Origin: Macrostomum hystrix
Taxonomy: Eukaryota > Animalia > Platyhelminthes
NCBI GenBank assembly: GCA_950097015.1
Contig: CATNEN010000003.1
Coordinates: forward strand, 10,664,001-10,728,000
Direction of reading: 5' to 3'
DNA length: 64,000 nucleotides
The notes below the pieces were generated by a model, which had not been told where the DNA came from, did not search any database, and was given only the letters and a program-made list of their open reading frames with translations. Below are positions 1 through 64,000 of the stretch, piece by piece (position 1 is the stretch's first letter; every line of letters starts with the position of its first letter). The translations under genes and the position numbers were made by a program.

Positions 1-15
1 ATTAAAGTAGTAAAT

Positions 16-795
16 TACAAGGGATCTTGCAAAAGTTTCCAGACTAGGCCTACTGCTCGTCATGGTGATAATTTTAGCCTGATTCAGCAAAAAATTTAAA
101 CAGACAAACAGGCAACTGTATTTTATAATACTAAAAAGTTTCAGAAAGTTTGGAGTTGATGGTCCAAAGTAATAAGCAATTGTACACTAGATTATTATAG
201 TCATGAAATACGTTTTCCAAGTTACAGCTACCAATCACTGTCACTGTCACTTCTATCGCCAGATGTGTCCACAGGTTGATTGCTGGCTTGCTCCACGTAT
301 TCACCATTTACGGAGATGCATTTTCGGTAGCGCTGAATCAGCTTTGTCGAAGCCAGACTCCCAGAAGCTGGAATCGAACTGATGTAGAGACTTGTTGGCT
401 GCTTTGATGACCTCCTCGCGCATTGTGAAGATCTCACCCCGCATTGGCATGTTCATTGGGCCAAAGAGGTGGAAATCGGCGACAGCGAGATTGGGACTGT
501 AGGCTGGGTGGTTCAGCATTCGTTGGAAGCTGGCTTTCTTAGACCCGAACTCCGATGGATTCTTCGGTCGACTCATTTTCGCTCACTTTTAGTTTGTGAA
601 AAATCGTGTCAACAGCTTCAAAGGGTTGCAACCTATTTTGGCCCTCATGTATGCTGTGGTTGACTGAGCTGCATAACATTTTAGGAAAAGTCTTTTCTAC
701 GGCTGAATACCATGGACATCAATTTTCAGCCAAATCAAACACAAATTGTCACCAGGATTAGCATTAGTCCGGAAGCTTTTGCAACACCCCTTGTA
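16..795 (-). mobile_element. Internally deleted mariner (Tc1/mariner) DNA transposon with TIRs and TA target-site duplication
   Basis: Left end tacaagggatcttgcaaaagtttccagacta (16-46) and right end tagtccggaagcttttgcaacaccccttgta (765-795) are inverted repeats, 27/31 identical, each with an outer TA. The element is ~780 bp, shorter than a full ~1.3-kb mariner. Confidence 0.9.
301..576 (-). pseudogene. Mariner transposase C-terminal fragment
   Basis: HPAYSPNLAVADFHLFGPM matches the mariner YSPDLAPxDF motif. The C-terminal 'G..KL..R..KCI..NGEYVE' signature continues in another frame (ORF 228..437), indicating a frameshift. Confidence 0.85.
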
Positions 796-1230
796 CAACA
801 TCAAGTTTTATAGTTTTACAACTGCAACTACTAGCATAATAAAAAATTTAGCTGCAAAAGTGTGTTAAACTTTTTGCTTGCTTCTTAATCATCCTAAGAT
901 GTCATCCTAAGATGTGATTAAAGACATTTAATTTAGGCAAGCATTTATTTCAATAGCTAATGAAAGCTAATGAAATAATTTTGTACATCTAAATAATACT
1001 TCCTAAAATAAAGTTACAAATATAATTACATACTATATTTATGAATATAGTAGTATAGATTAAGATTCTAAATCTTATTATCTCATTCAGATAATAAGAA
1101 ACATATTTATAATCATTTTTAATGGCATATTTGTCATTTAGACAAACAAATACAAGTAAGCAACCCTTGTCACAGTCAATTACCCCACCTGGTTAATTAA
1201 CTTCAAGATAATTTCTCAACCCTTGTATAG

Positions 1231-1418
1231 GATGAAGCCAAGGTAGGACGATATTTGACTCAATTGCGAGATGCCAGCATCACAATTGCTGTGCTACAGA
1301 AGACTGGCTTAGGCATCATTGTTAATAGACTGCGACGCGGCCTACAGTCAGATGCACTCCTAGCTGAGGCCAGGCAGCTCATCAAGAAGTGGAAGCGACT
1401 CTTGGACTCCGCTCAGCA

Positions 1419-1469
<51 letters not shown>

Positions 1470-2989
1470 GCAGCAGCAACAAGCGGCCACTGCTGAAAAT
1501 GGCGGTGGCCCATCCGAAGCTAAGAGGCAGCGCGTTGATAACGCCGAGGCCGATGATGCATCAGCCAGTCCGAATGGCTCGGAAGGTGGCGCCGTAGCTT
1601 CAAACGGCCCCACCGCAGCAGCAGCCGCGGTCACTTTCCAGGAATCTGAGCGCCTCCGGACTACAGACTCGGTGCGACTGAAGTGCCGAGAGATGCTGCA
1701 GCAGGTGCGAAATAGAGCTTATTGTGCATTGCTTTTCCTATTATTATGATAGAATCTACTATATATGATCCCAATTTCCCATTTTACTAAGATCTAATTT
1801 CTTTCATTGCTGATCCCAGATGTGACTCATTCCTGATCCCAGAGTTCCCATTCGCCTCATCACTAATCCCAGATTTCCCATCTCCTTCATTCCTGATCTC
1901 AGAGTTCCATTCGCCTCATCCCTGATCCCGAGATTTTCCATCTCCATCCCTGATCCCGAGATTTCCCATCTCCTTCATTCCTGATCCCAGATTTCCCATT
2001 CGCCTCATCCCTGATCCCAGATTTCCCATCTCCTTCATTCCTGATCATAGATTTCTCATCTCATTCATTCCCGATCCCAGATTTCCCATTCACCTCATTC
2101 CTGATCCCAGATTTCCCATTCGCCTCATCCCTGATCCCGAGATTTTCCATCTCCATCCCTGATCCCGAGATTTCCCATCTCCTTCATTCCTGATCCCAGA
2201 TTTCCCATTCGCCTCATCCCTGATCCCAGATTTCCCATCTCCTTCATTCCTGATCCCAGATTTCCCATCTCCTTCTTCCTGATCCCAGATTTCCCATTCA
2301 CCTCATTCCTGATCCCAGATTTCCCATTCGCCTCATTCCTGATCCCAGATTTCCCATTCGCCTCATTCCTGATCCCAAATTTCCCATTCGACTCATTCTT
2401 GATCCCAGATTTCCCATTTTACTTATTTCTGATCCCAGATTTTCCAACTCCTTCATTACTGATCCCAGATTTCCCATTTAATACTCCTCGTGAACTTGAG
2501 TCCCGAATCCCCATCAATTGTCTGTATCCGTAGGCCCTTGAGTCTGACGCCGTGCCATCCGGAGCCTACGAGCCCAACTACCTGGCGGCTGAGATTGAGA
2601 CCTGCGTCCACCTGGAGACCGGCTCTAAGCTAGATATGAAGTACAAGAATCGAATTCGTAGCCGGGTGATGAATCTTCGCGACGCCAAGAATCCCAACCT
2701 GCGCTATTGTGTACTGATGGGCAACATTTCGCCGGCTAATTTTGCACGCATGAGCGCTGAAGAGATGGCCTCGGATGATATGAGAAAGCTAAGAGAGCGA
2801 TTAACTAAGGAGGCCATCGATGATCACCAGATGTCCATGAACACTGGAACAGCCACGGATATGCTCAAGTGCGGCAAATGCAGGAAGAATAATTGCACTT
2901 ACAATCAGCTGCAGACTAGATCGGCCGACGAACCAATGACCACATTTGTGCTGTGCAATGAGTGCGGTCACAGGTGGAAATTTAATTAA
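1231..2989 (+). CDS. TCEA1: Transcription elongation factor S-II (TFIIS), last two coding exons; the start is not identified and probably lies upstream of the window
   Basis: Exons 1231..1704 (tag|GAT ... CAG|gtgcga) and 2534..2989 (tag|GCC) join in phase 0. They encode the N-terminal domain ([15 protein letters not shown]...LIKKWKRLL), the central domain ([19 protein letters not shown]) and the Zn ribbon CGKC...[24 protein letters not shown]. Confidence 0.95.
1810..2480 (+). repeat. Intronic minisatellite, ~30-bp unit (cctgatcccagatttcccattcgcctcatt)
   Basis: About 22 tandem, slightly degenerate copies fill the TFIIS intron. Confidence 0.9.
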
Positions 2990-3585
2990 CTCCTAACTAA
3001 CAGGCTTTGGGATCTGACACTCGTTTGGGCTTATAATAATTGTTTTTTGTGTTTTATTGTATCCACTGTGTTATTCTGTATAGTTTTTTCCCATATTTTA
3101 GCGACTGAAAAATCTCCGGGCAATCTTCATTCATTCATTAGTAGTTGAATCATGATTATTAATAATAGTTGTGCTCCCAGCGTATGCCAGGCAATTTAGT
3201 TTGCCGATCTCTTGTGTGTGTGTTTTCTTCCCTACAATTTACTGCTTTGACAACTTCCGGTTAATGCAACTTAATATTGCAAATTCAATATTAACAATAA
3301 TAAGCAATTTTTAATTTGAGTATAACAGCTCAAAACCCGAGCGTTGCATTGTTTGTCAAATGTGTTTGTCTGCAAATTGTTAAACGCTTTTATCTTCACT
3401 AGACTTTTTTATGCTAATTTTCTATGGCAGTTGCTTCTGCTGCTACTACTGTTTTAGTAGATTGTTGCGCAAATCCTAATTCACTTTAGGCAATTTAGGA
3501 TCTGAAATTTCTAAAGATTAAAAATGCCTATCAATCATATCAGATAAAAAGTATAAACCTGTGTACAGGTTCTCTGAATCTTCAT

Positions 3586-4168
3586 TCCTGTCCACTGCTT
3601 CTTCTTCCTGTGCACTAGATCTTTATCCTGTCCACTCGATCTTTATCCTGTCCACTCGATCTTTATCCTGTCCACTCGATCTTTATCCTGTCCACTCAAT
3701 CTTTATCCTGTCTACTGGATCTTTATCATGTCTACTGGATCTTTATCATGTCTACTGGATCTTTATCATGTCTACTGGATCTTTATCATGTCTACTAGAT
3801 CTTTATCCTGTCTACTATATCTTTATCATGTCTACTAAATCTTTATAATGTCTACTAAATCTTTATCCTGTCTACTATATCTTTATCCTGTCTACTGGAT
3901 CTTTATCATGTCTACTGGATCTTTATCATGTCTACTGGATCTTTATCCTGTCTACTGGATCTTTATCATGTCTACTGGATCTTTATCCTGTCTACTATAT
4001 CTTTATCCTGTCTACTGGATCTTTATCATGTCTACTGGATCTTTATCCTGTCCACTATATCTTTATCCTGTCTACTATATCTTTATCCTGTCTACTGGAT
4101 CTTTATCATGTCTACTGGATCTTTATCATGTCTACTGGATCTTTATCATGTCTACTGGATCTTTATCC
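3586..4168 (+). repeat. Minisatellite, 20-bp unit (ctttatcmtgtctactggat)
   Basis: Tandem copies are directly visible. Confidence 0.95.
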
Positions 4169-5163
4169 TACTATACTAAATGTCTAAGATCTATAGTTTG
4201 ATAACTTAATAAATTACACCATTACCACCAAAGTTGTTACAGGTCAAATTTCTTTGTAATGTCTTTATCCCAATGATGCCACCAAAGTTGTTGTAGTGTT
4301 ACCTTATCAATACATAAAATCCCACTGCTGTTATTATTGTTTAGTAACAGGGCTTAACACACACACATTCTTTCTCTCCTAGTTCTGTATATATTTTCTT
4401 ATGCATTAGACTGGTGGTCCTGAAAAGGGCCGTTTAACTCTTGATACTCCGGGGTACTTATCTTTCACTGGTCTAACACTCTAATGGTAGCGTTTAGGAT
4501 TGCATGAGCGGTTAACTATAGGCAACTGAGTATGTTTTCCAGTCAAATTAGGCGTCCCGAACATTAGAGTTTAGCAGCTCCCTCTTGGACTAAATCTAGG
4601 TATAGTTCTAAGCATAATTCTTAGTATAAGTCTGAGGATTAATCTTAGTATGTTTCTTGTTATTCTCTTTCTTAATTAAAAATGAAAAACAATGTATTCC
4701 TTTACTAGGGCACTTCTTTATATTTCTGAACACACTTCTTGATCCTTAAACTCTCGACTATTCTCAACTCTTTGATTCTCTTTCACAAACGCACACTCAA
4801 CAGCGACTTCAACAACAACTACATTTTTGGTCTGCGAGGCATCGGTTTTTTATACGAGTACTAGTAGGAAAAACACTGTTTAAAATGGCTAATTTTACGA
4901 AATATTTCATATACTGTAAGTAAATAAATAAACGCATTCATACGGTAAAATATTTTCAGCATTACGGTAAGTAAAACATTTTTTTCGCGTAATTTTGATT
5001 TAAAAGTATAGGGTTTTTATTTATTTACAAAAAGAATATTTACACTAGCTCGTATGACACATGGAAGACCTCCGGTTGAACGTAGCAAAGCAGAAGGAAG
5101 AGTGACAGACTATACAGTTGGCTAGTGATCGGGATACACTTGATACTCTTGTTGCAGTGATAA

Positions 5164-5318
5164 CCACTCTGAGATCAGACATCGCCACTCTGAGATCAGA
5201 AATCGCCATTCTGAGATCAGACATCGCCATTCTGAGATCAGACATCGCCATTCTGAGATTAGACATCGCCACTCTGAGATCAGACATCGCCACTCTGAGA
5301 TCAGACATCGCCACTCTG
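5164..5318 (+). repeat. Minisatellite, 21-bp unit (ctctgagatcagacatcgcca)
   Basis: About 7 tandem copies. Confidence 0.9.
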
Positions 5319-6390
5319 ATTCAAAAGTTACACCGACAGAATAAGGATATTCGCACAGAAAGCAAATATAGTGCGCTCACAGTGAAAAGCAAAATTTGGT
5401 CCGGGGGAAAATAGATATAAAAATTTTACTCAACTGGCCTAATCCGCGCCCTACTCTTCCCCGAGAGGCTCCGGTTGTCTCTGCTTTCAGCGCTGCCCCG
5501 ACAGATCCTATCGGTTGGCACCCCTTCTGCCTGACGACGGAGTCTCCGAAGAGAGCACGTACTGACTTCGACAACTAGCGCCTATCTAGACCACCCTTGT
5601 CAGCGGCGCACTCTCAATCTCAAGACGCCCAGCGCCGAAAGCTACCTAACTGAGCAAGCGGAGCGTGGTCGGGCGGGGCGAGACAAAACAAAGTGGACTA
5701 GCTTGCTCGTGCTTCTCACAGTGTGAGGCGAATTGCGGAATTAGTTTAGGCAACATATAAAGAATGGAGTATTATTAATCTGATATTATATATGCAATGC
5801 GAGTGAGGATTTTCAAAGCCGAATTTCGGATAAAAATAACTAAAAATGCCGCGAGATTCTTTATCAAGTTTGAATTCGCGCCTTGAAGGCCGTGAAATTT
5901 CTCTTTTAACTGCGGAAATAAATAATGCGCATGTGATAACAATATTTTAACGATGTATTGAAAAGGATGTTCAAAACAAAAAATCTCAGTGTACCTAAGA
6001 GAGTTTTTGCAAATGTATATTAACTCGAAAATTTACCAAAATTGTATTTTTTTCAAATGAATAAAAATACATAATTAGCTCATAATTACAGGGTCAGTTT
6101 ACGAAACAAATGGATAGTTAAAAAGCTTTAACTTTAATCGTTATAATCGCAACAAATATTTAAACGTCGATAAAACAAATTGTAAAAAATCTAGACTTAA
6201 AAGTTACAACTTTAAAATATAAAATCCCGAAATTAAAATCTAGATCCTACGAAATTTTATCCCAAAATCTTGATCCCATAAATTTTGTTCCAATAAATTT
6301 GTATCCTAAAATCCTGATCCCATCTAGTATTTTTAAGTTTTTACTTCATTTTTTATTTTTTTCATTTTTATTTCAGTTTCACTAGAAACT

Positions 6391-6668
6391 GAAATCCCGC
6401 TGCCTCGCTAGAAATCCCACTGCCTCACTAGAAATCCCACTGCCTCATTAGAAATCCCACTGCCTCATTAGAAATCCCACTGCCTCACTAGAAATCCCAC
6501 TGCCTCACTAGAAATCCCACTGCCTCACTAGAAATCCCACTATCTCACTAGAAATCCCACTGCCTCACTAGAAATCCCACTATCTCACTAGAAATCCCAC
6601 AGCCTCGCTAGAAATCCCACTACCTCACTAGAAATCCCATTGTCTCACTAGAAATCCCACTGCCTCAC
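6391..6668 (+). repeat. Minisatellite, 20-bp unit (gaaatcccactgcctcacta)
   Basis: About 14 tandem copies. Confidence 0.95.
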
Positions 6669-7889
6669 AATTAACAAGAAGCTGAGAAATTTTGTTGCAA
6701 TGCTTTCTGGGAATCTCTTGGGACTGCGTGTAGGTACTGGTTAGAAACTGTAGAACAATTGGAAATTAATTGAGAAGCTGGTGGATATGCGAGTCAATGC
6801 TTGATTGCTGATACAAAATAAGAACTCAAGAAACAAAATAGGAGTCGGTTTATTCTTCGGTTTTTTGGCATGCTATTATTTAGTAGAATATTCTAGAATC
6901 AAAAACTCAATTCTTTCAGCTCAGCAGTTAAGAAACGAATGATTAGTTTGCGATAAGAATTTTCGATAAGAATCAGGTTTAGCAGAAACGCCAAGAAATG
7001 TAAAGCAGAAGACACTAGCTGCTACAGGCCATGGCCCCACCACTGCTTTATCTAAGCAAACCCAGTGCTGACTTTGTGAAAATTTATTTTCGAGGCCGCT
7101 CACATTTTCACTTGAAGCAAATCATTTTTCAAGGCAAATTTGTTTACTTGTTGCTATGCAACTCTGAGGTCTTCGCTTAGGTTGACCTTTGAACTCCGTA
7201 GATAAAATCTGGGCAAAAAACAGTTTTTATGGCTTAAACTCTTCAGAAATTTCGTCGCAATATAGAGGCTGAATGCAAAAATACGCTCCGAAAGTAAATA
7301 GTTAATTAGACATTGTGCACACGCAATGTATAAAACATAAAATATGTGAATTCATGCAAACTGAAAACAAGAACAACAATTACCTTGCACTTGCACCCAT
7401 CAAGCCCCAGGCGCCTCTGGAGGCTGCGTACTATTGAAAATAAAACTCACATGGGATTCAAGAGTACATGTAGGAGGCAAGAACTCACAAATTCAGCTTC
7501 TGTGCTCACTAAGCAGCAGATGGTCTCAAATATCAGTACACTCGTCAGATTTTCACAACTAATTTTGCTATCGCGAACTATGATACACCAGCCACAGAAG
7601 AGCTTCCAGAGCCGATTCTGCTAGCTTGACTCTGATCTTTCTCAGGGCCCTCTAGCCAGTCTCAGTACCTTTCTTATGCCATATCCATCCTTGGAAAGTA
7701 ATTAAAATGTGTCTTCTAGTCGGCTTTTCATTGACTTGATCAATCGGCATCCCGGTTTAGGGTGACAAACACATGCAGCACTTGCGTAATCTTTATCCAC
7801 AAATGAGTTCACTCTTTACTGTTCCGCTTTGGTCTGAAAGTGGACACCGACTCATGTCCTCGAATACAAGTATCTGCTCGCCTTAGTCT

Positions 7890-8107
7890 CCACCTTGGTC
7901 TTGGCGATCTTCACCTTGGTCTTGGCGATCTTCACCTTGGTCTTGGCGATCTTCACCTTGGTCTTGGCGATCTTCACCTTGGTCTTGGCGATCTTCACCT
8001 TGGTCTTGGCGATCTTCACCTTGGTCTTGGCGATCTTCACCTTGGTCTTGGCGATCTTCACCTTGGTCTTGGCGATCTTCACCTTGGTCTTGGCGATCTT
8101 CACCTTG
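7890..8107 (+). repeat. Minisatellite, 21-bp unit (caccttggtcttggcgatctt), abutting the 3' end of the ANK-Mab21 CDS
   Basis: About 10 perfect tandem copies. Confidence 0.95.
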
Positions 8108-8112
8108 ACTGC

Positions 8113-10039
8113 TCAACCGGCAGACGGCACAGCTCGTGAGTGATTCTTCTCAACAGCCGCCGCAGCAGCTCCAGATCTCCAGATCGCCGCAGCCACCAGC
8201 AGCTCCTGCTTATCCGCATCCTCCCTCTGATCCACATCCCGGATCCAATCCTGATCGCTCCCGTTTCCTGCTGCTTTTAGCTCATTGCGAAGAGCCCGCA
8301 GCAGAGCGTCAAAGTTCAGGTAGAACCAGTTGCTGTGGTTCTTCATCCGCAGCGGAAAGCAGCCGGCAAAGACTTCGTGCTCAATCGGCAGCTTCGGTCG
8401 CTCGTCAAACCTGAAGCAGAATTTCCAGGCGGAGTCTCGGCTCCTCAGGTGCTGCCACACAAAGACCGCAGTGGCCTCACTCGCCGACCTCTCAGCTCCC
8501 CAATCGATGCCTCTGCTCGCACTGAACGGCCCGCAGTCGCTCACAACTCTCGCTGCACTGAGTCGGTCGCCGAACTTGAGGCAGGCCAGCGCTCTGAGAG
8601 ACTCTCGCGCTGATCGGGCGCAGTCTGGCAGTTTGTCGATCAGCTCTGCGAGACTCTGTCGGGACTGTGGGCTGCGGTCTCCATCGGACAGACGAAGCAC
8701 CGACTCTCTCACGATGTCGTAGATCTCGTGGAACTCGCATGTCTTGGCTTCTGACACGGGTCTGACTTGAAGAATCGGCAGGATGAGGAACGGGTGGAAG
8801 TGGAATCGGCCCGATTTGTTGACGGGTCGCAGACTGTCCTCGAACTGCAGCAGCAGCTGAGGCAGCTCAGCCATGGCGTCTCTCAATGCACCGGCTGCCC
8901 GATTCAACGCTTCGCTCACTCTCTCAGCTGATGTGGGCGACTTCAAGCCTTTCAGGTACACAGCGACATCGCTCAGGAAGAAGTGCTCCAGGATCCGACC
9001 GTCAGGTGTGTCTGATCTGCAGCCGCTCTCCACACCGTCAAGCAGTATCTGCAGCGAGCGTCTCGTGAGACTCACGAGATTCTCCGGCTTCCACTGCTCA
9101 GCCGGTGTCTCCTCCAGCATTCGGAACGTGACGGTCTTTGCGTGAAAGGACTTGAAGCCGACGTTTGAGATCTTCTTCTTCAGCAGCCACTTGAGTGTGA
9201 CGAACAGCTGGCCTTGCAGAGTGCTGAGACTCCGCAGCAGTCGCCTCTCCAGGAAGCTGCTGCTCACTCGGAGCTGCTGGCCCTCCATTCCGGGAGGAGC
9301 TGCGTGCACCACGTGACAGGGCGATGGGTCAGAGGTGAGGTCTCGCTGGAGTGACTGCAGCACGGACTGGGGGATGTTGGAGTTGGAGAGTCTTGGTGGC
9401 TGCAGCGGCGCGATGGGAGGGTAGCGGCAGAGGCGGCGGGCGGTGACTTCGTCCACAGCCGGTCTCAGGGCTGAGCCTCTCTGTGTCCGGGCTGGGTTGG
9501 AGGCTGGAGAAATGGGAAATGCGAGAAATATTGCAAATGCCTCCAGCTTTCAACTCTCAGAAAACAGAAAAATGTGTTTCTTTTCCTTGTTTGTTGTTTC
9601 CTTTAGAAAGCCAAAGAAGTTGAGCAAGTCAAACACATGCTCAATTCTTGTCCCAGCAATCCCGACAGTCTCTGGAAGGAAATTCTCACCGAATCCGGAG
9701 ATCAGGATGTGGCCGTTGCTGAGCTCCACTGTCTGAGCAGCCTCCACTCGGTCGCACTCGCACACATCTCTCGGGTGAAACTGCCTTTCTGGAATCAGCT
9801 GAGTGACATCGATGTCAGAGTCGATGTCAGTTCCGCCATCCAGAGAGACCAGGCTGTTGCCCCAGGCCTCAGAGAAGCTGCCTTGAATATGCATGCCCTC
9901 ATCCTTCATTCTCTTCCTAAGAGCATCCTGCAAGACGTCAGCCACAGCGATCTGCAAGGCGGCTCTGGAGTCCACGAATCCCGACTGACAGAGCTTGAAG
10001 TGCAGCTGCTGGCTCAGCTCTGCGTCGCTGGGTGCGGAT
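8113..10039 (-). CDS. Mab-21/cGAS-like NTase portion (exons 2-3 of the gene above)
   Basis: The pol-beta-type motif [10 protein letters not shown]...DSDIDVT is present, with a candidate third acid in RPAVDEV. Mab-21 C-lobe motifs [23 protein letters not shown]...EQW and LEHFFL correspond to the WRxSFSxxE, SYHLKT and PHYF motifs of this family. Confidence 0.8.
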
Positions 10040-13000
10040 CTGAAGGGTGAGAGGAGGCGGCAGCGCTGAGTTTCAGTGAGGCTGGGAGGCTCTGAAGGGT
10101 GAGAGGAGGCGGCAGCGCTGAGTTTCAGTGAGGCTGGGAGGCTCTGAAGGGTGAGAGGAGTAGTGAAAGCGGTTTTCAAACTTCTATGAAATTCCCTTGC
10201 TCAAATGTGCCATGCTTAATAACATTTCCCAGTAACATTTTGCCAGTTTAGACAGTGAAGTTTTGTGGTTAGCGTTTTCTCTTGAAGCAGGGAGCATACT
10301 TTAAAACTCTCCAGGAAGTAGGACACGATCTCAGATAGACAAAATGTTTCAGAAAAATTATTAGAGATGAGCAGGTTGTGTCTCCAAGTAAGAAAATGGC
10401 ACCTTTGATTGCATTGAGCTCGCATTGCAGATGCAGATGCGCCATTCAATGAGCCTCGTCAGCTGCACAACTATCCCGCGCAAAAAATTATTTCTTATAA
10501 TTATTATAAGGACATGTAAAAGAAGACATACCTTATGCTGGTTTGCTGCTTCAATGATTGGCGATCGCCCAGTTGTAGACCTTCGACCACCTCATCGTGT
10601 CCGACTTCAATGGCGCAATCTAATGCCAACTCAGATGAGACAGGACGACCTTGAGCTGCATGGGCTTCGCGCAGCAGCTTAACAACCGTTTTGTGGTCGT
10701 TCTGTAAGGCAATGTGGAGAGGTGATAGGCCATAATTTGTTTGAAGACTGACGTCGGCTCCTGCTTGAATGAGTGAGCGAGCCACCTCATGATGGCCATT
10801 TTGTGAGGCAATGTAGAGAGGTGACGCGCCACGAACTTTCTCTGGAAGATTGACGTCAGCTCCTGCTTGAATGAGTGAGCGAGCCACCTCATTATGACCG
10901 TTTTCTGAGGCAAAGAAGAGTGGTGATTGGCCAGAATTTATTTGAAGATTGACGTCGGCTCCTGCTTGAATGAGCGAGCGAGCCAACTCATGATGGCCAT
11001 TTTCTGAGGCCATGTGGAGGGGTGATGCGCCTTGAACTTTCGTTTCAAGGTTGACGTCGGCTCCTGCTTGAATGAGTGAGCGAGCCACCTTATGATAGCC
11101 TTCTATTGAGGCAATGTAGAGAGGTGAGAAGCCATTATCTTTCTTTTGAAGGTTGACGTCAGCTCCTGCTTGAATGAGTGAGCGAGCCACCTCATCATCG
11201 CCGTGTTGTGAGGCAATGTGGAGAGGTGATGAGCCAGAATTTGTTTGAAGATTGACGTCGGCTCCTGCTTGAATTAGTGAGCGAACCACCTCATGACGGC
11301 CGAAATGTGAGGCAATGAAGAGAGGTGATGCGCCTTGAACTTTCTCTTGAAGATTGACGTCGGCTCCGGCTTGAATGAGTGAGCGAGCCACCTTATGATG
11401 GCCTTCGTGTGAGGCAATGTAGAGAGGTGACTCGCCAGAATTTCTTTGAATATTGACGTCGGCTCCTGCTTGAATGAGTGAGCGAGCCATCTCATGATGG
11501 CCTTCTTGTGAGGCAATGTAGAGAGGTGACTCGCCAGAATTTGTTTGAAGACTGACGTCGGCTCCTGCTTGAATGAGTGAGCGAGCCACCTCATGATGGC
11601 CATTTTGTGAGGCAATGTAGAGAGGTGACGCGCCACGAACTTTCTCTGGAAGATTGACGTCAGCTCCTGCTTGAATGAGTGAGCGAGCCACCTCATGATG
11701 GCCTTTTTGTGAGGCAATGTAGAGAGGTGAGCAGCCATATTTTTTCTCTTGAAGATTTAGGTCAGCTCCTGCTTGAATGAGTGAGCGAGCCACCTCATTA
11801 TGACCGTTTTCTGAGGCAAAGAAGAGTGGTGATTGGCCAGAATTTATTTGAAGATTGACGTCGGCTCCTGCTTGAATGAGCGAGCGAGCCAACTCATGAT
11901 GGCCATTTTCTGAGGCCATGTGGAGGGGTGATGCGCCTTGAACTTTCGTTTCAAGGTTGACGTCGGCTCCTGCTTGAATGAGTGAGCGAGCCACCTTATG
12001 ATAGCCTTCTATTGAGGCAATGTAGAGAGGTGAGAAGCCATTATCTTTCTTTTGAAGGTTGACGTCAGCTCCTGCTTGAATGAGTGAGCGAGCCACCTCA
12101 TCATCGCCGTGTTGTGAGGCAATGTGGAGAGGTGATGAGCCAGAATTTGTTTGAAGATTGACGTCGGCTCCTGCTTGAATTAGTGAGCGAGCCACCTCAT
12201 GACGGCCGAAATGTGAGGCAATGAAGAGAGGTGATGCGCCTTGAACTTTCTCTTGAAGATTGACGTCGGCTCCGGCTTGAATGAGTGAGCGAGCCACCTC
12301 ATGATGGCCTTCGTGTGAGGCAATGTAGAGAGGTGACTCGCCAGAATTTCTTTGAATATTGACGTCGGCTCCTGCTTGAATGAGTGAGCGAGCCACCTCA
12401 TGATGACCGTTTTGTGAGGCAATGTAGAGAGGTGAATTCCCTTGAACTTTCTCTTGAAGATTGACGTCAGCTCCTGCTTGAATGAGTGAGCGAGCCACCT
12501 CATGATGGCCTTTTTGTGAGGCAATGTAGAGAGGTGAGCAGCCATATTTTTTCTCTTGAAGATTTAGGTCAGCTCCTGCTTGAATGAGTGAGCGAGCCAC
12601 CTCATTATGACCGTTTTCTGAGGCAAAGAAGAGTGGTGATTGGCCAGAATTTATTTGAAGATTGACGTCGGCTCCTGCTTGAATGAGCGAGCGAGCCAAC
12701 TCATGATGGCCATTTTCTGAGGCCATGTGGAGGGGTGATGCGCCTTGAACTTTCGTTTCAAGGTTGACGTCGGCTCCTGCTTGAATGAGTGAGCGAGCCA
12801 CCTTATGATAGCCTTCTATTGAGGCAATGTAGAGAGGTGAGAAGCCATTATCTTTCTTTTGAAGGTTGACGTCAGCTCCTGCTTGAATGAGTGAGCGAGC
12901 CACCTCATCATCGCCGTGTTGTGAGGCAATGTGGAGAGGTGATGAGCCAGAATTTGTTTGAAGATTGACGTCGGCTCCTGCTTGAATTAGTGAGCGAGCC

Positions 13001-13845
13001 ACCTCATGACGGCCGAAATGTGAGGCAATGAAGAGAGGTGATGCGCCTTGAACTTTCTCTTGAAGATTGACGTCGGCTCCGGCTTGAATGAGTGAGCGAG
13101 CCACCTTATGATGGCCTTCGTGTGAGGCAATGTAGAGAGGTGACTCGCCAGAATTTCTTTGAATATTGACGTCGGCTCCTGCTTGAATGAGTGAGCGAGC
13201 CACCTCATGATGACCGTTTTGTGAGGCAATGTAGAGAGGTGAATTCCCTTGAACTTTCTCTTGAAGATTGACGTCGGCTCCTGCTTGAATGAGTGAGCGA
13301 GCCACCTCATGATGACCGTTTTGTGAGGCAATGTAGAGAGGTGAATTCCCTTGAACTTTCTCTTGAAGATTGACGTCGGCTCCTGCTTGAATGAGTGAGC
13401 GAGCCACCTCATGATGACCGTTTTGTGAGGCAATCCAGAGAGGTGAGGCGCCCTGGTGTTGCTGAATGTTGATGTCGGCTTGTGCTCTGATGAGCGAATC
13501 CACAAGCTGCTGATAACCATTTCGTGATGCAATCCACAATGCCGTGGTTCCTCTCCAGTGCTGCTTGTCTACATCCGCCCTGCCGTGGATGAGTCTTATC
13601 AGGATGTCGTGTCTTCCGAATTCGCACGCAAGCATCGCTGGGGTATAAAATGTGCCTCTAAACGCAACGAAGGCGTCGATGCTCTTGCCACTGGCAATGA
13701 TCCGATCTACTGAGGCCACGTCGTCGTCCCTGATGGCAGCCAGCAGCTCCTCGTCAGTGAGTGACGCTTGTTGCTTCTCTTCAGGAAGCAGTGAGTTCAT
13801 CAGGAAAAGCACGACTCGTGAGAGCAAATTCAGAAAGGGGAACAT
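8113..13845 (-). CDS. Ankyrin-repeat + Mab-21/cGAS-like nucleotidyltransferase protein (candidate cGLR), 3 exons, ~1684 aa
   Basis: join complement(13845..10532, 10039..9690, 9503..8113). Intron 1: ATAAG|gtatgt ... cccttcag|ATCC, phase 2. Intron 2: TTCG|gtgaga ... tttctccag|CCTCC, phase 1. Total 5055 nt, open frame. Confidence 0.8.
10040..10160 (-). repeat. 52-bp tandem repeat that triplicates a splice acceptor
   Basis: Unit ccttcagagcctcccagcctcactgaaactcagcgctgccgcctcctctcac, ~2.3 copies on the minus strand. Confidence 0.85.
10532..13845 (-). CDS. Ankyrin-repeat exon (~30 repeats; exon 1 of the gene above)
   Basis: 33-34-aa repeats of the form [30 protein letters not shown]. The start could be Met1 (13845) or the second Met (13800). 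Confidence 0.95.
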
Positions 13846-14160
13846 TTTGCAAGGTGCGGTAAGCGATTCGATTTTCGATTGCAGCCAAATTAGTTTAGGC
13901 TCCCACCAAATAGCAGTATTTATAATTCTGCTCAGCCAATAAGAAGCCTTTCAGAGTTGCTTCTCTGCTCCGAGTTGCTCATTGGTTGTTGGCGAGAAGC
14001 TGCTATTGCTGGCGATATTTCATTTCTGTCTTATTTCTGTCTAAAAGGCGAGAATTCCGTTAACAAGTGAGAATTCTGAGAATAGGATTCTGATCGATAT
14101 GCGAAAAGAAAAAAATGTGATGGTGGGAATGCGTTTTTAACAAATGAGAATATTCAATAC

Positions 14161-14695
14161 CAGGTGAGAATTCTGTCTAACAGGTGAGAATTCTGTCTAT
14201 CAGGTGAGAATTCTGTCTATCAGGTGAGAATTCTGTCTAACAGGTGAGAATTCTGTCTAACAGGTGAGAATTCTGTCTATCAGGTGAGAATTCTGTCTAA
14301 CAGGTGAGAATTCTGTCTAGCAGGTGAGAATTCTGTCTATCAGGTGAGAATTCTGTCTAACAGGTGAGAATTCTGTCAATCAGGTGAGAATTCTGTCTAT
14401 CAGGTGAGAATTCTGTCTATCAGGTGAGAATTCTGTCTAACAGGTGAGAATTCTGTCTATCAGGTGAGAATTCTGTCTAACAGGTGAGAATTCTGTCTAG
14501 CAGGTGAGAATTCTGTCTAACAGGTGAGAATTCTGTCTAACAGGTGAGAATTCTGTCTATCAGGTGAGAATTCTGTCTATCAGGTGAGAATTCTGTCTAG
14601 CCGGTGAGAATTCTGCCTATCAGGTGAGAATTCTGTCTAACAGGTGAGAATTCTGTCAATCAGGTGAGAATTCTGTCTATCAGGTGAGAATTCTG
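14161..14695 (+). repeat. Minisatellite, 20-bp unit (caggtgagaattctgtctaw)
   Basis: About 27 tandem copies. Confidence 0.95.
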
Positions 14696-15015
14696 TTCAA
14701 CTGGTAAGGCTTATTTACTGAAAATATTCAGTCCTAGTGTCAGGGCTCAGGCACTCACAATAGCAGTCAGGTTCCAATAATTATCTTCTCTTGATGGAAT
14801 GATTTGACGAGACAGAAAAAATTAGCTTTTAATTTAAGCTAAATTAATTGATAATAGGATGATTGAGTTGGGCCCAAAGGAAGACACTGTTAATGAAAAT
14901 AAGAAGAGGAATATAAAGTACTCAAAATACTCGTATTTACTTTCTAAAATATTGTGACGTTTATAAACTTTATATTTCTATTTTTTGGTTCCAATTTTGT
15001 AATTCAGTATGAAAT

Positions 15016-16400
15016 TAGCTGGTTGAGCTAGAGCAGTCTCTATGAACGTAGCTGGATGAGCTAGAGCAGTCTCTATGACCGTAGCTGGTTGAGCTAGAAC
15101 AGTCTCAATGACTGTAGATGGATGAGCTAGAACAGTCTCTATGACCGTAGCTGGATGAGCTAGAACAGTCTCTATGACCGTAGCTGGATGAGCTAGAACA
15201 GTCTCTATGACTGAAGATGGATGAGCTGTTGCTATGACCGTAGCTGGATGAGCTAGAGCAGTCTCTATGACCGTAGCTGGATGAGCTAGAACAGTCTCTA
15301 TGACCGTAGCTGGATGAGCTAGAGAAGTCTCTATGACCATAGCTGGATGAGCTAGAGCAGTCTCTATGACCATAGCTGGATGAGCTAGAGCAGTCTCTAT
15401 GACCATAGCTGGTTGAGCTAGAGCAGTCTCTATGAACGTAGCTGGTTGAGCTAGAGCAGTCTCTATGAACGTAGCTGGTTGAGCTAGAGCAGTCTCTATG
15501 AACGTAGCTGGTTGAGCTAGAGCAGTCTCTATGAACGTAGCTGGTTGAGCTAGAGCAGTCTCTATGAACGTAGCTGGATGAGCTAGAGCAGTCTCTATGA
15601 CCGTAGCTGGTTGAGCTAGAACAGTCTCAATGACTGTAGATGGATGAGCTAGAACAGTCTCTATGACCGTAGCTGGATGAGCTAGAGCAGTCTCTATGAC
15701 CGTAGCTGGATGAGCTAGAGCAGTCTCTATGACCGTAGCTGGATGAGCTAGAACAGTCTCTATGACCGTAGCTGGATGAGCTAGAACAGTCTCTATGACT
15801 GAAGATGGATGAGCTGTTGCTATGACCGTAGCTGGATGAGCTAGAGCAGTCTCTATGACCGTAGCTGGATGAGCTAGAGCAGTCTCTATGACCGTAGCTG
15901 GATGAGCTAGAACAGTCTCTATGACTGAAGATGGATGAGCTGTTGCTATGACCGTAGCTGGATGAGCTAGAGCAGTCTCTATGACCGTAGCTGGTTGAGC
16001 TAGAACAGTCTCTATGAACGTAGCTGGTTGAGCTAGAACAGTCTCAATGACTGTAGATGGATGAGCTAGAGCAGTCTCTATGACCGTAGCTGGTTGAGCT
16101 AGAACAGTCTCTATGAACGTAGCTGGTTGAGCTAGAACAGTCTCAATGACTGTAGATGGATGAGCTAGAGCAGTCTCTATGACCGTAGCTGGTTGAGCTA
16201 GAACAGTCTCTATGACCGTAGCTGGTTGAGCTAGAACAGTCTCAATGACTGTAGATGGATGAGCTAGAACAGTCTCTATGACCGTGGCTGGTTGAGCTAG
16301 AAAAGTCTCTATGACTGTAGATGGATGAGCACCTACTATGACCGTAGCTGGATGAGCACTTACTATGACTGTAGATGGATGAGCAGTTTGTATGACTGTC
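15016..16400 (+). repeat. Minisatellite, 33-bp unit (gagctagagcagtctctatgaccgtagctggat)
   Basis: About 42 tandem copies with a few shorter variants. Confidence 0.95.
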
Positions 16401-16434
16401 TAACAGGTAAGACATTCCTGTACTTTCATATTTT

Positions 16435-16576
16435 ATATGAAATCAGATTGCTTATTTGAGGCTCATATTATGATGTAATGGTCTCGGAGTTAAAGTAGTC
16501 TGTACCACAGACTACCGATTCCTCTCTCTGAAGGCGCCCATTAAACGTCTCTAAAATAAGCAATCGGATTTTATAT
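16435..16576. repeat. 23-bp inverted repeat pair (possible element end or MITE)
   Basis: atatgaaatcagattgcttattt (16435-16457) versus aaataagcaatcggattttatat (16554-16576): 21/23 complementary. Confidence 0.6.
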
Positions 16577-16863
16577 GGCTAGATTCTGCCTTCCTGGAAT
16601 CTGTTTTTTTGTACTTTTCACTTAATGGTCCCTAAATCGAGCCTTTTCGAGCCCAACGAAATCTATATTTAGAAATGAAACACAAATCAGACAAAGTTTA
16701 ATTAAACTAAAGAAGAACAATGAACGACCAAAACGATACACAACAATCGTAATAACACCAGGGCACACAAACTAATAGGATGCAAAATTTCGAAAGTATT
16801 TTTAGTCACTTTACTCAGTCCTGTATAGTCGTCCCTAAGACTCTTCGCATTTTCGTGTGTAGG

Positions 16864-17160
16864 TCATTTAAACATGATAGTTACCATGCCACACTCCACC
16901 TCGACACTCTTCACTCCATGCTCGACAGTACAATTGTTGTGTGCATCTCCTGAGTCGGAAGGCAGTGTTGTCTCAGAGTTGCAAGCGACACTGGTCGACG
17001 AGGAGCCCTGCACCACTCCTGATACCAGCAGCATTGTTTGGCTAGAGAGCCCAATGTAGCGCTCCAAAGCAGCAGATGTGTGACCTGTGACTCGACCGAT
17101 TTCAGCCCGCTCTAGGCCAGCGTCGCAGAGCCGTTGCCCACGTCTTCCGTATTCCGTAGA
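16864..17160 (-). pseudogene. Tyrosine recombinase C-terminal remnant (Crypton/DUF3504-like)
   Basis: Across one frameshift the sequence reads YGIRKTWAT-x-LCDAGLERAEIGRVTGHTSAALERY. This matches YR box II (HxxRxTxATxL..aG.....I...tGHxS......Y), with the first His replaced by Tyr. Confidence 0.65.
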
Positions 17161-18840
17161 GAGCCGTAGCCTCCATGATGCACTTTGCCTCATTGATTTT
17201 CACAGTCGCCGCTCGCAGCTTGCCTAGCACCACTTCCCCGATGTTCTCCAGCTCTGCACGGGACACCGCTCCCACGAAGACGCCATCCTGGTACACAATG
17301 ACGCTCGGGTGCTCACCCAGCAGCTTCTCCATCTCACGCTGAAACACCGAAGGAGAGACCTTAATGCCGTACGGCAGGCGGTTGAATCGGTAGCAGCCGA
17401 ACGGCGTGTTGATGGTGGTGGTGTCCTTGGACTCGTCCTCCAGCGGAATCTGATAGTAGACGTCAGAAAGGTCCAGTCGGCAGAACAGCTTCTTGTTGGC
17501 CATCTTGGAGAATGCGGTCTCAATTGACGGGGTTAGGTACGTTTGATCCTGCACCCACTGATTGACCACCGTGTAGTCTCCACAGATCCGCACCGACACC
17601 TTGTCCGACTTCACGGTCACCACGATCGGGCTGCCCCACTCAGACGAGGTTACCTTCTTGACTATTCCCGCCTTGTCCATCAGGTCCAGCTCCTTCTTCA
17701 CTAACGGCCGCAAAGCCAACGGCAGCTCGCGGGCTGGTTGAAAAATCGGCCGAGCTCCTGCCTTCAACCGAATCTCTCCTAGGGCTCCCTTGACGCCCAA
17801 CAGACTCTCATACCTGTTGTTGCTGGCTGGCCCCGCCTCGTTCGAATGGTGCGCTGGCAGCGAGCTCAACAGGTCCCTGCCGAGCAATCCGAACTTCTTC
17901 TGGCAGTCAATAACAGGCAGCTCCGCCGCGGTGAAACAGCCGTCAGAGCCATCAGTCTCCAGAAGGCACTCCAGGATGCCGATCTGCTTCATCACATGGC
18001 CGTCATAAGCCAGCATCCGTGACTTCACTGACTTTAGTGGCGGCCTTCCAAGATCCTCCCGGATCCTTTTCGAGATTAACGAGCACAAGGCGCCGCTGTC
18101 CTTCTCCATCTTCACCTGCTTGCTGTTCGCACCATGTAGAAGGCGGCCGGGCTGCCCTCGCCGCAGTAGAACACCGGATCGTCGCGGGTCACTACTGAGA
18201 CGGCACCCTTGGCTTCGGTCGGTGTGGCGAAGTGAGTCCTGGCGCTCCGACAGACCTTGGCGAAGTGGCCGTGTTTCCCGCACTGATTGCAGGTGGCCTT
18301 CAGGGCCCAGCAGTCAGTTGGCCGGCCATGTGACATTCGGCCGCAGCGCTGGCAGCTTTGAGCCTCATTCGGCTGCCTCTGCTTCCACTTCTGAACTGCA
18401 TTCACGCTATCCACTTCTAGCTCCTTTGCTGGCATCTCAGGTGTCAAGCTATCCATCTGGTGCACCGTGGAGTCCAGCGCAGCTGAGGCCCCTGACGAGA
18501 AAGTGCTCAACATCTGAAGCTGCTGAACATAGTCGGTGATCTGGTCGACTGATAACACAGCCGTGACCTCGCGCTCGAGAACCTTGCTCCTGACGTCATG
18601 ATTGTTAAGGCCGGCGATGAGTCGCATCTTGACCAGCTGCTCTGCTGGGTCAACGTCCTTGTCCTTCAGCTTTTCAAACTCGCACGCCACATCCTGTTCT
18701 CGAAGACGGGCGGCAAATCCGGCTATGGTCTCACCCTCGCCCTGGCGCAGGGACATGAAGGCCGCTCTCTCTCTGCGATCAACAGCCTCTTCTGCGGTTC
18801 CAGAAACTTTACGAGACTCGACTTGATGTCGTTCCACTTC
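17161..18840 (-). mobile_element. Decayed Ty3/Gypsy (Mag-like) LTR retrotransposon gag-pol fragment
   Basis: Gag carries two Zn knuckles (CQRCGRMSH...C, CNQCGKHGHFAKVC). Also present: protease KDSGA and RT motifs (WGSPIVV, RICGDY, LDLSDVYYQI, TPFGCYRFNRLPYGI). YxDD is mutated to YQDG, there is a frameshift near 18130, and no RNase H, integrase or LTR pair was found. Confidence 0.9.
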
Positions 18841-21800
18841 ATCTTTGAAAGCTGACTAGAAAGCTGAAATCTTGTTATTGTCAGCCATGCTCACTCAGCT
18901 GTACCCCTGTCAAGACCCACCCCTCCCTTATCGTGAAGAGTTTTGCGTGTTGATCAGACACACGAAACTCCCACTTCTAGACAATGGGGAACAATTGCCT
19001 AGGAATTTATAACAGTCACGTGACACTTACTGCAATTGCTTCTTATTCCTTAAGTATTTTGTAGTCTTCTGGGTCCTTGTAGTCCGGTAGTTCTCCTTCT
19101 CCTTGTTCTGGTCGACCGTGAGGTTTCAAGTCTGTGTTTCTTGAGTCTTTGTAGTCTTGTCTTCTTTTGTCTTCCTGGCAGCTGCTTGAGTTTATCTGTT
19201 GGCCAATAAATGACGAGAGCGAATCAGATTACTTGTCGGTTTCCTCGAGCTCGGAATTCACAATAGAAACGTGCGCCCTAGTGAACAATTGAAATCTCTC
19301 TTGTGTCTCTCTGATAGGTCCTCCTGAAGGGCGTCTTCTTCGTTACCTCCGAAAGATAACGGATGACTCAAATCAAATCAATCAATAATCCTCTAGGAAT
19401 GTATCCTAGGAAACAAGGAAACCTTTCTCAAATGTATCGACGATATGTGGCTCTCGTAAACTTAGTTCAATTCAACAACGATTGCTAGCAATAAATAACT
19501 CTGTCTAGTAAAGCGCTTACCACTTGTCTTTCCCTCAGAGATGAGTCCTCTTCTTCGTAGGGTGTTTTGAAGTCCGGTGGACCGCTCCGAGTCTGAATTT
19601 TCAGCTCGGATTCTCGCTTATATTTATATTAAAATTTTGGGGCGAACCGGTTTAGGACCGGGTGTTTACATTGGGCATATATGTTTGCACCGTGAGGTCA
19701 AACTTGTTTGTTCAGCTGCGTTTTGGGGGTTTTTCAGGTGAACATTACCATATTTGGAATTCAAGCAAATACAGCTGTCGAGAACCGGTTCTCCGGTTTC
19801 ATGTCACATGACTTTGTTTCTAAAAATAGCGCATGACTCATTCCTAAAATTAGATTAAACGTTATGGCTGAGGTTTCCTTGTGACATTACTTTAAGTAGC
19901 GCGTTAAGCAAAAGCATATTTTACAACTCTCTACAATCGGTTTATGCCCCCCCTGTTAGCGCAATAAATAAAATGTTCAAAGCCTAGAGTTTCTACTGGA
20001 GCTTGTTTACCGTCACCTAAACCTTCGCTCTAACGACCAAGTTTATTCACATTGGACATAGTTAGAAATGCTCTCCACCATAGCATTGTGATATTTTGAC
20101 TTAGGTCTCTCTTTACGTTGAGATTCCTAAATGAGGTCGGGTGTCCTACTCTTTGTGAGAGATTCTCTTTTCGCAACTCGAAAATAACGAAGACAAGACG
20201 ATTCAAATTCCAAGCTAAACAGCTGATATTTAAGTGTTAATCAGTAAATAAGAGAAAGCTATGATCACTGATCAATTCCCCTGGCAGCGCTCTTTTCGTC
20301 CCCTGCCAGGTACTGTACTTAATTCAATCCAATTCACAATTCGCACTAACAAAATCTCGATAACCGCAACACAAAACACGAACTCTACTCGATAATACGA
20401 CACGATAAATAACACAAATAAATCCTAGACAAACAGATAGTCCCGATGACAAACAAGACAAATAACGCGAAACCTAACCAGAATCCCTAACATAAACCCG
20501 AGGCGACCAGCAAGTACTTCTGCACCATGGCACAACGATAGTTCTATCGTGCCACACCTAATGTCTGTTCGACGGCGTCCCACCGATGATTGTCGGCGAT
20601 ATGGAGAGTGCTTCCGTGCTTGCCAATCCCTATCTAACACTCCGTCAGCAGTTGGCCAGACGTACCGAGCTCAGCGCAAGCTACTTACTGACGTGGGGTT
20701 GAGTGTGGGGGTTTTCTTTGACTAACTAGTTGGACCGGTTTACCTGTCCCGGTATCTATTTACTAGGATGCGTAACACGAATGAGAACAATATCAAGATC
20801 AAGAGCAAGAGCAAGGTTAAACGCGAGACCAGAATCACATGAGAACAATATTTCAGCGCAACAGTCAGTCCTACAGTCAAGCGCCCGCCCCAGCCCCCAC
20901 CAAAGCCTGGGTGCCGGCCGCGCCGCCCGTTCCCCCGCCAGGCCGACCCCGCCGGTTAACGAACCGGCCGCCGACCGGCCCGGCCCGGGGCGTCGCACCC
21001 AAGTCGGTTCACCTCAATCGGCCAGCCGTCCCCCCACCGGCTGGGCCCACCAGACCAGGGCCAGCCCGACGCCCCGGCTGTAGAGCAGGGGTGACCGGCC
21101 GGCCGCGTGCTAGGCCTGGCTGGGGTGCGCATGTACAAACAACTAACCTATAAGATACATTAAAATAATTCCTAATATTGACGTGCGCGAATAAGTCACC
21201 ACAAGTAGAAATATACGCATTATAAAAACATGCCGACACTACAGCATCACAGAGTGACTTCCGTTTAGCACCTCCGCGAGGCAGAGGATCAATGCGTCCA
21301 TTTGCAATAAATTGACCAAACAATTTGGGTCACGGTTCTTCGCGCGATGCCTAAAAGTCTACCGAAATCTTGCCAGTCCTCCCCGTTCTGAAATGCCTGA
21401 GCCAAGCGCTGCCGGTCCTTCGTAGAAATCTTGTTATGATCCGCGCTAAGCTATTCTTGCGCTGCTATGTTTGTCTGTGGTGCTTACTTTTTACTATGGG
21501 CAAACTTGATCGCAGTTTTGGCAAAGTTGAATGCAGTTTCAAGGATTTGTCTATGGTTCTGTAGCAGCAGCAGTTCTAGTTTCAAGCGATATTAAGCTTC
21601 AGCACCGTTAAGTTACATACTTGTTACTTAGACTTTAGAGCAAAGCCCCTAATATAGAGCGCATATAATATCCTCTTGTCTATGGTTAATACTGACACAT
21701 AAATACAGTCACTCAAGCCAGAAGTCTTAGCGGGGCGAGACCGCAAAGGCATAACGTCCTATCTTACGTTCCACTGCAAACATCTGCCTTTTTTAGTTGT

Positions 21801-22825
21801 AGCCTTTAAGACGGCTACAATTCAAACTATGGAAATGAGGGCAGGCTGAGCCAAGACATAGAAATATGTGAATAAATCCTCTCCGTGGGCAAAATTGAAT
21901 GCACTTTTGGCAAACTAGATTGCGAAAAGGTATATTAGCGTGAGCGTGCTAAGATGCGACTACGACCTCGCCCTCCCATCCTCTTCTGTTGAAGCTGCAC
22001 AGCGCCGATTCGACTGGTTTGTCGAGGTGTCGACTAGCGCCATTAATAAAGGCATGCCTGGATGCTTAGACAAGTATTGTCGAAGTCGTTTTTTCAGATA
22101 TTTTATACACAAATTATTAGGCATCTATCATAATCTCAATAATGAGTGATATAAAAAGCTTTTTCGAGTTCCTAAAATTCGTTTTTAAAGGCATTTTTTT
22201 CTCCAACGACGATGGTTGGAGTTCGGGAGTCGCAGTCATTGTGTTTGCCAAAACTTGTCAATAGAAACTGCTTGGCTTAGTGTTTACTCAGTTAAGCGTG
22301 GTCTCAAAATATAGAAGTAGATTACGTATAGCCGCTTTTGTTGTAAATATAATCTACTGTTTTTACAATGTTTTTCTATCCTGCTCAAATGAAGCCGAGC
22401 ACGCGATCGTCCTCTTTCTCGTGCTCATAGAGAAATTCTCATAGCAAATTTATTTTTAGTTTTCAACGGAAACTTCTTGCTTCTTTGTACCTTTATTATG
22501 CGGTAAACTTGTTATTTTCACTCATGACATCCTCTGTCTTGATAACAATAACATAGTCTTATTTCTTAGCCAATGAAAGCAGCCAGAATCTTTTGTGAGG
22601 AAATTAGAGAAGTCATTTTGTCACTGCATGGCTGTAAATTTCTTCAATCCTTCTTATTTAGCTATCGAGACATTATATTTAACTTATTTGTTGCGTCCTT
22701 GATACTAGCATAAGCTTGTTAATGTTTGCGTACTGAGCTGTTTAGATAAAAAATACCTATATATGTGCTCATAAATGCAACTGCATTTGCCAAGAAAGTG
22801 ATTTTCTCTGCGCACTAACACCAAA

Positions 22826-25153
22826 ATGTCTGCGCTCAAGTTCTATCTGCTCAAAGTGACATTGTTTCTGTTTCTACTCAAATTTTATTTGAGTTCTGCC
22901 AGCGTTACACAAGAAGCCTGTCCACCAGGCACAGCATTCAATTCACTCCGAAGATTGTGCTACAACTGCTCCAACGGCTACTATCAGGACAAGTCTGGTC
23001 AGGTGAATTGTCTCATGTGTCCCGAAGGCCATCATTGTCCATACCCAAGGACTCGGCCGATTCCGTGTCCACCAGGCGCAGCTAGCTACGACTATGTCTA
23101 CCAGAGAATGTCTTGCGGCAACTGCTCCAATGGCTACTATCAGGACAAGTCTGGTCAGGTGAATTGTCTCATGTGTCCCGAAGGCCATCGTTGTCCATAC
23201 CCAAGGACTCGGCCGATTCCGTGTCCGCCAGGCACAGCTAGCTACGACTATGTCTACCGGGGAATGTCTTGCGGCAACTGCTCCAACGGCTACTATCAGG
23301 ACAAGCCTGGTCAGGCGAATTGTCTCAAGTGTCCTGAAGGTCACAGCTGTCCGATACCGAAAACCCGGCCGATTCAGTGTCCGCCAGGCACAGCTAGCTA
23401 CGACAATGTCTACCTGCGAACGACTTGCGCAGAATGTTCTAGCGGCAGTTATCAGAACAAGCCGGGACAGCACTACTGCATCGAGTGCCCGCCGGGGATG
23501 TACTGCCCGCCTCCGCGGAATCGTGCTATTCCATGCCCTGCTGGAACTATCAATGCGCATAATATAAACCTGATAGTAGATTGCACCGCTTGCCAGAACG
23601 GCTATTATCAAGCCAAGATCGGACAGGCTAAGTGCCTGCTCTGTCCTGAAGGACACGAGTGCCCAGCGTCTAGGAAAAGCGCGATACCGTGTCCTCCCGG
23701 ATACTGGAGTAGCTCCTCCATGTATACCAGTCAGCTAGTAAAGTGCATGGACTGCGCAACTGGCTATTATCAAAACCAAGCGGAGCAATCAAGCTGCATT
23801 GCCTGCCCCGATGGCTATTCGTGTCCAGTGAAGGCCAGTGCACCTGTGGCCTGTCCACCTGGGTCTACCAGCAATTATTATGTGAGTCAGAGGACCCACT
23901 GTCAAAGGTGCTCCGGCTCATTGTGCAGCAGTGTTATTTCAGCTCCATTGGTCTGTCCAGCGGGAAAGTATTTTGATCGCCCCAAAAAGTCGTGCCAATC
24001 ATGCAAATTAGGCACGTATCAAGTACTCTCGGGGCAAAGCAGCTGTTTGATATGTCCGGAAGGATTTTACTGTCCCAACACCACGGAAAAACCCGCCCCA
24101 TGCCCCGCTGGTACCTACAGCACCAAAGACATGGTTGCTAAGACCAGTTGTATTACCTGCGCATCCGGCACCTACCAAACGCAGCAAGGTCAAAACCTGT
24201 GCCTCGACTGTCCAGCCGGGAATTTCTGCCCCAGACCCAATCTGGAGCCATTGCCCTGTCCAGCTGGGTCCTACTCTTCCAGCAAGACCACGAACAAATC
24301 CAGGTGTTATCCCTGCAAAACTAATGAGTATCAGGATCAAACTGGGCAGGCATCTTGCAAGCCCTGCCCACCTGGCTATTTCTGCCCAAGTCCAGAGCTG
24401 AGTCCGCAGCAGTGCCCGCCCAACACCTACAGTTACGATACACTCACAGATAGAAGCAAGTGCTTGCCGTGTTCCTTGCGTCAGTACCAGGACCAATGCG
24501 GTCAATCACAATGCAAAACCCTGTTTCCCAGCGGCACATCTCCGACACCGCAACCGAACTGTCGAAGCTTGAGCAGCATTGCTACAATTGACACAGGCAA
24601 TAGCAGCGTCAAACACATCAGCAACCAGACAGAGGACAAAGCAAGCAGAGAAGCTTATTCCGACGCTCCGCTTGAGATCATGGAGGGTAACAGTGGAGTC
24701 CGCTATTCCGTTGTTAAGATCTTAGACAAGCACATTTCAACCGGAGAAACAGTGTCCGATAATCGCATGCTATTGAGCACAGCCATTGCTTTCGACAAAA
24801 TGGCCGCCGCTGCCAAGAAGGAGGGCGTTACCATTCTCATCAGGTCGGGATTCCGTACTATGGAGCGTCAAAACTATTTGTACAATTGCTTTCTGTCTAA
24901 GAAGTGCAACAGCGGAAACTTGGCGGCTAGGCCTGGCTGCTCCAGGCATGGCATGGGCGCAGCTCTCGATTTGAACACAAACTGCGGCAAGCAGACTGTC
25001 CGACAACCCCCGGCTGCATGCCACTCTAGCGCCGTGTACACCTGGCTGAAGATCAACGGCCACAAGTTTGGCTTCGTGCGCACAGTTTTCACTGAGACGT
25101 GGCACTGGGAATTTCAAGGTGGACCAATAAACGGACCGTCCAACTTTACCTGA
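22826..25153 (+). CDS. Secreted Cys-rich (GCC2/GCC3, ephrin-receptor-like) repeat protein with C-terminal M15B/VanY D-Ala-D-Ala carboxypeptidase-like domain, 775 aa, intronless
   Basis: Hydrophobic signal peptide, then ~11 CPxG..CxxCxxGxYQ...C..CPxGxxCP units. C-terminal AFDKMAAAAKKEGV...SGFRT...Q..LY...AARPGCSRHGMGAALDL...WL..NGHKFGF...ETWHWEF contains the SxHxxGxAxD and ExWH Zn-peptidase motifs. A TATA-like tatatat lies at ~22758. Confidence 0.9.
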   Translation: MSALKFYLLKVTLFLFLLKFYLSSASVTQEACPPGTAFNSLRRLCYNCSNGYYQDKSGQVNCLMCPEGHHCPYPRTRPIPCPPGAASYDYVYQRMSCGNCSNGYYQDKSGQVNCLMCPEGHRCPYPRTRPIPCPPGTASYDYVYRGMSCGNCSNGYYQDKPGQANCLKCPEGHSCPIPKTRPIQCPPGTASYDNVYLRTTCAECSSGSYQNKPGQHYCIECPPGMYCPPPRNRAIPCPAGTINAHNINLIVDCTACQNGYYQAKIGQAKCLLCPEGHECPASRKSAIPCPPGYWSSSSMYTSQLVKCMDCATGYYQNQAEQSSCIACPDGYSCPVKASAPVACPPGSTSNYYVSQRTHCQRCSGSLCSSVISAPLVCPAGKYFDRPKKSCQSCKLGTYQVLSGQSSCLICPEGFYCPNTTEKPAPCPAGTYSTKDMVAKTSCITCASGTYQTQQGQNLCLDCPAGNFCPRPNLEPLPCPAGSYSSSKTTNKSRCYPCKTNEYQDQTGQASCKPCPPGYFCPSPELSPQQCPPNTYSYDTLTDRSKCLPCSLRQYQDQCGQSQCKTLFPSGTSPTPQPNCRSLSSIATIDTGNSSVKHISNQTEDKASREAYSDAPLEIMEGNSGVRYSVVKILDKHISTGETVSDNRMLLSTAIAFDKMAAAAKKEGVTILIRSGFRTMERQNYLYNCFLSKKCNSGNLAARPGCSRHGMGAALDLNTNCGKQTVRQPPAACHSSAVYTWLKINGHKFGFVRTVFTETWHWEFQGGPINGPSNFT

Positions 25154-25950
25154 GGAACCGTGTATCAGGACAGATGTATGATTTTGAGAGCCTATATCTT
25201 TTACTTTGAAAAAATAAGTCTTTGTAGGACAAGGATATTTATGCCATTTATACCTGCTGACAAGGTGCGTATATTCGAGAAGTTGAGCGCTTTTGTGTAC
25301 TGTACCACCAGATACAAGCTTAGCCTTTGATAAGCTTTCGTACAGTTATTGTAATTCTAATAGACATTTAATTTGACTCAAATACCCCAGTTGTATTACC
25401 ACAGTCTGTTGTCCACAGACTGAACATCTGTACACACAGCGTTTTCAAATAGCCTCTAAATAGCTCTGGCAGTGCCACAGCTATTATCGTAAATGTGACC
25501 CAACAATGAGCTATAGTTGAAATTTCTATTATGTTCCATTTATTAATAGCTTTCAACATTTTATTCCCTTTAACGCATAGCAAGAATATACTGCGTAGTT
25601 ATTTAACCAAGTTTTCCAATTTTCTAGTAACCGTCATGACGTTTTAAATTTCTTTTTTATGGTTGCACCATGTTTATTTCTCTGTTTATTTAAATAGAGA
25701 GATTCGACGGCTAAGTGACGTTCATTGAAAGACCATGAAATTTAGTATTATTAAACATCCAGCTGAGATCCTAACGGTCATATATTAGGCTACTTAAAGT
25801 AGTCAAGTAAAGACAAGTGTCATTCTGTCGAAGCAGAGCCGAAGCGGGTTGTCTATGGCCATGACTTAAAAAACAATTCCAGTTAAAATAGCGGCAGCTT
25901 GTTTCACATGTGTTCAGTGAGCATAGACAAATAAATTTTATTTTAGCAGC

Positions 25951-27870
25951 TCGACAACGTCTCTAAGCGCGAGATGAATTACAACTGTCAGATGCCCAAT
26001 ATGAGTAATTCTGTATTAGCTAGCGCGGGCTACTGCAACGCCTGCGACATGTTTCCCGTTGACATGGGCATCGATGTTGGCCCACTCCAGGCCAGAATCA
26101 ACGAGTGCAAGCGCCGCTATCACCGGGAAATTTGGCGCATCCTCTGCGACGGCGCCGAGACTGAGTTGAAATCACAGAAACCAAAGAAGAAGAAAAAAAG
26201 TCCACCCAAGACGAATACGGATTCGGCAGAAGAGGATAAGGAATTGCCGGGCAATGACGAGGTTGGGTTTGGGCCACTTTATGTTGAACTTTAATTGAGC
26301 ATTAATCTGCGACTGTATGAGTTAAGATACTGAAAAAAGATAGGAGACTTTGCTGCTGCTACTGCGCGTCGTAAGGCTAATGCTGATGCTGTTAAAGCTA
26401 ACGTTAAAGCTAATGCTGTTAACGATTTGACAACTGGAGTCCCTCAGGCTTAGGTTCCAACTCCCGACCTCTCGGTCAGAACTCATTTAGTCTAACCGAT
26501 GGGCTACAAGACTATAAGCAGCTCCAGAGGTAACGAGAGGATAATTGTTTGATTGTCAAATGTGCCAAAATATGTGACTAGCTTTTTGTACTAATGCCAA
26601 CATCACACTTCACACAAATCTGGACAGCAGAGTGAGAACGAAAACAATTACGCTGAGTCCTGGATGCGGCGACCTCAACGCACGGGTAACAATGTCGCCG
26701 ACAAAGTTGGTAGAGTCGATGGCGGGGGCAAAGTTTGGTCGCCGATCGATGCTGAGCTACAGAAGCTTCATCAATCGTTGGCTGCGGCCGCGAAGCTGGC
26801 AGCGACTGCAATTTCGCGCAGTGAGGTCCGAGACAGACGCGGCAGGCATCGCCAGCGACAGAAGCGGGACGACGACAGTAAGAGTATTTCGACGACTACA
26901 ACGCCAACGACAAAAACGACGCCGACCATTAAAAAAATCCTTACAACTGAAACTAATTATGCCAGCAAATCGACGAAAAAGAATCAGGGGCATACGCTTG
27001 TAGTTAAGGTAAATAATAATAATTTTTTTTTTGCAGGAGGGCTGCGGGCAATGGCACATCGTTTAGTGATACTAGACCCGCAGCCAGCGGGGAGGCAATC
27101 CTGCCCATTTCGCTGACTCCTGAGCACACACGCACACAGATACATTACGCAGGCACACGCTCACACAGGTGTGTACATCTGCCCTGACTTTCTCATCGTC
27201 AGGCAGTGTGCACTTCACTGTGCCTTGGAGGTTGGCCCTCAAGGGCGTAAATTGCACGACAAGCCATTAAGCCTTCTCTCCGCGGCTGCGCCCCAAATGA
27301 ATGTGGCCTCGCCGTGGAATCGAACTTAGGGACCTTGGTGTGAGAGGCAAACGCGATAACCGCTCTGCCACCGAACCCCTGTGGTTGAGGTAAGGGAAGG
27401 CAGTTTTCGTTAGGAATCCAAGCTAGGCCACTTTCATTTGTTGCACAACCTATGATTTGTTGCGCAAATTCATTAGAATAGCTTCAATTATCTAATGAAG
27501 CTGCTCACTACAAAAGCCAATTCCGTTGTCGCAGCTCTCGGTTGACGCCGCCAAGCAGACTGTATCTGGGCGCAGCGGATCTGTCAGCTTCCAGACAGAT
27601 CTGACAACAGCTCCTACCCGGGTTCGAACTTCCTTCTCTGGCCTTCCAAAGTTGGTAACGGTTAATGGGGAGCCCAGTGCGACAAAATCTATCGCTTCGT
27701 CGTCTAGCTCGTCGACTCGCAGTCAAACGGGACTCAGCAGTTGTGGCGTCAACAGTAGCGGCGGCAACACCAAAGGCCGTCGCTCTTCGGAGCATCAAAC
27801 AGCAGAAGCTAGCAATGCACTGGCGCAAAATACTTGGGAAGAAGAAAGTGCACGATTGGGGGAGTCCTGA
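25951..27870 (+). CDS. Possible two exons of an uncharacterised gene
   Basis: GC-richer ORF segments ~25951..26261 (ttagcag| ... GAG|gttggg) and 27535..27870 (gtcgcag|CTC) are phase-0 compatible. No recognisable domain. Confidence 0.3.
27023..27379 (-). mobile_element. tRNA-derived SINE (Val-like head, A-tail)
   Basis: Minus strand begins ggggttcggtggcagagcggttatcgcgtttgcctctcacacc...gttcgattccacggcgaggc (A and B boxes) and ends in A10. A ~60-bp piece of its body recurs inverted at ~32048-32105. Confidence 0.75.
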
Positions 27871-28716
27871 AGGACTGTACTTTTAATGCACAAGTTTTAA
27901 GATCTCTTGCCACCGTGTCCAGACAAGTTTTTTTGGCGCTAAAAAGCCTCAATGTAGCGGAAAAAACTGGAACCTGTCAACAAAACACAGGATTCTGAAA
28001 CAAACAATTGGGCATTGTCTTTCAAGAACCGTGGCACAAACATCGCGTCAGATTGATTGCCTATCTTTTTGTGTAATTAAAACATTTTTGTGCTTAATTC
28101 GAACTAGAAGACGGCAGTACAGTGGAAAACTTACCTGCATCTGAACATATGGTAATGCTATCGAAAAGCACTCCTATAATACCTTAACCGTAGACTATAG
28201 AGCGTGTAATGTTATAGGCATATGTAAAAAGCATATTTTTATTAGTTTTTTGCTTACTTTTTGTGGAAATTATATAAAAAATATTGCGGTTAAAGCACAA
28301 TAGTTTTGCTTTTGTTATTGGTACGGTATTGGTAAGGTACTCGTGCTAAAGATAAAAATATTTAGCCTCTCTTGCGCGAATTTTAAACATTCTTTCGTAA
28401 ATAGTTTTTTTTATTTTCCCTTTCTTTATTTCGAAGAGGTACATGCAAATTTATTGTTTCGAAATACATAATAACACTGATGGATTGTAATTCAGAATGT
28501 ATCACTGTTTTCAGGGTATCCACAATGTCCGTTCCTAACCTCAGCATTCTAAGTATTTAAAGTAGTAAAGAACGTTCATTAATAGAACTCGGCTAGCGTG
28601 ACCAGACTCATAAGAGATTGAAATATCGCGCAATTGTTCCTTTTTGACACGCCTCTGAAAATTTTGATTCATTTTATATTGCCTGCTTTAAAAAAACTGT
28701 CAAACAAGCTACTGCA

Positions 28717-29306
28717 AGCAAGCAAACGTCACCAAGCAAACGTCACCAAGCAAACATTACCAAGCAAACATTACCAAGCAAACATCACCAAGCAAACATT
28801 ACCAAGCAAACATTACCAAGCAAACATCACCAAGCAAACGTCACCAAGCAAACATCACCAAGCAAACATCACCAAGCAAACGTCACCAAGCAAACGTCAC
28901 CAAGCAAACGTCACCAAGCAAACGTCACCAAGCAAACGTCACCAAGCAAACGTCACCAAGCAAACGTCACCAAGCAAACGTCACCAAGCAAACGTCACCA
29001 AGCAAACATTACCAAGCAAACATCACCAAGCAAACGTCACCAAGCAAACGTCACCAAGCAAACGTCACCAAGCAAACATTACCAAGCAAACATCACCAAG
29101 CAAACATTACCAAGCAAACATCACCAAGCAAACGTCACCAAGCAAACATTACCAAGCAAACATTACCAAGCAAACATTACCAAGCAAACATCACCAAGCA
29201 AACGTCACCAAGCAAACGTCACCAAGCAAACGTCACCAAGCAAACATCACCAAGCAAACATCACCAAGCAAACGTCACCAAGCAAACGTCACCAAGCAAA
29301 CGTCAC
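28717..29306 (+). repeat. Minisatellite, 14-bp unit (accaagcaaacrty)
   Basis: About 42 tandem copies. Confidence 0.95.
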
Positions 29307-30392
29307 TAAACAAATGTTGCCAAGCAAACATTCAAGGACCTCTTGCAGCACTTCTATCGTTAGCTAGTCTAGAAGTTATAGAAGTCCAAATTTCATAGTC
29401 AAATTCCTTGCAAACTTCACTAAGCAAATGTCTTCGACCAGATGTCAAACAAGCAGGTGTCACTAACATCAACAACGTCACCAGGCTAGCATCAGTGAAA
29501 AATCTGCAAACATTTTTTGTTTGTTCTATTTATTTGAGTTATAATACTTAAACGTAAAAAGACGAGGACTTAAGCAGAATTGCTAGTGATCGCGTGATAA
29601 AAGTATATACTTGCAGGTTGTTACTACGTCATTTATCGAACATTAATTTGACTTTCTAAGTACCTTTTTGTACAAGAAGTTCTGCACTTATAATTCCACA
29701 GGCTTAGCGTTAGCTTTGACACCTTCGTGTCATGAATCTGATTTGCTTCAGTGTAGACTAAAATTATCTTCGTGCTTAGCCACAGCCACCTGATGAATGT
29801 CCTCTGACGGTCAGTAGCGCTCGAGAATATGGCCACACAGCGAGGAGTAGCCACAAAAGGGTAAGAGGTCGCGGTGCAGGGCGGCCCGGGGGTTAGCAAA
29901 ATAACCCAGCTAGCTCACACAAAAACGCATGTGTGCTCACTGCTTCATTCACGGATACACCAACAAAAAAAGTCGCGCTGAGAAGCAGCCTTTCTCCCCC
30001 CCCCCATTCTGCCCCTGTTCTCTTACCCCCTGCGGACCAACCAGGTGTTTGCAGGCAGAGCGCTGACAGCAGTGATGGCAGAAGCTGACTGCTGGCTTCA
30101 TCTCATTCTCTCTCTCTCCACCAACCCTGCCCGCAGACCATACTGCTATACACTGTCAGCCGCTCTATAGTGCCTGGAGCAGAGGGGGAAATATATTGGA
30201 CCGCTGGGGGTAGGGGGTTTGGCGACCGATAAAAATAGCAGTCCTAAAGAAGCCGATCTCTTCCAAGAGTCTCTGTTCTGCCGTTCCCTCTTTTTCGCTT
30301 CATAATTAGCCCAGCTGGCGTTTGCCTGAAATCTGTGCTGGGGTGAATAATTCAATAGAGTAAGCATTTTTCTATAATGTTCTCTACACTAG

Positions 30393-33300
30393 CTGGAGGT
30401 CGGCGCTATCCCGGCTCGATATCGCACCGGCACAAGCACGTGACGTTCGGCAAAATTGCCATCGGGGTGGCGAAGGGCACCGCCATGATTGGTGAGCCAC
30501 TTTTTATGAATTGTTTCCCTTGGAGATTCGAACTCCTGACTTCCGGGCCACTCTATATAAAATGATCAATACCCATGATTGCAGTGATTGGTGTCCCAGT
30601 CTGCACAATAGCAGCTGGAATTGGTGCCACAGCCATTGTCGCCTACGGTTTAGCGAGCCCATTCTACTATGGCGGCAAAAAGTTGGTGAAAAAAATCCGG
30701 CGGCAAGTTCAAAAGAAGGAAGAACTGGCCTGCACTGATCGGCTAACAAGGGAAGACATTCTGGTTTGGTTGGAGAATTGCGAAGGCGACCCAGGTGCGT
30801 CTCTCTAACGGAGGCGTCGTTTGCAGATTGTGGAGATTTTTTTCGTAGGGTCGTTGGTTTGCGGAGTGGGGTGGGTAGTTTTTTGCGGAGTGGGATAATT
30901 AACTCCCGGAGAGAGGTAATTGGTTTGCGAATTTCGGTGATTAGTTTGCCGAGTGGGTGGTTGTCTTTCGGAGTGACGGAGGTTTACGGAGTGTAGTGGT
31001 TAGATAGTGGATTGGGGTGGTTGGCTTGCGGAGTGGGATAGCTGGTTTACGGAGTGGGGTGGCTGGTTTGCAGAGTGCAGTGGTTGGTTTGCGGAGTGGG
31101 GTGGTTGGTTTGCGGAGTGGGGTGGTTATGCTCCGGTAAAAATAGTTTATATTAAGTTTTAAAAAATAACTTGATCTTCTCGGGTTAAAAGCAAAGAGGG
31201 GAAGTTAATCGTTGATTAAGTTCATGCTAATGGTATTAATTTAGAACTGCATCGAGTGCAGGGAGTCATTTAAAACAAAAAAGCTATTCGCAAAAGAGAC
31301 TGTATAATAAGCATAAAAGTTTGATAGGCAATTCAAGGTTAAGCCGATCAAAGCTAATGACATTGGCTTCAAAGCCAGTCAAAGGAGAAAGCTGCATTTT
31401 TCGCAATGTTACCTTATTAGTAATATCCGGTCTATTGTTAAGATGCTCACCAGGCAATCTAAAAATAGAGGTCATTTCAATGATGACATTGCAATCAGCT
31501 AAGAGGAAATATACTGTGGCGAGGCTTAAGTTGATTGAAACAACAATAACACAGACAAAATGAGACACAAAAGCAACCTGAAGCAACCTACCTTCAGAAA
31601 CACGCTGCTTCTGAAACAACCTACCTTCAGAAACACGCTACTTTCTGAAGCAACCAACCTTTATGCTTTCTGAAGCAACCAACCTCTATGCTTTCTGAAA
31701 CAACCAACCATTATGCTTTCTGAAACAACCAACCTTTATGCTTTCTGAAACAACCAACCATTATGCTTTCTGAAACAACCAACCTTTATGCTTTCTGAAA
31801 CAACCAACCTTTATGCTTTCTGAAACCTACAACCTACCTTCAGAAAAACGCTGCTTTCTGAAACAACCTACCTTCAGAAACACGCTGCTTCTGAAACAAC
31901 CTACCTTCAGAAACACGCTGCTTCTGAAACAACCTACCTTCAGAAACACGCTGCTTCTGAAACAACCTACCTTCAAGCTGCACACTGGTTCCTAAAAAAT
32001 GCATATATTAGCTGTTGAGTACCTGAAAACTTGAAGTGCGGTTGGCTGTGTGTGCTCAGGAGTCAGTGGAATGGGGAGAACTGCCTCCTCGCTGGCTGCG
32101 GGTCCATTGTCACCAATTGATAGTAAATCGCTTGCTTTCAGAATCAATCGACCAGTCGGAAAACGCTGCCGCGGGGAACTCACCAAGCTTGACTTCGGTT
32201 GGGAGAACGAGCGCAAATACCTCCGGTGGCGGGGATGCAGCAGCAGCATCAGCAGCAGCAGCAGCCTCATCAACATCTAGTACTGGCTTAGGACAGCAAA
32301 GAAAAAAGCCAGCGCTGAGGCGCCTATTCAGCCGAGAGAGTCGCTCTGGCTTCGTGCTGCTCGCCTCCTCGCCGTCAGATCCGGCAGCTGACGAGGCGCT
32401 CGCCAGCGATAGAGATCCGGCAATGGGCGCCGTGGGCAACCGGCGATCAGAGTATCAGCCGCTTGTGAATGAATCCGACGAATCCGAGGCTGATGGACCC
32501 GGTAATTGATCAGTTTTATAACTCTACTTTGTCTCACCTTTTATCAGAAGCGATGATCATTCACGGTGGTGAACCATGATCATTCACGGTGGGAACCATG
32601 CTCATTCACGGTGGTGAACCATGATAATTCACGGTGGTGAACCATGATCATTCACGGTGGTGAACCACGATCATTCACGGTGGTGAACCACGATCATTCA
32701 CGGTGGTGAACCATGATCATTCACGGTGGTGAACCATGATCATTCACGGTGGTGAACCATGATCATTCACGGTGGTGAACCATGATCATTCACAGTGGTG
32801 AACCGTGATCATTCACAATGGCGAACCATGATCATTCACAGTGGTGAACCATGATAATTCACGGTGGTGAACCATGATCATTCACGATGGTGAACCATGA
32901 TCATTCACGGTGGGAACCATGCTCATTCACGGTGGTGAACCATGATCATTCACGGTGGTGAACCATGATCATTCACGGTGGTGAACCATGACCATTCACA
33001 GTGGTGAACCATGATAATTCACGGTGGTGAACCATGATCATTCACGGTGGTGAACCACGATCATTCACGGTGGTGAACCATGATCATTCACGGTGGTGAA
33101 CCATGATCATTCACGGTGGTGAACCATGATCATTCACGGTGGTGAACCATGATCATTCACGGTGGTGAACCATGATCATTCACGGTGGTGAACCATGATC
33201 ATTCACGGTGGTGAACCATGATCATTCACAGTGGTGAACCGTGATCATTCACAATGGCGAACCATGATCATTCACAGTGGTGAACCGTGATCATTCACAA

Positions 33301-34690
33301 TGGCGAACCTTGATCATTCACAGTGGTGATCGATTATCATCAACCTTGAAAATTAACATTTTAGGTGGTGAACCAGAAATTCATTCACACGATCAAATGG
33401 TCACGTGTACTGAATGTACTTTTGTGTCTAAAATTTGCTCTAGTTTAATTGTCACTGAAGCCAATATGAACTGGCAACAAAGTATTTTAAATCTTTTACA
33501 ATTCTTCTTTGACTAACTATACGTTCTATTAATCCATATTTCGTTTTCAAAGACGAAATGTTGCGTCTCTAAACGTTTTTTTTATCTCGACTTGTTCACC
33601 GCTAAGACATTTTTCTCGCTCACCAGCAGCCAAGGAAAGGTGGGACATCAGGGCTTAAGTATGAAAACTCCCAGACTCTTTTTTTGTCAATTCTGTTATG
33701 AAATTTATGGGAGCGGAAGAAATTGGAGAGAGTAAAAGAGGAAATGCAAAGAGAGGGCGACAGGGCGAGTGGTGGGGGAGATTTAGGGAGATTTAGCTTC
33801 TGGTTGCTGCTCCTAAGCACATGTAAAATTAATGAATGAGGCGAGACAGGCAAAAAGGGACTTCACTTTCTGGACTAGCTAGAGAAAGACGAAACAGAGA
33901 GAGAGACTGTGGCAGAGCAGAACGTTACGGAACATAATGAGAGCTGCGAGAAACTCTGCACTAAAACAGTGAACTAAAATCATTCACAGTGAATTAAAAT
34001 CATTCACAGTCACCTAAAATCATTCACAGTGACCTAAAATCATTCACAGTGACCTAAAATCATTCACAGTCACCTAAAATCATTCACAGTCACCTAAAAT
34101 CATTCACAGTCACCTAAAATCATTCACAGTCACCTAAAATCATTCACAGTCACCTAAAATCATTCACAGTCACCTAAAATCATTCAAGGTGACCTAAAAC
34201 CATTCACAGTGAAATAAAATCCTTCACAATGATCTAAAACCAAAGAACTTAATTCGTTGACAGTGAACTTTAAAGCTTAAAAAACATTTCAGACCAAGCG
34301 GAACTCTGGCGAGAGATGGAGCACGTTGTTCATAGACTTCGTCATGACCGGCTGTCCATCTGTCCGGAGAACATCGTCACGGTTGACCAGCCGCTTATAT
34401 TGGAAAACAGCAACGACATCATGCAGCTGATCCAACGACTACAACTGGAGGGTCACCTTCGTCAGCTAACGAGAGCTGCTTCAATGCCAACGCTAAGTCA
34501 GTGGCAGCCGCAGCTTCTTCAGCATCAGCAGCAGCATCAGGAGGATGATTTTGTGGCCAGTCTGCCGCACGACTCACTGACTGTACAGAAGAAACGATAC
34601 TTGCGAGCAATCTCCGACAACGGAGTTCTGCCGTGTCGAAGTCAGGCGAAGTCGACCACGGCGGCATCGGCCTCTGAAACAGTCAGCTAG
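30393..34690 (+). CDS. Uncharacterised membrane-associated protein, at least 4 exons, 5' end unresolved
   Basis: Exons 30393..30491, 30585..30794, 32142..32501 and 34293..34690 all have GT-AG ends and phase-1 junctions that give one open frame. A hydrophobic segment (MIVIGVPVCTIAAGIGATAIVAYGLASPFYY) is followed by basic KKLVKKIRR. Confidence 0.55.
31575..31975 (+). repeat. Compound minisatellite (25-bp and 33-bp units sharing ttctgaaacaacc)
   Basis: Directly visible; lies in a predicted intron. Confidence 0.85.
32553..33330 (+). repeat. Minisatellite, 23-bp unit (atgatcattcacggtggtgaacc)
   Basis: About 33 tandem copies. Confidence 0.95.
33960..34240 (+). repeat. Minisatellite, 20-bp unit (cattcacagtcacctaaaat)
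   Basis: About 13 copies. Confidence 0.9.
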
Positions 34691-34747
34691 GTTTAATTTT
34701 TTTCAGGAAGGGAGAAACTTTTTGGGACTATCTCAAAACTACTATGT

Positions 34748-35540
34748 CTCAAACCTTCTAGATCTCAAACCTTCTAGATTTCGAACTCTGTAGATCTCAG
34801 TCTCTAGATCTCAAACCTTCTAGATCTCAAACCTTCTAGATCTCAAACCTTCTAGATCTCAAACCTTCTAGATCTCAAAGTCAAACCTTCTAGATCTCAA
34901 ACCTTCTAGATTTCGAACTCTGTAGATCTCAGTCTCTAGATCTCAAACCTTCTAGATCTCAAACCTTCTAGATCTCAAACCTTCTAGATCTCAAACCTTC
35001 TAGATCTCAAACCTTCTAGATCTCAAAGTCAAACCTTCTAGATCTCAAACCTTCTAGATCTCAAACCTTCTAGATCTCAAACCTTCTAGATCTCAAACCT
35101 TCTAGATCTCAAACCTTCTAGATCTCAAACCTTCTGGATCTCAAACCTTCTAGATCTCAAACCTTCTAGATCTCAAAGTCAAACCTTCTAGATCTCAAAC
35201 CTTCTAGATCTCAAACCTTCTAGATCTCAAACCTTCTAGATCTCAAACCTTCTAGATCTCAAACCTTCTAGATCTCAAACCTTCTAGATTTCGAACTCTG
35301 TAGATCTCAGTCTCTAGATCTCAAACCTTCTAGATCTCAGACCTTCTAGATCTCAAACTCAAACCTTCTAGATCTCAAACCTTCTAGATTTCGAACTCTG
35401 TAGATCTCAGTCTCTAGATCTCATTCTCTAGATCTCATTATCTAGATCTCAGTCTCTAGATATCAGTCTCTAGATATCAGTCTCTAGATCTCAGTCTCTA
35501 GATCTCAGTCTTTAGATCTAAATCCTTCTAGATCTCAGAT
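34748..35540 (+). repeat. Minisatellite, 16-bp unit (aaaccttctagatctc)
   Basis: Tandem copies with recurring variant blocks. Confidence 0.95.
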
Positions 35541-36139
35541 TGAATACTGTACTTACTCAGACTGTACCTAAATCGAATTCCTTTTGTTGATTACAATTGA
35601 AAAACATTATCATTGTTTGTGTTATTCATAGGTGGCTGTGAGCAACTAATACATGATAGATCCCCAGGCAGCAACGCACAATATCCCACCGAGCTTGCTG
35701 TCCAAGCAACAAGCAATCAATATTTACACTTCTGCTATAGTGGCGTGCAGTGCTGACCGAAGGATATTAAATAATTTTTTTCTAGTCGCCACTATTGCTC
35801 CACCCACGCACAGAAGCCTGTCATATCCGATTATTTATACGTCCTGTTGCTATGGAGCCGGCTGAGCGAGTTCAATATGTTTCAGCTTCTGATTTTGTAT
35901 CTATGCAAAGAAAGCGGACCACAATTGTTAATTAACTCTTGTACATAGTGCTCGTTTTAATTTTGAAAGTACAAAAAATATTATGAAAAAATATATACAT
36001 ATTTGTTTTTTGACATTCAAATAAGCTTTTTTAGACGTTTTTAGAGAAAAATACACGGACATAAATTAAGGGCCAGTGTCAAATTTGTGAGCCAGAAGCA
36101 GCAAAGGATACTCAGAAGACGGAAAGTCCAATCGAGAGA

Positions 36140-36682
36140 GAGTGAGAGAGTCAGGTAGTCAGAGTGAGAGTCAGAGGGAGAGTCAGAGGGAGAGTCAGGA
36201 GAAGGAGAGTCAGAGGGAGAGTCAGAGGGAGAGTCAGAGGGAGAGTCAGCGGGAGAGTCAGAGGGAGAGTCAGAGGAAGAGTCAGCGGGAGAGTCAGCGG
36301 GAGAGTCAGAGGGAGAGTCAGCGGGAGAGTCAGCGGGAGAGTCAGAGGGAGAGTCAGAGGGAGAGTCAGAGGGAGAGTCAGCGGGAGAGTCAGAGGGAGA
36401 GTCAGAGGGAGAGTCAGCGGGAGAGTCAGAGGGAGAGTCAGCGGGAGAGTCAGAGGGAGAGCCAGAGGGAGAGTCAGCGGGAGAGTCAGCGGGAGAGTCA
36501 GCGGGAGAGTCAGCGGGAGAGTCAGAGGGAGAGTCAGCGGGAGAGTCAGAGGGAGAGTCAGAGGGAGAGTCAGCGGGAGAGTCAGAGGGAGAGTCAGAGG
36601 AAGAGTCAGCGGGAGAGTCAGAGGGAGAGTCAGCGGGAGAGTCAGCGGGAGAGTCAGAGGGAGAGTCAGCGGGAGAGTCAGA
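36140..36682 (+). repeat. Minisatellite, 12-bp unit (gagagtcagmgg)
   Basis: About 44 copies. Confidence 0.95.
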
Positions 36683-37269
36683 GTGCTTGCTTGTAATGGG
36701 TTAGCTAATATTTTGCATGCGATTATTCATCAGATGCAGTAAGAAAATTGGCACATACTTTTTGTTCGCACATATAATTTTGAAGGCCTAAAAATTCAGA
36801 CTCAAAACTCGCGGTCACACAGATGAGATAAGATAAGGCCCACTGTTTTTTGTTAGAGAGTAGCGGAGTAGCAAGAAAGCCCGACTAAAAATAGCAGTTG
36901 CTCCTAGGAGCATTGCTGAACTCAAAGGATTATACGAATACTTAGGATAAATATGAGTCTAGCTGTAGAGTTGTAACAAATTGTATGCTGTTGGTACATT
37001 TAGCCTCTCACAGATATGAACAGTTCAGTGTTTTGACAGGTTCAGCGACATCACTCATTGCACTCAATCACTCGCTGCCTTAATATACCTTAATCTCCTT
37101 GTTATTTTAGTCTCGTAATCTATTACTTACTATCGTATTAAATCTCGCATCTTATCATTTCACCCTCTATCTCACCCTGTATCTCTTAATCTAACCCTGT
37201 GTCTCCTCCTTTAACTATTAGTCTCATGTATCTTTTCAGTCCCTATATATTTTAATCTCACCCTGTATC

Positions 37270-37500
37270 ACACGCTTTATCTCTACCTTAATCTCACGCT
37301 TATCGCTACCTTAATCTCACGCTTATCTCTACCTTAATCTCACGCTTATCGCTACCTTAATCTCACGCTTATCTCTACCTTAATCTCACGCTTATCTCTA
37401 CCTTTATCTCACGCTTATCTCTACCTTAATCTCACCCTCTATCTCTACCTTAATCTCACCCTCTATCTCTACCTTAATCTCATCCTCTATCGTTGTATCT
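37270..37500 (+). repeat. Minisatellite, 23-bp unit (gcttatctctaccttaatctcac)
   Basis: About 9 copies. Confidence 0.85.
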
Positions 37501-38146
37501 CACCCTTTCTCTGACCATCTATATCACTATCTATCTCACACTTCATCTTTCTATCTCAATCTCTCTTCTTCTCTGTTCACTGTTCAATCTTAGGAATTCC
37601 CAAATAAAAAAACTTTTTTCCTAATCAGCGGGTAATTATTTAACCTAAAAAAAGTGGAAGATTTTTCGGAAATTTCCTTCATCCCTTCATCCTGCCCCTG
37701 CGTGAGAGTTTTAAGAGCCGACCACATAGGACTCGCTCTCACAAGTCATTTGAAGCCGAATAAACTGAATTCCTGAGATTGAGAGAACGCTTCAAAATCT
37801 AGTACAAAATGTCCGGCCGGCTCATCTCGCTGTGCCTTCCTTACTGTCCTGTCTCTCCCACATTTTCTCTCCCTTTTTTTAAAATACACTGGTGCTTGCG
37901 CGACTTGCCAGAAGAAATAATTCCTCTTTGCATTTCCTTTTCCCGCCCTGGCCATCAATGGGTGTGGCCGCAAACCGACCTAATCTCCTTAGACAGGTGT
38001 GTGAATGTGTGTGTGCGTGTGTGCTCACGACACGATGGGAGCGAGGAGTAATCGCTGCTCAGGGATTCTTTGAGCAAAAATCTCTTTGCTGTCTCTCCGC
38101 GTCTTTAGGCTTCGGGTTTCATTTTGTTTTAAGAGCAGCACTGGGC

Positions 38147-38440
38147 GAGAGGTAGAAAAGTAGATAGAGAGAGGTAGAGAAGTAGATAGAGAGAGGTAGA
38201 GACGTAGATAGAGAGTGGTAGAGAAGTAGATAGAGAGAGGTAGAGAAGCAGATAGAGAGAGGTAGAGAAGTAGATAGAAAGAGGTAGATAAGTAGATAGA
38301 GAGAAGTAGATAAGTAGATAGAGAGAGGTAGAGAAGTAGATAGAGAGAGGTAGATAAGTAGATAGCGAGAGGTAGAGATGTAGATAAAGAGAGGTAGAGA
38401 GGTAGATTGAGAGAGGTAGAGACGTAGATAGAGAGGTAGA
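38147..38440 (+). repeat. Minisatellite, 22-bp purine-rich unit (agagaggtagagaagtagatag)
   Basis: About 13 degenerate copies. Confidence 0.85.
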
Positions 38441-40303
38441 GAGATGGAGAGTTATATAGAGATAAGGCGCAAATCGAGAAGTAAAGCCGAAAAAGAGAAA
38501 GTATATACTTATGCTTGAGGGAAGTAGACGGCAAAAGAGGTGGATGATGAAATGAAAGTAAAATAAAATGAAAACATTTTTTGCCGCATAAGTCTGCCGT
38601 TTTTGTCAGAATTATAGAGCTAAACGATCGGTTTGCAAGCTTAGTTTACTAGCAAGGCAGTTTTTTCTAGGAAACAGGCAGAACAAGTCAAAGCATGAAT
38701 TGCAACCAAAGCCGGAAGAGCAGATCTACTTCGTTTAAAAAAGCCGACACTGCTATATACCCATAATAACAAAAATGAATCTCATTTACTATTATAAATT
38801 TGTATATAATAGGAGGCAAGTAACGATTTGTGTAACTTCAGCCGTACGTCATTTTATTCTTAACCTCAATTGGTCAAAGCCAAACTCCAAGCATGCATTG
38901 CTCAAGGAATTATGAATTGTTTAATGCAAAAAGAAAAGCTAAACGAAAATTGTATGCTATTTGTCAATAAATTCAGAAAATAAACATTTTTTACTGGACA
39001 CATTTTTACGCAAAAGTTTATAATATAAATAACAAATTTCAATAAAAGAACAACAGCATGAAATAGCTGTAAGCCAAACGAACAAGTTAAATAGCTGGAA
39101 CAAAAACTGTAATTTACAATTTAAATCATGTGAACAAGTTCTGAAATGACAAAATGTTGTAATGCAAGTTTCGGTAGTTGCCACCAAAGTCAAAATAAAA
39201 TTAAATATCGAATTTCCAAATTAACCATGATTGCTTTTGGAATAGGTCGAGGATTTTTTGTGTTCTAACTTGTAAACAAAAAATATTAATAAAATAAATA
39301 GTTTAAACATTACTTTCGCACACATATTAAACATGAAAAATTCCTAACTCGTTTTAACGGAAAAATATACTGGTAAAGAGGAATTCGATAAAACAAAGTA
39401 GCATGTTTAGAGTAATAAAAAACGCATACTAATATAAACATGAAAAAGAAAATTACATTTCTAGGCGCACAATAAAAAAGATAGCTACAATAAATCGATT
39501 CTTAAAGACTGCAGAATACCAAGATGGCAGCCTTATCTTTTTGCATATCAGTTGGATAAGTTATTTGATAAATTGTTACAAGCCACTATTAATACTACTT
39601 TAGGTAGTAACATGAAATCAAAATCTAAAGGATTCACCGGAAAAGAACGCCAGAAAAAAATTAATCGGGACACGGACGCGAAAACTTATGACAAGAATTT
39701 GCTATTTGTCTTAGAAAAAAATAGAGAAAACCGCTGTGAACAAATTGAACTAAAACATTTTTTGTAAATATATGTACCAGAGCGGAACTGCTAAACGATT
39801 CCCACAAACGATGCAACATACTTTTGAACTAATATAATTCTTATCAAGTCGTAATAAGATAACTACGAGTATATAATATGAGAAGCTTTTTATACGTATA
39901 GTTTTAGACTCATTAAAAATTAATTATCGCAAATTAAATAGAGGAAGCTGGAGATTCCATACAGATTTTTTGTTTTGTTAGAATGATATGCTGTTCAAAT
40001 ACAATTGCGCCACATTACAATTTCTCAAATTGTAAGAGATGGACGCGCTAGCCCTAGGCAAGATGTACATCTAGCGAATTTGTGGTAGAAAACTAGGGGT
40101 GCTATGTACATGTACCGCCGGGAGAGAAGTTTGGGGTGGTTGGCTCACGTTGGCTCACGTCGAGTTCAACATCATCGATCGAGACTTTTGGTTATTATTC
40201 AAGCTAATATTAGCAGGGATTTTTAATTGTCGAATCTATAAATACACACAGGTGAATAATCAATGGAATCCTTAGCCCAGCAAATCCTTTATGCCAGTTT
40301 TTA

Positions 40304-43300
40304 TCAACTGAAATTCGGCCAAAGTTCGTTTAGCAAGTCACAGAGCTGCAAGCCGGCGTGGCGTAGTGCAGGCTCGAAGTCTGCGTTGAGCGTGGCAAGG
40401 TGGGCCTGAAGCCTCCGACACGAGTTAAAGACATCACCGTTAAAGTACTTTTCTGCGGAGGGTGACATGAAATAACTGTTTCTGAGTGACTGCACAGTTT
40501 CAGGAGAGCAATCAGGGTGTCAGGAGAGTACTCAGGGTGTCAGGAGAGTACTCAGGGTGTCAGGAGAGTACTCAGGGTGTCAGGAGAGTACTCAGGGTGT
40601 CAGGGCAGTAATCAGGGTGTCAGGAGAGTAATCAGGGTGTCAGGGAGAGTAATCAGGGTCTCAGGAGAGTAATCAGGGTCTCAGGAGAGTAATCAGGGTC
40701 TCAGGAGAGTAATCAGGGTCTCAGGAGGGTAATCAGGGTCTCAGGAGAGTAATCAGGGTGTCAGGAGAGTAATCAGGGTGTCAGGAGAGTAATCAGGGTG
40801 TCAGGAGAGTAATCAGGGTGTCAGGAGAGTAATCAGGGTGTCAGGAGAGTAATCAGGGTCTCAGGAGAGTAATCAGGGCCTCAGGAGAGTAATCAGGGTC
40901 TCAGGAGAGTAATCAGGGTCTCAGGAGAGTAATCAGGGTCTCAGGAGAGTAATCAGGGTGTCAGGAGAGTAATCAGGGTGTCAGGAGACTGTGTAAAGAA
41001 AGTCAGCAGTAATAAATTTCATGAATTCCAAGCTCACCATTCTGATAGGAGCCAAGACAGATGAGTGTTTTGCGTTGAAGCGCACTAATGATGGAAGCTG
41101 ACGGGCCAGCGTCGACTAGAATTTCTTGACATTCTGAAACGACACGGTTTAGAAAATGCATTTGGATTTAAAAGGTATTGTAGAAAAAACTATCTATAAA
41201 TAATAACCAAAGTAGTGCCATTAAGACTGGCATAGTGACAAAAATGGGCGGTAGTTTGAGAAACAAATACTGGTAGAGCGAGAAACAAATACTGGTAGGC
41301 GAGAAACAATGAGTGGTAAAGTTACAAACAAAGACTGCTAGAGTTACAAACAAAGACTGGTAGAGTGAGAAACAAAGACTGGTAGAGTGAGAAACAAATA
41401 CTGGTAGGCGAGAAACAATGAGTGGTAAAGTTACAAACAAAGACTGCTAGAGTTACAAACAAAGACTGGTAGAGTGAGAAACAAATACTGGTAGAGTGAG
41501 AAACAAAGACTGGTAGAGTGAGAGACATGAGTAGGATAGTGGTATCTAAAAGATGGACTATCAGAGAGAAGTGGAGATCAAAGTGGCTGGCATGGCTGCG
41601 GAGGTCCCTTACCGGTTCCATAAGCTAGCATGGCGCAGAATAAAGCGATCTCCATCTGGTCCAGACCGTTAATGAGAGCGCCAGCGAGTCTAGCCACATA
41701 ATTGGAATGACTGGCGATCACGTTGGCCAGCTCAGAGTAGCGCCTCCTCAATCGAGCCATCTGGCTGCTGTCCATCTTCAACGGCGACCGCAGTTCGGTA
41801 TTGGAGTCGCTGACACAGTCGGAGGCTTGAGCTAGCAGCAGCACAGGGTAGAAGGTGCGAGCCAGCAGGCGGCCCCTGATGCGCCAGTCCAGAGAGGACA
41901 TGCCCGGCAGCAGCTGGCAGAAGGTCTGGATGCCGCTACCGAGTTGACGCAGCCTGCCCAGGACAGCCTTTGAGCAGTTCTCATCCGACTCATTGTCGCT
42001 GTCTTCATCGTCATCAGCGACGCCTTCGGTTGTTCCACCGGACTGGCCACCGGCTTTGGACACAGCCAGTAAGACAGCTTTTAGTCCTAGGAAGGCTCGC
42101 TGAATGCAGTCGATAAATTCAACTTCAGATTGAGCCTCCAGATCAACGGCTGTGGCTAATGGCTGCTGCTGCTGCTGGCTAGGACATGCAACAAAACTGT
42201 CCTGTGTAGCTTGCTGATGCGCCGAGAAGTTCTGTAGCTGCTGATGATGAAGATGGTGTTGATGCGAAAGCGGCTGCTGCTCCTGCTGATGATGCTGCAG
42301 CTGCTGGTGCTGATGAAGTGAAAGATGATTGGGCAGGAGCTGCTGACGGGTGTTCCTGATCTTCTTGATCTCCTGGGCGCACATGTGTTTTACGGCGTTC
42401 GGTTGGCGTCCGATTCGACTACCTAAAATGGTTGATTTGCGTAAAAAATCACGCATTAGTTTTTTTACTCTACTTACAGTAGATGAATAGTTAAGTTTCT
42501 TTAGAATCTCTGATAATTCATAAAATTAAAAGGGTTCATATTAGCCGATTTTTTTCAACAGAAAATTCTAAAATCTAAATTTCGATTGGTTTCGTGTTAC
42601 TAATTACTCGCAAATAATATTGAATTAAGTAGCCGATATGTAAAGAAAAAGTAAATTGCGATTGCACTCAAACATTTACATTTACAAAAAAGCTAACATT
42701 TTAATAACTAATTAATATAAAACATGATCATAACAAAATAATAGCAATCATGCTTCATTGCACCTTCCCCAATTGGGCCAGATGTGCAGTCAACCGCACA
42801 GTCGCAGCTATTGCGCGGAGCATCTGAAACCTGCGTACGGCTGTTCAGTCCATGGACTGGTGGGTGCCACACCCGCCCTCAATTACCCCAGCTAGTGCTG
42901 GTTCCCATTTAACAGCTGGGTGAACTGAAGCAACGCAGAGTTTAGTGCTAATGGACACAAATTGTTCCACTGGATTCGGGAATCGAACCCCGGACCTTCA
43001 AGTCGTGAGTCCGTCGCTCTAGCCACTAGGCCACAACCTCTATAATCCCTCCCTCCTGAACATTTAATAGAGACGAGAGAGAGAGCTAGAGGATCAAAAT
43101 CCCATCGACGTGTCATTTCATTTGGAATGAAAAAAAAGATAAGAAACTGAGCCTCTCATTTATCAGAAAATGTCGCTATCTTCAGTTGTCGCGTGCCGCA
43201 TAGGATATTGACGGAAGTGTCAGATCATTTGATTTTTTTTCCATTTTTTTTATTTCCAGTGTTGTCAGAATAGCAGCTCTTAAAACAGCTCTGTGTGGCC

Positions 43301-45728
43301 ATTTCCGATTATTCCTCAATTTAGTGTTGAGTGCTTGTCTGCGTCAGTCGAGAATGGATCAATTTCGATCTCAAACATACGTTGAAACTCCAACCCTACA
43401 AAGGCAGACTGGGACCGGGGCTGCAGGCTTTACTACTATTAATATTATTTTATTATTACTATTTGCCAGAGGAGGGTGGGGAGATATTGGCGCTCGTGGT
43501 CGGCAAAGGTCCCAGATTCCAGAAACGGGGTCTCCCACCGCCTTAATACCTTTTCGAGGCTTCGGGACTGCGTTTTTCGTGAATGCAGGCGGCCCTTGAA
43601 GTGGAATAGCCCAGCTAATACAGTTAGCTCACGCCATGGGACAGATGGTTTGCGAGTCTAAATCAGAGAATGAGCTTGGGGACACTAACAAAGGTCTATC
43701 GGCCTTCAAAAACGCACCGTCTGTTTCGCACTCTCGCACTCTCACTGCCTCTCTCTCTCTCCTAGGTCCTTTAGCCTAGACATTTAGGTTTTTCTGGGTA
43801 TTCTAGCCTTCCTTCTTTTCATTATCCCGTGTCTCATCTCTCCCGTGTCTCATCTCTTCCGTGTCTCATCTCTCCCGTGTCTCATCTCTCCCCTGTCTCA
43901 TCTCTCCCGTGTCTCATCTCTCCCGTCTCATCTCTCCCGTGTCTCATCTCTCCCGTGTCTCATCTCTCCCCTGTCTCATCTCTCCCGTGTCTCATCTCTC
44001 CCGTCTCATCTCTCCCGTGTCTCATCTCTCCCGTGTCTCATCTCTCCCCTGTCTCATCTCTCCCGTGTCTCACCTCTCCAGTGTCTTATCTCTCCCGTGT
44101 CTCATCTCTCCCGTGTCTCATCTCTCCCGTGTCTCATCTCTCCCGTGTCTCATCTCTCCCGTGTCTCATCTCTCCCGTGTCTCATCTCTCCCGTGTCTCA
44201 TCTCTCCCGTGTCTCATCTCCCACGTGTCTCATCTCTCCAGTGTCTCATCTCTCCCGTGTCTCATCTCTCCAGTGTCTTATCTCTCCCGTGTCTCATCTC
44301 TCCCGTGTCTTATCTCTCCCGTGTCTCATCTCTCCCGTGTCTCATCTCTCCCGTGTCTCATCTCCCACGTGTCTCATCTCTCCCATGTCTCATCTCTCCC
44401 GTCTCATCTCTCCAGTGTCTTATCTCTCTAATGTCTCATCTCTCCCGTGTCTCATCTTTCCCGTGTCTCATCTCCCCAGTCTTATCTCCCCAGTCTCACC
44501 CTCGGAGGACATGCCGGCCCGGGTGCACTTGGCGAATCGGCAGCTTTTGCAGGCGTTGCGGCTCTGCTGGTTGATCTCGCAGCCGCCGCCTTTGCTGCAG
44601 ATGTACTTGCCGGCGTCTCGCTCTTTGATCGTGCGACGAAAGAAGCCCTGCCAAACAATGGGGATATTTTGCGTGGGGATTGACTTATGAAATTTAGTTT
44701 TACACACAGTCTACTAACAGTTTAACAGATAAAAATCCAATCTAACAGGTAAACACCCAGTCTAACAGGTAAACACCCAGTCTAACAGGTAAACACCCAG
44801 TCTAACAGGTAAACACCCAGTCTAACAGGTAAACACCCAGTCTAACAGGTAAACACCCAGTCTAACAGGTAAACACCCAGTCTAACAGGTAAACACCCAG
44901 TCTAACAGGTAAACACCCAGTCTAACAGGTAAACACCCAGTCTAACAGGTAAACACCCACTCTAACAGGTAAACACCCAGTCTAACAGGTAAACACCCAG
45001 TCTAACAGGTAAACACCCAGTCTAACAGGTAAACACCCAGTCTAACAGGTAAACACCCAGTCTAACAGGTAAACACCCCAGTAAAACAGGCAATCATAGG
45101 CGAACCCACAACCGACCTTGCATCCCTCGCAGGTGATGGCGCCGAAATGAAAGCCGGAACTGTTGGCTCCGCAGACTCGACACGGAATGTCAGATATTGA
45201 CGTTGCCATGCCGGGACTTTTACCTGTGTGATTGGCGGGAAATCAGTGCTTTGTCTGTTAATTAGTATTTTCAAATTGGGCCAGATATGCAGGCGGCAGC
45301 ACAGCTGGCGGACTGGAGGGAACCCACACTCATGATGCTGGTACCCATTTAACAGCTGGTTGAACTGAATAAATGCAGAGTTAAGTGTCTCGCTAAACGA
45401 CTAATTGTACCAACAGTGTGAAGAATCGAAACCCCGACCTTCGGACCTAACAACAATGCTAGAACTTCTTAGTTGAATAAATCGGAAAAAATGATTCGAA
45501 TTCCTTTTAGCTAGTTTCTCAAAATGATTTCAGAAAAAATCTAAAACCCATTGAAAGATACCGAACTTCTGTTCTTAAATAAAATGAATTTAATCTGCAG
45601 AGCTTAAAGAAACAGAAAAGACAGATTAACATTTAACACCCTGGCCCAAATCATGGAGAGAGATTAGTGTCGGCATCGCAGTCTTCTAGCCTTCATTTTT
45701 TCTAATTTTCACCCTAAATTCTTTCGAT

Positions 45729-45771
<43 letters not shown>

Positions 45772-48700
45772 CAGCTATTCTAGCAGTAACAGCAACTGTA
45801 GCGATTCTAACGTTTGGTTCGGGGCAAATTAGGCTCTGCCTCTTAGGACTGCGTGGTTATGGCGTCATTCTATACACTTTATATTATTATAGTTTGTAAA
45901 AAGAGAGGAAACAGCCACTGCTTAAGAAAAGCAAGAGAAGATTGTTTCAAAGCAGCAGCAGCAGCAGCAAAGGCTACACCAATTCTCCCCTGAGGGGTCT
46001 ATGCCGGCGGTAACTAGTAACTACATGCAAATGGCACGCACTAGCACAAAGACTCGAAACTCTCTATTGTGCATGGCATCCCCGCGGGGGTACTTGCTTG
46101 TAGAATAAATCTAAAACTTTGCCCCAAACCCCATGGAGATTCGCTACAATCATGTTTTTTCATTCCATTTTTTTCTAGCTAAATTTCTTTGCTTTTGAAA
46201 AATACACACGAGTTTATTTACTATGTTTGTTTCTAGATAGTCGGGTACACAGGTGAGCCCGGTAGAAAAGAGGTGATTTGGGAAAGAGGGAAAGAAGAGA
46301 TAGTAGAGACTGGAGAGTAGAGAAGAGAGGAGAGAGAACAGAAGAGAGAAGAGAGAAGAGAGGATCGAGAAGAAAGGAGAGAGGAGAGAGGAGAGAGAGG
46401 AGAGAGAGGAGAGGAGAGATAAGAAAATAGAGAAGAGAAGAGAGAAGAGACAAGAAAGGAGAGAGAAGAGTGGAGAGAAGAGACAAGAGAGGAGAGAGAA
46501 GAGAAGAGGGAAGAGAGGATCGAGAAGAAAGGAGAGAGGCGAGAGGAGAGAGGAGAGGGGAGAGAGAGGAGAGAGAGAGGAGAGGAGAGAAGAGACAAGA
46601 GAGGATAGAGTAGAGAAAAGACAAGAGAGGATCGAGAAGAAAGGAGAGAGGCGAGAGGAGAGAGAATAGAGAAGGGACTTTAGAGATAAGAAAAGGAGAG
46701 GAGAGAAACTATAAAAACATGTGACGGACTGTTTAATGCTACTAAATTTGAAATGGGAACTACTGCTTTACGGCGCATGAGATGAAAGCTAAAAAAATCT
46801 ACCCTTGGATCTTAAGATTTTTTTCTTACATGCAACACGGACGGAGAACCTTGCTCAAAATATTGACGTCACGCGTTTGAGATCGAGTATAGCTTTTACA
46901 CCATGGTGAATGGGGTTTGTTTTGAGAGATTTTTTTCCACCGGAAAGGACTTGCGCGCATTATGTTTAACTTCTGTTGTTGTTGTTGTCGGGGGTGAGTA
47001 TGGCGGTGTTACAAGCTGCGGACAACATTCTTCTAGGGGGAAAAAAAGTCAACTTCAGAAGGTGCTTCTCCGTCTACCTGGAGACTGACTGCATGGCATC
47101 CCCTTGGATACAAGATGCACGCTCTGAGATCAGCCTAAAATAGGTCTCTAGGGATTCGGTTTGAGTGCAAGTGTGAAGCTTAAAGACAAGGGACTCGCAA
47201 TATGCAGGTGAGTGGGGAGGTTCCTGCCCTCTTCTTATTATTCTTCAAGTGATATGCTGGTCAACATTTTGGACAAGTGAAAGGCCTATAGCTGTAAATA
47301 ACTGACAACAGCCCCACATCCTCAGAGCTAGTGTCGCGTAGAAAATTATTGAATTTAGCGTACACATTTTCCCTACCTTTGTTTCTTCCGGTTATGCTCC
47401 TATATAGCTTGACCTTGGCCCATGGTTCCCTGTTGGATACTGATTAGTATAGTGAAAAAAATCTCTGTCTAGCTTCTAACTGTTAATTTTTTTCTTATCA
47501 GTCTAGAAATTATGTTGACAGCTGATCTCAGGTGTATAGCTGGATACATGGGCGCTTGAGACTAAACCTATCATTAATTATTTATTGAGTCTGTGTACAG
47601 GAAGGAAAGGGGTGTTGGTTCTGTGAGTATATTTCTTGCTTCTTTTAAACCGCTTTTTACTCATTCAGTTTCCTTCCTTAAATCTTTGAATCCGATTCTA
47701 CTATCCCTGTTTATCCTGAACCATCCTAAATCTAACCTTCCGATTCTACCCTCCTGATTCTACCCTCCTGATTCTACCCTCCTGATTCTACCCTCCTGAT
47801 TCTACCCTCCTGATTCTACCCTCCTGATTCTACCCTCCTGATTCTACCCTCCTGATTCTACCCTCCTGATTCTACCCTCCTGATTCTACCCTCCTGATTC
47901 TACCCTCCTGATTCTACCCTCCTGATTTTACCCTCCTGATTTTACCCTCCTGATTCTACCCTCCCGATTCTACCCTCCTGATTCTACCCTCCCGATTCTA
48001 CCCTCCCGATTCTACCCTCCCGATTCTACCCTCCCGATTCTACCCTCCTGATTCTACCCTCCCGATTCTACCCTCCCGATTCTACCCTCCTGATTCTACC
48101 CTCCCGATTCTACCCTCCCGATTCTACCCTCCCGATTCTACCCTCCCGATTCTACCCTCCTGATTCTACCCTCCCGATTCTACCCTCCCGATTCTACCCT
48201 CCTGATTCTACCCTCCTGATTCTACCCTCCCGATTCTACCCTCCCGATTCTACCCTCCTGATTCTACCCTCCCGATTCTACCCTCCCGATTCTATCCTCC
48301 CGATTCTACCCTCCTGATTCTACCCTCCTGATTCTAACCTCCCGATTCTACCCTTCCGATTCTAACCTCCTGATTCTAACCTCCCGATTCTACCCTCCTG
48401 ATTCTACCCTCCTGATTCTACCCTCCTGATTCTACCCTCCTGATTCTACCCTCCTGATTCTACCCTCCTGATTCTACCCTCCTGATTTTACCCTCCTGAT
48501 TTTACCCTCCTGATTCTACCCTCCTGATTCTACCCTCCTGATTCTACCCTCCCGATTCTATCCTCCCGATTCTACCCTCCCGATTCTACCCTCCTGATTC
48601 TACCCTCCCGATTCTACCCTCCTGATTCTACCCTCCTTATTTTACCCTCCTGATTCTACCCTCCTGATTTTACCCTCCTGATTCTACCCTCCTGATTCTA

Positions 48701-50296
48701 CCCTCCTGATTCTAACCTCCTGATTCTACCCTCCTGATTCTGCCCTCCTTATTTTACCCTCCTGATTCTACCCTCCCGATTCTACCCTCCTGATTCTACC
48801 CTCCCGATTCTACCCTCCTGATTCTACCCTCCTGATTCTACCCTCCTTATTTTACCCTCCTCATTCTACCCTTCCGATTCTACCCTCCCGATTCTACCCT
48901 CCCGATTCTACCCTCCTGATTCTACCCTCCCAGTTCTACCCTGATTCCTGTAGGCTGTTTAGTAAAGTAAGCCAGTAAAAATGTAAATAATCTAGAATTT
49001 TGTTATACTCTTTTGTCTGTCTCCTGGAAACCGTATAGCTGGTCATTGTCCCATCTGATTTCCTATTTCTTCCCTTCTGGCTCAGTTCTATGAGGTCAAC
49101 TGCGCAATTCCCAGCTTTTCATTTGATCAGAACTGCGCAATATTTTTGTGGAAAGCTTTCGCTATGGCCGATAACATGCCCGGTACACAGTGAGGTGAGA
49201 TTTCGGCCTAAAGTACAAACCGATTAAGTAAATATTGCCAAATTCGGAGCCAAAATGCATACAAAAATCATTTCGCAAAGGAGTGATTCATAGAAAAAAA
49301 TGAGTCATTAGAGTGCGAAGTTCATTGCTACACTGTTGATATCATATTTAGCATTTAATTGGTTGCATAAAGAAGGCTATGCATGACAATATGAAACACT
49401 CGTTACATTGTACTGATGTACTTTTAGCACTCTGAATAAAATTGGCCTCTATTCAAATCCGCCCCTTACCAATTAGAATCTGCCCCTTCCCTACTAGAAT
49501 CCGCCCCTTCCCTATTAGAATCTGCCCCTTCCCTATAAGTATCCGCCCCTTCCTTATTAGAATCTGCCCCTTCCCTATTAGAATCCGCCCCTTCCCTATT
49601 AGAATCTGCCCCTTCCCTATTAGAATCCTCCTGTTCCCTATTAGAATCTGCCCTTTCCCTAATAGAATCCGCCCCTTCCCTATTAGAATCCGCCCCTTCC
49701 CTATTAGAATCCGCCCCTTCCCAATTAGAATCCACCCCTTCGCTATTAGAATCCGCCCCTTCCCTATTAGAATCCGCCCCTTCCCTACTAGAATCCGCCC
49801 CTTCCCTATTAGAATCCGCCCCTTCCCTATTAGAATCCGCCCCTTCCCTATTAGAATCCGCCCCTTCCCTATTAGAATCTGCCCCTTCTCAATTAGAATC
49901 CGCCCCTTTTCAATTCGAAATTCTTACACTTTTATCCAATAGTGCGCGTCCATTTCCCTTTAAAAAAGCGGAAGCCAAAGAAGCTGTCGACATACCTGGC
50001 AGGAACATATTGAGCGTCTGGCATTTGTTGAAGCGGCAATACTGGCAGTGAGTTCTCGTCTCCTTGGTGATCTCGCAGCGGCCAGCCTTGCTGCAGCTGT
50101 ACTTGGCCACGCCGTGCAGCATCCCGGCTCTGGAGGACCGGATGAAGAATTTCTTGCAGGCCTCGCAAACGAAAGCTCCGCAATGGAATCCGGCTGCCGT
50201 GTCGCCGCAGACGTCACAGGGACGGCTCTCGGCCGCTTTGAACAGGCTTTGCTCGTTGGGATCGGATTTTATTGCGAATGATTTTTGCCGATGCAA

Positions 50297-50335
<39 letters not shown>

Positions 50336-50875
50336 TTGCTGCTGTTGCTGTGGAGGGGGAGGTGGCAGCGGTACTAGCGGTGGCGGCGGCGGCTGCTGCT
50401 GCTGATAATGCTGATGCTGTAGCTGAAGCTGCTGCTGCTGTTGCTGATGATGGTAAGGCTGCAGATGATGGTCTTGAAGGTAGGTCTGGTGATAGTTTTC
50501 AGTTAAATAAATTGCAGAAGAATCCTGGCTGAGATGCTGCTGCTGGTGCTGATGATGCATGCTGGCAGAATGCTGCAGACACTGCTGCTGATAAGACAGT
50601 GGCAGCTGATTATCAAACGGTCCGATGCACTCCGATGTTGAAGAAACTGCAGCCGCTGCTGCCGCTGCTGCTGCGGCTACATTGTAAACTTCGTCATCTG
50701 AGACGTAAGTAGTCAACTGCTGCTGCTGCTGCTGCTGATGTGGCAAAAATCCATTAGCAACATTGTAGCCTAGATACACTTGAGTATTCACATTGTGATC
50801 AGAAGTGGGCCACGTTGTGTCGGCTGGTACACAGCTGGGCTTCACATCAACTGCTGCTCGAGACTGCTCAGGACT

Positions 50876-50908
<33 letters not shown>

Positions 50909-51025
50909 AGCTAATGCAAAGTAGCTGTGCGTCCCAACTAGATTGGCGTCGACTGACTTGGTAGAAAAGGTATCTGGCTGCTGCTGCTGCTGTTGCAGTG
51001 CAGGCGAGCAGGCAGTCATCATCAT
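40304..51025 (-). CDS. Nuclear receptor with two tandem DNA-binding domains (2DBD-NR), 6 coding exons, ~779 aa
   Basis: join complement(51025..49996, 45223..45117, 44647..44500, 42422..41613, 41133..41038, 40452..40304); all GT-AG, phases consistent, 2340 nt. DBD1: [28 protein letters not shown]...[12 protein letters not shown]2: [27 protein letters not shown]...CKSCRFAKC. Then hinge [11 protein letters not shown] signature [11 protein letters not shown] and AF-2-like LLNELW. Confidence 0.9.
40501..40988 (+). repeat. Intronic minisatellite, 20-bp unit (caggagagtaatcagggtst)
   Basis: About 24 copies. Confidence 0.95.
41258..41525 (+). repeat. Intronic degenerate ~21-bp repeat (gagaaacaaakactggtagagt-like)
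   Basis: Tandem units, including a duplicated ~105-bp block. Confidence 0.75.
42772..43040 (-). mobile_element. tRNA-derived SINE, family 2 (most complete copy)
   Basis: Head ggttgtggcctagtggctagagcg...ggttcgattcccg has A and B boxes. The body (ttgcttcagttcacccagctgttaaatggg...cagtccatggactgaacag) is shared with copies at 45276 and 60264. Confidence 0.8.
43826..44495 (+). repeat. Intronic minisatellite, 16-bp unit (cccgtgtctcatctct)
   Basis: About 42 copies running up to the splice donor at 44499. Confidence 0.95.
44741..45080 (+). repeat. Intronic minisatellite, 20-bp unit (tctaacaggtaaacacccag)
   Basis: About 17 near-perfect copies in the intron that splits DBD2. Confidence 0.95.
45276..45445 (-). 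mobile_element. SINE family 2, truncated and internally deleted copy
   Basis: Shares ttgggccagat...tgctggtacccatttaacagctgg.tgaactgaa...gcagagtt...gaatcgaa.cccc.gacct with 42772..43040. Confidence 0.7.
46290..46710 (+). repeat. GA-rich low-complexity tract
   Basis: Almost purely purine sequence. Confidence 0.9.
47740..48945 (+). repeat. Minisatellite, 14-bp unit (gattctaccctccy)
   Basis: About 85 copies. Confidence 0.95.
49455..49910 (+). repeat. Minisatellite, 21-bp unit (ttagaatccgccccttcccta)
   Basis: About 21 copies. Confidence 0.95.
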
Positions 51026-51179
51026 GATCGCTAAGCTGTCTGAATGAAATCAGATTAGGAACCAGTTTTTGCCAGTTGTTTGGACATCTGTGATGCGATA
51101 TGTAACACGTATTTGACACTATCTGACAACCCTATCATGCTGAAAGTCTCATCATGTTTAAACCCAATCGCTCTGCCAC

Positions 51180-51697
51180 CCCAGTCATTCTGACACCCCA
51201 ATCACTCTGACAGACCAATCATTCTGACACCCCAATCATTCTGACACCCCAGTCATTCTGACACCCCAATCATTCTGACACCCCAGTCACTCTGACGCCC
51301 CAATCACTCTGACAGCCCAATCACTCTGACACCCCAATCACTCTGACAGCCCAATCACTCTGACAGACCAATCACTCTGACACCCCAATCACTCTGACAC
51401 CCCAATCACTCTGACACCCCAATCACTCTGACAGACCAATCACTCTGACACCCCAATCACTCTGACACCCCAATCACTCTGACACCCCAATCATTCTGAC
51501 ACCCCAATCACTCTGACACCCCAATCACTCTGACACCCCAATCACTCTGACACCCCAATCACTCTGACACCCCAATCACTCTGACACCCCAATCACTCTG
51601 ACACCCCAATCATTCTGACACCCCAATCACTCTGACACCCCAATCACTCTGACACCCCAATCACTCTGACACCCCAATCACTCTGACACCCCAATCA
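51180..51697 (+). repeat. Minisatellite, 17-bp unit (atcactctgacacccca)
   Basis: About 30 copies. Confidence 0.95.
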
Positions 51698-52382
51698 ATA
51701 ATATTAAAAGCTCAATTGTTTTTAAATCGATATTCAAAGTTCTAAAAATCATTATTAGATTTCACATCCCTTTGCTATATTAGCTATTGCATCAGGCCTA
51801 TACAACACTCCTTCTATAGTAGTGGGAGGTCCCGAACACGCAGATAGTCTATACTCGTAGGTAGTTATTACACCCTTGAGAAAAGCCAAAAGTGTGAAAA
51901 ATGGCTTTAACCATCTTAAAATTGTTTTTTATTATTTTTTCTTTCTGTCTGTCTCATAGAAAAGCAGTTTATGATAATATCTATATAAAGTTAGTCGTGG
52001 TCAAAGACTTCGCTTATGGATAGAGGAACAAAGAATTCATTTATGACTTTTATAAAGCCAATCCTACTATACTCAAAAGCAATTTCGGATAGAAATAAAC
52101 GACCCAGATATTGATCAAACAAATTTTAGTAACGTCTCTATTCAATAGCCTTTATTCAATTGGGATAGATGAAATCGCATTGCTGTTAAAAATGGATTTA
52201 ACTTCAGGTAAGAATTTAATAGTTTATTGCTTTTGCCGTCTGGAAAGGTTTTCTGTAGTTCGATTTTTTGTCTGTCTGGTTTAAAGACAATAATTTTTGT
52301 GAATATTACACATTTTAGGGTTCAAAAAATGTCTCTGGCTACAGGTAAGCCCCTGACTGTCAACTTAATGCTCTGCCAATTT

Positions 52383-52700
52383 CTACTCTCGTTCAGCCCC
52401 TATCTACTCTCATTCAGCACCTATCTACTCTCATTCAGCCCCTATCTACTCTCATTCAGCACCTATCTACTCTCATTCAGCACCTATCTACTCTCATTCA
52501 GCCCCTATCTACTCTCATTCAGCACCTATCTACTCTCATTCAGCACCTATCTACTCTCATTCAGCACCTATCTACTCTCATTCAGCACCTATCTACTCTC
52601 GTTCAGCACCTATCTACTCTCATTCAGCACCTATCTACTCTCGTTCAGCACCTATCTACTCTCATTCAGCACCTATCTACTCTTATTCAGCACCTATCTA
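52383..52700 (+). repeat. Minisatellite, 21-bp unit (tctactctcattcagcaccta)
   Basis: About 15 copies. Confidence 0.95.
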
Positions 52701-53322
52701 GTCCCCGTTATATTCAAATTTAATATCATTCTATCGCAGTCTACTCTCGTTCATTTCAAATCTCGTTCTACCCATTTCTATTATGCTGTCTACATCATCG
52801 TTACTAGAAGTCGTTACTCAAAATCAGAGCCCTTATAAATACTTAAATAAATTTTGCGAAGCCTCTCTCTCACAATTGACTTCGCGATCGTAAATCACTG
52901 TGCGTCGAAATAATAAAAAACTGATTTCGATTTTTAAATCGGGAATTAGAGGCTTCCTATTATCGAACTTCGAAAAAGTCTAGTCTATAAACCACAGTTG
53001 ATAAATTTTTTTCACATAAAAAACGAATGGCCTATTAAAATCTACCCGCATAATTTGCCAAAATTTCGTATAAATTAATTTCATTTATCTAGAGTCAATA
53101 CACTATCTTTATTAAACTTCACAGTCATTATTTTTATATAAACTTAGTTGCCATATCAATGCGTTAAAAAATAACCTATCAATTGTCCAGTATAGCATTT
53201 TTTGTCTTATCACCACACATCAACTAGTAGCTCGTACACAAGCCCGAATTTGATTTATGAAGCTTTCAAATTCAGTTTTCACCCTGTCAACAATGTTTCA
53301 TGCTCTCAGTTGAGCAACTTGG

Positions 53323-54125
53323 CTACTCTACCAATCTCCCTACTCACCTAACTCTCTCCCTACTCACCCAACTCTCTCCCTACTCACCCAACTCTCTCCC
53401 TACTCACCTAACTCTCTCCCTACTCACCCAACTCTCTCCCTACTCACCCAACTCTCTCCCTACTCACCCAACTCTCTCCCTACTCACCCAACTCTCTCCC
53501 TACTCACCCAACTCTTTCCCTACTCACCCAACTCTCTCCCTACTCACCTAACTCTCTCCCTACTCACCCAACTCTCTCCCTACTCACCCAATTCTCTCCC
53601 TACTCACCCAACTCTCTCCCTACTCATCCAACTCTCTCCCTACTCACCCAACTCTCTCCCTACTCACCCAACTCTCTCCCTACTCACCCAACTCTCTCCC
53701 TACTCACCCAACTCTCTCTATACTCACCAAACTCTCTTCCTACTCACCTAAATCCCCAATCTCGCTACTCTACCAATCTCCCTACTCTACCAATCTCCCT
53801 ACTCTACCGATCTCCCTACTCTACCCATCTCCCTACTCTACCAATCTCCCTACTCTACCCATCTCCCTACTCTACCTATCTCCCTACTCTACCTATCTCC
53901 CTACTCTACCAATCTCCCTACTCTACCTATCTCCCTACTCTACCAATCTCCCTACTCTACCAATCTCCCTACTCTACCCATCTCCCTACTCTACCAATCT
54001 CCCTACTCTACCAATCTCCCTACTCTACCCATCTCCCTACTCTACCAATCTCCCTACTCTACCAATCTCCCTACTCTACCCATCTCCCTACTCTACCAAT
54101 CTCCCTACTCTACCAATCTCCCTAC
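53323..54125 (+). repeat. Compound minisatellite: 20-bp (tactcacccaactctctccc) then 17-bp (tctccctactctaccaa)
   Basis: Two adjacent arrays share tctccctactc. Confidence 0.95.
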
Positions 54126-54365
54126 TTTTCGATTGTCCCTACTCTTCTAATCCTTTTTAAACCTCTTTATCAACCTATTCGTTTCTTAAATCTATGACAG
54201 ACTTTTAAAAGTCTGCTTTTCAATTTACAGTTTCAATTAAAAAATTTGCAATAGTATTTTGCGCTCCTATTTTTTGGATACATTTTATTTCGAAGACTAT
54301 ATTCTAAATGTATTAGTTTGTGAAGAAAAACAAAAACGAGCTTTTTTCAAAAATATCGAACTCAC

Positions 54366-54725
54366 CGTTTATTATCTGAGGGGCTAGTAGTGGTCCAATG
54401 CAGAGCCCGAAAGCCAATAGATGGTTAACAAAACTGTCTTTAACAGTAGTCTTAATATTCAGTAACGTATTTAGCTAAATTCTATATTGAATAGTTCATT
54501 AAAAAAGGAATACACTTCTTTGAATCTGATGAAGAACGGTTTTTATTGAACATATAGTCCCGCATTCGCTTTATTTTTAGCGTGCGGTCGATTGCTCATT
54601 GGCTGGCAGATTCCGACAGACCCTTGTGGGCCTTTAGCCCAGCCAATGAGAGTTGAGGTCGGCGCTACAGGGCTAAGCTCTGTTGCCATGGCTCAGAATG
54701 GGCCTGGAGATTGCTCATTGGCGGA
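54366..54725 (-). promoter_or_regulatory. Candidate promoter and non-coding first exon of the 2DBD-NR gene
   Basis: A minus-strand donor AACG|gtgagt at 54365 and five CCAAT/ATTGG boxes between ~54395 and 54721. The first coding exon is preceded by an acceptor (tttcattcag| at 51040), so an upstream exon or a trans-spliced leader is expected. Confidence 0.35.
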
Positions 54726-54837
54726 GTGGCAATCGATGGCTTAAAGCTCAAAACTACTCTGCGAGATTTCATAATTTTTTGTCTGCTCAACCTGTCTGCT
54801 GTCTTGATATTTCCTATCTGTTTGATCAGGTTTCTAG

Positions 54838-55430
54838 TCGTCTCTCTCCTCTCTCCTCTATTCTCTGTCCTCTCTTACTCCCCTCTACACTCTCCCTTCT
54901 CCTGTCCCTTATCTCCTCTCTCCTCTTCCCGTCTCTCCTCTCCCCGTCTCTCCTCTTCCCTCTCTCCCCTCTCTCCCCTCTCCCCTCTCTCCTCTCCCAC
55001 ACTCTCCCCTCCCCTCTCTCCTCTCCCCCTCTCTCCGCTCTCCCTCTCTCCTCTCCCCGTCTCTCCTCTCTCCTCTCTCCTCTCCCCGTCTCTCCTCTAC
55101 CCGTCTCTCCTCTCCCCTCTCTCCTCTCCCCTCTCTCCTCTCCCCGTCTCTCCTCTCCCCTCTTTCCCCTCCCGGTCTCTCCTCTCCCCGTCTCTCCCCG
55201 TCTCTCTCCTCTCTCCTCTCCCCGTCTCTCCTCTCCCTTCTTTCCTCTCCCCTCTCTCCTCTCCCCTCTCTCCTCTCCCCCCTCTCTCCGCTCTCCCTCT
55301 CTCCTCTCCCCTCTCTCCTCTCCCCCTCTCTCCTCTCCCCGTCTCTCCTCTCCCCTCTCCCCGTCTCTCCTCTATCTTCTATTCTTTTTCTTCTATTCTC
55401 TCCCCACCCTTCTCCCCTCTCTCCTTCCTT
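54838..55430 (+). repeat. CT-rich low-complexity tract
   Basis: Almost purely pyrimidine sequence. Confidence 0.9.
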
Positions 55431-56207
55431 GTCAAAACGCTTTCGTCTCTTCTGCACACTTTCCCTTCTGGCCTTTCTTCCCTCTATCTGCCTACTGCAA
55501 TATATAGTTTAGTAAGTATTAGGCAGTCACTACATTCGCATCTATTCGATACATAATCCTATACATTTAAGAGACGCATATCCGCATATATACAAACACA
55601 AAAATAAGCAGTCCAAATTCTGGGTCGCGTTCTGTCAGCTGGTGTAACATAATCTACTATGTAAATGCATTATTTGGGCACGCAGCGAATTCGCAACAGC
55701 ACCCGCAAACACACGCTCTATATTTACAATGAGCTCATTGCCCTTACCTATTGCTGCTCTGACTGCTATATTTTTTTCAACGCAAGGCATGCAGTCAGCA
55801 ATTTTAATATTATTAATACTCGAACATATTTTTTAGGCACTCTCACTTTCCATGAAGATGATTCGCACAGTTTTGTTTTCAATTTCATCGAATTAACATT
55901 TTCATGAAAAGTGGGCAGCTTGCAGGGTTTTTAAATATTATGTAGGCAGGCGATAAGGACCTGAAGTTTCACTGTTATAGCGGAATCTTGCTAAAATTCG
56001 GACGTAAACTTTATAAGCTGTGAACCAAATTTTGGATTTCAAAAAATGGCTATATTTATTCTGCATATACACTGGGTCACTAGCCTCAGTCAATCTACAA
56101 ATCAGCGACAGAAGCAGCAGCAACAACAGGAGCAACGAAAAATGTTTCAATAAAAAGACTAAATATAAATATACACATATAAATGATGGCTATAGCCTCG
56201 ATTGAGA

Positions 56208-57288
56208 TGATAGCAACCTGTTAGATAGAGATACCAACCGGTTAGATACAGATAGCAACCTGTCATATAGAGATAACAACCTGTTAGATACAGATACCAA
56301 CCTGTTAGATACAGATACCAACCTGTTAGATACAGATACCAACCTGTTAGATACAGATAGCAACCTGTCAGATAGAGATAGCAACCTGTTAGATAGAGAT
56401 AGCTACCTGTTTGATAGAGATAGCAACCTGTCAGATAGAGATAACAACCTGTTAGATACAGATACCAACCTGTTAGATAAATATAGCAACCTGTCAGATA
56501 GAGATAGCAACCTGTCAGATAGAGATAGCAACCTGTTAGATAGAGATAGCTACCTGTTTGATAGAGATAGCAACCTGTTAGATACAGATAGCAACCTGTT
56601 AGATAGAGATAGCTACCTGTTTGATAGAGATAGCAACCTGTCAGATAGAGATAACAACCTGTTAGATACAGATACCAACCTGTTAGATACAGATAGCAAC
56701 CTGTTAGATAGAGATAGCTACCTGTTTGATAGAGATAGCAACCTGTTAGATAGAGATAGCAACCTGTTAGATAGAGATAGCTACCTGTTTGATAGAGATA
56801 GCTACCTGTTTGATAGAGATAGCTACCTGTTAGATAGAGATAGCAACCTGTTAGATACAGATAGCAACCTGTTAGATACAGATAGCAACCTGTTAGATAC
56901 AGATAGCAACCTGTTAGATAGAGATGGCAACCTGTTAGATAGAGATAGCAACCTGTTAGATACAGATAGCAACCTGTTAGATAGAGATAACAACCTGTTA
57001 GATATAGATAGCAACCTGTTAGATACAGATAGCAACCTGTTAGATAGAGATAACAACCTGTTAGATAGAGATAGCAACCTGTTAGATAGAGATAGCAACC
57101 TGTCAGATAGAGATAGCAACCTGTTAGATATAGATAGCAACCTGTTAGATAGAGATAACAACCTGTTAGATATAGATAGCAACCTGTTAGATAGAGATAG
57201 CAACCTGTTAGATAGAGATAGCAACCTGTTAGATATAGATAGCAACCTGTTAGATATAGATAGCAACCTGTTAGATAGAGATAGCAAC
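56208..57288 (+). repeat. Minisatellite, 21-bp unit (gatagcaacctgttagatasa)
   Basis: About 51 copies. Confidence 0.95.
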
Positions 57289-57303
57289 AAGAATAGACAA
57301 GAA

Positions 57304-58006
57304 TAGAATCCTGTTAGACAATTATAGAATCCTGTTAGACAATTATAGAATCCTGTTAGACAATTATAGAATCCTGTTAGACAATTATAGAATCCTGTTA
57401 GACAATTATAGAATCCTGTTAGACAATTATAGAATCCTGTTAGACAATTATAGAATCCTGTTAGACAATTATAGAATCCTTTTAGACAATTATAGAATCC
57501 TGTTAGACAATTATAGAATCCTGTTAGACAATTATAGAATCCTGTTAGACAATTATAGAATCCTGTTAGACAATTATAGAATCCTGTTAGACAATTATAG
57601 AATCCTGTTAGACAATTATAGAATCCTGTTAGACAATTATAGAATCCTGTTAGACAATTATAGAATCCTGTTAGACAATTATAGAATCCTGTTAGACAAT
57701 TATAGAATCCTGTTAGACAATTATAGAATCCTGTTAGACAATTATAGAATCCTGTTAGACAATTATAGAAACCTGTTAGACAATTATAGAATCCTGTTAG
57801 ACAATTATAGAATCCTGTTAGACAATTATAGAATCCTGTTAGACAATTATAGAATCCTGTTAGACAATTATAGAATCCTGTTAGACAATTATAGAATCCT
57901 GTTAGACAATTATAGAATCCTGTTAGACAATTATAGAATCCTGTTAGACAATTATAGAATCCTGTTAGACAATTATAGAATCCTGTTAGACAATTATAGA
58001 ATCCTG
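57304..58006 (+). repeat. Minisatellite, 21-bp unit (aatcctgttagacaattatag)
   Basis: About 33 near-perfect copies. Confidence 0.95.
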
Positions 58007-58609
58007 ATAAAGCAAAAATAAAAAATTGTAAGCGTTTTTAAAGAAACTTTACTTTAGCTTCCCAGACAACTAAAAAATAGTTTTCTGCTTTTGCGAGAGG
58101 AAATTAGAAAATAAAAGAATCAACAAATACGGCTATTAAGGGGGGGGAAACGAATCCGTGGGAATTTTTCGGTCGATGTCTAAAATCATTCTTTATAATG
58201 ATGAATATTCCATGTGACCCCATCTACTAAAGAAACAAAAAAGAACAGTGGAAGAGTATACAGGTTGGTTTACTATAAACTATTTAGAATCTGCAATCGT
58301 CCTATAGCAAAAAATTAGTTTCCAGCCTAACATAGCTGTAATACTACGTAGTTAACGTAGACATCCCAAATTTGGGTCAATTTTTTGGGTGCCATAAAGT
58401 CTGAACGAGCTGACACAGGCGCTATTGTATCAGTGATTTGATTCACTAATATTATAGCTCTATTGTACTGAATGCTTACTGCAAATACACTATTAGCTTA
58501 TTTTATTTGTTTATGACTGGCGTTGGCCGAAATTTTAATTCTGAATAATATCTTTTTATTTAATTGCTTTCAACCTGCTAGACTTCAAGGCAAACACCGG
58601 TCAGACAAG

Positions 58610-58995
58610 ACTCCTGTTAGACAAGACAACCTCCTGTTAGACAGGACACTCTCCTGTCAGAAAAGATAATCTCCTGTTAGACAGGACACACTCCTGTTAG
58701 ACAGTACACACTCCTGTTAGACAGGACACACTCCTGTTAGACAGGACACACTCCTGTTAGACAGGACACACTCCTGTTAGACAGTACACACTCCTGTTAG
58801 ACAGGACACACTCCTGTTAGACAGTACACACTCCTGTTAGACAGGACACACTCCTGTTAGACAGTACACACTCCTGTTAGACAGGACAACCTCCTGTTAG
58901 ACATGGTTAGCTCCTGTCAGACAAGACTGTCTCCTGTTACACAAGACACTCTCCTGTTAGACAAGGCACATGTTAGACGAGACATCCACTTGTTA
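58610..58995 (+). repeat. Minisatellite, 20-bp unit (ctcctgttagacaggacaca)
   Basis: About 19 copies. Confidence 0.95.
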
Positions 58996-59216
58996 GACAG
59001 AAATATTACCTGCTGGAAAATAAACAATAAACAAGTAAAATTGATTTTCTCTCAAAAATGAAAAGAAAACGAATTCAAAAAGCATCTATAATTACGAAGG
59101 TGTATTTTATAATGTTTTTTAATCGAATTATTGAATTTTTAAGTTAATTGTGAAACAAAGGAAATCAGGATTCTAAAAAAAAGTTTGTCATAAACGTTCC
59201 AAAGTCCATGTTGCCC

Positions 59217-61092
59217 TCACAGCAGCGGGTTTGTGTCCTCGTTGCCTTTGCCAATGGATTCCGCGGCGTCAGTCGAAGACGGGTCTGCGGCCTGACGAAG
59301 GCTGTGGCACTGTCGATAAATTCCAGTCTTGGATTTATTGCACGTCCAGACAGATGGCAGCAGCAGCAGCAGCAGCAGCATCTGGCAGGCGGTGAGACAG
59401 CACAGGGCACACAGCAGGGCAAGGCACCAATTTCCGCGGCTGGAGCTGACAGCATCGCCGGAGCGGTCGGGGAAGCCGCCAGCCGTCAGCAGGCTTTGCA
59501 GCCGGTGGATCTCCAGGTGGGCCGATTTGTCCTGGAGAATGGCGGTCGCCACCAGCTGGCTGAGTGTGAGGCAGTGGGCCAGCAGCAGCACAAACAGACA
59601 CGAGCCGGGCAGTCTGCCGGCAAAGCAGGCGTACAGAGTGCCAGTAAGGCTGACGCAATAGCACATAAGCAATCCCACAGCCAATAGGAACAGGGCACGG
59701 ATGCAGTCCAAGTAGATTCGACTCGGACTGTCCGTGGACAGAGGAGCCGATGATGACCAGCGCAGGTCAATGAACCAGCAGTGGTCAGGAGACTCAGACG
59801 ACTCTTCCACCTGCGAGTTTGAGCAGGGTAATCGATTGCGATTGAGGGGATCTAGATCTTGGAGGGAATCTACATCTAGGTGGGGATCTACATCTAGGTG
59901 GGGATCTACATCTAGGAGGGGATCTACATCTAGGTGGGGATCTACATCTAGGTGGGGATCTACATCTAGGTGGGGATCTACATCTAGGTGGGGATCTACA
60001 TCTAGGTGGGGATCTAGATCTAGGAGGGATCTAGATCTAGGAGAGGATCTAGATCTAGGAGGGGATCTAGATCTAGGAGAGTATCTAGATCTAGGCGAGG
60101 GTCTAGATCTAGGAGGGGATCTAGGTCTAGGAGAGGATCTAGATCTAGGAGAGGATCTAAATCTAGGAGAGGATCTAGATCTAGGAAGGGATCTAGGTGG
60201 TAATCTAGATCTAGGAGGGATCTAGTAGGAGCATGCTAATTAATAATAACACCTGCTCCGAATGACCTAGATGTGTAACCGACAGCACAGCCGCAGCTAT
60301 TGCGCGGCGCATTGGCAGGCTGCTGCGTACGGCTGTTCAGTCCATGGACTGAGGGTACGCCACACCCACCCTTAGTTACCCCAGCTAATGCTGATACCCA
60401 TTTAACTGCTGGTGAGCTGAAGCAATGCAGAGTTAAACTGTCTAAATTAAGCACACAAATTGTTCCAGTAGATTCAGGAATCGAACCCCCGACCTTCCAG
60501 GTCGCGACAAAAAATTTTTTTTGTTAATTTATTAGGTTTCCAAGAATATCGCTAAAGTTGAAGGTTCATTAAAATAGATCACCTTCGCAGACTGATTGCG
60601 ACCATCCATTGTTGTGGCATTGATTGTTCCAGCCAGTATCTCCAGCATGTGACTCATCAAATTATGGCTTGAATTATTGGCCTGCCACTGCTGCTGCTGC
60701 TGCCTTTGCTGCTGATTTGATGTAGAATTAGCAGTCTTCGTATCGCGCCTCAGCAGCAGACACTCGCGAAATGCGTTAGCGGTTCGATTGTGAAGCAACG
60801 GGTCCCTTTTCAGAACCTCTCGCTGCTTAGCAATATCGTCAGCTTCATCAGTTGTACTATTCGCTAACAGGGCTCCAATGAGATCAGAGTCAACCTGAAC
60901 AGTCCTCCATGCTGGTACCAGCAGTACAAACACGTACAATAGTGTGGCTGCGAGGCAAAGAGCAGTTGCGAAGGCCAACACTCTAGAAGTATTAGCCTGT
61001 ACTCTGGCCGAATTTAGCAAAGACGACTTTGAGCAGGCGCCAAAGTTGCAGTTGCAGCTTCTGTTGGTTCCATGTTCCGTTGACGATGGCAT
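59217..61092 (-). CDS. Four-TM membrane protein, claudin/PMP22-like topology, 2 exons, ~367 aa
   Basis: join complement(61092..60583, 59810..59217); AAG|gtgatc ... ctcgcag|GTG, phase 0. TM1 is followed by W (LVPAW), then a large loop with 'AFRECL' and a second Cys (HCW) plus several NxS/T sites, then three more hydrophobic helices. The family call is by pattern only. Confidence 0.65.
59848..60225 (+). repeat. Intronic minisatellite, 18-bp unit (ggatctasatctaggwgg)
   Basis: About 20 copies. Confidence 0.9.
60264..60508 (-). mobile_element. SINE family 2, 5'-truncated copy
   Basis: Colinear with 42772..43040 (gcagctattgcgcgg, ctgcgtacggctgttcagtccatggactg, acacaaattgttcca...gaatcgaacccc). Confidence 0.8.
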
Positions 61093-61606
61093 GGCTTGGC
61101 TGTAATTCGTGAACGCAATGCGCTATACACAAAAGACAGAATATTTAGAGCGGCACTTGAAACCTAAATGATTTTTATCTTCGATGATATAACAATTATC
61201 GATCGATAAGAAAAAAAATCCGACCCTGCAGTAAGGGGTAGACATTTTGGATAGAGGGGTTTGCGGCAGGCATTCTTACTCGTTGCTGATTGGTTTGTTT
61301 ATGTGACCCGTCATTCGGCTCAGTCTAACCCCCAACCCCATTTTAAGCTTTAATGTTCATTGCTGTTTTCAATTTGTACATTTGTAGGCGTTTGTAGCAT
61401 CATTCTCAATTTGATCAGCTATAGTGTTTTTTTCATCGAATATGAAAATGTTCAAATTTTTCCGCGTGATATTTAAGCAGTACTTACGGCAAAATCATTG
61501 CGTCTAAAATATAAAAGTACAAGCTTTGCAAAGCATCATTCATTGTGCGAGAATGATGCAAAAAAACTGTTCTTCAAATTTCAGAAATCTCCCCTTTATT
61601 ATAGGC

Positions 61607-62160
61607 TTCTAGAATCCACCCCTTCAATCTTCTAGAATCCGCCCCATCAATCTTCTAGAATCCGCCCTTCAATCTTCTAGAATCCTCCCATTCAAGCTTC
61701 TAGAATCCGCCCCTTCAATCTTCTAGAATCCGCCCCTTCAATCTTCTAGAATCCGCCCCTTCAATCTTCTAGAATCCGCCCCTTCAATCTTCTAGAATCC
61801 GCCCCTTCAATCTTCTAGAATCCGCCCATTCAAGCTTCTAGAATCCGCCCCATCAATCTTCTAGATTCCTCCCATTCAAGCTTCTAGAATCCACCCCTTT
61901 AATCTTCTAGAATCCGCCCCTTTAATCTTCTAGAATCCGCCCCTTCAATCTTCTAGAATCCGCCCCTTCAATCTTCTAGAATCCGCCCCTTTAAGCTTCT
62001 AGAATCCGCCCCTTCAATCTTCTAGAATCCGCCCCTTCAATCTTCTAGAATCCGCCCCTTCAATCTTCTAGAATCCGCCCCTTCAATCTTCTAGAATCCG
62101 CCCCTTCAATCTTCTAGAATCCGCCCCTTCAAGCTTCTAGAATCCGCCCTTTAAGCTTCT
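61607..62160 (+). repeat. Minisatellite, 23-bp unit (atcttctagaatccgccccttca)
   Basis: About 24 copies. Confidence 0.95.
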
Positions 62161-64000
62161 TGACGTTTGTAAAAACGTTTTGCAACCAAATTCTTCCGTT
62201 TTGTTATAATCTAGCATGGTAAACACTTCTGGAAGAAAATAATGTTTTGTAAAGTAGCAACTTATGAATATATTTCAATATGTAAGAGTACATAAGGTAA
62301 GGAAAAATCAGAGCTAAAAGTCTTTAAAAAAATTATTGTATTTTCAGCCCAGGAAATCAAACGATAGCTAGCTCATTAAAATCTCGAAAAAATCATGTTT
62401 AAACTATTGTAGTGTAGCTGGGTCAATATTTTCTGATCAATAAAACAGAAACAATGACAGGAAGCCGGTGTGATTTTTCCCAGCGCTAAAATTTAACTGT
62501 GCTCCTTTTTATAGATTTAAGAATTCGTTTTTACAGCAATTTTATATACTATAACCAACCAATTGAGCTATAAACTCCGTGTAGCTAAATTAACTGTATC
62601 AAATGTCATCCGGCAGTCTATCTTTACTGACTTAGAGAGGGACCTCTTCAGTTGGTTGTGATCCCTTAGCTGAAATTATAACGCATATTACAAAATATAT
62701 AGCTACGGGTCCACATTTACAACGAAATGTACCAGTTCAAAAAAGACTAAGAGGTCACAGTTTTGTCTAGTGTGCATTTAGTGGACGCATGCTGCAAGAC
62801 AAACTGTTTGATGATTGTTATTGTATAAATCGTAAACATTCAACAGATTCTGTAGATGATGGTTATTATTAAACACTGCAATTTTTGATTCATTAAAGTG
62901 CTTCACTTTAGGCTTCAATGTATGCATGTTTTGTGCGTAGATAGGTACATGCATTATGCATTTACATATGTAGCCGGATGTTAAAAATTAGCTGCATTCT
63001 TTCTGATAAAGGCTCAGTTCTGTAGGAAAATTCAGTTCTATGTTTAAATGAATGTTTTAAAAACATTGTGATCGAGATATTGAACATATATGCGCTATTA
63101 AATTGTGAGGATATCAAACAATTTGTATATATGTCACGAAGTTTATCCTGTATTTTTTACTTTAGCCCGCAGCCTGTTAGTGGTTAGTGTGGGAAACAAA
63201 ATCACGTATCATTATTATCTTTCATCTTTTTAGGGTTCTATTTTAGCGGAGAATTTTAAATCGTATTAACAAAGCAAAAACACAGAAACTGTGATCGCTT
63301 TTAAAGAAGCAAATACGCGTACAGTTTAACTTGCTACTATTTATAAAAACGTTTTATATTCAGAGTAATTTTTGTGCCGTGTTGTTTACGACAAGTTTTC
63401 ACTTTATATAAAATATACATTTTCAGATTTTCTTATTAATCATTTCTTAAGGCTAATCTCTCTAGTTGTTTAGCAAGGCAAAAAATTAAGTTTTTATTTT
63501 CGTTCATCTTTTACTAAAAATGCCTTGCGGATTTCAGACATGTGGCCCAAATGAGGCTCTTGTTATTTCGGGTAAGCAGCATTCGTAATAATCCCTTGTC
63601 TTCTTTTCTGTAGTCATTGTTGGCTATGTATAGGCCTAGCTACATCTATTTATCACATCACTTTTAATTACAGTTCTAATGTAATTTTGAGTTGGCTTAT
63701 ATTTATAACTTGATGCCTATGGTTCTGATAATATTTCTGTAATACTAGAACTGTTTATTTTAGTTTAATATCCTAGGTTTTATATAAATAGCAAACCAAA
63801 TCAGAAAAACTTAAATGGTCTATGTTGTCTTATGTGAAGTCCACACCAATAAATTAAACACAATATAAAAGTGTAACTCAATTCTAAATGCATTAAGTAG
63901 CACATACTTTAGTTAACTTACATATTGTTTTTTGGAATTCATGATTAAGTTGATTATATATCTAAATAAGACAACAAATCTATTATTGAATTTAAAGAAT

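Follow-up and report, generated by a model that had tools for sequence, protein, structure and literature searches.

The window, a stretch of 64,000 nucleotides from the flatworm Macrostomum hystrix, probably carries one gene of three exons, structurally intact and read from the minus strand (13845 to 8113), for a cytosolic protein of about 1,684 amino acids, an ankyrin-repeat cGAS-like receptor (ANK-cGLR); taken jointly with the signalling mechanism proposed below, this is the best explanation of the data, with a probability of roughly 0.72. The sequence-only reading had joined three minus-strand open reading frames (ORFs) through two canonical, phase-matched introns into a frame of about 1684 codons, and all of these elements were found as claimed (Table 1). 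Homologue searches were run exon by exon, with each exon as its own query, and since exon 3 alone matches relatives at E 4e-183 the identification lies far beyond chance.

Table 1. Features of the predicted ANK-cGLR gene (positions refer to the window)
Feature	Position	Strand	Size	Content or remark
ORF	10504..13845	minus	1113 aa	Open reading frame listing
ORF	9550..10179	minus		Open reading frame listing
ORF	8113..9456	minus		Open reading frame listing
Exon 1	10532..13845	minus		Start codon, short N-terminal segment, 29-30 ankyrin repeats, capping/linker tail; ends in phase 2 at AAG/GT
Intron 1	10040..10531	minus	492 nt	GT..AG; zero depth in transcript-like contigs
Exon 2	9690..10039	minus		Linker, N-terminal spine helix, first half of predicted cGAS-like NTase core
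Intron 2	9504..9689	minus	186 nt	GT..AG; skipped in intron-free contigs
Exon 3, first part	8836..9503	minus	222 codons	Rest of predicted NTase core and Mab-21 C-lobe; first 222 codons of the exon
Exon 3, second part	8113..8835	minus	240 aa	Predicted family-specific C-terminal domain and stop codon (8113-8115)

Translation would begin at an ATG at 13845, with another in-frame ATG 15 codons downstream, and because the alignment with the Macrostomum lignano protein P0026 starts at residue 6 of that protein and at residue 27 of the window protein, no extra N-terminal domain is expected. Read on the minus strand, intron 1 has the donor AAG/GTATGT at 10532/10531 and the acceptor ttcAG/A at 10040/10039, and intron 2 has the donor TTCG/GTGAG at 9690/9689 and the acceptor tctccAG/CC at 9504/9503. 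The phases are compatible, with an Arg codon restored over intron 1 (2+1) and an Ala codon over intron 2 (1+2), and in both cases the frame of the long ORF is entered downstream, giving a stop-free total of 1104+1+116+1+462 = 1684 codons. At the 3' end of intron 1 a 52-bp tandem repeat (10039-10160, 2.3 copies, 100% identical; TRF) triples the acceptor motif; only the proximal of the three acceptors keeps the frame, the other two, at 10092 and 10144, being out of frame.

The ankyrin array of exon 1 had been put at about 30 repeats, and 29-30 were counted, with 30 Ank stretches recognised by Pfam and 29 by our own repeat parsing (unit of 33/34 aa). Pfam Ank matches at E 7.5e-241 and Ank_2 at 1155 bits, and TRF describes the array as 27.4 copies with a period of 102. 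Variation falls at the canonical ankyrin binding positions. Furthermore, the window copy has 126 of 130 N-terminal residues and 90-91% of the enzyme in common with its neighbour, and only one ankyrin binding-face signature (13 versus 24); both the binding-face residues and the number of repeats shift fast between paralogues. That the array is the protein- or ligand-sensing part of the receptor, as had been suggested from its layout, we infer only tentatively, and we place it at a little under even odds.

Exon 2 and the first 222 codons of exon 3 are predicted, from their motifs and from the model of a homologue, to form a cGAS/Mab-21 nucleotidyltransferase (NTase; cGLR) with a complete catalytic motif. 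The cGLR motif has been defined as G-[SG], then [DE]h[DE]h, X50-90 and h[DE]h (Li et al. 2023 supplementary legend, PMC9980059). In exon 2, G53-S54 lies at 9882-9877, D75 at 9816-9814 and D77 at 9810-9808, and the third Asp is codon 17 of exon 3 (AVDEV; V16-D17-E18) at 9453-9451, so that D75-I-D77-V is followed by V16-D17-E18 with 57 residues from D77 to D17, which fits the definition.

The fold was tested on a natural homologue, P0001 of M. lignano, which can be aligned over both exons and has 70% identity to exon 3. Its model (pLDDT 91.2) gave top Foldseek matches that were all cGAS or Cv-cGLR1 (E 4e-7), and residues 114-447 superposed on residues 162-521 of human cGAS with a VIA Z of 19.5 and an rmsd of 3.4 over 265 residues; MB21D2 (Z 19.2) and Cv-cGLR1 (Z 18.7) were matched as well. 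In this model G164/S165, D186/D188 and D244 sit on the expected strands. Searching the PDB with a first profile (A1) was swamped by ankyrin matches, and the search redone with an ANK-free alignment (A2) returned cGAS or cGLR only. Pfam found no match in exon 2, Mab-21 (PF03281) included, and Mab-21_C (PF20266) scored 15.3 bits on exon 3 of the window gene, below its gathering cut-off of 24.1; as more distant relatives pass that cut-off (P0048 with 38.4 bits, P0046 with 32.6 bits) and the homologue is modelled with the cGAS fold, the low score is read as a limit of profile sensitivity. The earlier proposal of an NTase with G-S, D-I-D, a candidate third Asp and a Mab-21 C-lobe is thus borne out, in that the motif is intact and P0001 is modelled with the fold of cGAS. 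It is somewhat more probable that the window protein is enzymatically active than that it is not.

The last 240 amino acids are mostly helical with a small sheet (AF2 model, pLDDT 84.1, pTM 0.85). No Foldseek match to this domain was obtained at E<=0.001, and comparison with the ESM Atlas gave nothing usable. Assignment as a TPR or 14-3-3-like domain was rejected, as the best VIA match (Z 7.9) was to generic helical repeats and below what is meaningful for helical folds. DUF5691 was likewise set aside, its Pfam score being sub-threshold, and no Pfam family came above its cut-off. On the strength of the model, the C-terminal domain appears to be family-specific and to lack a clear structural relative.

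Splicing was examined in contigs of four runs (X5-X8), which connect 9503 straight to 9690 with close to zero depth within intron 2. Depth is absent from both introns in these contigs, and they are taken as RNA-derived because the introns are missing from them. Contigs that exit exon 2 at the predicted acceptor run into the 3' ends of the ankyrin ORFs of two paralogues (L008 and L012), each then followed by GT, and the ANK-to-enzyme splice at the predicted acceptor is seen in paralogue transcripts only. Over the unique tail of exon 1 of the window copy (10532-10700) the depth was 0 and no contig spanned 10532/10039, although contigs lose rare variants and absence cannot be concluded from them. 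The two junctions that had been singled out for checking therefore fared differently: 9690/9503 is joined by contigs that skip intron 2, whereas 10532/10039 was not recovered at this locus and has its counterpart, at the predicted acceptor, in paralogues. An attempt to assign contigs to the window copy failed, none having its private letters, such as those at 8815-8819; the best-covered exon 3 contig carries 0 of its 14 private letters and resembles paralogues instead. As some paralogues are up to 98% identical to the window copy in DNA, its own expression is not established by these contigs.

The same architecture recurs among the relatives. The inverted neighbour paralogue (L013) has the three-exon layout of the window gene and shares the ORF tail, and in L008 and L012 a canonical donor follows the ankyrin ORF at the relative position found in the window gene. 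The position of intron 2 is retained in paralogues down to about 50% identity, with matches stopping at residue 116. In addition, M. lignano proteins (P0001, P0002 and others) continue unbroken over both junctions, and ANK together with Mab-21_C was found in 16 of 16 M. lignano relatives tested (29-71% identity).

A count of paralogues, one of the checks suggested from the sequence, gave at least 138 homologous enzyme exons (exon 2 type) in the 220-Mb genome, belonging to a clustered family in which the window gene counts as a single ANK-cGLR copy among well over a hundred. The flatworm origin that had been guessed was confirmed by the named relatives, each of which is from M. lignano; the closest is at most 71% identical to the window gene. 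Among named relatives, the family appears by sequence to be confined to Macrostomum. The nearby paralogue at C3:10739963-10741285 carries a TGA.

In the mechanism that we propose, the fast-changing ankyrin array would bind a ligand (protein or other), binding would turn on the attached enzyme, and the nucleotide second messenger that the enzyme makes would be read by a receptor further downstream. One candidate for this receptor is a divergent STING-like family of the same genome. The presence of STING had been named as a point to check, and the outcome was mixed: a divergent STING-like gene family was found, and its member L007, which lies outside the window, matches PF15009 with 25.0 bits (E 1.4e-5), below the cut-off of 27. 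Six of the 10 members of the L007 family match PF15009 at E<=0.01, and the best PDB matches of the family profile are invertebrate STINGs, at E of about 1e-3 and mainly over the first LBD helix. A homologous-protein search with the STING candidate gave no match. A Ras/Roc assignment was also considered for this candidate and disregarded, having arisen from a single Atlas match (0.76) to a Ras/Roc cluster. In its full form, the proposal is that an immune repertoire specific to Macrostomum, with well over a hundred receptors, has in its ankyrin arrays the true and rapidly diversifying ligand sensors, and that binding, perhaps relayed by the conserved C-terminal helical domain, gates synthesis of a messenger that is read by the expanded and equally divergent STING-like family; we regard this as possible but on the unlikely side. 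If true, flatworms, a phylum to which such signalling is usually denied, would have a complete system of the cGLR-STING type, and the family would be the first cGLR class sensing a non-nucleic-acid ligand through an appended repeat domain.

A doubtful but serious alternative is that the enzyme is active and triggered by nucleic acid at the enzyme domain itself, the ankyrin array being only a scaffold, localisation module or effector dock. Ankyrin repeats are often scaffolds, and in part of the family the enzyme domain is basic (pI up to 9.9). Moreover, dsDNA or dsRNA is the ligand of every characterised cGLR (Li et al. 2023, PMC9980059). However, nucleic-acid sensors have a pI above 8.5 (Li et al. 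2023, PMC9980059), whereas the enzyme core of the window protein is near neutral, with a net charge of -10 in exon 2 and +7 in the exon 3 core. Five M. lignano proteins of the family were screened as fragments starting at the enzyme domain; the 15 active enzymes described include no M. lignano catalytic domain supplied with poly I:C and dsDNA, and the groups that they come from do not include flatworms (Li et al. 2023, PMC9980059). The speed at which the ankyrin binding face changes from one near-identical paralogue to another also suits recognition better than scaffolding.

We consider it unlikely that the family is real but the window copy is a young duplicate drifting to a pseudogene, un- or poorly expressed or spliced out of frame and still free of stops. 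The zero depth over the exon 1 tail and the lack of contigs with private letters would agree with such drift, as would the perfect triplication of the 52-bp acceptor segment, which creates two frame-breaking sites, and the TGA already present in the nearby paralogue. The private codon changes of the window copy are nonsynonymous in 10 of 13 cases and synonymous in three, and its dN/dS against paralogues is 0.69-0.83, with two pairs at about 1 when the enzyme core is taken, versus 0.33-0.75 among other paralogues, values compatible with relaxed constraint. On the other hand, high dN/dS is also usual in young immune-receptor paralogues, and the contigs, from which rare variants are lost, cannot prove absence. 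An open frame of 1,684 codons with no stop or frameshift, canonical splice sites and a full set of intact catalytic residues also speaks against such drift.

It is very improbable that the Mab-21 domain has no catalytic role, as in Mab21L1/2/3, and that the protein acts through protein-protein interactions only. The similarity to the Pfam Mab-21 models is weak and no member of the family has a demonstrated product, but the window gene and about 45 of 50 family sequences (~90%) retain G-S, D-x-D and the third Asp, over a divergence to <30% identity. Mab21L1/2/3 share the superfamily fold, but no functional active site is predicted for them (Li et al. 2023, PMC9980059), whereas the window family keeps it. 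Two separate genes, for an ankyrin protein and a stand-alone cGLR, in place of one transcript are a still less probable reading. The ANK-enzyme junction was not seen at this locus, and stand-alone enzymes make up 87% of cGLRs (Li et al. 2023, PMC9980059). Against two genes, no ATG precedes the spine helix in exon 2, whose frame opens precisely at the phase-matched acceptor; fusion is found in the transcripts of paralogues and in the proteins of M. lignano; and three paralogues (L008, L012 and L013) have a canonical donor after the ankyrin ORF.

A single ANK-cGLR gene, the reading that we prefer, has close published counterparts. ANK-cGLR fusions, M. lignano ones included, have already been catalogued (Li et al. 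2023, Cell; preprint PMC9980059), and a protein- or ligand-interaction role has been suggested for ANK in such fusions (Li et al. 2023, PMC9980059). The novelty implied by the sequence-only reading was overstated, since the architecture had been published. The catalogued proteins likewise carry N-terminal ankyrin repeats and a cGAS-like NTase with the catalytic motif in one polypeptide, and one of them, PAA45980.1 (Li et al. 2023), shares a 90% cluster with P0057, a match of our search. The window gene differs from them in that its identity to M. lignano proteins does not exceed 71% and in that its array, with 29-30 repeats, is longer. That work does not take up the expansion in flatworms, the C-terminal domain conserved in the family or any activity of the fusions (Li et al. 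2023, PMC9980059). By itself, the window gene adds little, being one of many copies and a predicted gene.

More broadly, cGLRs are a major family of animal pattern-recognition receptors whose ligands are mostly not known. We know of no repeat-domain cGLR fusion that has been characterised, and such fusions are the most direct hint of cGLRs sensing non-nucleic-acid ligands. To our knowledge, cGLR and STING signalling are generally described as lost from the flatworm phylum. Transgenesis and RNAi are both available in Macrostomum, a flatworm model, and because it carries a very large, clustered and fast-evolving ANK-cGLR family, possibly with a matching STING-like family, the question becomes testable in flatworms.

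The resemblance to NLR-type receptors that had been drawn from the sequence holds as an analogy only. As in those receptors, a signalling module is joined to a long repeat array that evolves fast, in a greatly expanded and clustered family, but no Pfam match to NACHT or NB-ARC was found in any of the three ORFs, and the output would be a small-molecule signal, in contrast to the oligomerisation-driven recruitment of NLR/STAND receptors.

The nearest structural comparison is with cGAS, Cv-cGLR1 and MB21D2 (solved structures such as 7ftr, 4k9b, 8gjw and 7lt1), with which the modelled enzyme shares the bilobed NTase fold (265-286 residues aligned at Z 18.7-19.5). The G-S loop is shared too, as are the D-x-D of strand 2 and the third Asp, which sits on the core strand that follows. 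Identity is 12-21%, and the window family differs from these proteins in its near-neutral core and in the N-terminal ankyrin and C-terminal helical additions; the zinc thumb of cGAS was not seen in the window family. The C-lobe motifs S-[YF]-H-x-K-T and W-x-x-x-N-L are common to both sides of the comparison. In the window copy Phe replaces the Tyr of the near-invariant S-Y-H motif, and exon 2 also holds a conserved H-x4-C-x-C...G-H motif.

The window gene had been read from the sequence as three minus-strand open reading frames joined by two introns into one ankyrin-repeat cGAS-like receptor (ANK-cGLR) of about 1684 residues. All three frames were found, and the splice ends and phases fit two canonical introns, with 2+1 bases forming an Arg codon at the exon 1-2 junction and 1+2 bases an Ala codon at the exon 2-3 junction. 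Both downstream frames after splicing are those of the long ORFs, and the predicted protein comprises 1104+1+116+1+462 = 1684 codons. A perfect 52-bp tandem repeat (10039-10160, 2.3 copies) lies across the intron-1 acceptor and triples it, the two extra sites being out of frame. A TATAAA-like motif (13919-13924, minus strand) and a CCAAT-like motif (~13985-13995, minus strand), 75-150 bp upstream of the ATG, are consistent with a gene start at exon 1, as far as resemblance to a consensus goes.

Coordinates of the window gene, related loci and neighbouring ORFs (window positions unless a locus is named; G000 is the M. hystrix genome, C2 and C3 its contigs)
Feature	Position	Strand	Remarks
ORF, ankyrin part	10504..13845	minus	1113 aa
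ORF, enzyme first part	9550..10179	minus	ORF present
ORF, enzyme second part and C-terminal domain	8113..9456	minus	ORF present
Exon 1 end / intron 1 donor	10532/10531	minus	AAG/GTATGT
Intron 1 acceptor / exon 2 start	10040/10039	minus	ttcAG
Exon 2 end / intron 2 donor	9690/9689	minus	TTCG/GTGAG
Intron 2 acceptor / exon 3 start	9504/9503	minus	tctccAG
L013 paralogue, inverted relative to the window gene	L013:3182-9890 = G000:C3:10746181-10752889	plus	1425-aa ankyrin ORF, ~73 kb from window gene
Reverse-transcriptase ORF	17102-18283	minus	Pfam RVT_1, E 2e-18; adjoins window gene
Reverse-transcriptase ORF	L013:1325-2508	minus	adjoins L013 paralogue
C4 nuclear-receptor zinc finger ORF	49910-51025	minus	PF00105, E 1e-18
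STING-like gene L007	L007:1000-2010 = G000:C2:9104028-9105038	minus	relatives L018-L026

Homologous M. lignano proteins, at most 70-71% identical to exon 3, run unbroken from the last ankyrin repeat through exon 2 sequence to exon 3. Transcript-like contigs were taken from X5-X8, four public runs of one study whose run type is not on record. They match exons 2 and 3 (91-99% identity) and have a depth of ~0 within both introns of the window gene, and from the missing introns we infer that the runs are cDNA. Position 9503 is joined directly to 9690; X7 and X8 show this through loose ends, X5 and X6 through joints. Contigs leaving exon 2 at its 5' end pass into other letters, which are the exact 3' ends of paralogue ankyrin ORFs in the same genome, each followed there by GT; the ankyrin ORF of paralogue L008 ends in ...PEKQN with the donor CAG/GTAGGA, and that of L012 in ...SGQSLYG. 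Paralogue transcripts therefore use the predicted acceptor to splice an ankyrin exon onto the enzyme exon. Of the proposed junctions, the skipping of intron 2 was thus borne out and the exon 2 acceptor is used by paralogues, but the ankyrin-to-enzyme junction of the window copy (10532/10039) was not seen in X5-X8, where contig depth is 0 over 10532-10700.

Paralogue exon 3 DNA is up to 98% identical to that of the window. The best exon-3 contig and the window disagree at 14 places; the contig has the letters of paralogues L005 and L006 at 13 of these and those of the other paralogues checked at 9-11, so the contigs are not assignable to the window copy. Differences private to the window fall in 13 codons, ten of them changing the amino acid, including a Tyr to Phe change in a near-invariant S-Y-H motif. 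Measured against four paralogues, the window copy has a dN/dS of 0.69-0.83; the others give 0.33-0.75 among themselves. This copy is intact, yet may be under relaxed constraint.

Searches with the window gene were run exon by exon. For the identity of the enzyme, sequence methods alone are weak: Mab-21_C scored 15.3 bits, below the Pfam cut-off, and a PDB sequence search matched cGAS at E 0.13, while an ANK-free family profile matched only cGLR1 (E 1.5e-4) and cGAS in the PDB. The cGAS-like fold is settled by the predicted structure of a homologue, M. lignano P0001, which is 70% identical to exon 3. Its AlphaFold2 model (pLDDT 91.2, pTM 0.88) gave top Foldseek matches that are all cGAS or Cv-cGLR1, and VIA-align returned Z 19.5 for human cGAS 162-521 (rmsd 3.4 over 265 residues), 19.2 for MB21D2 and 18.7 for Cv-cGLR1. 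The catalytic motif of the sequence-only reading, an intact GS...D-I-D with a candidate third Asp, is present: exon 2 supplies G53-S54 and D75-I-D77-V, and exon 3 supplies V-D17-E; the D-I-D and D17 are 57 residues apart, a spacing that matches the published motif. These columns are preserved in ~45 of 50 family sequences and fall, in the P0001 model, on the strands where they are expected. Exon 2 also carries (9690-9780; H-P-R-D-V-C-E-C ... N-G-H) an H-x4-C-x-C...G-H pattern, kept in the close subfamily and located between NTase core strands, which may be a metal site; the zinc thumb of cGAS is placed elsewhere. The last 240 residues are mostly helical in a confident model (pLDDT 84.1) and conserved throughout the ANK-cGLR family, with no convincing relative in PDB, Pfam or Atlas.

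The roughly 30 ankyrin repeats claimed for exon 1 were recovered as 30 Pfam Ank stretches, or 29 repeats by separate parsing; most of the array is an eight-repeat block present three times in near-identical form. M. lignano P0026 begins five residues ahead of the point aligning to residue 27 of the window gene's protein, so another domain at the N-terminus is not expected. Variation is found at loop and first-helix positions, which are those forming the ankyrin binding face, on an almost invariant framework. Paralogue L013 has the same three-exon layout, N-terminus and type of exon 1 tail; it is identical to the window gene at 126 of 130 N-terminal residues and 90-91% identical in the enzyme. 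Its array has 39 repeats against 29 in the window, and only one binding-face signature is common to both (24 and 13, respectively).

The identification of the window gene is correct, and its kind is already published: some cGLRs bear ankyrin or TPR modules, Ank_2 domains are tabled for M. lignano PAA45980.1, PAA68676.1 and PAA86972.1, and five M. lignano proteins were screened as fragments beginning at the enzyme domain (Li et al., 2023, PMC9980059). Our literature search returned no paper whose main text treats Macrostomum together with cGAS, cGLR or STING. The literature that could be searched does not report how large the expansion is, nor the conserved C-terminal domain or a STING-like family. 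At least 95 pieces resembling exon 3 and at least 138 resembling exon 2 were counted in the genome (220 Mb, 42 contigs). Nearly all are free of stops, and they cluster on C3, C18, C38, C1 and other contigs, with the intron 2 position kept among paralogues down to ~50% identity. A library of 1.8 billion proteins gave 139 matches; all 16 scanned combine ANK and Mab-21_C, and the named members are all from M. lignano. One of the 16, P0079, and a further M. lignano relative, P0173, join a Mab-21 domain and ankyrin repeats to a C-terminal caspase (Peptidase_C14), a combination that hints at an effector fused directly to the receptor in this family.

We favour a receptor model in which the ankyrin array would bind a ligand, binding would switch the enzyme on, and the enzyme would then make a nucleotide signal. 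A ligand other than nucleic acid is indicated indirectly by the fast turnover of the binding face, by the near-neutral enzyme core of the window gene, in contrast to the pI above 8.5 of nucleic-acid-sensing cGLRs, and by the fact that the active enzymes described after a dsDNA and poly I:C screen include none from flatworms (Li et al., 2023, PMC9980059). As to STING, at least 12 genes form a family that resembles its ligand-binding domain; they cluster at 8.96-9.10 Mb of C2, and further members are on C7, C38 and C39. PF15009 scored 25 bits (E 1.4e-5), just under the cut-off of 27, with six of ten members matching. The family profile found invertebrate STINGs as its best PDB matches (E ~1e-3), and a large protein search found no homologues; the family is a STING candidate only.

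Minisatellites lie on both sides of the window gene (7887-8107, 14180-14300 and 14978-15406), with a 21-bp unit repeated 10.5 times directly after the stop codon on its 3' side, repeats of 20 bp upstream of the start and a repeat-encoded ORF further upstream.
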